DNA of 62,944 bases from assembly GCA_003345545.1 (NCBI GenBank), contig PRDH01000009.1, positions 1 through 62,944 of the forward strand, read 5' to 3'. The DNA is from Candidatus Thorarchaeota archaeon. GTDB lineage: Archaea; Asgardarchaeota; Thorarchaeia; Thorarchaeales; Thorarchaeaceae. Position numbers and translations under genes: made by a program. Of this stretch, positions 1-62,944 are shown one piece after another; position 1 is the first letter of the stretch; each line of letters opens with the position of its first letter. The notes beneath the pieces are model-generated. The model did not search any database. It was given only the letters and a program-made list of their open reading frames with translations, and was not told where the DNA came from.

Positions 1-255
1 TGCCAAATCTATGCTGATGTCTTGAATAGAACAGTCCGACAGGTGAAGGATCCCATCATGGCAAATGCAAGAGGAGCTGCATTTATTGCCGCGGTAGGAC
101 TAGGTTTCTGCAAATCTGATGATATCCCAAGTCTTGTGCAGTACTCGAATATCTTTCATCCGAACCCTGAGAACTGCAAGGTCTATGGCAGACTCTACGG
201 CGAGTTCCTCAATATCTACAAGACCAACAAGGCGATGTATGGCCGCTTGAACTGA
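1..255 (+). CDS. FGGY-family carbohydrate kinase (xylulokinase-like), C-terminal fragment, 5'-truncated by window edge
   Basis: Frame 1 is open from base 1: CQIYADVLNRTVRQV...ANARGAAFIAAVGLG...Y..LY, the typical FGGY kinase C-terminus. Confidence 0.8.
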   Translation, partial: CQIYADVLNRTVRQVKDPIMANARGAAFIAAVGLGFCKSDDIPSLVQYSNIFHPNPENCKVYGRLYGEFLNIYKTNKAMYGRLN

Positions 256-482
256 CAGTGAATGGTGGCTTGAAGAAGGGAGGATTTGGTATGAAGGAAT
301 TTCCCTGTCGTACAGTGAGCGTCCTGTCTGGCGGATACTTGGACAGTGAAATGGCATGGCGATCCTAGTCAGCATGGAGTAGTCTGGCCAGAATACCAGT
401 TTTAACAGAGGTCTTCTGACCCATAAGAATTAATTCCACAATTAAGCAGCATTGACTATTCAACAGGAGGCTCCACTAAGGA

Positions 483-1388
483 ATGCAGGCGGACATCTTC
501 ACACTTTTCGTCAATTTCATCAAGACTCTTCTCCCAACCGCATTTGAAGAATATGCTGGACTGATAGCCTCGCTTCCGGTCTTTGCGTTAATCTATGTGT
601 TCTATCTCATCGTGATTCGTTCTGTGATGCTCACATTCAGGAAAGTTGGGATGCCACGGGAGGCATCAGGTGGAATAATCTTTGGTGTGAGACTCCTCTT
701 CTTCGCATTTGCTCTGCTTTTCCTGCTTGCTTCTGCAGGTAGTGTGCTTTCGGCGTATATTGTCGCAGGCGGAGCAGTCCTAGGAGCATTTATCGGTCTG
801 GCTTTCTCAAAGGCTCTTCAGAACATCGTCAGTGGCTTCTACGTACTGGTGGCTAGACCTTTTCGAGTCGGTGACTATGTCCGGATGGGCGACTCGGAAG
901 GAATCGTAGTAGAAATCACGCTGAACTATACGCGACTTCTCAGGCCTGATCATACTCGCCAGATCATCCCCAACTCAACAACAATTGACCAGCGGCTCAC
1001 AAATTTCCGGGTGCGTGTCGATGACTACTTTGATGAGCGAGGAATGGAATTTGATCGTGATGTCTTTGATCTCGATGGCGAGGAGGAGACAAGGTTTCGT
1101 GACGCAGTGCACAAGCTGAGAAATCTCCTGAAGGGTGACGAGGTGTACAGATACACATTCGATATTGAGTTAGAGAAAACATGTTCCCAATCAGAAGCCA
1201 AGGCATACTTCACCAAGGTCTGTCAGAAATGGGAAGAATCATTCATCCTGCCCCCAGAGTTCTTTTTCTGGAGCAGTGCCGCCACATCCATCACATATCG
1301 ATTTGCATTCGTGGTGATTGATCCGAAAGAAATATTCACGAAGGGTCAAGACTTCAAGGCTGAGTTGGCTCAATTCTCAACGAAATAG
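483..1388 (+). CDS. mscS: Small-conductance mechanosensitive channel (MscS family)
   Basis: N-terminal TM helices; GLAFSKALQNIVSG and RPFRVGDYV...G.V.EITLNYT...IPNS motifs; GGAGG upstream. Confidence 0.85.
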   Translation: MQADIFTLFVNFIKTLLPTAFEEYAGLIASLPVFALIYVFYLIVIRSVMLTFRKVGMPREASGGIIFGVRLLFFAFALLFLLASAGSVLSAYIVAGGAVLGAFIGLAFSKALQNIVSGFYVLVARPFRVGDYVRMGDSEGIVVEITLNYTRLLRPDHTRQIIPNSTTIDQRLTNFRVRVDDYFDERGMEFDRDVFDLDGEEETRFRDAVHKLRNLLKGDEVYRYTFDIELEKTCSQSEAKAYFTKVCQKWEESFILPPEFFFWSSAATSITYRFAFVVIDPKEIFTKGQDFKAELAQFSTK

Positions 1389-1413
1389 TAGTCTGTTCGT
1401 TCGTCAATGGCAA

Positions 1414-2409
1414 CTAAGCATAGTACCTACGTAGAACTCTCAGGGCTCTCAATGTAATCCATTTTGAAGGTGCATTCTTCTTCTCGATATCGCAACGCAT
1501 TTTCCCATTGTATGTGTTTCTCAAGTCCCATGTTCCTGAAGCATTCCTGCTGCCTGTTACCAAGTCAACGGATTGCTGCATCCTCTTATCACGAATCCCA
1601 AGCTCGGTCAACACATCCAGCACTTCTAACACATCAGACTGATAGAACAGAGGAAATCCGAACTTCTTCCATCCAGCTTTTTCCTTCCTACTACCATCAG
1701 GGTTCCGCAAGTATCTGTAGATTTGGTTTTCAAGGAGAATTTCGGTCTCTTGACTGATGATTCGGCTTAGATTTGTTGACCGGCTCTCTTTTGGAATACG
1801 TGATAGTGCCTTGAGAACTTTCACGCCTCCCATGTAGCAGTTCACTGGAAATACCCTATTCTTGTCAATTGGAAATGAGCGACATTTCCAACCACCTACA
1901 TCATCAGAGTGATATTCAATTTGAAAGTCTATCAGTTTCTTTGTTCGGGGGTCCTCGAGATAGCCGAAATGCACAAGGTAGTACAGAATATTACCATCGA
2001 TACAACACCCATCGTTCACTGTACTCTCTCTGCCCTTCTCGGACTTTGGCAAAACGATAAGAAAGTGACCTGAATCCCTTTGGAAACTGAAGAGGTACTC
2101 AATTGCCTTTTCAATCTGGGGAGTCCTCTTCATCCCGAGCTCAGCCAGTATCAGTAACGTGTGCGTACTCGCAGTGTATTTTGGTCGGTACATATCGTCG
2201 GGACTATCCCAGTACCCATCATTCTTCTGAGCTTTGAGAATTGACTTCACGCAGGGCGTAGCCATCACGGCTTCTTGGGCTTCTTTCACCTCGGAGCTTC
2301 TTGGAGATTTGTCTTCGAGGTGCTGAAGTGCCCAGTACCGAATACTAGGGTCTTTGGGCTCAAGAAGCCAGTCAAGAACATCCTGACCGACATATTTCTT
2401 CCAACTCAT
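1414..2409 (-). CDS. Prenyltransferase/squalene-cyclase-repeat (alpha/alpha toroid) protein, function unknown
   Basis: QxxDGxW-type repeats (QKNDGYW, QRDSGHF, RNASGTW); C-terminal PSKWITLRAL. Confidence 0.6.
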   Translation of the reverse strand: MSWKKYVGQDVLDWLLEPKDPSIRYWALQHLEDKSPRSSEVKEAQEAVMATPCVKSILKAQKNDGYWDSPDDMYRPKYTASTHTLLILAELGMKRTPQIEKAIEYLFSFQRDSGHFLIVLPKSEKGRESTVNDGCCIDGNILYYLVHFGYLEDPRTKKLIDFQIEYHSDDVGGWKCRSFPIDKNRVFPVNCYMGGVKVLKALSRIPKESRSTNLSRIISQETEILLENQIYRYLRNPDGSRKEKAGWKKFGFPLFYQSDVLEVLDVLTELGIRDKRMQQSVDLVTGSRNASGTWDLRNTYNGKMRCDIEKKNAPSKWITLRALRVLRRYYA

Positions 2410-2481
2410 GACAATGCCGATAACGCATTGTCGTATTAAGCTCTAGGTTGCACTACTCAAGCTGCTGCTCTGTCTGAATCC

Positions 2482-3525
2482 TTAATCCTTCCAAGGGACT
2501 ATCTCATCATCCCGTTTGTCCAGAGTCTTTTGAACAAACTCCGGATCTGCAAGCAGTGCCCTGCCGATTCCAAGCAAATCGCATAGATTTCTTTTGATGA
2601 CTCGCCTTGCAAACTTTGCATCTCTGACCATACCAACGCCTATCACTGGAATCTTGACTTCGCTCTTGATTTTTGAAGCACATGGAATGCAGCAGTCATA
2701 GGGATAACCACGCAGGAATGCAGGCATGGTCTTCTCGTCAAAGATTGAAGGAATCCCAGGATTGTTTATGGCGTCAACAACGCATGAGATGTGTAGTGCA
2801 TCAACTCCGGCATGTTCGATAATTCGTGCAATCTTGACTGCTTGATCTATCGTGATTCCATTTACTACATTTTCAATTCCGTTCATGCGAAAGATTAGGG
2901 GAAAGCTGCGAAGTTCTCTGCGAATGGCCTTGATGACATCGACCGCGAGTTTTGCTCTCTTCTCAATTGGCCCCCCGTAGTCATCATTCCTATGGTTCGT
3001 ATATGAGGAAAGGAACGCACTTAGAAGATAGAAATGAGCGCCGTGGATCTCCACCCCGTCAAATCCGGCCTCCTGCGCTCGCCGGGCGGCATTCACAAAC
3101 TTGCCTTTGATGTCTTCAATCTCATCCACTGTCAAGACTTCTGGTACCTTGCCCTTCATAACTGGGACTGCTGATGGACCGACATATCGTGTCGCGATGT
3201 GGGATTTGGGCCCTGCGTGATTTATCTGGATGAATGCCCGTGCTCCATATTTCTTGATGCCTTCTGCAAGTGCTGATAGACCAGGAATTACTCTATCATC
3301 ATGGATTCCTATGTTCCGCTTCATAATGCCGTGTGCCCAGTCAATTGCCGCCGCCTCCACAATGATGAGCCCCACCCCTCCCCTACTCCTAGCAGCATAG
3401 TGCTCTATCAGCTCAGGTGTGACAAATCCCTCATCTGTTGCAAGGTTCCGCACCATAGGTGGCATCACTGCTCTATTGCGGACTCTCAACTGACCAATGG
3501 TGATAGGATCTGCAAGGTCTGGCAT
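2482..3525 (-). CDS. NADH:flavin oxidoreductase, Old Yellow Enzyme family
   Basis: RNRAVMPPM, GGVGLIIVE, QINHAG, AGFDGVEIHGAHFYLL, N.R.DDYGG, GRALLADP. Confidence 0.92.
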   Translation of the reverse strand: MPDLADPITIGQLRVRNRAVMPPMVRNLATDEGFVTPELIEHYAARSRGGVGLIIVEAAAIDWAHGIMKRNIGIHDDRVIPGLSALAEGIKKYGARAFIQINHAGPKSHIATRYVGPSAVPVMKGKVPEVLTVDEIEDIKGKFVNAARRAQEAGFDGVEIHGAHFYLLSAFLSSYTNHRNDDYGGPIEKRAKLAVDVIKAIRRELRSFPLIFRMNGIENVVNGITIDQAVKIARIIEHAGVDALHISCVVDAINNPGIPSIFDEKTMPAFLRGYPYDCCIPCASKIKSEVKIPVIGVGMVRDAKFARRVIKRNLCDLLGIGRALLADPEFVQKTLDKRDDEIVPWKD

Positions 3526-3568
3526 TATATTACCAAGTCCTGCACTAGCTCTCTCTGAACCAGTTAGC

Positions 3569-4882
3569 CTATAGGTCTGCTCCAGTCTTTCCTGTTCCCC
3601 ATGACTCCATGGCTATCCTGAGCTCTTCATGTCCTTCTTCCTTTGCATACCTGCTCACTGGGATATCCTGCATCTTGGCTTCAATTGCCTGCCGAAACGC
3701 AATTGCTCCCGCACGAGGACCCTTTGGATGAGCATGAATTCCCGCTCCCGATCCGATTACGATATCTGGACCCAGGTCGTTGATGACCTCTTCTACATGT
3801 CCCGGGCTAATTCCGCCACTTGGCATTGGAGCTGTCTGTTCGATATTCTGAAGGGGCATGACCATATCATGCGCGATATTGAGGAACCGCTCCTTGAGAA
3901 TCGGTGCCTTTCCATATGGTGCAGGAAAGACTGTGATGTCTGCCCCGCAAATCCTTGGTAGTTTTCCAGTGATGATGTTGGATGAAATACCTACGATAGG
4001 TGAGTAGGACATGGCACCCGTTACATCCATGTGTGCAAGAACCGGGACCTTGGGAGACAGGTCCTCACATACATGGAGGAATGCAGCATAACCCACTGCA
4101 AGGAAGTTGATCATCAGTCCATTAGCACCTAGCTCAATAGCTTTGTCTGCATTCTCAAACATTTGAGGCAGTTTGTCAGTTATATTGACTGTATAGAGCG
4201 TCTTCTCGCCCTTCTCAGAGTCTGCACGGTCGAGAGCCTCCATGAATCTCGGAATTCGCTCCTCAATGGTGTTGTAAGCGGGGTTTGCCAGGAGCTCATC
4301 ATCCTTGATGATATCCGCTCCTCCAGCTGCTGCCTCGTAGGCAAGGTCTGCACCCATCTGACATGACGGGTACACACAGGGCTTAATCATATTGTTCAGA
4401 AACGGCCTCTTCTTTACCTTCAGTAGTTTCCTGAGACCCGTAATTCCAAACTTCGGACCCTTGAATCCCTTAAGCCAGCTCTTTGGGAACTTCATGTCAA
4501 GACACTTGATCCTCCCGTAGAGGGAGATGTTACCAACCACGGTGCTGAGAAGCATGGGAATCTGCTGCCCGAAGTTCTCCCAGGGAAAGGCTACTTGCAT
4601 GATGTACTCCCTTCTCTCTAGGTCTTTGGGAAGACTGTATTCGTACTGAGGGACCTCGTAGACTCCGATCACCTTCGCGACGTGCCTCCTTCTGACCTCA
4701 GGAGTTTCTCCGGGAACCATTGTCCAAGTCCCCGTACTCTGTTCGACTGCTGCCGCCCAGGCCATCTCGCGTGCATCCAAGAACGGTGGGAGTCCGACAT
4801 AGTACGTACCTATGATATACTTCTCTTCATCAATTGCATCTGGTAATGCATCCGGTAGTGCATCAAGTGGAAGTCTGTCCAT
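3569..4882 (-). CDS. RuBisCO-like protein (form IV, RLP); probable start is the ATG at 4882 (ORF track extends to 4972)
   Basis: EQSTGTW, FKGPKFG, IKP, GGADIIKDDE, SGG and HAHPKG motifs; several true-RuBisCO residues are substituted. Confidence 0.9.
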   Translation of the reverse strand: MDRLPLDALPDALPDAIDEEKYIIGTYYVGLPPFLDAREMAWAAAVEQSTGTWTMVPGETPEVRRRHVAKVIGVYEVPQYEYSLPKDLERREYIMQVAFPWENFGQQIPMLLSTVVGNISLYGRIKCLDMKFPKSWLKGFKGPKFGITGLRKLLKVKKRPFLNNMIKPCVYPSCQMGADLAYEAAAGGADIIKDDELLANPAYNTIEERIPRFMEALDRADSEKGEKTLYTVNITDKLPQMFENADKAIELGANGLMINFLAVGYAAFLHVCEDLSPKVPVLAHMDVTGAMSYSPIVGISSNIITGKLPRICGADITVFPAPYGKAPILKERFLNIAHDMVMPLQNIEQTAPMPSGGISPGHVEEVINDLGPDIVIGSGAGIHAHPKGPRAGAIAFRQAIEAKMQDIPVSRYAKEEGHEELRIAMESWGTGKTGADL

Positions 4883-5061
4883 GATAATCGACCGACTTAC
4901 CAACTGCGCACGCCGTCTTATGTTCTTTTGGAGAAGCACAAGAACACACAAGGAGAAGCGACATGGACACAATCTCCTGCACGAGAATGGTTCGCCAGAG
5001 AGCTTATTTTATCAATGTGCATAGCATCGTGGAAACATAGGACAACTAGAGCCGGGAACTG

Positions 5062-6669
5062 ATGACAATGATTCCGATTACAGAGGTTGCCAAGAAGGCA
5101 GGTATCGAAGAGAAGTTCTTAGAATTCTATGGGAAATACATGGCCAAGATTGACCTGAACATCCGCAAAGAGCTTGGGCCCCGGAAGGGCAGACTGATAC
5201 TCGTAACAGCTACCACCCCGACCCCTGCTGGCGAAGGCAAGACGACAAACACGATTGGTCTTTCGATGGCACTGAATGCGCTTGGTCATAATGCAGTTGC
5301 TGCTCTGCGGCAGCCATCGCTGGGACCTGTCTTTGGTGTGAAGGGAGGTGCTGCAGGCGGCGGAAAATCCAGACTGGAACCATTCGAACAGGTCAACCTC
5401 TTTCTTACGGGAGACTTTCCCGCAGTTTCAGCAGCCCACAACCTCTTGTCGGCAATGATTGACAACTACATTCACCACGATCATCAGCCTGAGATTGATA
5501 TACGTCGAACCTATTGGCCGAGAAATGTTGACATGAATGACAGAGCACTAAGAAAGGTGATAGTCGGCCTCGGAGGCAGATACGATGGAATGCCGCGGGA
5601 GGATTCATTCATCATCACCTCTGCATCAGAGGTCATGGCCATCCTCGGGCTATCCATGGACTATCGCGATTTGAAGACACGTCTTGGAAACATTCTGATA
5701 GGTAGGTCTCAGCAGTCGAAGGAGATGTACGCTAGGGACCTGAAGGCTCATGGAGCAATGGCAGTGCTTCTTCGTGATGCACTCAAACCGAACCTAGTCC
5801 AGACCTGTGAGGGAACCCCTGCAATCATGCACACTGGACCCTTCGCAAATATCGCTCATGGTACAAGCTCCGTCATCTCAACTGACATTGCACTTCGGCT
5901 CTTTGATTATGTCATCATCGAAACTGGCTTTGGCGCTGACCTTGGAGCAGAGAAATTCCTCAACATCGTCACACGTATTGGCAATTTCAAGGTGGATGCC
6001 TGTGTTGTCATCACCACGATACGCGCACTCAAGTTCCATGGAAGCGACGTGCTGGAGCAAGGGTTTCCCAACCTTGAGAAACACGTTGAGAATATGCGCA
6101 ATTTTGGAGTTCCTGTCATAGTTGCGGTCAACCGATTCCCGAATGATACTGATGAGGAGATTGAACTTATTCGGAAACACTGCTCGATGAAAGGCGTTAA
6201 AGTGGAAGTATCGGAGGTCTATGCCAAAGGCAGTGCAGGAGGGCTAGACTTAGCTCGGGCAGTCATTGAAACCTTGGAGAAGCAACCTGCTGGTCCAATC
6301 AAGTATACATATGATCTGAAGGACCCTATCAAGACCAAAATACAGAAAGTCGCGCAGCAAATCTATGGTGCTCGGGATGTAGACTACACAAGCGATGCCC
6401 GAGGTGTTATTGCTTCTCTCGAGAAGCGAGGATACGGAAAACTGCCAATCTGCATTGCAAAGACACAGTTCAGTCTGTCTGACAATAAGGGATTACCAGG
6501 AAGACCTGATTGCTTTGATGTGGAAGTAGTCGGCGCTGATGTCAACAGTGGCGCTGGATTTGTGGTTATCCACATGGGTGACGTCAATCTGATGCCCGGA
6601 CTACCTGAAGTGCCTGCCGCAGAACAGATGGATGTAGATGATGAAGGCAACATCAGTGGAGTATTCTAG
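5062..6669 (+). CDS. fhs: Formate--tetrahydrofolate ligase
   Basis: PTPAGEGKTT, RQPSLGPVFGVKGGAAGGG, GPFANIAHG, GFGADLGAEKF, CIAKTQFSLSD, MPGLP. Confidence 0.97.
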   Translation: MTMIPITEVAKKAGIEEKFLEFYGKYMAKIDLNIRKELGPRKGRLILVTATTPTPAGEGKTTNTIGLSMALNALGHNAVAALRQPSLGPVFGVKGGAAGGGKSRLEPFEQVNLFLTGDFPAVSAAHNLLSAMIDNYIHHDHQPEIDIRRTYWPRNVDMNDRALRKVIVGLGGRYDGMPREDSFIITSASEVMAILGLSMDYRDLKTRLGNILIGRSQQSKEMYARDLKAHGAMAVLLRDALKPNLVQTCEGTPAIMHTGPFANIAHGTSSVISTDIALRLFDYVIIETGFGADLGAEKFLNIVTRIGNFKVDACVVITTIRALKFHGSDVLEQGFPNLEKHVENMRNFGVPVIVAVNRFPNDTDEEIELIRKHCSMKGVKVEVSEVYAKGSAGGLDLARAVIETLEKQPAGPIKYTYDLKDPIKTKIQKVAQQIYGARDVDYTSDARGVIASLEKRGYGKLPICIAKTQFSLSDNKGLPGRPDCFDVEVVGADVNSGAGFVVIHMGDVNLMPGLPEVPAAEQMDVDDEGNISGVF

Positions 6670-6672
6670 TAG

Positions 6673-7566
6673 GTGAGTCATGTGTCGGAGGATGAACAGA
6701 AACCAATCTGCGATGATCACGTCATCATGGGAAAGAGGCTCGCAAAACGCCTTCGCGCGCAGGTCAAGAAAGAGGTGGAACAACTCATAGAGAACCATGG
6801 CATCGCTCCCAAACTCGTCACAGTGATCGTCGGAGAGGACGAGGGGTCTCAGATGTACGTTCGAATGAAGCGCAAGGCGTGCAGTGAAGCTGGTATTCTC
6901 TCCGATCACAACGACTTGCCTGTGAAGACCACCCAGACAGAGCTACTAGCTCTCATAGACCAACTCAACAAGGACCGTACGGTTCACGGCATTCTTGTCC
7001 AACTCCCTCTCCCAGACCACATCAACGAGAAGACGATCATTGGAGCTATCACCCCGTTGAAGGATGTGGATGGTTTTTCTCCAACGAACATCTATAATCT
7101 GTTCTATGGTAGCGAAGTCCTAAGTTCTGCAACACCCCATGGTATTGTCACGATTCTGGACCATGTTGGCATGAAGGACCTCTCGGGAAAACACGTTGTT
7201 GTTGTCAATCGGTCAATGATAGTAGGGAAGCCGCTCATCTTCCTGCTTCTGAACAGAAATGCCACCGTGACTGTATGTCACTCGCGCACGGCCGACCTGG
7301 CTAATTTCACTAGGCAGGCTGATGTTTTAATCACCGCAATTGGTCGCAGGAAGTCAGAGGGAGCTCCCTTCTTCATCACTGCTGACATGATAAAGGAGGA
7401 TGCAGTCGTCATCGATGTTGCATCACCCCACGGAGATGTTGATTTTGAGCATGTCAAGGAAAAGGCATTGTGCATCTCCCCGGTCCCTGGCGGCGTTGGC
7501 CCCATGACTATCGCCATGCTTCTGCGGAATGTACTAGATGCTTATTCTGCTCAAGTGGCGAAGTGA
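6673..7566 (+). CDS. folD: Bifunctional methylene-THF dehydrogenase/cyclohydrolase
   Basis: YVRMKRK, GILVQLPLP, KDVDGF, NATVTVCHSRT, PVPGGVGPMT. Confidence 0.96.
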   Translation: MSHVSEDEQKPICDDHVIMGKRLAKRLRAQVKKEVEQLIENHGIAPKLVTVIVGEDEGSQMYVRMKRKACSEAGILSDHNDLPVKTTQTELLALIDQLNKDRTVHGILVQLPLPDHINEKTIIGAITPLKDVDGFSPTNIYNLFYGSEVLSSATPHGIVTILDHVGMKDLSGKHVVVVNRSMIVGKPLIFLLLNRNATVTVCHSRTADLANFTRQADVLITAIGRRKSEGAPFFITADMIKEDAVVIDVASPHGDVDFEHVKEKALCISPVPGGVGPMTIAMLLRNVLDAYSAQVAK

Positions 7567-7633
7567 CCCATTTACCGGTACAAGGAACACTCTCCCAAAT
7601 GCTTTTCTACATCCTCGCTCCGAGCGGTCCTCG

Positions 7634-9205
7634 GTGAATGGTGTGAAAGTTATCGAGTGTGTGCCAAATTTCTCGGAAGGCCGCAGAAAGGAAGTCATTG
7701 ATGCTATCGCTGAAGCCATAAAGAACATTGAAGGCGTCCGCCTGCTTGATATTGAGTCTGACCCAGACCACAATCGGTCGGTCTTCACATTCATCGGCGA
7801 ACCTCAGAGTGTGAAAGGTGCCGCACTGAAAGCTGCTGATGTTGCAGTCGAGAGGATTGACCTGACCAAGCATCAGGGTGCGCATCCACGGATGGGTGCT
7901 GTTGATGTTGTGCCTTTCATACCACTCCATGGAACTACAGTGGGTGAATGTATCGAGCTCTCGAAGGAGTTTGCCGCTGAGTTCTCGAAGAAGCACGGAG
8001 TACCTGTCTACCTCTACTCAAAGGCTGCAACTCGGCCAGATCGCGTTGACCTTCCAAATATACGTGAGGGTGAGTTTGAAGGTCTCAGAGATCTGATTGG
8101 CAAGGACCCGTCGAGGACACCTGACTATGGTCCGAATAGAATCCATCCAACAGCGGGTGCGACAGCCACTGGCTCACGGAACTTTCTTGTAGCCATCAAT
8201 TTCAATCTGAATACCACTAATCTCTCAGTCGCAAAAGCATGTGCTGATGCAATTCGAGGAACTACCGGCGGCTTTGTCAACGTGCAGGCGATAGCCCTTG
8301 ATCTTCCCGCCAAGAACTGCGTGCAAGTCTCAGTCAACCTCACTCACCCAAGACAGACAAAGATTCACCAGGTATTAGAAGTAGTCCGGAACGAGGCTCG
8401 CAGATTCGGTGCGACAGTCATTGAAACAGAGATTGTCGGAATGGTTCCTCTCTTTGCACTTCTTGATGCTCTCAAGTACTATCTCCAACCTGAGAAGCTG
8501 GAGGAGTCAATGATACTGGATCTGTACTATCTGAGCGGAGCGCAGGACCCCACAAAGAAGACCTTCACGGAGATGTCCCTCATCGAGTTCGGTAATGAAG
8601 TCCGAAGGGCAAGTGCCACTCCCGGTGGTGGTAGTGTTGCTGCTGCGATGGGATCCTTTGGAGCTGGACTCGTGTGTATGGTCGCTGGTCTGTCTCTATC
8701 TGGAAGGAAGTTTGCGGGAGTCAAGGAGGAGATGCTTTCGCACCGTCACGCCTGCGAGTATGATCGAGGTATCCTACAGGACCTCATTGAGAAAGACTCT
8801 GCTGCATTCGATGTTGTGCTGGATACATTCAGGATGCCTGAGGGTACTGCTGCTGAGAAGAAGGCAAAGGCTGAGGCAACTGAGAAGGCTACAATCCATG
8901 CCGCTGAGATGCCTCTGACCACTATGCGTCAGTCTCTCGATGCCCTAAATCACGCAAGATTCATCGCGGAGAACGGTAATATCAACACTATCACTGATGC
9001 TGGCGTTGCTTCTCATGCACTGATGGCCGCCATCGAAGGGGCAGCATTGAACGTTCGCATCAATCTAGGAAACATTAGGACCAAGAGCTTTGTCGAAAAG
9101 GCATCTAGAGAGATCGAGAAGATAATTGCAGACGGTCGAAGACTAAAGGAAGAAGCACTTGGGATTGTCGAGGCTCGCATGAAGCAGCTTGCTGAAAGCA
9201 AATAG
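7634..9205 (+). CDS. ftcD: Bifunctional glutamate formiminotransferase / formimino-THF cyclodeaminase; start probably GTG at 7634 or 7643
   Basis: ECVPNFSEGR, DHNRSV, HPRMGAVDVVPF, C-terminal TPGGGS cyclodeaminase domain and NVRINL. Confidence 0.93.
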   Translation: MNGVKVIECVPNFSEGRRKEVIDAIAEAIKNIEGVRLLDIESDPDHNRSVFTFIGEPQSVKGAALKAADVAVERIDLTKHQGAHPRMGAVDVVPFIPLHGTTVGECIELSKEFAAEFSKKHGVPVYLYSKAATRPDRVDLPNIREGEFEGLRDLIGKDPSRTPDYGPNRIHPTAGATATGSRNFLVAINFNLNTTNLSVAKACADAIRGTTGGFVNVQAIALDLPAKNCVQVSVNLTHPRQTKIHQVLEVVRNEARRFGATVIETEIVGMVPLFALLDALKYYLQPEKLEESMILDLYYLSGAQDPTKKTFTEMSLIEFGNEVRRASATPGGGSVAAAMGSFGAGLVCMVAGLSLSGRKFAGVKEEMLSHRHACEYDRGILQDLIEKDSAAFDVVLDTFRMPEGTAAEKKAKAEATEKATIHAAEMPLTTMRQSLDALNHARFIAENGNINTITDAGVASHALMAAIEGAALNVRINLGNIRTKSFVEKASREIEKIIADGRRLKEEALGIVEARMKQLAESK

Positions 9206-9206
9206 A

Positions 9207-10361
9207 TTATCGGTTGATAGTTGTGATGGAGGCACCTCTGCTCACCTCTACGATGTACGCCTTTCCGTCTGCATGTTGAATCGCAGAGGCTACTTCGTTC
9301 TCCTGACCATTGCAGTAAGCCATCATTGTCCCTCCACCCCCGCTTCCATTTATCTTGCATCCCAAGGCACCAGCGCTCAACGATGCTTCTATCATCCTCT
9401 CTATCTTCGGTGTGGATCTATTCAACCCATCTCTCAAAATCTCATGATGCTCTGTAAGCATTCTTCCTATTTCACGTGGCTCAGGGTTCCTCGTGCTAAG
9501 TAATTCGAGAGCGCGATGGGTAAGGTCTCTGTTTTGCAGTGTTGCTTCAGCCATTCTTCTCTGCTGGCTTGGCGCTTGATGACGCTGCTTATACACTGAA
9601 TCCACTGAGGTAGTTCTTCTGTTGAATGAGCTGATACCCTGAGACATGATTTCGTATTCTCTCTCCACAGCGGTTCTGATGAAACGGAGATCTCCTACTG
9701 TGTCCTTCTTCTTTTCGCACGAGTCTCCAATGACTATTGAAGCGAGTCTAGCAGGAAGCCTGATTGCTGTTCCGTTTTCCATGTCTACATGGATGACTCC
9801 GCCAAAGACTGATGCATAGTGATCCATGGTCCCCCCACTCTCGCCAAACTCTGTGACTTCCGCATCGTAGGCTGCAAGCGCGACATTCCTTTCAGAAACT
9901 CTCTTTTCTGCCATCCTGGCTATGGCCATCACTGCACCTACTGTCATCGCTGAGGAGCTGGAGAGACCTGCCGCTATTGGGATATTGCCCTTGACCTGAA
10001 GACTCCACCCATGGCGCGGGCGGAATCCCTCGCGTGCCATCACATTGAATGCACTTCTGAGATAGTCACGCCGGCTCCTATAGGGAGTCTCGGTTTCTAT
10101 GGGAAACGTATCCTTCTCACCTAGATTGAGATAGACAATATGGATTTCATCATCAGTTCTTGGCGCAGCAGTGATCTCCATTTCCATGCTTATCGCAGCC
10201 GCAATCACATCTAAACCAAGATAGTCGCTATGTTCTCCAAAGAGGCAGATACGGCCGGGTGCTCGTACACGGAACGGAAGGTCGCGCAAAAGCAGTTCCC
10301 TCAGGTCAACTTCTGCATCACTATTAGTCCTTTCCAATCGCCAACCGTATGGCTGTCTCAA
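9207..10361 (-). CDS. GHMP-family sugar kinase (galactokinase-like)
   Basis: APGRICLFGEHSDY, PIAAGLSSSSA, GSGGGG motifs. Confidence 0.85.
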   Translation of the reverse strand: MRQPYGWRLERTNSDAEVDLRELLLRDLPFRVRAPGRICLFGEHSDYLGLDVIAAAISMEMEITAAPRTDDEIHIVYLNLGEKDTFPIETETPYRSRRDYLRSAFNVMAREGFRPRHGWSLQVKGNIPIAAGLSSSSAMTVGAVMAIARMAEKRVSERNVALAAYDAEVTEFGESGGTMDHYASVFGGVIHVDMENGTAIRLPARLASIVIGDSCEKKKDTVGDLRFIRTAVEREYEIMSQGISSFNRRTTSVDSVYKQRHQAPSQQRRMAEATLQNRDLTHRALELLSTRNPEPREIGRMLTEHHEILRDGLNRSTPKIERMIEASLSAGALGCKINGSGGGGTMMAYCNGQENEVASAIQHADGKAYIVEVSRGASITTINR

Positions 10362-11421
10362 TGTCTTCAGGCGTTACTCCAGGGGACTCAATGTGATATT
10401 CATCATAAGCAGATTTGATACGATTGATGATTGCATCGCCTTCGATAGACGCCCCAATGACTTTCTTCTCTAGAAGCGAGATGGCCTCACTTGGCAACAT
10501 GAAGAAGTCACCACTGATAGTGATTGCATTCACTTTGCCTTCGACTCTCTCTATGGTGGCTCTGATGAGACCTCCTGGGGCCTTATGGTTAGCCGTTCCC
10601 ACACTTGTTGTTGCGGATATCCTTACATTCTTTGCCTCGGTGAGCCGCTGCCCTTGCCTCCAATTGAGCCATTCGTCTGAAACGTACTTATGTCGCAGTT
10701 GCGCTATTCTCCCTCTCTCCCATTTGGTGAGTTTGCCACGATTCAGTTCAATGTCGAGGGTTTCTTCATAGAGTCTGATAAGGTCCTCTTTGACCTCATT
10801 CCGGTCTGGCATCGACCCGGTTTCCATTAGAATTGTTGTCATCCGCTCACGGAGACTCTTTGCTACCTTGTCTCTGAACTTCTCATCTGGAACTCTCAGG
10901 ACTTTGACCATCATGTCAAAATCGAAATCAAAGATCAGGTTACCCGTGAGAATTCGAGCATCGCCGACATCTCCCGCGCCGTTTCCTGATATCTTCTTTC
11001 CTTTCGCGATGATGTCATTCACGGGTTTGAACTCTGCTTCGATTCCTAGATTCCTATAGGTCTGGACTGGAGCCAGCAGGAACTTCCGATAGTAGTCGTC
11101 AATTCTCTTAGGAGTGGTTGGACTATCAACTCTGCCAATCGTCTGATAGAACATCTGGCCATCATCAAGATAGACACCGCCTCCGCCGATGACCCGTCGA
11201 GTAAACACAATATTATTCTCTCTGCAGAACTTGGTATCGATGTCCAGCTCTATCTCTTGAAAAAAGCCCAGACTGACCAATGGCTTGGCTGGCCAGCAGA
11301 TTATCAGGGTGTTCTCAGATTCTCCCTCTGTGATTCCTTGAGCAACCATGTCGTAGATGATCTGCGTCTGTAGCGGATCGATTGCGCCAATATCTAGGAG
11401 TCTCCAGCTTTCGAGTGGCAT
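10324..11421 (-). CDS. lplA: Lipoate-protein ligase A family protein with C-terminal domain
   Basis: RRVIGGGGVYLD, NDI..KGKKISGNG, KAPGGLIR, ISGDFF. Confidence 0.88.
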   Translation of the reverse strand: MPLESWRLLDIGAIDPLQTQIIYDMVAQGITEGESENTLIICWPAKPLVSLGFFQEIELDIDTKFCRENNIVFTRRVIGGGGVYLDDGQMFYQTIGRVDSPTTPKRIDDYYRKFLLAPVQTYRNLGIEAEFKPVNDIIAKGKKISGNGAGDVGDARILTGNLIFDFDFDMMVKVLRVPDEKFRDKVAKSLRERMTTILMETGSMPDRNEVKEDLIRLYEETLDIELNRGKLTKWERGRIAQLRHKYVSDEWLNWRQGQRLTEAKNVRISATTSVGTANHKAPGGLIRATIERVEGKVNAITISGDFFMLPSEAISLLEKKVIGASIEGDAIINRIKSAYDEYHIESPGVTPEDIETAIRLAIGKD

Positions 11422-11525
11422 GGTTCGAAATCCGCTTTCTGGTTCTTATAATGATTTCCGAACGACGGACTCTACATCTATGCCAAGGCATAAATCACCT
11501 TATGAAAACCCAATAACTGATACTG

Positions 11526-12284
11526 ATGATAGAAGCAGTTGCGCTGACAAAGCAGTTCAGCGAATTCATTGCAGTCGATAGCCTCTCATTTCATGTGAAT
11601 CCGGGTGAGATTTACGGTCTGCTCGGGCCAAATGGGTCAGGCAAATCAACCACCATGAAGATGCTCCTTGGCCTTCTCAAGCCTACCGCAGGGTCCGCAC
11701 GCATCAATGGATTTGATGTTCAACAACATACAGTTGAGGCAAAGCGGTCCATGGGCTACGTTCCCGAAGAACCAGTTCTGCCCGAGCGATTGACAGGATG
11801 GGAGTATATCAACTACGTCAGTGATATTTGGAGAGTTCCTCGAGGCGTTGAGCGGGACAAGGAGATTGATGATCTTCTGACGCTCCTGGACATCAAAGAT
11901 GCGAGTGATGACCTGATTGAGACCTATTCCAAGGGGATGTCTAGGAAGATTAGCCTAGTGGCTGCGCTGATTCACAATCCGAAGATTCTGATTCTTGATG
12001 AGGTCCAGGCAGGGATTGACCCTCGGGGTGCTGCGACGATTAAAGAGATTCTAGTTGGTTTGAGGGATAGAGGAAACACTATTCTCATGAGTACTCATAT
12101 TCTTGAGATAGCTGAACGAATGTGCGGCCGTATCGGGATCATCAATCACGGAAAAATGATTGCTGAGGGCACAATGGATGAGCTCCGAACGAAGGCAAAA
12201 GGCCAGCAGTCTCTTGAGGACATCTTTCTCGACCTTACAGGTGGGCCTGACATGCAGAAGATTGCAGAGTTCTTGGGTGAGTAG
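11526..12284 (+). CDS. ABC exporter ATP-binding protein
   Basis: Walker A GPNGSGKST, signature YSKGM, Walker B LILDE, STH. Confidence 0.93.
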   Translation: MIEAVALTKQFSEFIAVDSLSFHVNPGEIYGLLGPNGSGKSTTMKMLLGLLKPTAGSARINGFDVQQHTVEAKRSMGYVPEEPVLPERLTGWEYINYVSDIWRVPRGVERDKEIDDLLTLLDIKDASDDLIETYSKGMSRKISLVAALIHNPKILILDEVQAGIDPRGAATIKEILVGLRDRGNTILMSTHILEIAERMCGRIGIINHGKMIAEGTMDELRTKAKGQQSLEDIFLDLTGGPDMQKIAEFLGE

Positions 12285-12286
12285 TC

Positions 12287-14005
12287 TTGCTCGAAGACCT
12301 CCTGATTCTCATCAGGCACGACCTTGGTGGAATTCTGCGGGTCAGAAATGTGAAGGGCAAGAGGTCAAAGAAACGTAGTCTGTTCAGGAATTCCTTACGC
12401 TATATAGCTGCAATCACTGTCGCAGTAGTCGTTCTTTGGGGAATCATCTCCATGGTACAGCTTCTTGGGTGGAGTTTCTTCCAGTCCGCAATCATCGATG
12501 GTATTGACTTTGGAGCGACGCTGTTCAATTTTATCGTAATCGTTTCGTTCATGGGTTCAATCGCGGTCAGTGTATCGACTGTGGCGAATTCCTCGAGAAT
12601 GGAGTATCTCATGTGTATGCCAGTCTCTCTCAGGACCCTGTTCCTAGAGAAGACAATTGTCGTGATCTTCTACAATGCCCTGATCTATATGATCATCGGG
12701 ACGCCCGTGGTCATCGGACTAGCAGTCTCATCGACAGCTCCGTACGCACTGCTATCCATTCCCACCTTTCTCGTGATGCTTATAGTAAATGTCACTCTGG
12801 GCGTTGCTCTTGGTGGCCTCATTGGATTGACTATCTCACGATTCCTTGCGGGTCGGCGCCGGCTTAAGCAGATTGGGTGGTTCTTGGGAACTTCAGTGTC
12901 GATCATCATCGGTACACTCTACTATTACTCTCTTTTTGCATCTGATTCCGGTCTCGCAGGGTTCTTTGCAGTGTTTCTTCAGTTTGCCCAGCAGATAGGG
13001 CTGTCTTCTGACTTCAGCCCCGGCGGTGCAATGAATGCCGTCACTATCAGACCCATTGTGGGTCTGCCCATCAATCTGGTCGATATTCTGCTTGCTGTTC
13101 TCTTCCTGCTGATATCAATAATGCTGATTTACGCAAATGCTATCGTGAGCGAAACAGCGCATTATAGTGGTTGGCTTGCAAGTGGCTCCAAGAGGTCATC
13201 CAAGACTGAGGTAAAGATTGCTCACTCTGTCTGGAACCCATCAGACATCCCACTACTGAAGATGAGTACAACCACAAGTGTTTCAATGTGGTACAATACA
13301 ACTTCAGTTAGACGAGAGGGACGGGTCTTGGCAAACTATCTTGTGGGTCCAATGCGAACAGTTCTTTGGTTCTTTTTGATTTTCTTAGCTCCTGGCGGAA
13401 GTCTGGCAGGAATTGCTCCGTTTATCATTATCTCTGCCATGATTCCATTCGCAGTTTCCTATGGGGTGTATTTTGCAGGTTATGAGTTGGTCTACGAGGG
13501 AAAGAACCTAATGAATCTGCAGCTAGCCCCAGCGAGTCTTACCGACTACGTCAAGGGCAAGGTCTTCAGCGCGGTTCCCTTCACAGCGATTGCCACGGGG
13601 CTTGCTTCAGTTCTTGTCGTCTTTGTTCAGCCCTCGCTCTGGATCTATATCCCTGCAGTCATCATCTCCAGCATCTTTCTCACATTGGCATCGGGAGGCA
13701 TTGCATCCTATTCGGCTGCCACCGGCGGTGACTTCAAGGCTCAGAGAAACATAACTAGGCAACGCGGTGCGGCTGTACAGATGCCCATCAGAGGTACGTG
13801 GGCGATGGCTCGAGCCCATCTCCTGCCTAATATGATTGGATTCATGGGTGTCGGCGCTATCTTAGGGCTTGGCATCTTCCTGAATCCGCTGTTCAGTTAT
13901 CTTGTGGTTCCCCTATTCGCCCTGATTTGTGTACAGATCATGCGTTCCTACATAGGCAAGTCTGGCCGCAAACTTCAGACGATTGAGGCATCTGATTATC
14001 TCTAG
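12287..14005 (+). CDS. ABC exporter permease (multi-pass, two-halved)
   Basis: Many hydrophobic helices; immediately follows the ABC ATPase; EYLMCMP and EGKNLMNL motifs typical of ABC-2-like permeases. Confidence 0.75.
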   Translation: MLEDLLILIRHDLGGILRVRNVKGKRSKKRSLFRNSLRYIAAITVAVVVLWGIISMVQLLGWSFFQSAIIDGIDFGATLFNFIVIVSFMGSIAVSVSTVANSSRMEYLMCMPVSLRTLFLEKTIVVIFYNALIYMIIGTPVVIGLAVSSTAPYALLSIPTFLVMLIVNVTLGVALGGLIGLTISRFLAGRRRLKQIGWFLGTSVSIIIGTLYYYSLFASDSGLAGFFAVFLQFAQQIGLSSDFSPGGAMNAVTIRPIVGLPINLVDILLAVLFLLISIMLIYANAIVSETAHYSGWLASGSKRSSKTEVKIAHSVWNPSDIPLLKMSTTTSVSMWYNTTSVRREGRVLANYLVGPMRTVLWFFLIFLAPGGSLAGIAPFIIISAMIPFAVSYGVYFAGYELVYEGKNLMNLQLAPASLTDYVKGKVFSAVPFTAIATGLASVLVVFVQPSLWIYIPAVIISSIFLTLASGGIASYSAATGGDFKAQRNITRQRGAAVQMPIRGTWAMARAHLLPNMIGFMGVGAILGLGIFLNPLFSYLVVPLFALICVQIMRSYIGKSGRKLQTIEASDYL

Positions 14006-14737
14006 TCACATCTTCACTTTGCCGACAATCGTCCCTTCAGGAACTAGTATATCGCAGTCAAAGTAGAGTCCTATCATATTGGTTTCAATGACGACCTTCG
14101 AGAAATCATCATGAGGCCCGTTCTTCAACTCGACCTCTACCTCACCAGAACGTCCTTTCTTTATGTCATACTTGAGATATGCCGCCGTGACTACCGCTAG
14201 ATCATGTCCCTTGCCCGTCACGCTTGGAATGACCTTGACGTTGATATTTGGACCACTGTCAATCCACTCTCCATCATCGTTCAGTGTGCATTTTGCCTTG
14301 AGAATAGTCACACCATCCCTCTGCGTCTTGGCAACTAGTGTGTCCTTCTTCCAGTCCAGTGATATCTTTGCACGTTTGCGTGGATATCCCCAGATCTCCC
14401 TGCCTGCAGCCTGAGCAACATCTGTGTCAACATAGTTGTAGCAGAAGTAGACTCCGACCTCCTCCTCCTTTGTCTTAGGATTATCGAACATGCATTGAAC
14501 AAGCATGCCAGACTCCATGAATGTACCCGCCTCTTTGCAGGGCTGTTCCGCGAAGAGAAGTCCCGCAAGTGGCATCTGTGATGGCTTCAAGGGTGCGGGG
14601 AGCAAGGCTCGTACCGATTCCTCTGTCGGGTTGAATAGTGCTAGGAATAGTTTTGCATCCACATAATGATATGGGGGTCCTGAATACAGTGGCGACAATA
14701 GTGGTGTACTAGTTGCCTCTTTCACGCTCTTCACCAT
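14006..14737 (-). CDS. Acetoacetate decarboxylase-family protein
   Basis: PLLSPLY..PPY, LLPAPL, AGREIWGYPRK motif. Confidence 0.8.
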   Translation of the reverse strand: MVKSVKEATSTPLLSPLYSGPPYHYVDAKLFLALFNPTEESVRALLPAPLKPSQMPLAGLLFAEQPCKEAGTFMESGMLVQCMFDNPKTKEEEVGVYFCYNYVDTDVAQAAGREIWGYPRKRAKISLDWKKDTLVAKTQRDGVTILKAKCTLNDDGEWIDSGPNINVKVIPSVTGKGHDLAVVTAAYLKYDIKKGRSGEVEVELKNGPHDDFSKVVIETNMIGLYFDCDILVPEGTIVGKVKM

Positions 14738-14823
14738 GACTCCCGGTAAAACAACCCGCCTCTTGAATCTGTCGAGCCCTGTGAGTCCTTTTTTTTGGAG
14801 GTCGTAGGATGGGTTGACCTACT

Positions 14824-15741
14824 TTAGAGCTTGGCTCTCTTGAAGATGGCCGGCCAGACAAAGATTCCTGTGAGTGCTATCAGCATGTATCTTATGGCAC
14901 GGAGCCAGATCATATCACTTGGGAGAATCGGTGCAAGTCCCACCATCACTCCCACTACTAGTACCAGACCAATGATGACCCGCAGCACGAGTCTCCATCT
15001 CTTCCCGTCATGTGGTTCGACGGTGAAATTGACAAATCTATTCTCTAAGACAAGTCCGAGAGCTAGTCCCATCGTCAGTCCCCCCAATGCACCGAAGTTG
15101 TCATTTGGTGGTTCGGGGAGAAATGAGGCAATCAGGGTCATCACAAATCCGATGGCGACCAGTCCCAACAAAAGGTAGTCTTGCCTGTATCGTGAAAGAA
15201 ACCGCCGTGCTGGGTTCTCGAGATACATGAACGCCAGTATGGTCACAATCCCTATTCCCCATCCTAGTAAGACATCCCCGATGAAGTGAACGCCTAGGTA
15301 CACTCTAGAGATACCAACAAGAACCGTGAGCACAATGGCGATGAGAGTCACCCACCACCTTCTGACCCTCGTTGCGAACCATCCGTAGAGCGTTATTGAC
15401 GACTGAGCGTGTCCACTGGGTGTGCTGTAGTTCCCGGGCGCTTGCCCGGGATACCAGTAGCTCGAGGGCGGTCTCTCGTTGGCAATGAAATACTTCAGCC
15501 AGTAATTCGAGAGTATTGCCACTACCAGGATGTAGGTAGCCAAGATTGCTTCCTTTTTATTGACAGCCCAATACAGGATAAGCAACAACCCAATGAAGGC
15601 AATTTCGTTACCGAGTTCGGTAATGATACTGAAGAAGCTACCAAGACCTGGTAGAATATCGCGGAAAATATCGGTAAGTCCTGGGTCAAAGACCATGGTA
15701 TCAATCTCCTCGCAATCAGGTTTCATATTGAAGCCACGCAA
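14824..15741 (-). CDS. PAP2-family membrane phosphatase
   Basis: K......RP, PSGH and SRVYLGVHF...D motifs; multiple TM helices. Confidence 0.9.
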   Translation of the reverse strand: MRGFNMKPDCEEIDTMVFDPGLTDIFRDILPGLGSFFSIITELGNEIAFIGLLLILYWAVNKKEAILATYILVVAILSNYWLKYFIANERPPSSYWYPGQAPGNYSTPSGHAQSSITLYGWFATRVRRWWVTLIAIVLTVLVGISRVYLGVHFIGDVLLGWGIGIVTILAFMYLENPARRFLSRYRQDYLLLGLVAIGFVMTLIASFLPEPPNDNFGALGGLTMGLALGLVLENRFVNFTVEPHDGKRWRLVLRVIIGLVLVVGVMVGLAPILPSDMIWLRAIRYMLIALTGIFVWPAIFKRAKL

Positions 15742-15812
15742 GAGAAAAAGATGTCTGTTCCTTGAGGAAACCTTAAAGTCGGGGACTCTGCCTCTGGAGA
15801 ACCGAGGTCTGA

Positions 15813-17327
15813 TTGATGGTCCTTGAGAGTCTAGAACCCAAACCAGTATGGGAGATCTTTGAAAAGGTGTTCATTGCGACTCCCCGTGAGTCTAAGAAAG
15901 AAGAGAAAATACGAGCTAAACTGAAGACTTGGATTTCTGAGCGTGCGAAATCCTTGGGCATCCAACTGACTATCTCTGAGGACGCTGCTGGCAATCTTCT
16001 CATGAAACGGGCTCCATCAAGAGGACTAGAGTCTGCGCCAGCACTTCTTCTCCAGGGGCATATGGACATGGTCTGTGAAACCAACCGCAAGGGCGGCTTC
16101 GACTTCAATACCAGTCCTATTCCAGTGCGTGTTCAAGATAACGGAGAATGGGTTGACGCAGATGGTACCACTCTCGGTGCTGACAATGGCATTGGCGTCG
16201 CGTTGGGATTAGCACTACTGCTCGATCCAAAGGTGAAGTCAGGGCCTCTGGAACTGCTCATTACTGTCGATGAGGAAACTGGTCTGGTGGGCGCTTTTGC
16301 ACTTGAGCCCAAGGCTCTGGGGATTAAGAGCAAGCTCCTGATCAACGTTGACTCTGAGAAACTCGGTGTTATTACTATTGGCTCTGCAGGCGGCGGAGAT
16401 ACTACACTCTCAAAGAACCTGAAAGCGAACAAGGTAACTGGAAAAGCTGCCTTCTATCAACTTGAAACTACAGGACTTCTCGGTGGACATTCAGGCGTGG
16501 ACATTCATGAACATCGTGCGAACGCCAACAAGCTTGCTGCAAGAGTGATGTCCAGGCTTGTCAAGGAGATGAATGTGCACCTCTGTGAATGGAATGGTGG
16601 AAGCAAGCACAATGCCATCGCACGAGAATCGAGAGTGAAGTTTGCAGTTGAGTCAGGCAAAGCAGCTCGTGCTGAACAGATACTCGAACAGGTCAGATTT
16701 AAGATTCTATCATATTACAAGACGGCCGCGAATGCGACAAAACCTCTTGAGCCAGACATCTCTATCAAATGGAGTAAGACCAATCCTGTGCCTGCATTCT
16801 CCCTAGATGAATCGAAAAAGATCATCACATCAATCAACATCATTCCTCATGGGCCAATCCGGTTCTCACCCCATGTTGAAGGTCTTGTAGAGACCTCGAA
16901 CAATGTGGCCATTATCAAGACAGATGGCGCAACGATTGAAGTTCTTCTCAGCACTAGAAGCAGTGTCGATGCGGAGCTAGAGGTCGTGAGAGCGCAGCTC
17001 TCTGATATTGCCTCCTTGTCTGGTTGGGATGTGACTCAGAATCCCATGTATCCTGGATGGAATCCCGAGCCTAATAGCCCGTTTCTCAAGTTCATCCGCG
17101 AGCACTATGAGGTCGCGGCCAAGGCAAAAGTGAAGATTGAAGCGATTCATGCGGGTCTGGAATGTGGTATCATTGGTGCAAAGATACCTGGTCTTCAGAT
17201 GGTGTCCATTGGGCCAACAGCGCAGAATTCGCATACCCCTGATGAACGCGTCAAGATATCTGACATCCCCATACTCTATGAGCTGCTCAGAAGTGTTGCC
17301 GAAGATCTACCGAATTCTCAAGTCTGA
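15813..17327 (+). CDS. pepD: Aminoacyl-histidine dipeptidase (M20C)
   Basis: LQGHMDMVCE, TTLGADNGIG, VDEETG, GGHSGVDIH, IHAGLECG, HTPDE. Confidence 0.93.
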   Translation: MMVLESLEPKPVWEIFEKVFIATPRESKKEEKIRAKLKTWISERAKSLGIQLTISEDAAGNLLMKRAPSRGLESAPALLLQGHMDMVCETNRKGGFDFNTSPIPVRVQDNGEWVDADGTTLGADNGIGVALGLALLLDPKVKSGPLELLITVDEETGLVGAFALEPKALGIKSKLLINVDSEKLGVITIGSAGGGDTTLSKNLKANKVTGKAAFYQLETTGLLGGHSGVDIHEHRANANKLAARVMSRLVKEMNVHLCEWNGGSKHNAIARESRVKFAVESGKAARAEQILEQVRFKILSYYKTAANATKPLEPDISIKWSKTNPVPAFSLDESKKIITSINIIPHGPIRFSPHVEGLVETSNNVAIIKTDGATIEVLLSTRSSVDAELEVVRAQLSDIASLSGWDVTQNPMYPGWNPEPNSPFLKFIREHYEVAAKAKVKIEAIHAGLECGIIGAKIPGLQMVSIGPTAQNSHTPDERVKISDIPILYELLRSVAEDLPNSQV

Positions 17328-17334
17328 GCCAAGC

Positions 17335-19155
17335 CTATGCCATGGCCTCAAGGCCAAGTACCTTCAGCCTTTTCTTTGAGGGTCTTCCAGTCTTTCTACT
17401 CCAGCCCCGGGTCTCATACCATTTGTTGAGGTGCTCATCGATGTCAGGAACATGTCCCTCTGTGGCTCCCTCAAGTGGTTTCGAGATTATCTTCGGAAGG
17501 ATTTCATTCTTGGGACTATATCCAAGCTTAAGGTTGAGAAGCCTCATCATCGTGAATATTCTCTCACCCGTCATGACAACTTCCTCTGTAGAGATGTCCC
17601 ATCCAGTGACCAGATGCAGAAGCCTAGTCAACTTGGCTCCATCAAGCGGATAGAAGTTGCATATCACAGCCGAGTTCGTCATGCACCTAAAATCCTGATG
17701 CTTTGCCACAAGGTCTGCCTCATTCGCGAATCTGTCCACACTTTCAATCCCAAAAGCCTCGTTGGGCTGTCCCATTTGGACATTGTACATATCAGCAGCC
17801 ATATGGCATGCACCACGTGGGGAAGTGGCATATCCTGCAGCCAGGCCAGAGAAACCTCTTGGATCGTGTTGTGGTAGTTCAAGTCCATTGACCTGTGCTG
17901 CGAGTTCTGCTACGCCGAATCTCTCTCCGAACTGAAGACTTCCTTCTGCCATCACATCGCCGATACCCTCTCTCTTGGCAATCTTGGCCATGAGTGAGAG
18001 AGCAGAGTCAACTTCTCCCCATTCCGGACTGATGCCATCCAGATCTTTGGTGGTTATCTTTCCCTCTTTGAAAAGATAGTATGCAAAGGCAATAGTGTTC
18101 CCTCCTGAAATCGTATCAATGCCGTATAGGTCAAGCATCATATTTGCATAGGCCACAGCCTCTGCGTTGTTATTCAATAGAAGAGAGCCCATGGTCCCGG
18201 TGACCTCCAACTCAGGCCCCGCGAACTTCTCCATCTTGTACTTGCCCTCTGGTATCTCTACAACTCGCCCGCAGCCTATAGGGCATCGGAAGCACGCAGT
18301 CTTGCCAACAAGGATGGTCTCCTTCACGCTGGTGCCACTGAGGTTGTAGGTGTCAAAATTGCCGACGGTGTAGTAACCTGCTGGAAAGGAGCCGTACATG
18401 AGACTCGCCATGTCTGTATATCCAGCAGTCCCGAGGTCTGAGTACATTCGGAATGTTGGATCTTCCTTGTTATCCTTGTTTAGCTCCATCGTATACTTGC
18501 TGAGCTCCTCTTCATCTGCAACTGGTATCTTCCTGTCAGACCCATGAATCACGATAGCCTTGAGCTTCTTTGAGCCCATCACTGCACCTAAGCCGGTCCT
18601 GCCAGCTGCTCGGTGATGGTCAACTATGATGCTTGCATACTTGACGAGATTCTCTCCAGCAATTCCAATCCTTGCTATGCCTGCCACTCTGTGGCCGGTT
18701 TCTTCCTTGAGCACATTCCATACCTGCTCGGTGTCCTTCCCCCAGAGATGCTGCGCATCACGTATCTCAACATCAGAGTCCTCAACTATTAGGTAACATG
18801 GCGCCTTGGAAGAACCAGTGATGACGATACCATCGTATCCTGCGAATTTCAGGTCTGCCCCAAAATGCCCTCCAACGGTACTGTATCCGAGAAGCCCTGT
18901 TTTCGGAGACCTTGCGCAGAAGGTCGACTTTCCGCTGGTTGGGACAGCTGTGCCCGTAAAAGGGCCTGTCATGAAGATTAGGGGATTCTCAGGTCCCAGT
19001 GGGTCAGTGGTGGATTCAATCATGTCATATAGAAGACGGACACCGAGTCCCGCGCCTCCTATGAACTGCCTCATGAATCTCTTGTTCAACGATTTGACAG
19101 TTGTGGCACCATCAGTAAGATTCACATGGAGAATTCTTCCTCTATAACCGACCAA
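17335..19155 (-). CDS. aor: Tungsten-type aldehyde:ferredoxin oxidoreductase
   Basis: DPLGPEN, SPKTG, AGRTGLGAVMGSKKLKA, CFRCPIGC, DTIS, HDPRG, RGACH. Confidence 0.93.
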   Translation of the reverse strand: MVGYRGRILHVNLTDGATTVKSLNKRFMRQFIGGAGLGVRLLYDMIESTTDPLGPENPLIFMTGPFTGTAVPTSGKSTFCARSPKTGLLGYSTVGGHFGADLKFAGYDGIVITGSSKAPCYLIVEDSDVEIRDAQHLWGKDTEQVWNVLKEETGHRVAGIARIGIAGENLVKYASIIVDHHRAAGRTGLGAVMGSKKLKAIVIHGSDRKIPVADEEELSKYTMELNKDNKEDPTFRMYSDLGTAGYTDMASLMYGSFPAGYYTVGNFDTYNLSGTSVKETILVGKTACFRCPIGCGRVVEIPEGKYKMEKFAGPELEVTGTMGSLLLNNNAEAVAYANMMLDLYGIDTISGGNTIAFAYYLFKEGKITTKDLDGISPEWGEVDSALSLMAKIAKREGIGDVMAEGSLQFGERFGVAELAAQVNGLELPQHDPRGFSGLAAGYATSPRGACHMAADMYNVQMGQPNEAFGIESVDRFANEADLVAKHQDFRCMTNSAVICNFYPLDGAKLTRLLHLVTGWDISTEEVVMTGERIFTMMRLLNLKLGYSPKNEILPKIISKPLEGATEGHVPDIDEHLNKWYETRGWSRKTGRPSKKRLKVLGLEAMA

Positions 19156-19169
19156 TCTTTCTGCCCCCC

Positions 19170-20366
19170 TCAGAAATCTATGACCTTCCCGTCATACATG
19201 TATTCATAGATCTTGCGAATTTCATTGCTGTCAGTGTTGCGCGGATTCATCGTGAGGCTGGAGTCCATCATTGCAAACTCGACAAGCTTCTCGAGCCCGG
19301 CTTTGAAGTCCTTCTTTTTGACACCTGCCTCACTGAAGCTTCTTGGACTACCAACCACGCCCATGAGGTCTCGAATGGCCTCAGCAAACTTCAGTGATGC
19401 CTTCACACCATCTTTGAGTGTGATGCCTATCATTCTTGCCAGCTCGGCATACTGTGATGCGCACTGATTATTATTAGTGCAATTGAACTCAATCGTGTAC
19501 GGAAGCGCCATCCCTACGGAGAGCCCATGATGCAATCTCAAGACAGATCCCATACTGTGGCCAAGTGAATGAGCAAGGGCTACTTGTGAGTTGCCAAAAG
19601 ACATACCTGCAAGGCACGCTGCAACAAGCATCTTCTCTCGTGCCTCCAGATTCGTGAGATCTGCGACCGATACTGGCAGCCATTTGAAGACCATTTTCAC
19701 AGCCTCCAATGAGCATCCGTCAGAGAAGTCGTTCTTCCACACAGAGATGTAACCTTCGGTCGCATGAACCAATGCATCCAATCCTGTGTACGCTGTGAGT
19801 TCCTTGGGAAGACCAACGACAAAGGAAGGATCGAGGATTGCAATGTCGGGGACGAGTTCAGGATTTATCGTGGCGAATTTGCGGCCGGTTTCATCATCTC
19901 GAATCACTATTGCCTTCGTTGCTTCAGATCCTGTTCCTGCAGTAGTTGGAATACAGACAAGCCTTGCCTTGACTCTCAGACCGAGTATGTCAAAGGGAGT
20001 CAGCGCCTCGAGTTGAACACCGGGTTTTTCGTAGAGCGCCCAGGCTGCTTTTGCTGTATCCATCGCGCTGCCTCCTCCAATGGCTATGATCCAGTCTGGA
20101 CCAAATTGCTTCATTGCTTCAGCAGCTTCCTTAACAGTTGAGACCTTTGGATCTGACACTACACCATCCCAGATTGCAGTTGACCACTGCTTCTCGCAGA
20201 GGATATCTGACACCCTCTCAGCAAGGCCCAGCCCATTGACAATTTTGTCAGTGATGATGATTGCTTTCTTTCCTTGAATGAGTTCAAGTTCGCTAAGCGC
20301 ATCATCACCGAATACAATCTTCGGTACAGAAAACCACCATACCAATTCTGATTCGCCTCCGAACAC
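19170..20366 (-). CDS. Iron-containing alcohol dehydrogenase (start may be TTG near 20345)
   Basis: GGGSAMDTAK, PTTAGTGSE, GLDALVHATE, HSLGH, HG motifs. Confidence 0.92.
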   Translation of the reverse strand: MFGGESELVWWFSVPKIVFGDDALSELELIQGKKAIIITDKIVNGLGLAERVSDILCEKQWSTAIWDGVVSDPKVSTVKEAAEAMKQFGPDWIIAIGGGSAMDTAKAAWALYEKPGVQLEALTPFDILGLRVKARLVCIPTTAGTGSEATKAIVIRDDETGRKFATINPELVPDIAILDPSFVVGLPKELTAYTGLDALVHATEGYISVWKNDFSDGCSLEAVKMVFKWLPVSVADLTNLEAREKMLVAACLAGMSFGNSQVALAHSLGHSMGSVLRLHHGLSVGMALPYTIEFNCTNNNQCASQYAELARMIGITLKDGVKASLKFAEAIRDLMGVVGSPRSFSEAGVKKKDFKAGLEKLVEFAMMDSSLTMNPRNTDSNEIRKIYEYMYDGKVIDF

Positions 20367-20434
20367 AAGAAAACGTGTTCAATATGGTTCGGGTAATAGT
20401 AGTCCCCCCTCTTATTTGCTATGCCCGACGTCAT

Positions 20435-21520
20435 TCATCGTCGGAGAACACTCTGTGGGACAGTTCTCAGCGTTTCCGCTGCCTCTTTGACTATTCTCTC
20501 TATGAGCTCCTTAGTTGTGGGTATGTCGTTGATGCGTCCCGTGACCTCTCCTCCAAACATGAGTGCGGTGTCCGGTTTTGCGTCAATCAGGTCATCGAAT
20601 CCTGTGCGCTCTAGCTTCAGGATCTCCTCATTGGAATCAAGAGGTTCGCCTAGATAGAAGCTCGGAATATCACTCAGGGTGCGCCTGACGATAGCCTCTG
20701 CTCTGGCATTGCGAAGGAATCGCATAGGACCGAAGAGACCTCTTCCAACAAGCGTCCGACGTTCCTCTCTCTCAATGATTGCCTGCTTCCACATCGGCTC
20801 AAAGTCACTCTCTTTGGTGGCTATCAAGCGAGTGCCCATCTGGATGCCGACTGCGCCAAGGCAAAGCGCTGCGGCAAGAGAGGCGCCGTCACAGAATCCA
20901 CCTGCCCCGACAACGGGTGTCTTCACTGCTTTACTGACCGCTGGAACCAAGACCATCGAATGTACTGGTTCCCATGAAACATGAGCTCCACCCTCATGGC
21001 CTGAGGCAACGATGATATCGGCTCCTGCCTGTTCTGCCTTCTTTGCATGATAAACAGAAGGCACAACATGTACCCAGATGAAGCCCTCCTGCTTGAGCAC
21101 GGCCCATGGCTTCGGATTTCCAGCAGAGGTCACAATGACCCGCAATGAGCGCTCGGTGTCTGAGTCTGACTTGCACGACTCTATTGTCTGTTTAACGAAC
21201 ATCTCCGATGCCAGCATGAACTCAGAAGCAACAGGAATGTTCACGCCGAAGACGCCACCTGAGGCCCGTGTTCCCTTCGTGACAGCATCAATCGACTTCT
21301 GCAGTATCACGGCCGGCGGGTCATTTCCAAAGAGACGCATTGCATCTATTGGTGCTGCGTCTGGAAGCATTGTTGCTGCCATTCCGATACTGCTAATGAT
21401 GCCCAATGCACCTGCATTGGCTACTGCAATTGCAAGTGCTTCAGTCTTGTATGGACCCATCCCCCCCTGCATGATGGGGTGCTTGATTCCGACTATGTCA
21501 CAGAGTTTCGTGTGCAGCAT
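20435..21520 (-). CDS. Nitronate monooxygenase / FabK-like FMN oxidoreductase
   Basis: HPIMQGGM, NAGALG, GHEGGAH, AGGFCDG, GIQMGTR. Confidence 0.85.
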   Translation of the reverse strand: MLHTKLCDIVGIKHPIMQGGMGPYKTEALAIAVANAGALGIISSIGMAATMLPDAAPIDAMRLFGNDPPAVILQKSIDAVTKGTRASGGVFGVNIPVASEFMLASEMFVKQTIESCKSDSDTERSLRVIVTSAGNPKPWAVLKQEGFIWVHVVPSVYHAKKAEQAGADIIVASGHEGGAHVSWEPVHSMVLVPAVSKAVKTPVVGAGGFCDGASLAAALCLGAVGIQMGTRLIATKESDFEPMWKQAIIEREERRTLVGRGLFGPMRFLRNARAEAIVRRTLSDIPSFYLGEPLDSNEEILKLERTGFDDLIDAKPDTALMFGGEVTGRINDIPTTKELIERIVKEAAETLRTVPQSVLRR

Positions 21521-21544
21521 AGTTCGTTCCTCTCTGCGATAGGA

Positions 21545-21964
21545 TTACTCGTCCAAGAATCTCGTCGGAATCTCTCTTGTTGTCGCAACCAGTTCCAAGG
21601 CCGCCTTTGTGTAGCGCATGACTTTTCCCATGTCGCCATCAAGCTTGAACTTTCGAGCCATGATCCCTTTTATCGGGTCAATCTTGCCATCAAAAAGCAG
21701 CTTCCAGTTCTTCAAAGGCCCTGCATACACAAACTCAGCTTTGTCACCGGGCTTTGCCATTCTAGCTGACCTGCACTTGCCATGCCACAGGTCGATGTAG
21801 AATCTGACGGTTTCTTTGACAGTCTGACCATCTGCGTCTATCTGAAAGACAAAGTCGCCTTCCCAGGTCTTGGCCGCATCTTCATACCTTGCGTTCTTGT
21901 TCAAAGCCTCTACGTACTTCGCTATCCATTCATCTGAGGGAAATACAAGTTTCTCGGTCATCAA
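21545..21964 (-). CDS. SCP2 (sterol carrier protein 2) lipid-binding domain protein
   Basis: FPSDEW, DLWHGKC, DPIKGIMARKFKLDGDM, typical of prokaryotic SCP2. Confidence 0.85.
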   Translation of the reverse strand: MMTEKLVFPSDEWIAKYVEALNKNARYEDAAKTWEGDFVFQIDADGQTVKETVRFYIDLWHGKCRSARMAKPGDKAEFVYAGPLKNWKLLFDGKIDPIKGIMARKFKLDGDMGKVMRYTKAALELVATTREIPTRFLDE

Positions 21965-22043
21965 GAATCTCTCCAGTGGCGAACAATGAGAATCGTGAGA
22001 GAAAAGGATTCCGACTCCTAGTTCCTTCCGCTGCTTCTGTTAA

Positions 22044-22745
22044 TCATTTGCGCTGTTTCAGGAAGTATGCTGGATCAACCACTCGTAAACTGAAATCCGC
22101 GGCCATCTTCCTACCATTGTCAAGTTGTCCGATGGTATCCAATGAATGTGAATCACTGCCCAGGGTGAAGATGCAGTCATAATCCTCGGCTTGCTCGAAG
22201 AAACCAGTATGCTCAGACATGTACTTCTCATTAAGTTCAATGGCAACTCCTGCCTCAGCTAGGACTCGAGCTGCGATATCGCCATCCTCCTCTCTATATG
22301 AGGAGAGGAATCCATCCCAGTGCCCTAGGATGTCGAACTGCCTCTTCTTCACAACCTTTGAGAGAGTCGAAGCCCACTGAGTGGAGTCCGAAGCCCAGTG
22401 AAACGAACCTATGATGAGGTCGAACTGGCCTAGTCCTCCTGCTACCGGGGCAAGGCTTCCATCTGATTGGATATCCACCTCGGTACAGTCGAGGACCTCT
22501 AATGCAGGATACTCAGATCCTGCTATTTCGATTTCTCTACGCCTACTCATTATGATGTTCTCTCCTCCCTGACGTGACCCCAAGGATGGCCAGAAGTGAT
22601 CTGCTAAGGCTATGGTTTCAAGGTTGAGCGTATTTGCTCGACTTGCGATTTCATGAACACTTGCTGCCCCATCAGAGCAGTCTGAGTGAATGTGCAAATC
22701 GTAGTGTGTGTCCCGCATCTTGTATCGTTGCAAGACGAAGCGCAA
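22044..22745 (-). CDS. PHP-family metallophosphoesterase
   Basis: DLHIHS..SDG, ADH, E.D, GSFH, GH, GSDSH. Confidence 0.87.
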   Translation of the reverse strand: MRFVLQRYKMRDTHYDLHIHSDCSDGAASVHEIASRANTLNLETIALADHFWPSLGSRQGGENIIMSRRREIEIAGSEYPALEVLDCTEVDIQSDGSLAPVAGGLGQFDLIIGSFHWASDSTQWASTLSKVVKKRQFDILGHWDGFLSSYREEDGDIAARVLAEAGVAIELNEKYMSEHTGFFEQAEDYDCIFTLGSDSHSLDTIGQLDNGRKMAADFSLRVVDPAYFLKQRK

Positions 22746-22997
22746 TTTAACTCAACCTCTTGCCTTTGCCCATCCTATTCGTGTACCTTCACTCTCGCGT
22801 CCTACTTGGCGATAGGAGAATTAGTCTTCAAGAATACTGAGTCGTTTCATTACTCTGCAAAGCTTGAACCATGCCGGAGGCGTCTCTGACTGAACTCCGC
22901 AGTAGCCGCATTCGCGGACAGAGTAATGCATAAATCATCAGCTTTCGACCAAATGCAGAGCTCACCAGAAGCTGCGCCTATTGGGATAGTGGAACGC

Positions 22998-23900
22998 GTG
23001 GACGAGTTGGACAAGAAGATAATGGCCGAGCTGCAAACCAATTGCAGGGTTAGCTATCAAGAATTGTCTCGTACCCACGGTATATCGGCCAATGCTATTC
23101 GCAGACGTATCCTGCATCTCGAGGAGACCGGAGAGATTGCAGGGTATAGCGTCTATCTCTCACCAGCAATGATGGGTGCCGAACGTCTGTTCGGTCTGCT
23201 TTCATCTGACGGTACAAGAGATGAATTCGAACTGGTTGATGAGATTGGTTCGCATCGTAATATCCTGGCTGCAGCGGCATACTCAAACGGTACCTATGCA
23301 TTGGTTGCGGAATATCGAAGTTCTGAGGAATTTCTCGATTTAAGTTCATTCCTGCGAAAATTGGAGAGCATTAAAGCTGTTGAATTGCATCCTATTCTTG
23401 CACCTCGTGGGACTGCGATAGAGCTCTCTGCTTTGCACCTTCGAGTTCTAAAACCACTACTGGAAGACCCCTGCATGTCAGTCGTGGAGATTGCTAAGAA
23501 GAGCGGTCTTACTGCACGTCGTGTCAGAAGATTGCTTGACCAACTAGAGAGCAGCGGAGCTATACGGTTCAGAGCACTTCTCGAACTTGGAGCAGCATCA
23601 AGCATCCCATTCATCGCCAAAATCACTTGGGATGAGAAGAAAACCACCTATCTGCCAATTCTTGATTGGATCGAGAAAACGTATCCTTTGGTGCATTGGG
23701 AGTCCTATGTTTCTGCATCTGAGCCAGTTCTTTACTCGCTGCTAGCAGCCCAGAACCTCACAGAGGCCGTAAAGTTCACACGTGAGATTCGGAATCATTC
23801 TCCTGTGAAGGGCGTTATGGCATTCTTTGGCGGGCATCACAAGTTCTTTGCTAACTATCGTCGCAGCAAACTCCGAGAAATGGTTGAATCTATTGACTGA
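22998..23900 (+). CDS. Lrp/AsnC-family regulator with two tandem HTH-effector modules (start probably GTG at 22998)
   Basis: DELDKKIMAELQ.NCRVSY..L...HGIS...IRRRI..L and a second HTH LRVL..L.EDP.MS..EIAKKSGLT...VRR.L..L. Confidence 0.82.
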   Translation: MDELDKKIMAELQTNCRVSYQELSRTHGISANAIRRRILHLEETGEIAGYSVYLSPAMMGAERLFGLLSSDGTRDEFELVDEIGSHRNILAAAAYSNGTYALVAEYRSSEEFLDLSSFLRKLESIKAVELHPILAPRGTAIELSALHLRVLKPLLEDPCMSVVEIAKKSGLTARRVRRLLDQLESSGAIRFRALLELGAASSIPFIAKITWDEKKTTYLPILDWIEKTYPLVHWESYVSASEPVLYSLLAAQNLTEAVKFTREIRNHSPVKGVMAFFGGHHKFFANYRRSKLREMVESID

Positions 23901-23972
23901 CCTGAGCCAGCGCAACTCGCCATGTTTCCTGCCTCAAACGGCCCCATATTCAATGACTGTGCTTGATTACTG

Positions 23973-24076
23973 TGAAACGTTTGATGTTTGGCGTTTATCA
24001 AACACTTTATAAGCAATTGCATCTATGTTTGATACATGTCAAACGTTTGGTACGTAACAAGCCGAAACGTTTGATG
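23973..24076. promoter_or_regulatory. Promoter with TATA-like TTTATAAG (24006-24013) flanked by three palindromic AAACGTTT operator-like boxes
   Basis: AAACGTTT at 23975, 24041 and 24065; GAAACGTTTGATG occurs twice; lies in the intergenic region before ATG 24098. Confidence 0.65.
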
Positions 24077-24097
24077 AACCTTTCAACGGTGTATACA

Positions 24098-25036
24098 ATG
24101 TCTACAACATACAAAACAATCATCAACGACATGAAGACGAGCCTCAAGCTCGCCTGGGGACGTGCTCTGAGCTACTTCCTAGCGAACTTGGGCATGTTGA
24201 TTGTCGTTGCTATTCTTGGGCTATTAATCGCGATACCTGTTGCTGCTGTTGCATTTCTGGCGTTTGCACCTTTTTCCTATGCCAGCATGAATGCTCTAGC
24301 GGAATGGGCGAATGATAACTTCCTCATCTCGGGCTCTGTCATAGTCCTGGTGGGGATATTCATCGTGTCCCTGCTCATGGTCGTCAGTGGATCCATCTAC
24401 GGAATGAGCCATGACCTTGTGACGAAGGGCGATACTCGGGCTGAGGCGGCCTTCTCCTATCTCCGACGCAAGTTCCTTACTTTCATGAGTACAGGTGCGA
24501 TGCTTGCCATCATTGTCCTACTGGCGCCAGTCGTTGCCTGGGGCCTTGCATCCCATAGCCCAACAGCTGGTTTTAACTTCAACATCATCACTCCTCCCAC
24601 AGCCGCACTACTGACCGTGTTCACCTTTGTGTGGATCTTCTTCACTGGCGGTCTGACATCCATGGTGTTTCCAGCTGTTGTGAGCGGTAAGGGCGTTCAG
24701 GCAGCATTCAAGGAGTCCTTCTCTCTTGCCACCCGACACTTTGATCGTATCTTCGGACTCTTGAGTGCCATTGTGCTCCTGCTTGCAGCTACCTTCGGTC
24801 CTGTCGTCCTCTTGGGATTCCTTGCGCCACAACTCGTCGCGCCACCCATGATTCCACCTATGATGATGGCATACATACCAGTCATTGCAGCCGTGGGGAT
24901 ATGGACAGTTGTCTCAGTCTTCCTCTGGCTCCTCCTCTTCCTACCCACGGTGAGGATTGCCTGGGTTCGGGTCTATCAAGAACTCACTGGCGGAACTATT
25001 GCAGCGCAGAGTGTAGTCGATATGCCCATTGTGTAG
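24098..25036 (+). CDS. Multi-pass membrane protein of unknown function (paralog 1)
   Basis: About 6 hydrophobic helices; similar to the next gene; ATG 24098 preferred because the longer ORF overlaps the promoter. Confidence 0.75.
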   Translation: MSTTYKTIINDMKTSLKLAWGRALSYFLANLGMLIVVAILGLLIAIPVAAVAFLAFAPFSYASMNALAEWANDNFLISGSVIVLVGIFIVSLLMVVSGSIYGMSHDLVTKGDTRAEAAFSYLRRKFLTFMSTGAMLAIIVLLAPVVAWGLASHSPTAGFNFNIITPPTAALLTVFTFVWIFFTGGLTSMVFPAVVSGKGVQAAFKESFSLATRHFDRIFGLLSAIVLLLAATFGPVVLLGFLAPQLVAPPMIPPMMMAYIPVIAAVGIWTVVSVFLWLLLFLPTVRIAWVRVYQELTGGTIAAQSVVDMPIV

Positions 25037-25049
25037 TTGTGATGAACTT

Positions 25050-25095
25050 GAGAGTGTCTTTGGGGGTAACTTCAAGACACTCTCTCCCTATCTTT
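25050..25095 (+). terminator. Intergenic stem-loop (terminator, attenuator or processing site)
   Basis: 11-bp perfect stem GAGAGTGTCTT / AAGACACTCTC followed by a pyrimidine tract, 14 nt after the stop. Confidence 0.5.
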
Positions 25096-25112
25096 CTAGG
25101 TGTGAATCAAAA

Positions 25113-26057
25113 ATGAAAAACGCGAGCTTTCATGCAATTGTTGAAGACTTGAAGATCAGCTTCAAGTTTGCGACACGGAATCTCATCTCTTACATCCTCG
25201 CGCTCCTTGGTGTTATCATCATCTCAGCCATTCTGCTGGTTCTCGTCGCGGCGATGATCTTCATTCCACTCTTCTTTGTGAGTGGTGGTCTGGAGGGACT
25301 CATCGCATTGTTCACATCATTCGGTACAATGACTGAGGCGGGATTCACCAATATCGCTGTCGGAGGTCTACTGATAGCGCTTCCTCTTGTGGCTCCTTTC
25401 TTCGTTGCCATTGGTGCGATGTTCGGCATGGGCCGTGAAATCGTGGAGAGTGAAGGGACAAGTATTGAGGGTGTGTTCACTTGGTACAGGAGGAAATTCT
25501 TCTCGCTTGCCGGAGGTGGCATAGTGCTCTTCTTGGTCGTGCTTGGTCCGCTGATACTCATCCTCTTGGCGGGGAGTGTCATCTTCGGAGTCGAGTTCTT
25601 TGGCTTCATGATTATTGGTGCCAGTCCAGCCAGCTACATGTATCCGGTCATTGGCGCACTGCTGACGATTTGGTTTGTAGTGAGTACGGGCCTTCTCTCG
25701 ATGTTATTTCCAGCTATAATAGATGGGCACTCTGTACTTGACGCTACTAGAAAATCAATAAAGATGAGTATCCAATACTTTGACAGAGTCTTCGGGGTCT
25801 GGATAGCCTTCATGGCCATCCTGGGTGCATGCCTCTTACCGCTCACTGGATTCCCATGGGTTCTTGCTGCACCTTGGCCATGGATAGCTCTATTATCAGT
25901 CCTTGCTATTCCGGCCATTCTGATTCTGATCTTTGTATACTTGCCAGCTCTTACGATCGGACTCACGAGGGTCTACATGATCCTGACTGCTGACGATGAC
26001 GAAGAAACCACTCCCCAGGAGGATGGGACTGGTCCTAACTTCATTGGGGGCCTATAG
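25113..26057 (+). CDS. Multi-pass membrane protein of unknown function (paralog 2)
   Basis: Shared motifs with the upstream gene (D.K.S.K.A, RRKF, SM.FPA, FDR.FG, RVY); AGGTGTGA upstream of ATG 25113. Confidence 0.75.
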   Translation: MKNASFHAIVEDLKISFKFATRNLISYILALLGVIIISAILLVLVAAMIFIPLFFVSGGLEGLIALFTSFGTMTEAGFTNIAVGGLLIALPLVAPFFVAIGAMFGMGREIVESEGTSIEGVFTWYRRKFFSLAGGGIVLFLVVLGPLILILLAGSVIFGVEFFGFMIIGASPASYMYPVIGALLTIWFVVSTGLLSMLFPAIIDGHSVLDATRKSIKMSIQYFDRVFGVWIAFMAILGACLLPLTGFPWVLAAPWPWIALLSVLAIPAILILIFVYLPALTIGLTRVYMILTADDDEETTPQEDGTGPNFIGGL

Positions 26058-26060
26058 AAT

Positions 26061-26693
26061 ATGGTTGGCTCCAAGATTAAACATCGAGTCAAGGATATGG
26101 AGATCATCGAAGACAAGAAGCTGATTCAGCTTCTGATGGAGCCGACTAGAGCAAAGATAATTTTCGACTATCTTGTCAAGGATGCGATGACTGTGAAACA
26201 GCTCGCAGACTTGACGCGCAAAAATCCTGGTACAATACTGCATCACATTCAGAAGTTGAAAGAAGTAGGTCTTGTCTTTGAGGAACGAACCGAGCAGACA
26301 CAGACTGGCATTGTCCAGAGATATTATCGGGCTTCTGCACGAGAGTATCGCATGGGCATCAGCGAGATGGTGCAGGCCACCGGAGATGATGCAACAAAGC
26401 GCCTGAGGTCCATGATAACAAGCCTCTCAGTCTATGGTATAGACATTCCAGAGCGTCAGATTGGCGAGGCTGTGGACTTGTTGACGGCGCTGATCGATAG
26501 GGAGAACGAGATCAGCTCTAGTAACCTTATCGTGAACGAGGATCAGCATGATGAGCTGTCATCCTCGGATAGAGGCGACGCTTCGCGAATCATGCGCCGC
26601 TTTGCTCTGGAAGAAGATTCGCAATATAGAGAACTGCGGGATAGATGGCATAATTTTCTGCGGTCTCACAGAACAGGTGTTAGAAATGAGTAA
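26061..26693 (+). CDS. ArsR-like winged-helix transcriptional regulator
   Basis: EPTRAKI, MTVKQLA, PGTILHHIQKLKEVGLV, GIVQRYY. Confidence 0.85.
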   Translation: MVGSKIKHRVKDMEIIEDKKLIQLLMEPTRAKIIFDYLVKDAMTVKQLADLTRKNPGTILHHIQKLKEVGLVFEERTEQTQTGIVQRYYRASAREYRMGISEMVQATGDDATKRLRSMITSLSVYGIDIPERQIGEAVDLLTALIDRENEISSSNLIVNEDQHDELSSSDRGDASRIMRRFALEEDSQYRELRDRWHNFLRSHRTGVRNE

Positions 26694-27444
26694 TTATCAA
26701 AGAAATCCAACTATGGTCGGATGTATTCTTGCAGTTCTAGTGATTGGTGCTGTTGCTGTAGGGTTTTTGGCCTACTATGGAACTAGCTACTTCAACTGGA
26801 ACTTCAACCCGGCGACTACAGACTTCTCCTTCGAGGCGGAAGTAGGCGCCACCAACGAAACAGTAGCTCTCGATGTCAACGTAGCAGCAGGTAGTATCTC
26901 CATTGTCTTCGTAGACAACGAGTCTTTGCTGTACGAAATCGATATGCTGGTTCAGAACACGACTCTTGATACTGAAGGGGTTCCAACTGTCAGTTTCATA
27001 GGTAACACAATTGGCGTCGAGTATCCTAGTTTGGGTATGAATATCACCTTGGGCAGTGGCGTAAACTACACAATCAACATTCTCACCCAGAGTGGTAGTG
27101 TCAGCGTTGTGTTCGGTGCTGGCGCCCATATCGGAGATTTGACAGCCTCAGTGACTTCGGGCAGTATCAGCATTGTAATGGTTGATGACACTGTGCTACT
27201 GGGCAGCCCCACCTTTGATTTGCAGACTACCACCGGTGGCATCTCAATTGTTGCAGATCTCCCATCAGGCGTTGGTGGCAGTATTGAATGTGCCACTTCT
27301 CTCGGGAGTGTTAGTATCACTGCTGCTGGCTGGACGGAGATAACCTCCAATCACTATGAAACAACTGACTACGATACTGCTTCTCAGACCTTAACGATAG
27401 TTGCTCAAACTGGTCTTGGCGGGGTCAGTGCAGTACTTACGTAG
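26686..27444 (+). CDS. Membrane-anchored beta-strand repeat protein (DUF4097/adhesin-like)
   Basis: N-terminal TM; repeated x-x-GSI/VS-I units (AAGSISI, QSGSVSV, TSGSISI, TTGGISI, SLGSVSI). Confidence 0.65.
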   Translation: MSNYQRNPTMVGCILAVLVIGAVAVGFLAYYGTSYFNWNFNPATTDFSFEAEVGATNETVALDVNVAAGSISIVFVDNESLLYEIDMLVQNTTLDTEGVPTVSFIGNTIGVEYPSLGMNITLGSGVNYTINILTQSGSVSVVFGAGAHIGDLTASVTSGSISIVMVDDTVLLGSPTFDLQTTTGGISIVADLPSGVGGSIECATSLGSVSITAAGWTEITSNHYETTDYDTASQTLTIVAQTGLGGVSAVLT

Positions 27445-27452
27445 TTCAATCT

Positions 27453-27485
27453 AAGAGGGGAATATCCCCTCTTCCCACTCTTTTT
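27453..27485 (+). terminator. Putative intrinsic terminator
   Basis: AAGAGGGG-AATAT-CCCCTCTT hairpin followed by CCCACTCTTTTT immediately after the operon's last stop. Confidence 0.6.
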
Positions 27486-27536
27486 GCAGGTGGCTATCAA
27501 TGGCTTTAATTCCGATTATCTCCAGTCAGTGGAACT

Positions 27537-28142
27537 ATGAACGAGAAAGACAACCACCCCGGCGAAATTGATCTGAGCAGGTTCTACGTTCTTCCCAAAC
27601 AGGAGCTTCATATCAAGGACTTTGATAACAGAGGTGATTGGATTCTCGACATCGGGGGCGGCGGAGAGGGCATCATTGGGCTTCTAAAGGGTCGTGATGT
27701 CATTGCTATTGACCGTGTCAAGCGAGAGCTTGAAGAGACGAAGAACAGCTCACTGAAGATAGTCATGGATGTCAGTGAACTACGATTTCTGGATGCTTCC
27801 TTTTCCTACGCTACTGCATTCTTCACGTTCATGTATATACCCGAAGCAGACTTCGAGGCTGCATTGTCAGAAATATGGCGGGTGCTAAGGCCTGGAGGAG
27901 CTCTCATGGTATGGGAGCCTATCTTTACTATTCCACAGGAAGAGAAATCGAAGAAGCTCGCAGTGATTCCCCTGGAGATACACCTTCCTGATGGCACAGT
28001 CATAGAAACCGGCTATGGTGGGGTCTTACGAGATCAAAGCATTGAAACAATCATGAGGCCTGCAAAGAAGACCGGATTCAGAGTTATTGAGAAGAAGGTT
28101 GACAAGCACACATTCTACGTAAAGTTCCAGAAACCTGATTGA
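27537..28142 (+). CDS. Class I SAM-dependent methyltransferase
   Basis: ILDIGGGGEG motif I, MDVSEL.F.DASF, RVLRPGG. Confidence 0.88.
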   Translation: MNEKDNHPGEIDLSRFYVLPKQELHIKDFDNRGDWILDIGGGGEGIIGLLKGRDVIAIDRVKRELEETKNSSLKIVMDVSELRFLDASFSYATAFFTFMYIPEADFEAALSEIWRVLRPGGALMVWEPIFTIPQEEKSKKLAVIPLEIHLPDGTVIETGYGGVLRDQSIETIMRPAKKTGFRVIEKKVDKHTFYVKFQKPD

Positions 28143-28254
28143 CCTGTTGGAAACTCGTGAAGGCCTTGAATAGTGGGCGCGTTTCAGGGAAATGTAATCA
28201 ACTGCACGATAAGAGTTATCCATGATTGCACGCGCATGATTGGTGGTGCTTGAA

Positions 28255-29616
28255 ATGCTTGAGATACGATCCAAGACAACCAAGAATGGATTTTCCATAC
28301 AATTCAAAGATCACTCCTATCCAGTCCTGTATCCACCGGGATATTGGGAAAGGGTACCTAAGGACACACGCAAGGCTCTGACAGATAACCTTGCATTAGC
28401 AACTACGATGCACCTCCCACTGATCTTCAATGACTCGCGAATCACCTACTACTCTGGTCGACCATTGCTAGAGCCTTATTTCGTTGACAATTTCATGAGA
28501 GATATTCCATCATGTGCTGAGGTAGATGGCACTGATACAGCAGAGATGGTACGCAAGTTTTTCGAGACTCAGTATGTGTTCACAGACTCTGAGATTACTG
28601 TGCCATCTCCTGAACCTGTTGAAGATCCATATCGTGCAATTGTCGGGCTCAGCTTCGGCAAGGACAGTCTCCTCGTGTACGCTATTGCAGATGAAATAGG
28701 CCTTGATCCTGAGGCTGGCTACCTCGTGGAAGACAGCATGCTCTATGAGGAGAAACACAAGAGAGAACTGGCGAAGAGGTTCAAGAAGGAGTTTGGAAAG
28801 TCGCTCCATGTCCTCAGGCACGATACGGGAAAACTTAGGCACTACGCCTACCTTGGTTTGCCTTTCTCAGATCTCGGATGGGGGCTTCAATCGACTGAGT
28901 ATGCCATTGATCTCATCCCTCTTGCCTATGCATTGCAGGGCAAGTACATTCTATTTGGGAATGAACAGACTACTGCCGAAACGTTTGTGAACGAAAAGGA
29001 TGGATGGTTCATCTATCCGTGTTATGACCAGACCCATACTTGGACAGTCCACTTGGATCAGATTACAAAGGCATTCTCAGGCCGGACGGTGAAAACTGGA
29101 AGCCTCATCGAGCCAATAATGGACATGATGGTCCAGAGAACCCTTGTACACAGATATCCAAAGTATGCCAAGTACCAGATGAGTTGCTTTACTGAGACTG
29201 AGGCTGGTCGTGACTATCACTGGTGCCATGATTGCACGATTTGTAGCAAGATGTATCTTCTATGTGCTGGTAGTGGTATTGATCCAAAGTCAATTGGCTT
29301 CCGTGCGAACATGTTTACGCGGGATAAGAAACAGTACTTTACGGTGTTCAATGGCAAGTCTGCTCTTCCATATGCAAATACGGTCACTGCTAGAGACGAA
29401 CAAATCTTTGCTTTCTATTGCGCTGTAAAGAAGGGCGTCAAGGGGCCACTTGTCGATGATTTCAAGAAGTCCGCTCTTTTCAATGAGGCTGTTGCCAGGG
29501 AAGATGAGCTGCTCAAGAGGTTCATACATCTCTACGACCCAATAACTGTGCCGGCTGAGCTGAAGGAGCAAGTGATGTCTATCTTCCGTGAAGAGATTTC
29601 TTCCTTTGAAATCTAG
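28255..29616 (+). CDS. MurL/QueC-like PP-loop adenylating enzyme with C-terminal Cys4 Zn site
   Basis: LSFGKDS PP-loop, GNEQ, SLIEP, MSCF...WCHDCTIC. Confidence 0.6.
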   Translation: MLEIRSKTTKNGFSIQFKDHSYPVLYPPGYWERVPKDTRKALTDNLALATTMHLPLIFNDSRITYYSGRPLLEPYFVDNFMRDIPSCAEVDGTDTAEMVRKFFETQYVFTDSEITVPSPEPVEDPYRAIVGLSFGKDSLLVYAIADEIGLDPEAGYLVEDSMLYEEKHKRELAKRFKKEFGKSLHVLRHDTGKLRHYAYLGLPFSDLGWGLQSTEYAIDLIPLAYALQGKYILFGNEQTTAETFVNEKDGWFIYPCYDQTHTWTVHLDQITKAFSGRTVKTGSLIEPIMDMMVQRTLVHRYPKYAKYQMSCFTETEAGRDYHWCHDCTICSKMYLLCAGSGIDPKSIGFRANMFTRDKKQYFTVFNGKSALPYANTVTARDEQIFAFYCAVKKGVKGPLVDDFKKSALFNEAVAREDELLKRFIHLYDPITVPAELKEQVMSIFREEISSFEI

Positions 29617-29681
29617 GTCATCACATGAAATCCAGTATCAAGCATATAAGCGGGACATGGAATCATTAGGATGTGTGAGAT

Positions 29682-39600: not shown

Positions 39601-42600
39601 GTCCAGTTGCCCATCTAGTGTTCCATTACCATAGGTTGAGGCAAGGAGTGGGTCTGTCCCTAGAAGATTGATTTCTACATAATCATCCAGCTGGTCACCA
39701 TCTGTATCTCTTACCGTGATATTGGTTCCATAGAGAATCTCGTCAAAGTCCTCGAGAAGATCTCCGTCCGTGTCACGAAACAATGGACTTGACCCGTAGA
39801 TCAATACCTCGTCCCCGTCATTAATGCCATCATCATCAGAATCAGCATCTCCCGCGTCCGTGTCATAGATGTCGACCTCATCGCCGTTACTCAGGGAGTC
39901 TCCATCACTATCATAGTCATAGTCAGGCACGCCATAGGTCATATTGTTGAGAGGATTCGTACCTGTGACGTTGACCTCGATGAAGTCACTGAGGTCATCA
40001 AAGTCAGAGTCAGAGTTCCATGGGTCTGTGGAGTAATCCTTGACCTCTTCTGAGTCAAGAAGTCCATCTTCGTCACAATCTGCTATAAGAGGTGATGTTC
40101 CATAGAAGTACTCCTCAGCATCATCGAGTCCATCTTGATCTGTATCTGCCTCAAAGGGTGAGGTTTCATTAGGGTCTACAATGCCGTTCACATTGACATC
40201 CTCTCCCTGTTCACCAAGGTGTGGCTCGTATATACCATTCTCATTTGCATCATACCAGCCATCGTAGAGGCCATCGTCGTCTGAGTCTGCACTTGTTGCA
40301 TTCAGACCCGAATCTATCTCAAGTCCATCTCGGATGCGATCTCCATCAGTGTCCCAGTTTGTGCAGTTCGTGTCGTAGGTCCGTATCTCTTGGATGTTAG
40401 TGAGACCGTCATGGTCCTGGTCGTCCTGCCCGTCGAGAATCCCGTCGTCGTCGATATCAGGGTTAGTAGGATCAGTGAGTGTGTCAAAGACCTCCTCCGC
40501 ATCTGTCAATCCATCGGAGTCTGTATCGGCAGCAAGTGGGTCGCAGTTGTGAAGGAGCTCATCCAGGTTGATGAGGTTGTCATTATCAGGGTCTTCCTCC
40601 CAGTCATACACACCGTTGTCGTTTGTATCGTTATACCGGGGGTCCGTTCCTGTCATCACGACTTCGAACCAGTTGGGGAGCTGGTCGTTGTCCTCGTCAT
40701 CATAATAATCAGATATAGAGTCACTATCTGAATCGGTCACATTGAACTTGGTACCAGTTATGTATAGCTCGGCCCCGTTTGACAGTTTATCTCCGTCGAA
40801 GTCCTCGTCATAATCGCTTATCGAGTCGTCATCTGAGTCTGGGTCATTCATGTCTGTATGGAGCAAGTACCACTCGTTCCCATCTTTGACTTTGTCGCCA
40901 TCTGTATCGGGATTTCTGGGCAGTGAGAAGGTGACGAAGAGCTCATCATAGTTTGTGAGCCCATCTAGGTCAGAGTCCTCAAGGTCGTCAGTGAGAGGTA
41001 GCCCGCCGGAGTCCGTGAGCGTAGGATTTGTACGTGTCAAGTAGATCTCCTGATAGTTCGTCAACCGGTCTCCGTCAGAGTCCCAGTTTCCATCCAGAAT
41101 GACTGCATCGAAAGTGTGGGGATTCGTAGCATCCCAACCATTCGCGAGATACTTTACCTCATCAGGGTCCTTGATGCCATCAAGATCAGTATCGACTCGT
41201 GTGGCATTAGTGCTATATGTCAGGACTTCCAACCCGTCTCCGAGTGTGTCTCCATCAGTATCGCTCTTTGTGACGTTCGTGTGCCATGTGTAGCACTCTG
41301 CATAATCACCGAGACCATCAAGGTCCGTATCAGCAGCATTGGGGTCTGATTGCCAGTAGTTGACTTCAAGTCCATCATCAATGAGATCGCCATCAGAGTC
41401 CGGATTCAAGGGATTTGTGTGATAGGTGTTTACTTCGTTCCCGTCACTGATGAGATCATTATCTGAGTCTGGGTCATCGACTTGAGTTCCATAGGTGACG
41501 TATTCTTCATAATCAGTAAGCCCATCGTCGTCTCCGTCGGCCTTCAACGGATCTGAATGCACGATCATGACTTCTTCGTAATCAGTCAACTGGTCATTAT
41601 CCGTGTCTTCCGAGAGCGGCGATGTCTTGCTAACCTTGACTTCATACCCATCAAGTAGCAAATCATCATCAGTGTCTGCATCGTATACGCCTGTGCCCAG
41701 CTGGATCTCCTTCCAGTTGGCAAGGTCGTCACCATCCTGATCATCATAATAATCAGTGGTACCATCATGATCGCTGTCGACATCATTAGGATCGGTCTTG
41801 GTCTGGCGAACCTCCTGAATGTTGGTCAGTCCGTCGCCATCATTGTCGTCTTGAGCATCATTGGTACCATCGTCATCGCTATCAGCTTCAGTGGGCAGAG
41901 TGAGGGTGATGTTGTTTTCCTCATAATCTGTAAGCGTATCCCCGTCAGTGTCTGCTGCGTTGGGATCCGTTCCAAGGTAAATCTCCTGCCAGTCGGTCAA
42001 TTTATCGTTGTCCGAGTCTGCAGAGCTAGGGTCCGTGCCATAAGTGATGACCTCTGCAAAATCAGAGAGCTTGTCAGAGTCTGTGTCTGACAAGAGGGGT
42101 GATGTGTCATAAGTGAGAACTTCATCTCCATCGTTCAAGCCATCGTTATCAGTGTCTGAATCATCATAGAGTGTGTCCTCAATGAGTAACTCCCGAGCAT
42201 CCGCAAGCCCATCGCTATCAAAGTCACGACCATAGGCTGAAACCGCACCACTGTTGGCACCGATGACAAACTCTTGTCCTCCAAATCCATCGAGGTCGCC
42301 ATAAGTCATGACATGGGTGAGCCCGGCGATGTTGGTCTGTAGGGTCCTCCAGCCCGTCGAATTGTACATGGTCACCATATTGTTCGTTGCCACAAGCACT
42401 TGAGCATTAGTCGTTGCACCAACATTAGGGAATAGTACCCTGTTGACCGCACCACTAAGGGTCCTGTTCCAAAGTAGAACGCCGCTCGAGTCATAGATGG
42501 TCAAGACGCTGGATGATGTGCCGAGAGCGAGTTCATGCCTCCCACCTGCCATCAGGCCTCCCACCTCAAGGGCAGTGATGCTGCCCGCAGCATTAACGGT

Positions 42601-43425
42601 ATAGGCTATAGTACCATCTGCATAGACAACGCTGATGGTTCCATTCTCAAGCCCTATAACAACATCAAGATTGCCAGCAGTAGTGAGGTCTCCAAGACGG
42701 ACAGCGCTAATTGCGGAGGCAGATGTCTTATTGAAGATGACAGCACCAGTGTCCTGCAGGAGGGTGAAGCGCTTTGTATCAGATGCAGCAAGGACCTCTT
42801 CACGAGTGTCAGCATCGATGTCAACTGCAGTCAGCAAGCGAATCTTGCCATTGCTCAGATGGCTCCAGAGCAGGGTGGCATCTACTTCGTAAGCGTATAC
42901 ATAGAAGTCATCGCAGCCAACTGCTATCTCCTCCAGGGCATCACCGTCAAGGTTTGCTGCCGCGACTACATGGACCGGCTCCGGCAGGGTGACATTCATC
43001 TGAACGAACTTGTCTGCTCCCACTACCAGGATGCCTGAAGATGTTCCCACGAGAATCTCCTTACCTGCAGCGGTAGTTCCATCTAAGGAAACAATGTTGT
43101 AGGGTGTGGCTCTGAGGTTCAACCGCCACAGAAGCGTACCATCATCATCGAACAGAGAGAGTGTGCCATTCTGAGAGATGACTGCCACCTCATCGTTAGC
43201 ATCAGAATCGAAATTACCCGCTGCGATGTCCACTATCTGATTGCCTGTAGTGGTCGACCATACCAGAGCCGTAGAGAAAGGAGCGATTTCAGATAGAGTG
43301 TATTGTCCTTGTGGGGATTGGATGTTGACTGGTAACTGGCTCGGATCAATCGTCAGTGTCTGACTACTTACGCCAGCGAGAACGCAAACGAACATAATGG
43401 CAATGATTGCATGATAGGTATTCAT
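36625..43425 (-). CDS. Giant type-I membrane surface protein: signal peptide, FG-GAP/VCBS beta-propeller, long TSP3-like Ca-binding repeat stalk, TM helix, cytoplasmic beta-sandwich
   Basis: ATG 43425 overlaps the upstream TGA (ATGA); D.D.D...E...G propeller blades; dozens of D[TS]DxDGLxDxxE repeats; TM WIWPIVLGFGGLFVLAVGV followed by KRMRER. Confidence 0.85.
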   Translation of the reverse strand: MNTYHAIIAIMFVCVLAGVSSQTLTIDPSQLPVNIQSPQGQYTLSEIAPFSTALVWSTTTGNQIVDIAAGNFDSDANDEVAVISQNGTLSLFDDDGTLLWRLNLRATPYNIVSLDGTTAAGKEILVGTSSGILVVGADKFVQMNVTLPEPVHVVAAANLDGDALEEIAVGCDDFYVYAYEVDATLLWSHLSNGKIRLLTAVDIDADTREEVLAASDTKRFTLLQDTGAVIFNKTSASAISAVRLGDLTTAGNLDVVIGLENGTISVVYADGTIAYTVNAAGSITALEVGGLMAGGRHELALGTSSSVLTIYDSSGVLLWNRTLSGAVNRVLFPNVGATTNAQVLVATNNMVTMYNSTGWRTLQTNIAGLTHVMTYGDLDGFGGQEFVIGANSGAVSAYGRDFDSDGLADARELLIEDTLYDDSDTDNDGLNDGDEVLTYDTSPLLSDTDSDKLSDFAEVITYGTDPSSADSDNDKLTDWQEIYLGTDPNAADTDGDTLTDYEENNITLTLPTEADSDDDGTNDAQDDNDGDGLTNIQEVRQTKTDPNDVDSDHDGTTDYYDDQDGDDLANWKEIQLGTGVYDADTDDDLLLDGYEVKVSKTSPLSEDTDNDQLTDYEEVMIVHSDPLKADGDDDGLTDYEEYVTYGTQVDDPDSDNDLISDGNEVNTYHTNPLNPDSDGDLIDDGLEVNYWQSDPNAADTDLDGLGDYAECYTWHTNVTKSDTDGDTLGDGLEVLTYSTNATRVDTDLDGIKDPDEVKYLANGWDATNPHTFDAVILDGNWDSDGDRLTNYQEIYLTRTNPTLTDSGGLPLTDDLEDSDLDGLTNYDELFVTFSLPRNPDTDGDKVKDGNEWYLLHTDMNDPDSDDDSISDYDEDFDGDKLSNGAELYITGTKFNVTDSDSDSISDYYDDEDNDQLPNWFEVVMTGTDPRYNDTNDNGVYDWEEDPDNDNLINLDELLHNCDPLAADTDSDGLTDAEEVFDTLTDPTNPDIDDDGILDGQDDQDHDGLTNIQEIRTYDTNCTNWDTDGDRIRDGLEIDSGLNATSADSDDDGLYDGWYDANENGIYEPHLGEQGEDVNVNGIVDPNETSPFEADTDQDGLDDAEEYFYGTSPLIADCDEDGLLDSEEVKDYSTDPWNSDSDFDDLSDFIEVNVTGTNPLNNMTYGVPDYDYDSDGDSLSNGDEVDIYDTDAGDADSDDDGINDGDEVLIYGSSPLFRDTDGDLLEDFDEILYGTNITVRDTDGDQLDDYVEINLLGTDPLLASTYGNGTLDGQLDHDGDGLSNAIEIYGYHSNATSPDTDGDGLLDGFEAFTTGSSPTDKDSDDDGLSDFDEWTTWHTDLSGTDSDSDGLDDYTEVYVSLTLPTAWDSDGDQLSDGSEWNDYGTDPNSPDTDSDLINDKKELDLGTDPSLNDTDGDGLSDWEEWQIYETDPTQADVDGDGLNDKEEIENDTDWENWDSDFDTISDGDEVNTYGTDPLDPDTDHDNLADADELFNSRTLPDTNDTDGDGIPDDLDDQDADGISNFDEIYLYETNCTLIDTDGDLLSDYYEIFISETSPTKTDTDGDGLSDRDELFYWSSNPLSRDTDGDGLQDSEEALTWHTLLNDTDTDNDLLSDYDEIKVFETDPLQFDTDGDGLGDGAELNNHNTSPLRADTDGDGLFDNQEVNGMYMTFNISGMIESRWVYPNPRETDTDLDGLTDFQETNKTGTDPTLFSTQGNSVSDADWDIDGDMLTNYHEIVLTQTNPRLTDTDGDGRIDGMDDEDRDLLTNWEECVLTETNPRNPDTNGDGVSDYNDDEDQDGLTNGEEINDYATDPLKQDTDGDRLSDFDEVDKYGTSPIMRDTDGDLLDDGAEILDYGTAALLSDTDSDFLTDYEEVVFTNTNPLTNMTHPGVMDGDWDSDDDGLSNLDELRVYNSLPLDPDLDNDDLNDGLEISLGTIIDNPDTDSDQLLDGAEHFLFGTSPLLNDTDNDRIGDYDEVMIYRTNGAYFDTDFDLLSDYDEIFNLGTNPDSNDTDGDGLKDNEEVITYKSDPNSRDGDEDGLTDYFEIFTSHTQPLDNDTDGEGLSDGAEWNNYKTDPLMPDTDLDGLDDYQEVMVYHTDPLSADSDGDGLLDGADFMPTVHWIWPIVLGFGGLFVLAVGVKRMRERYFVKEYVTTSEPASLGLEPGMDVAVEYKIRGGKVIFGVVIRNGSKVPMHNVQVILGVPDLTDAIKTQTIGTVEPDTISVAEIDFELQPGAEGELVGMVEYDSAEGEHRIVNLKPVRIVA
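37080..42230 (-). repeat. Intragenic degenerate coding repeat array (DxDxDGLxDxxE...TxP units of about 13 and 22-23 aa)
   Basis: Roughly 80 units (estimated by eye) over about 1700 aa; diverged at DNA level. Confidence 0.85.
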
Positions 43426-44432
43426 GATGTAGTTCCTCCAATCCCTTCCTCCTTCCATGGTTTGACTTGGAAGTAATCAAAGAAGTCCGACTCAACGAGT
43501 TCGACTCCGTCAAAGGGCATCTTCATCTCGTTGAGCCTCGTAATGACAGGCAACAGATGGTCAGCTGGTTCGTCGATGAAGAGTTTTACTGCGTTTCTTC
43601 CGGAGAGAGAGACATATTGTACATCTGGGATGGCCATGATGCGCCGCATGATTTCAGGTGTGAGTGCATGGAGTGTGACCCTTAGGCTCTCTCCCTTTCC
43701 TGGAAGAGTCGATATCAATTCCTCTGGTGTGCCGAATTGGCTGATCTCGCCCTCTTCAAGCAGGACCACGCGTGTGCAGTAATCAACAATCTCAAGGTCG
43801 TGGCTAATGATGACCATCGTTGTGCCGAGTTCGTGGTTGAGCATCTTGAGATAGTTGAGGGTTTCATGTCTGAGATGTGCATCAAGCCCAGTCGTGGGCT
43901 CGTCCAACAAGAGGACTGGCGGATTGTGAACCATGCCAAGGCATATTGAAACGCGTTTTCTCTCTCCACCGGAAAGTCTGTCCACACGCTTGGTCATTAG
44001 TTCCTCGTCAAACCCCAGGATTGAAAGGACACTTCTTGCCCGTTCCTCTATCTCTTTTGGTCTGAGTCCATAGCATCTTCCGAAGAACTGTGCATTCTGG
44101 AGCGGTGTGAACTCATAGTAAAGACTGAGATGCTCGAGCTGGGGGACGTATCCGACAAGCAGACTGATGAGGTTTGCCTTCTTGGTCACATCGTAACCGC
44201 CGACAAATGCCTGCCCGGAGGTTGGTCTTATCTGTCCTGTCAAGATTCTAAGGACGGTCGTCTTCCCTGCTCCTGAAGCTCCAATGACGCCGAGAAACTC
44301 CTTCTTGTTTGCAAAGAAGGACACGCCCTTCAATGCATAGAAGTCCCCAAAGGCCACCTTCAGGTCAATGATGTCAATCTCTCTGTAGGTTTCCTTTGAT
44401 GTACGTTCATTCCTCTTGCCCACCCTATACAC
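43422..44432 (-). CDS. ABC-2 type transporter ATP-binding protein
   Basis: GASGAGKTT, LSGGE, LLLDEPTTGLD, SH; C-terminal accessory domain. Confidence 0.92.
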   Translation of the reverse strand: MYRVGKRNERTSKETYREIDIIDLKVAFGDFYALKGVSFFANKKEFLGVIGASGAGKTTVLRILTGQIRPTSGQAFVGGYDVTKKANLISLLVGYVPQLEHLSLYYEFTPLQNAQFFGRCYGLRPKEIEERARSVLSILGFDEELMTKRVDRLSGGERKRVSICLGMVHNPPVLLLDEPTTGLDAHLRHETLNYLKMLNHELGTTMVIISHDLEIVDYCTRVVLLEEGEISQFGTPEELISTLPGKGESLRVTLHALTPEIMRRIMAIPDVQYVSLSGRNAVKLFIDEPADHLLPVITRLNEMKMPFDGVELVESDFFDYFQVKPWKEEGIGGTTS

Positions 44433-47400
44433 CTCCTACCTTATCGCTCACGCGCTCGAACATCTTCTTTCCTTCTTCAATGCTCTGCATCAGGACACGG
44501 AGAGCCTCGACCTTCTGAATACGATCGAGATCCTCTCGTTTGATGAGCTCCTCCAACTGCGCGAATGCGGCTAGGAGGGTGTTCAGAGTATTGTCAATCT
44601 CACGACGGAGGTCGCTGTCGATCTCGGGAATCCGGAGCCTCTTCTTCATTCTTCTACGATTATACACGAGACCTCCGATTAGCGTACCAAAGATGCCTAT
44701 TGACGTGATGAAAGCGACTTGGGGCATGGTGAGCCATTTGAATGGATCAACAGGCGGCGTGGTTGGTGTCAACTCATATAGGAAGAAGTAGACGCTTGCA
44801 TAGGTCATTGCATAGTTCTCATCACCCAGAATGATGAAGATACCATTGATTCTCCCTGCGGAGTTCCATGAGCCGGGGGCGAACTGAGATGAGTAGAGAC
44901 CCTTCTCGACAAATCCTGCTATAAAATACGAGAGGTTTCCATTAGGAAGTTCATAGACGATGGCCACGAACAGGTCGTCTACAGGATTTCCGTTGACGTC
45001 ACTAAGAACGAGATTGAGATAGACGCTCTCGCCAACTGGATACATTGTCGTGTTCTCAGACAGACTAGTCGATGTTGTCAATGTGTTCCTCAGGAGGTAC
45101 TGATTGAGATTATCGAGGAGCCTGCTGTTGTTACACTTGACTAGATTCTTGTTCATGAATATCTTCGAGGAACCAAAGACTGCAACTTCGGGGTCTGTCT
45201 GGTCAAGTACAACCACACTATTTCCATCGAGTCTCACTTGTGCATTGGACTGATTGTTCATGATGAATGTGCCGCCGCCCAACCAGACGGATTGGAGTCC
45301 CATCCCTAGGCGGGAAGTTGCTGCAATCTCTGTTGTGTTTTCCTTCGAGTGACTTCCTTCAAAGAAGTATCCGTACGTCATGATCAATGGATTCAGAGCC
45401 GAGATGTTTGCATTGTCATCATTGTCGCCTAGGATGACAAGCGTGCCACCGCCTTCGGTGAAGTTTCTGAGGATGTCGATATCTGTTGAGTTGTACTCAT
45501 TAGTTGGAGCGATAATGAACACTGTTGAGAAAGATATGAGAAGGTCTGCATCAAGATCCATTCCAGGTGTCTCTATGAGGTCTAGACCGACATTGGCCAT
45601 GCTCGTCTTCATGTTTGACAGACCTGAGAAAGTCGTGATTCTGAAGGAGTCCAAGAGTCCTGTGAGAGAATCGAGACTCCCTAGGTCTCCGAGGTCGAAG
45701 TTCATTGAAATTCCAGTATCGCCTGATTGCTCTTCTTGAGCAAGAGGGAACTCAAGTCCTTGGGTTCCTTCACTTCCTATGAGGTCACCTGAATCTCCGC
45801 CCAAGCTCATGTTTCCTAAAAGAGAGCCAAATCCACCCCCGTGCGACGTGTCCAAGAGCATCATTGCCCGAGGATACTCAACCACTCTCTCTAGGGTGAT
45901 ATTCATCGTCCATCCATAGTCAGTTTCAACAACATAATCACATCTATGATACCCATCCATGCCTATAGGCGGGGACAAAAGAAAGAGTGAGAAGTCATAG
46001 AATCCCTCAATCGTGTCTGCGCGCGTGAGGGACATATTGCCCCAGTCTGATGCATTACCATGATTTGTGATGGTCATGTTTCCCAGGGACTCCGTCGTAG
46101 CTAGAACAAAGCTATAGAGCCCGAAGTCTGCAGGGAATCGGATATCGAATGGTGCGAATGGAAGTATCTTCGGAAAGACAGAAGTAGACGAGATAGGCGA
46201 GATAATGAAGACATCTCTAAGCAGAAAATCATCCAGAATGCCAAGAACCAAGGTGTTAATATTCTGTGTCAGACCAATCACGGACTCGAGGCTCGCTGCC
46301 ACGGCCCAAACCGCAGTTCTGATGCCAGCTCCTTCTGGATGATACGTAGCAGTCATATTCATCGCTTGGAACGGTCTAATAATGTCGTATGAGAAGTACT
46401 CTGCAAACAACGCTCCGCTGTCGCCAAGATTTTCTGCAACGACCATTGCGGCAATTGCTGATGAATTATAGACTCCAACATTCATGATGAGTGCTTGTGA
46501 CACGTAGGTCTGTCCTATCGCAACAATCCGTGGTAGATTGGCCTCTACAACAATGAGGTCTCCTTGATTGGCGATGAAGCTGGGGACCTCGTTCAGCCAC
46601 ATTGCGTCCATTGATGCGTCAAGAACCGTTCTGTTCTCTCCGAAGCCTAGCGCGATGGTGACGTTTACGGGGTTGTTTACCTCAACCGTTCCAAAATCCC
46701 ACTGCAGTGCAAGCGCTACGCTCCCGTCAAAGGCAGTAGTCCCTGTCAGAGCATTGTCTGAGATATGACTCGATATCTCTGAGGAGTTGCCCACCTCGAA
46801 TGCTGATAAGGGAATGCTCGAGTTGAGCCCAAGATAAAAATTGCCATAGCCCTCAGATAGACCATAGGCGAATAGCTGTTCGTGATCGAGGTCATATTTG
46901 CCGTGGTCATCTCTTCCATCCAAGAAGAGATCCAACGAATATGAGACGTAGAGACTCACGTTCTCGATTGGTTTTGACCCGAGATTGAGAACGTACGGTG
47001 TGATTCTGAATGCGGTCAGCGGTAGTGCTGAATAGGTACTGAGGTTGTATGACTCAACGACCAGCGTGACGAAGACTTCATCCTCATATGACAATATTCC
47101 AATATGGCGGTCGTAGTTCGTCAGTGTACTTGCCATCACGACTTGGTGTAGTTCGCGCTTGACATCGAACATCATCAGGTTCACTGGGTCCATATCGTTC
47201 CACTTGAGCGAGAACATACCCATCATGAGATGCATGCCTGAGTCCTGAGGATTCCGTGAGTCAAGGGCAATGACCGTGGTGCCGAAACTGCTCATCAACA
47301 TCGTTGTGGATGCATTTCTGCCCGATGCAGATACAAGACCCAGAGCAAGAAGTGGTGTACCTGTTGTACGATTATGGGGACTTACAGGGGTTTGTCGCAT

Positions 47401-48780
47401 ACTCAGATAATCAAAAGCACCTTGAATGTTCAGAAGGCCAGCTCCGCCATCATTTGCCCCATATCCAATCGGGCTGGCTGTATCCCGGAGAACATTTCCA
47501 AGCGTAATTGGAGTTGCTCTATCAAAGGCTTGAAGCAGTATTGCCGCAGTTCCTGCTATGATGGCTGCTGAAGCTGTTGTTGTATCTGCAATAGTGAAGT
47601 TCTCTTCTACAGTTTCACCGAGGGGTTCTCCTAAGAGACTTCCAAGACCACCGAGATCTCCCAGGTCAGTAAGATCAATGTCACCAAATCCCAGACTACT
47701 AAGACCCACCCCGGCCTTAGCGCCAACGATTCCGACACCAGGCGCCACGATGTCTGGTTTGGTGAGCAGATCAAGGGAAGGGCCCCTTCCTGAAAAATCG
47801 GGGATTTTCTCTTTCTCTGTATCATAGGCACCCACGCAAAAAGCAGCAGCGCTTCCGCCTGGGGACATGACTGTGAGATAATCTGGGCCGTCGTCACCTG
47901 CAGCTGCAATAACAAAGATGCCTTTCTCTGCAGCGTCTTGAATGGCCACTGAAACCGCGTCGCCTGGAGCACCAAAGGTATTGAATGGTAGGAGGATGAT
48001 GTCTGCTCCTCGACTGCTTGCCCATTCGATGCCCGAGACTATCCAACTTGGAGCTGCAAAGAGGCCTCCCAAAGTGACCTTGGCAGAGAGCAATGTTGCA
48101 CCGGGAGCTATGCCTGCATATTTTCCATCTGACATATTGCCGTTTCCCACAGCTACCGAGGCAGCATAGGTGCCATGCCCAATGAGGTCCAGAGGAAGTG
48201 TATCTGCCTCGACAAAGGATGCGAATGCTGAAACTGTCAAGTCCGGATGAAGCGGGTCCACTCCGGTGTCGAGGACAGCTATGACCACGCCAGTTCCGTT
48301 GTATCCTGCCTCGACGAGGTTTCTCGCTCCTATTCGGTCGACTAGAGGTACATAGTCCCCGAGTTCTGCGATCGTGCTGCTCTCTGTCTGCCTTATCGCG
48401 GTGACCTGATTTGACCATATCTTCGTGATGAAAACTTCTCTGGCGAGCTCCAGCAAGGACGTGCTGAGCATCCTCACCCGTATCATATCGAGCAACTCGA
48501 ATGTGTCCAACAACTCCGCAGTCCTGTCAGCCATCAGTATTGCATTCTCTGCCTTGTACGAAGCCACATCATCGTAACCGACAAGAACCTCAAGTCGTTC
48601 CTCAACTTGGGTGCGATTGAGCAGTGTCGTGTCAATCTTATCCTGCGGCAGTATCTGGTACATTGCTGTTCCTGTTACAATAGGGATGCCAGTCATACCA
48701 CTGAGCGTGATCGAAACGATCATAATGCATGTGAACAGCTTTGGGCACAGCCAATGCATTGCTCTCGAGGTTTCTGACAT
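44425..48780 (-). CDS. Membrane-anchored S8 subtilase-like protein with GIFT (GldG/IFT52/S1P-type) domain; catalytic Ser replaced by Thr
   Basis: VLDTG (Asp), GHGT (His), AAAGD, KPDIVAPG, DTTTASAAIIAG in place of GTSMA; LLDTSHG...FIIAP...GGGTLVILGD; C-terminal TM and coiled tail. Confidence 0.8.
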   Translation of the reverse strand: MSETSRAMHWLCPKLFTCIMIVSITLSGMTGIPIVTGTAMYQILPQDKIDTTLLNRTQVEERLEVLVGYDDVASYKAENAILMADRTAELLDTFELLDMIRVRMLSTSLLELAREVFITKIWSNQVTAIRQTESSTIAELGDYVPLVDRIGARNLVEAGYNGTGVVIAVLDTGVDPLHPDLTVSAFASFVEADTLPLDLIGHGTYAASVAVGNGNMSDGKYAGIAPGATLLSAKVTLGGLFAAPSWIVSGIEWASSRGADIILLPFNTFGAPGDAVSVAIQDAAEKGIFVIAAAGDDGPDYLTVMSPGGSAAAFCVGAYDTEKEKIPDFSGRGPSLDLLTKPDIVAPGVGIVGAKAGVGLSSLGFGDIDLTDLGDLGGLGSLLGEPLGETVEENFTIADTTTASAAIIAGTAAILLQAFDRATPITLGNVLRDTASPIGYGANDGGAGLLNIQGAFDYLSMRQTPVSPHNRTTGTPLLALGLVSASGRNASTTMLMSSFGTTVIALDSRNPQDSGMHLMMGMFSLKWNDMDPVNLMMFDVKRELHQVVMASTLTNYDRHIGILSYEDEVFVTLVVESYNLSTYSALPLTAFRITPYVLNLGSKPIENVSLYVSYSLDLFLDGRDDHGKYDLDHEQLFAYGLSEGYGNFYLGLNSSIPLSAFEVGNSSEISSHISDNALTGTTAFDGSVALALQWDFGTVEVNNPVNVTIALGFGENRTVLDASMDAMWLNEVPSFIANQGDLIVVEANLPRIVAIGQTYVSQALIMNVGVYNSSAIAAMVVAENLGDSGALFAEYFSYDIIRPFQAMNMTATYHPEGAGIRTAVWAVAASLESVIGLTQNINTLVLGILDDFLLRDVFIISPISSTSVFPKILPFAPFDIRFPADFGLYSFVLATTESLGNMTITNHGNASDWGNMSLTRADTIEGFYDFSLFLLSPPIGMDGYHRCDYVVETDYGWTMNITLERVVEYPRAMMLLDTSHGGGFGSLLGNMSLGGDSGDLIGSEGTQGLEFPLAQEEQSGDTGISMNFDLGDLGSLDSLTGLLDSFRITTFSGLSNMKTSMANVGLDLIETPGMDLDADLLISFSTVFIIAPTNEYNSTDIDILRNFTEGGGTLVILGDNDDNANISALNPLIMTYGYFFEGSHSKENTTEIAATSRLGMGLQSVWLGGGTFIMNNQSNAQVRLDGNSVVVLDQTDPEVAVFGSSKIFMNKNLVKCNNSRLLDNLNQYLLRNTLTTSTSLSENTTMYPVGESVYLNLVLSDVNGNPVDDLFVAIVYELPNGNLSYFIAGFVEKGLYSSQFAPGSWNSAGRINGIFIILGDENYAMTYASVYFFLYELTPTTPPVDPFKWLTMPQVAFITSIGIFGTLIGGLVYNRRRMKKRLRIPEIDSDLRREIDNTLNTLLAAFAQLEELIKREDLDRIQKVEALRVLMQSIEEGKKMFERVSDKVGGV

Positions 48781-48784
48781 TTCA

Positions 48785-62944: not shown

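What the first reader, a model, noticed from the sequence alone, without database searches (positions are those of the whole stretch)
44425..48780. Site-1 protease (MBTPS1/SKI-1)-like architecture in a probable Asgard archaeon
Seen: signal peptide, prodomain-like segment, S8 domain, beta-rich spacer, a domain beginning YPRAMMLLDTSHG with FIIAP...GGGTLVILGD...N..LL.N (about 45100-45880), a TM helix and a cytosolic helical tail. Known: GIFT domains occur in GldG, IFT52, OST48/Wbp1 and eukaryotic site-1 protease, which is S8 + GIFT + C-terminal TM. Inference: a prokaryotic relative of the S1P architecture, linking the GldG-type ABC auxiliary role to the eukaryotic protease.
Basis: partly seen in the sequence, partly recalled or inferred. 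Interest (0 to 1): 0.75.

Follow-up and report, generated by a model that had tools for sequence, protein, structure and literature searches.

The report
Dead subtilase-GIFT protein shaped like S1P
This Thorarchaeota (Asgard archaeon) gene encodes a large membrane-anchored surface protein with the same body plan as the human site-1 protease, but its protease site is dead and it always sits in an ABC-transporter operon, so it is most likely that transporter's outer accessory subunit, not a processing protease.

Summary
Window 44425-48780 (- strand) encodes a 1451-aa protein with these parts in order: N-terminal hydrophobic anchor, I9-like prodomain, S8 subtilase domain, about 480 aa of beta-sandwiches, GIFT domain, Ig-like domain, TM helix and conserved cytosolic tail.

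- **GIFT fold:** confirmed. IFT52 Z 22.4, OST48 18.6, S1P 18.3, against generic GATase-like folds at 13-14.
- **Shape:** the modelled ectodomain superposes on human S1P over 583 residues at 5.0 A. This covers S8, one beta-sandwich and GIFT.
- **Active site:** dead. The nucleophile is Thr here, and T59/A44/S7 across 113 orthologues. The oxyanion Asn is Asp in 111 of 113.
- **Sequence affinity:** the S8 sequence is far closer to archaeal Tk-SP (263 bits) than to S1P (140 bits). S8-GIFT fusions also occur with thermitase-type S8 domains.
- **Context:** an ABC-2 permease and ABC ATPases flank the gene in 6 of 6 loci examined.
- **Distribution:** the family-specific middle region was found in 79 of 201 Asgard genomes.
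- **Paralogue:** an intact-triad, 973-aa paralogue elsewhere in this genome is the closer S1P look-alike.

My reading is a non-catalytic, GldG-like accessory subunit. Common descent with S1P is unresolved, because no S1P-inclusive tree could be built. This scan reached the same reading earlier on other Asgard genomes.

The parts
44425..48780 (-). Whole gene: 1451-aa dead-subtilase/GIFT bitopic membrane protein (P0002). An alternative in-frame TTG start lies at 48795.
   Evidence: ORF list and translation; codon check; about 136 near-full-length homologues of 1435-1491 aa.
48661..48780 (-). N-terminal region with a hydrophobic stretch (residues 11-37): signal peptide or signal anchor.
   Evidence: Kyte-Doolittle window above 1.6. 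Whether it is cleaved was not tested.
48406..48648 (-). I9-like prodomain (about residues 45-125), followed by a poorly conserved, low-confidence linker.
   Evidence: AF2 gives beta-alpha-beta-beta-alpha-beta with pLDDT 85-90, and the linker is below 50. In the family-profile search the match to Tk-SP (3afg, ProN-Tk-SP) starts at chain residue 27. The linker shows 24% mean identity.
47386..48351 (-). Subtilase (S8) fold domain with a degenerate active site. Asp171 is at 48268-48270 and His202 at 48175-48177. The oxyanion position is Asp296 (GAC, 47893-47895). The nucleophile position is Thr402 (ACA, 47575-47577).
   Evidence: Pfam Peptidase_S8 E 1.9e-38. Alignment to the catalytic Ser of mycosin MycP1 and the Ser-to-Ala site of Tk-SP. 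Column counts T59/A44/S7 and Asp 111 of 113. Distant members carry A/F/G. Codons checked. This is the most conserved domain, at 72.8%.
46231..47337 (-). Three extra beta-sandwich domains (about residues 482-850) inserted between S8 and the P-like sandwich. They are specific to this family.
   Evidence: AF2 secondary structure with pLDDT mostly 84-95. Family-specific HMM hits. Found in 79 of 201 Asgard genomes. Only generic CARDB/NPCBM_assoc-like look-alikes in the Atlas.
45886..46230 (-). Last beta-sandwich (about residues 851-965). It is the counterpart of the Tk-SP jelly-roll and the S1P P-like subdomain.
   Evidence: The VIA alignments of Tk-SP (model 93..917) and S1P (99..1189, 583 residues) extend into it. 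hhalign shows it collinear with the spacer of the active paralogue family, sharing a GNAS motif.
45061..45885 (-). GIFT domain (about residues 966-1240) with a disordered acidic Gly/Leu-rich insert (about 983-1040).
   Evidence: IFT52_GIFT 33 bits on the domain alone, and 45 of 46 family members match. Model pLDDT is above 90 in the core. Foldseek: IFT52 7.6e-11 and S1P 9.4e-8. VIA: IFT52 Z 22.4, OST48 18.6, S1P 18.3.
44776..45048 (-). Membrane-proximal beta domain, called Ig-like by sequence pattern only (about residues 1245-1335).
   Evidence: Conserved at 67.9%. A family HMM for this region hits distant members. Not modelled.
44659..44721 (-). C-terminal transmembrane helix (residues 1354-1374).
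   Evidence: Hydropathy 1.8-1.9, followed by a basic RRRMKKR stop-transfer run.
44428..44658 (-). Conserved 77-aa cytosolic tail, probably helical.
   Evidence: 60% mean identity, invariant IPE(I/L)D-type motif, no sequons. Retained in the distant member L018. That it is helical is inferred from the sequence.
50474..51649 (-). Operon partner: ABC-2 permease (391 aa).
   Evidence: ABC2_membrane_3 E 2e-27. Adjacent in 6 of 6 family loci.
48785..50464 (-). Operon partner: ABC ATPase with a TrmB-like N-terminal extension of about 240 aa (559 aa).
   Evidence: ABC_tran 9.7e-27 and Regulator_TrmB 1.7e-10. About 145 homologues; every one that carries a name is from an Asgard archaeon.
43422..44432 (-). 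Operon partner: second ABC ATPase (336 aa). Its start overlaps the stop of the S8-GIFT gene.
   Evidence: ABC_tran 1.5e-26. DrrA/GldA-type by NCBIfam, below the cut-offs. Same position in L006, L007 and L023.
36625..43458 (-). Last gene of the cluster: 2277-aa beta-propeller plus TSP3-repeat giant protein, a candidate client or partner.
   Evidence: TSP3_bac E 4.9e-44 with 10 stretches, plus propeller families. Giant ORFs sit in the same position in L007 (2233 aa) and L023 (2196 aa), and a TSP3_bac protein lies nearby in L022.

Best explanation
The gene encodes a non-catalytic, subtilase-shaped surface protein that serves as the extracytoplasmic accessory subunit of the ABC-2 transporter encoded around it. 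The role resembles that of GldG.

Shown:
- An S8 fold that lacks the Ser nucleophile and the oxyanion Asn, yet is the best-conserved domain.
- A true GIFT domain.
- A predicted S8 / beta-sandwich / GIFT core packed as in site-1 protease.
- An N-terminal hydrophobic segment plus a C-terminal TM helix.
- Strict synteny with an ABC-2 permease and ABC ATPases, two different ones in 5 of the 6 loci examined.

Inferred:
- The dead protease cleft, probably with its uncleaved prodomain, and the GIFT domain act as binding or scaffold surfaces outside the cell.
- ATP-driven movements of the permease are transmitted to this ectodomain through the TM helix and the conserved tail.
- The system exports, anchors or remodels a glycosylated surface component. 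The co-encoded giant Ca-binding repeat protein is the obvious candidate.

In evolutionary terms the protein is an enlarged, inactivated branch of an Asgard clade of S8/beta-sandwich/GIFT/TM proteins. The intact members of that clade, including a 973-aa paralogue in this genome, share the S1P body plan. Whether eukaryotic S1P descends from this clade is open.
For: **Dead site**
- Alignment to the catalytic Ser of MycP1 and Tk-SP places Thr402 there.
- The column reads T59/A44/S7, and the oxyanion is Asp in 111 of 113.
- Distant Asgard members carry A/F/G there, and some lose Asp or His.
- The S8 domain is still the most conserved, at 72.8%.

**GIFT**
- Pfam: 45 of 46 members match IFT52_GIFT and 43 of 46 match ABC_transp_aux.
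- VIA Z: 22.4 for IFT52, 18.6 for OST48 and 18.3 for S1P, against 13-14 for generic GATase-like folds.

**S1P-like core**
- Ectodomain model with pLDDT 82.4 and pTM 0.78.
- S1P is the top Foldseek hit.
- VIA gives 583 residues at 5.0 A, and the Atlas S1P cluster gives 599 residues at 4.9 A.

**ABC link**
- Permease and ATPases flank the gene in the window and in L006, L007, L021, L022 and L023, including members only 19-35% identical.
- The TrmB-like ATPase family (145 proteins at E <= 0.001; all named hits Asgard) is about as large as the S8-GIFT family (136).
- The intact paralogue is not next to ABC genes.

**Clade**
- The pseudo-family is monophyletic (100/99) inside an 80/84 clade with the intact Asgard S8-GIFT-TM families.
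- The P-like plus GIFT region is collinear with the paralogue family (hhalign probability 93%, E 3e-7).

**Topology**
- All 27 sequons lie in the ectodomain.
Against: - No direct evidence of physical association with the transporter. Synteny alone is the basis.
- The window protein's own ABC_transp_aux score (15-19 bits) is below Pfam's cut-off of 34.7, and no NCBIfam GldG model matched.
- Thr could in principle act as a weak nucleophile, and Asp171 and His202 are intact in this copy. Seven orthologues carry Ser.
- The inter-domain packing comes from an AF2 prediction based on 44 sequences, not from an experiment.
- The cargo is unknown, and the giant neighbour is replaced by a 784-aa protein in L006.
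Confidence: 0.68

Rival explanations
1. Direct evolutionary relative of eukaryotic S1P. The S8 / P-like / GIFT / TM fusion arose once in archaea and was inherited by eukaryotes from an Asgard ancestor. The window gene is an inactivated, enlarged paralogue of that lineage.
For: - Same domain order, and a rigid-body superposition of 583-599 residues on solved and predicted S1P.
- S1P is the best whole-model Foldseek hit.
- The GIFT domain is 18-20% identical to S1P residues 617-874.
- 7 of 46 family members, and several other Asgard S8-GIFT proteins, reach MBTPS1_4th, with a best E of 4.6e-11.
- An intact 973-aa paralogue has a prodomain, S8, a spacer of about 150 aa, GIFT, a TM helix and a short tail.
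Against: - S8 sequence: Tk-SP scores 263 or 298 bits against 140 or 159 for S1P, which is about the level of ordinary subtilisins.
- IFT52 is a closer GIFT match than S1P.
- MBTPS1_3rd matches 0 of 201 Asgard genomes.
- S8-GIFT proteins also occur with thermitase-type S8 domains.
- An archaeal cluster (commonest phylum Methanobacteriota) aligns across the whole S8-to-GIFT span of the model.
- No tree with S1P was made.
Confidence: 0.25
2. The resemblance to S1P reflects independent or repeated fusion of a common prokaryotic pair (a Tk-SP/pyrolysin-type subtilase with its beta-sandwich, plus a GIFT module). The two domains tend to pack the same way, and there is no special link to the eukaryotic enzyme.
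For: - S8-GIFT fusions exist with at least two S8 subfamilies: thermitase-type P0169, P0172, P0191 and P0263, which form a separate 100/100 clade.
- The S8 domain plus jelly-roll already occurs in Tk-SP, which aligns over 332 residues with Z 39.6.
- The sequence scores do not favour S1P.
Against: The same 3D arrangement over about 590 residues is hard to get by chance. The thermitase-type proteins were not folded, so it is unknown whether their domains pack alike.
Confidence: 0.35
3. It is an active protease that uses Thr402 with His202 and Asp171. It processes a membrane or surface substrate such as the giant neighbour, as S1P does.
For: Asp and His are intact in this copy. Thr or Ser occupies the nucleophile column in 66 of 113 orthologues. 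A prodomain is present.
Against: - Ala occupies the column in 44 of 113 orthologues, and A/F/G in all distant members.
- The oxyanion Asn is Asp in 111 of 113.
- His or Asp is lost in several members while the domain stays highly conserved.
- From established knowledge of subtilisins: Ser-to-Thr replacement in classical Ser-His-Asp triads nearly abolishes activity.
Confidence: 0.07
4. It is a free-standing glycosylated surface or adhesion protein. It is merely co-transcribed with an unrelated ABC exporter and is not part of the transporter.
For: It has a large, sequon-rich ectodomain with CARDB-like beta-sandwiches. No physical interaction has been demonstrated.
Against: Adjacency to the permease and ATPases persists down to 19-35% identity across several Asgard families. 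GIFT/ABC_transp_aux domains are the hallmark of ABC-2 accessory proteins. The cytosolic tail is conserved.
Confidence: 0.1

Closest known systems
Eukaryotic site-1 protease (MBTPS1 / S1P / SKI-1; PDB 8UW8, 8UWC, 9CSD; PMC11231238, PMC12067269)
   Same: The order is the same: signal/anchor, prodomain, S8, beta-sandwich, GIFT, TM, cytosolic tail. The modelled S8 / sandwich / GIFT core superposes over 583 residues at 5.0 A with Z 39.4. The GIFT domain matches with Z 18.3 at 20% identity.
   Different: - No Ser nucleophile and no oxyanion Asn.
- About 370 aa of extra beta-sandwiches, plus an extra membrane-proximal domain.
- A long conserved tail instead of a short basic one.
- An ABC-2 operon context.
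- The S8 sequence is no closer to S1P than to ordinary subtilisins.
- No MBTPS1_3rd or MBTPS1_4th hit for the window protein.
GldG and the 'ABC-type uncharacterized transport system' accessory proteins (Pfam ABC_transp_aux) of GldA/GldF/GldG-type ABC-2 transporters
   Same: A GIFT-type domain (the name comes from GldG and IFT52, PMC7226087). Hydrophobic segments at both ends. The gene lies next to an ABC-2 permease and DrrA/GldA-like ATPases.
   Different: It carries a pseudo-subtilase head and four beta-sandwiches. There are two different ATPases, one with a TrmB-like extension. It is archaeal. The window copy scores below the ABC_transp_aux cut-off.
Tk-SP, subtilisin-like protease of Thermococcus kodakarensis (PDB 3AFG, 9UES)
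   Same: It is the best sequence match for the prodomain plus S8 region (263 bits with the family profile). The S8 domain plus beta-jelly-roll aligns over 332 residues with Z 39.6.
   Different: Tk-SP is an active secreted protease. The solved Tk-SP chains (409-539 residues) end with the jelly-roll domain and show no GIFT domain. That it lacks a TM anchor and an ABC context rests on my own knowledge.
IFT52 N-terminal GIFT domain (5FMR/5FMS) and OST48/Wbp1 (6S7T, 8B6L, 6EZN)
   Same: These are the closest folds to the C-terminal domain: Z 22.4 at 2.4 A over 196 residues, and Z 18.6.
   Different: They are eukaryotic scaffold subunits without a subtilase domain, and only 12-18% identical.
Subtilase-fold pseudoproteases and binding proteins: CspC/CspA of Clostridioides difficile, and PCSK9
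   Same: A subtilisin fold kept for binding or signalling after loss or disuse of catalysis. NCBIfam lists CspC as a 'non-triad' pseudoprotease, and the window protein hits it weakly. PMC11231238 describes PCSK9 as retaining its prodomain and being inactive on external substrates.
   Different: No specific sequence relationship. Those proteins have no GIFT domain, membrane anchor or ABC partner.

Membership tests
Peptidase S8 (subtilase) as a fold/homology family | Significant match to the Peptidase_S8 profile and a subtilisin fold | tested here: met
   Pfam E 1.9e-38. VIA Z about 36, 269 residues at 1.8 A to subtilisin BPN'.
Peptidase S8 as an active enzyme | Catalytic Ser in the GTSxA motif | tested here: not met
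   Thr402 aligns to the catalytic Ser of MycP1 and Tk-SP. The column reads T59/A44/S7, and A/F/G in distant members.
Peptidase S8 as an active enzyme | Oxyanion-hole Asn (subtilisin N155) | tested here: not met
   Asp296, in 111 of 113 orthologues. The intact paralogue has Asn at this position.
Peptidase S8 as an active enzyme | Catalytic Asp and His | tested here: met
   Asp171 and His202 are present in the window protein. His is replaced in 5 orthologues, and Asp or His in some distant members.
GIFT domain (GldG / IFT52 / OST48 / S1P) | Profile match to a GIFT family model | tested here: met
   IFT52_GIFT scores 33 bits on the domain against a cut-off of 27.2. 45 of 46 family members match.
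GIFT domain (GldG / IFT52 / OST48 / S1P) | Fold closer to known GIFT domains than to generic class-I GATase-like folds | tested here: met
   IFT52 Z 22.4, OST48 18.6 and S1P 18.3, against 13-14 for GATase-1 enzymes.
Site-1 protease (MBTPS1) | Domain order prodomain / S8 / beta-sandwich / GIFT / TM / tail | tested here: met
   Three extra beta-sandwiches and one extra membrane-proximal domain are inserted.
Site-1 protease (MBTPS1) | S8 and GIFT packed together as in 8UW8 | tested here: met
   In a predicted model only: 583 residues at 5.0 A with Z 39.4, and 599 residues at 4.9 A to the Atlas S1P cluster.
Site-1 protease (MBTPS1) | Working Asp-His-Asn-Ser catalytic machinery | tested here: not met
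Site-1 protease (MBTPS1) | Match to S1P-specific Pfam families MBTPS1_3rd (PF23094) and MBTPS1_4th (PF23090) | tested here: not met
   The window protein gives no hit at E <= 0.1. PF23094 matches 0 of 201 Asgard genomes. PF23090 does not match the own genome, although 7 of 46 family members reach it.
Site-1 protease (MBTPS1) | S8 domain groups specifically with S1P in a phylogeny | not tested
   No S1P sequence was available by reference. As a proxy only: S1P scores 140 bits, against 263 for Tk-SP and about 160 for subtilisin BPN'.
GldG-type ABC-2 accessory subunit (ABC_transp_aux) | Profile match above the curated cut-off | tested here: inconclusive
   The window copy scores 15-19 bits against a cut-off of 34.7. 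43 of 46 members match at E <= 0.01, and member L018 scores 36.6 bits.
GldG-type ABC-2 accessory subunit (ABC_transp_aux) | Encoded next to an ABC-2 permease and its ATPase | tested here: met
   6 of 6 loci examined.
GldG-type ABC-2 accessory subunit (ABC_transp_aux) | Large extracytoplasmic domain between N- and C-terminal hydrophobic segments | tested here: met
   Hydropathy. Sequons occur only between the two segments.
GldG-type ABC-2 accessory subunit (ABC_transp_aux) | Physical and functional association with the transporter | not testable with these tools
   Needs co-purification, structure or genetics.

The most novel reading that the evidence does not exclude
Asgard archaea hold the ancestral lineage of the site-1 protease body plan (prodomain / S8 / beta-sandwich / GIFT / TM). 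One branch stayed an active membrane protease and gave rise to eukaryotic S1P. Another lost catalysis and became the outer subunit of a so far undescribed ABC-2-driven surface machine. On this reading the GIFT module's role next to membrane transport and glycoprotein handling predates eukaryotes.
Probability: 0.2. Interest if true: 0.8.

Novelty: new variant of a known kind. Interest (0 to 1): 0.55.

Why it matters
Databases label this protein 'S8 family serine peptidase', but it almost certainly cannot cut. It defines a mostly single-copy family found in 79 of 201 sampled Asgard genomes and tied to a dedicated ABC-2 transporter of unknown cargo.

Its core has the shape of site-1 protease, the enzyme that starts SREBP and ATF6 signalling in the eukaryotic Golgi. 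Its GIFT domain is of the kind found in OST48 and IFT52. If the Asgard clade proves to be sister to S1P, this would add a secretory-pathway protease to the list of eukaryotic signature proteins with archaeal roots. It would also make the origin of that protease testable.

I found no paper in the searched library that links Asgard archaea to S1P or to GIFT domains.

Tried and rejected
- **Complex prediction.** I tested the 77-aa cytosolic tail against the two ATPases. The result was no verdict (score 0.00 against a mark of 0.32), so it is evidence neither for nor against binding.
- **S1P-inclusive phylogeny.** This was not run. The only S1P letters I had were in a printed PDB alignment. No tool gave a referenced S1P sequence, and I did not type one in.
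- **NCBIfam.** No GldG or other specific model matched. Only sub-threshold mycosin, CspC and PatA hits appeared.
- **PDB sequence search with the C-terminal 987 aa.** This gave only IFT52 at E 0.27.
- **Atlas feature search of the middle region.** This returned only generic CARDB/NPCBM_assoc-like bacterial clusters.
- **MBTPS1_3rd in 201 Asgard genomes.** No match.
- **Nearby Ser404 as a shifted nucleophile.** Rejected, because that residue is not conserved.
- **The 973-aa paralogue as part of an ABC operon.** Rejected, because its neighbours are unrelated.

Full report
**What is there.** Window 44425-48780 (- strand) is one intact ORF. An in-frame TTG lies 15 nt upstream. The public database form, P0002, has 1451 aa. 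The assembly is 2.69 Mb in 82 contigs and 92.9% complete.

**Anatomy (P0002 numbering).**
- A hydrophobic segment at 11-37 and a TM helix at 1354-1374 bracket the rest. All 27 N-x-S/T sequons lie between them.
- The AF2 model of residues 45-1244 used 44 sequences and scored pLDDT 82.4 and pTM 0.78. It shows four parts:
  - an I9-type beta-alpha-beta-beta-alpha-beta prodomain, followed by a disordered linker;
  - a subtilisin fold;
  - four beta-sandwich domains (about 482-965);
  - an alpha/beta domain (about 966-1240) interrupted by a disordered acidic Gly/Leu loop.
- A further conserved beta domain (1245-1335), the TM helix and a conserved 77-aa tail follow.
- The tail being helical, and the 1245-1335 domain being Ig-like, are inferences from sequence. 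Neither was modelled.

**The S8 domain is a pseudo-protease.** Pfam Peptidase_S8 matches at E 1.9e-38.
- HMMER alignments to mycosin MycP1 and Tk-SP put Thr402 (ACA, 47575-47577) at the catalytic Ser position.
- Among 113 full-length Thorarchaeota orthologues this column reads T 59, A 44 and S 7. The oxyanion Asn is Asp in 111. His is replaced in 5.
- Distant members, 19-35% identical in the regions compared, carry A, F or G there, and some also lose Asp or His.
- Despite this, the S8 domain is the most conserved part of the protein, with 72.8% mean pairwise identity.
- The domain is therefore kept for something other than catalysis.

**The C-terminal domain is a GIFT domain.**
- On its own it scores 33 bits on IFT52_GIFT against a cut-off of 27.2.
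- Across 46 family members, 45 match IFT52_GIFT, 43 ABC_transp_aux, 38 DUF4350 and 7 MBTPS1_4th.
- The domain model has a core pLDDT above 90. Its best Foldseek hits are IFT52 at E 7.6e-11 and S1P at 9.4e-8.
- VIA-align gives these scores:

| Target | Z | rmsd / aligned |
|---|---|---|
| IFT52 | 22.4 | 2.4 A / 196 |
| OST48 | 18.6 | 3.8 A / 197 |
| S1P residues 617-874 (20% identity) | 18.3 | 3.1 A / 200 |
| Generic class-I GATase-like folds | 13-14 | 2.6-5.4 A / 165-214 |

**Resemblance to S1P.** PMC11231238 and PMC12067269 describe S1P as signal peptide, A/B prodomains, Peptidase S8, P-like beta-sandwich, GIFT (617-998), TM and tail.
- The whole ectodomain model has S1P as its best Foldseek hit: 9csd_A at 1.9e-24, and 8uw8_A with TM 0.56 normalised by the target.
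- VIA aligns 583 of 738 S1P residues at 5.0 A with Z 39.4, spanning model residues 99-1189 and chain residues 190-874.
- A predicted arthropod S1P cluster in the ESM Atlas aligns over 599 residues at 4.9 A.
- So the similarity is not only in linear order. The S8 domain, the last beta-sandwich and the GIFT domain are predicted to pack as in S1P.
- The three other beta-sandwiches are an insertion, specific to this family, between S8 and the P-like sandwich.

**What does not point to S1P.**
- With the family profile, PDB sequences score as follows: Tk-SP 263 bits, Vpr 166, subtilisin BPN' about 160 and S1P 140. The intact paralogue family gives 298, 196, about 165 and 159.
- By sequence, the window's GIFT region finds IFT52 (E 0.27) and not S1P.
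- MBTPS1_4th does not match the window protein. MBTPS1_3rd matches none of 201 Asgard genomes.
- S8-GIFT fusions also exist with thermitase-type S8 domains (P0169, P0172, P0191, P0263). Three of these (P0169, P0172, P0191) were scanned with Pfam, and their GIFT domains match MBTPS1_4th above its cut-off.
- In the Atlas, an 839-aa archaeal cluster (commonest phylum Methanobacteriota) aligns across the whole S8-to-GIFT span of the model.
- A tree that includes S1P could not be built, because no referenced S1P sequence was available.

**Family context.**
- This genome has a second S8-GIFT-TM protein on contig C39 (L008:7924-10845, - strand; 973 aa). It has an intact Asp/His/Asn/Ser set, a spacer of about 150 aa, a GIFT domain, a TM helix and a short tail. 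That family is also widespread in Thorarchaeota.
- In an S8 tree, the dead family is monophyletic (100/99). It sits in an 80/84 clade with the intact Asgard families and apart from the thermitase-type fusions.
- Profile-profile comparison aligns the P-like sandwich plus GIFT of the two families collinearly (probability 93%, E 3.2e-7, 230 columns).
- The window gene is therefore an enlarged, inactivated branch of an Asgard S8/sandwich/GIFT/TM clade. The intact paralogue is the closer S1P look-alike.
- The family-specific middle region is found in 79 of 201 sampled Asgard genomes: 41 of 43 in the window's own family, and also in families f2, f7, f9, f12, f16, f19 and f24. It is mostly one copy per genome, in ORFs of 1400-1630 aa.

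**Gene neighbourhood and mechanism.**
- The gene is third in a same-strand cluster: ABC-2 permease (50474-51649), ABC ATPase with a TrmB-like N-terminal extension (48785-50464), this gene, a second ABC ATPase (43422-44432, overlapping the stop codon), and a 2277-aa propeller plus TSP3-repeat protein (36625-43458).
- The permease and ATPases accompany the gene in all five other loci examined, including distant members. The intact paralogue has no ABC neighbours.
- The long ATPase family (145 proteins at E <= 0.001; all named hits Asgard) is about as large as the S8-GIFT family (136).
- GIFT/ABC_transp_aux proteins such as GldG are accessory subunits of ABC-2 transporters (the GIFT name is explained in PMC7226087).
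- I therefore read the protein as the extracytoplasmic accessory subunit of this transporter. Its dead protease cleft, probably with a retained prodomain, and its GIFT domain would serve as binding surfaces. Its TM helix and conserved tail would couple it to the membrane and ATPase parts. The co-encoded giant surface protein is the likely client.
- The synteny, the folds and the dead active site are shown. The coupling and the client are inferred. A complex prediction for tail against ATPases gave no verdict.

**Novelty.** No paper in the searched library joins Asgard archaea with S1P or with GIFT domains. This scan has already reported the same family on other Asgard genomes with the same reading (e1-5383555, e1-5477680, e1-5421655 and others). 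It has also reported the intact S1P-like family (e1-5422418, e1-5449393). My results were obtained independently and agree with them. I class the finding as a new variant of known kinds: an S1P-like body plan and a GldG-like accessory role, combined with a pseudo-subtilase.

Noticed in passing
G000 contig C39 = L008:7924-10845 (- strand), outside the window: A 973-aa paralogue with an intact Asp/His/Asn/Ser set, a spacer of about 150 aa, a GIFT domain, a TM helix and a short tail. It is closer to S1P in size and in having an intact catalytic set than the window gene, and it is not next to ABC genes. Three S8 genes lie within 15 kb there.
   Followed up: partly
window 48785-50464 (-): An ABC ATPase with an N-terminal extension of about 240 aa that matches the TrmB effector-binding domain (E 1.7e-10). 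About 145 homologues were found, and all that carry a name are Asgard. The family is about as large as the dead-subtilase family.
   Followed up: partly
window 36625-43458 (-): A 2277-aa protein with beta-propeller hits (PQQ_2, BBS2/BBS7-like) and at least 10 TSP3_bac Ca-binding repeats. Giant ORFs of 2233 and 2196 aa hold the same position in L007 and L023.
   Followed up: partly
window 51822-54164 (+) and 54183-55130 (+): A divergently transcribed 780-aa ORF with no Pfam match, followed by an EamA transporter. ORFs of 818 and 698 aa without Pfam hits sit at the same place in L006 and L007.
   Followed up: no
window 47605-47715 and 45661-45834 (-): Two disordered acidic Gly/Leu-rich loops, one inside the S8 domain and one inside the GIFT domain. 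Both contain a DLGDLG-type motif, and both are modelled with pLDDT below 50.
   Followed up: no
L021 (Logan SRR33785056 contig), 664-1266 and 2959-4818: In a distant member's locus an OST3_OST6-family gene lies nearby. The long ABC ATPase there shows PCI (weak) and E3_UFM1_ligase/DDRGK (faint) hits in place of the TrmB-like domain.
   Followed up: no
ESM Atlas, fold search row 1: An 839-aa archaeal S8 cluster (Archaea 100%; commonest phylum Methanobacteriota, known for 5 of 202 members) aligns with the model over 510 residues, spanning S8 through GIFT. S8-GIFT architectures are therefore not confined to Asgard archaea.
   Followed up: no
G197:C106:8958-10394: The orthologue in one genome of the same genus has a single in-frame TAG within the middle region.
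   Followed up: no
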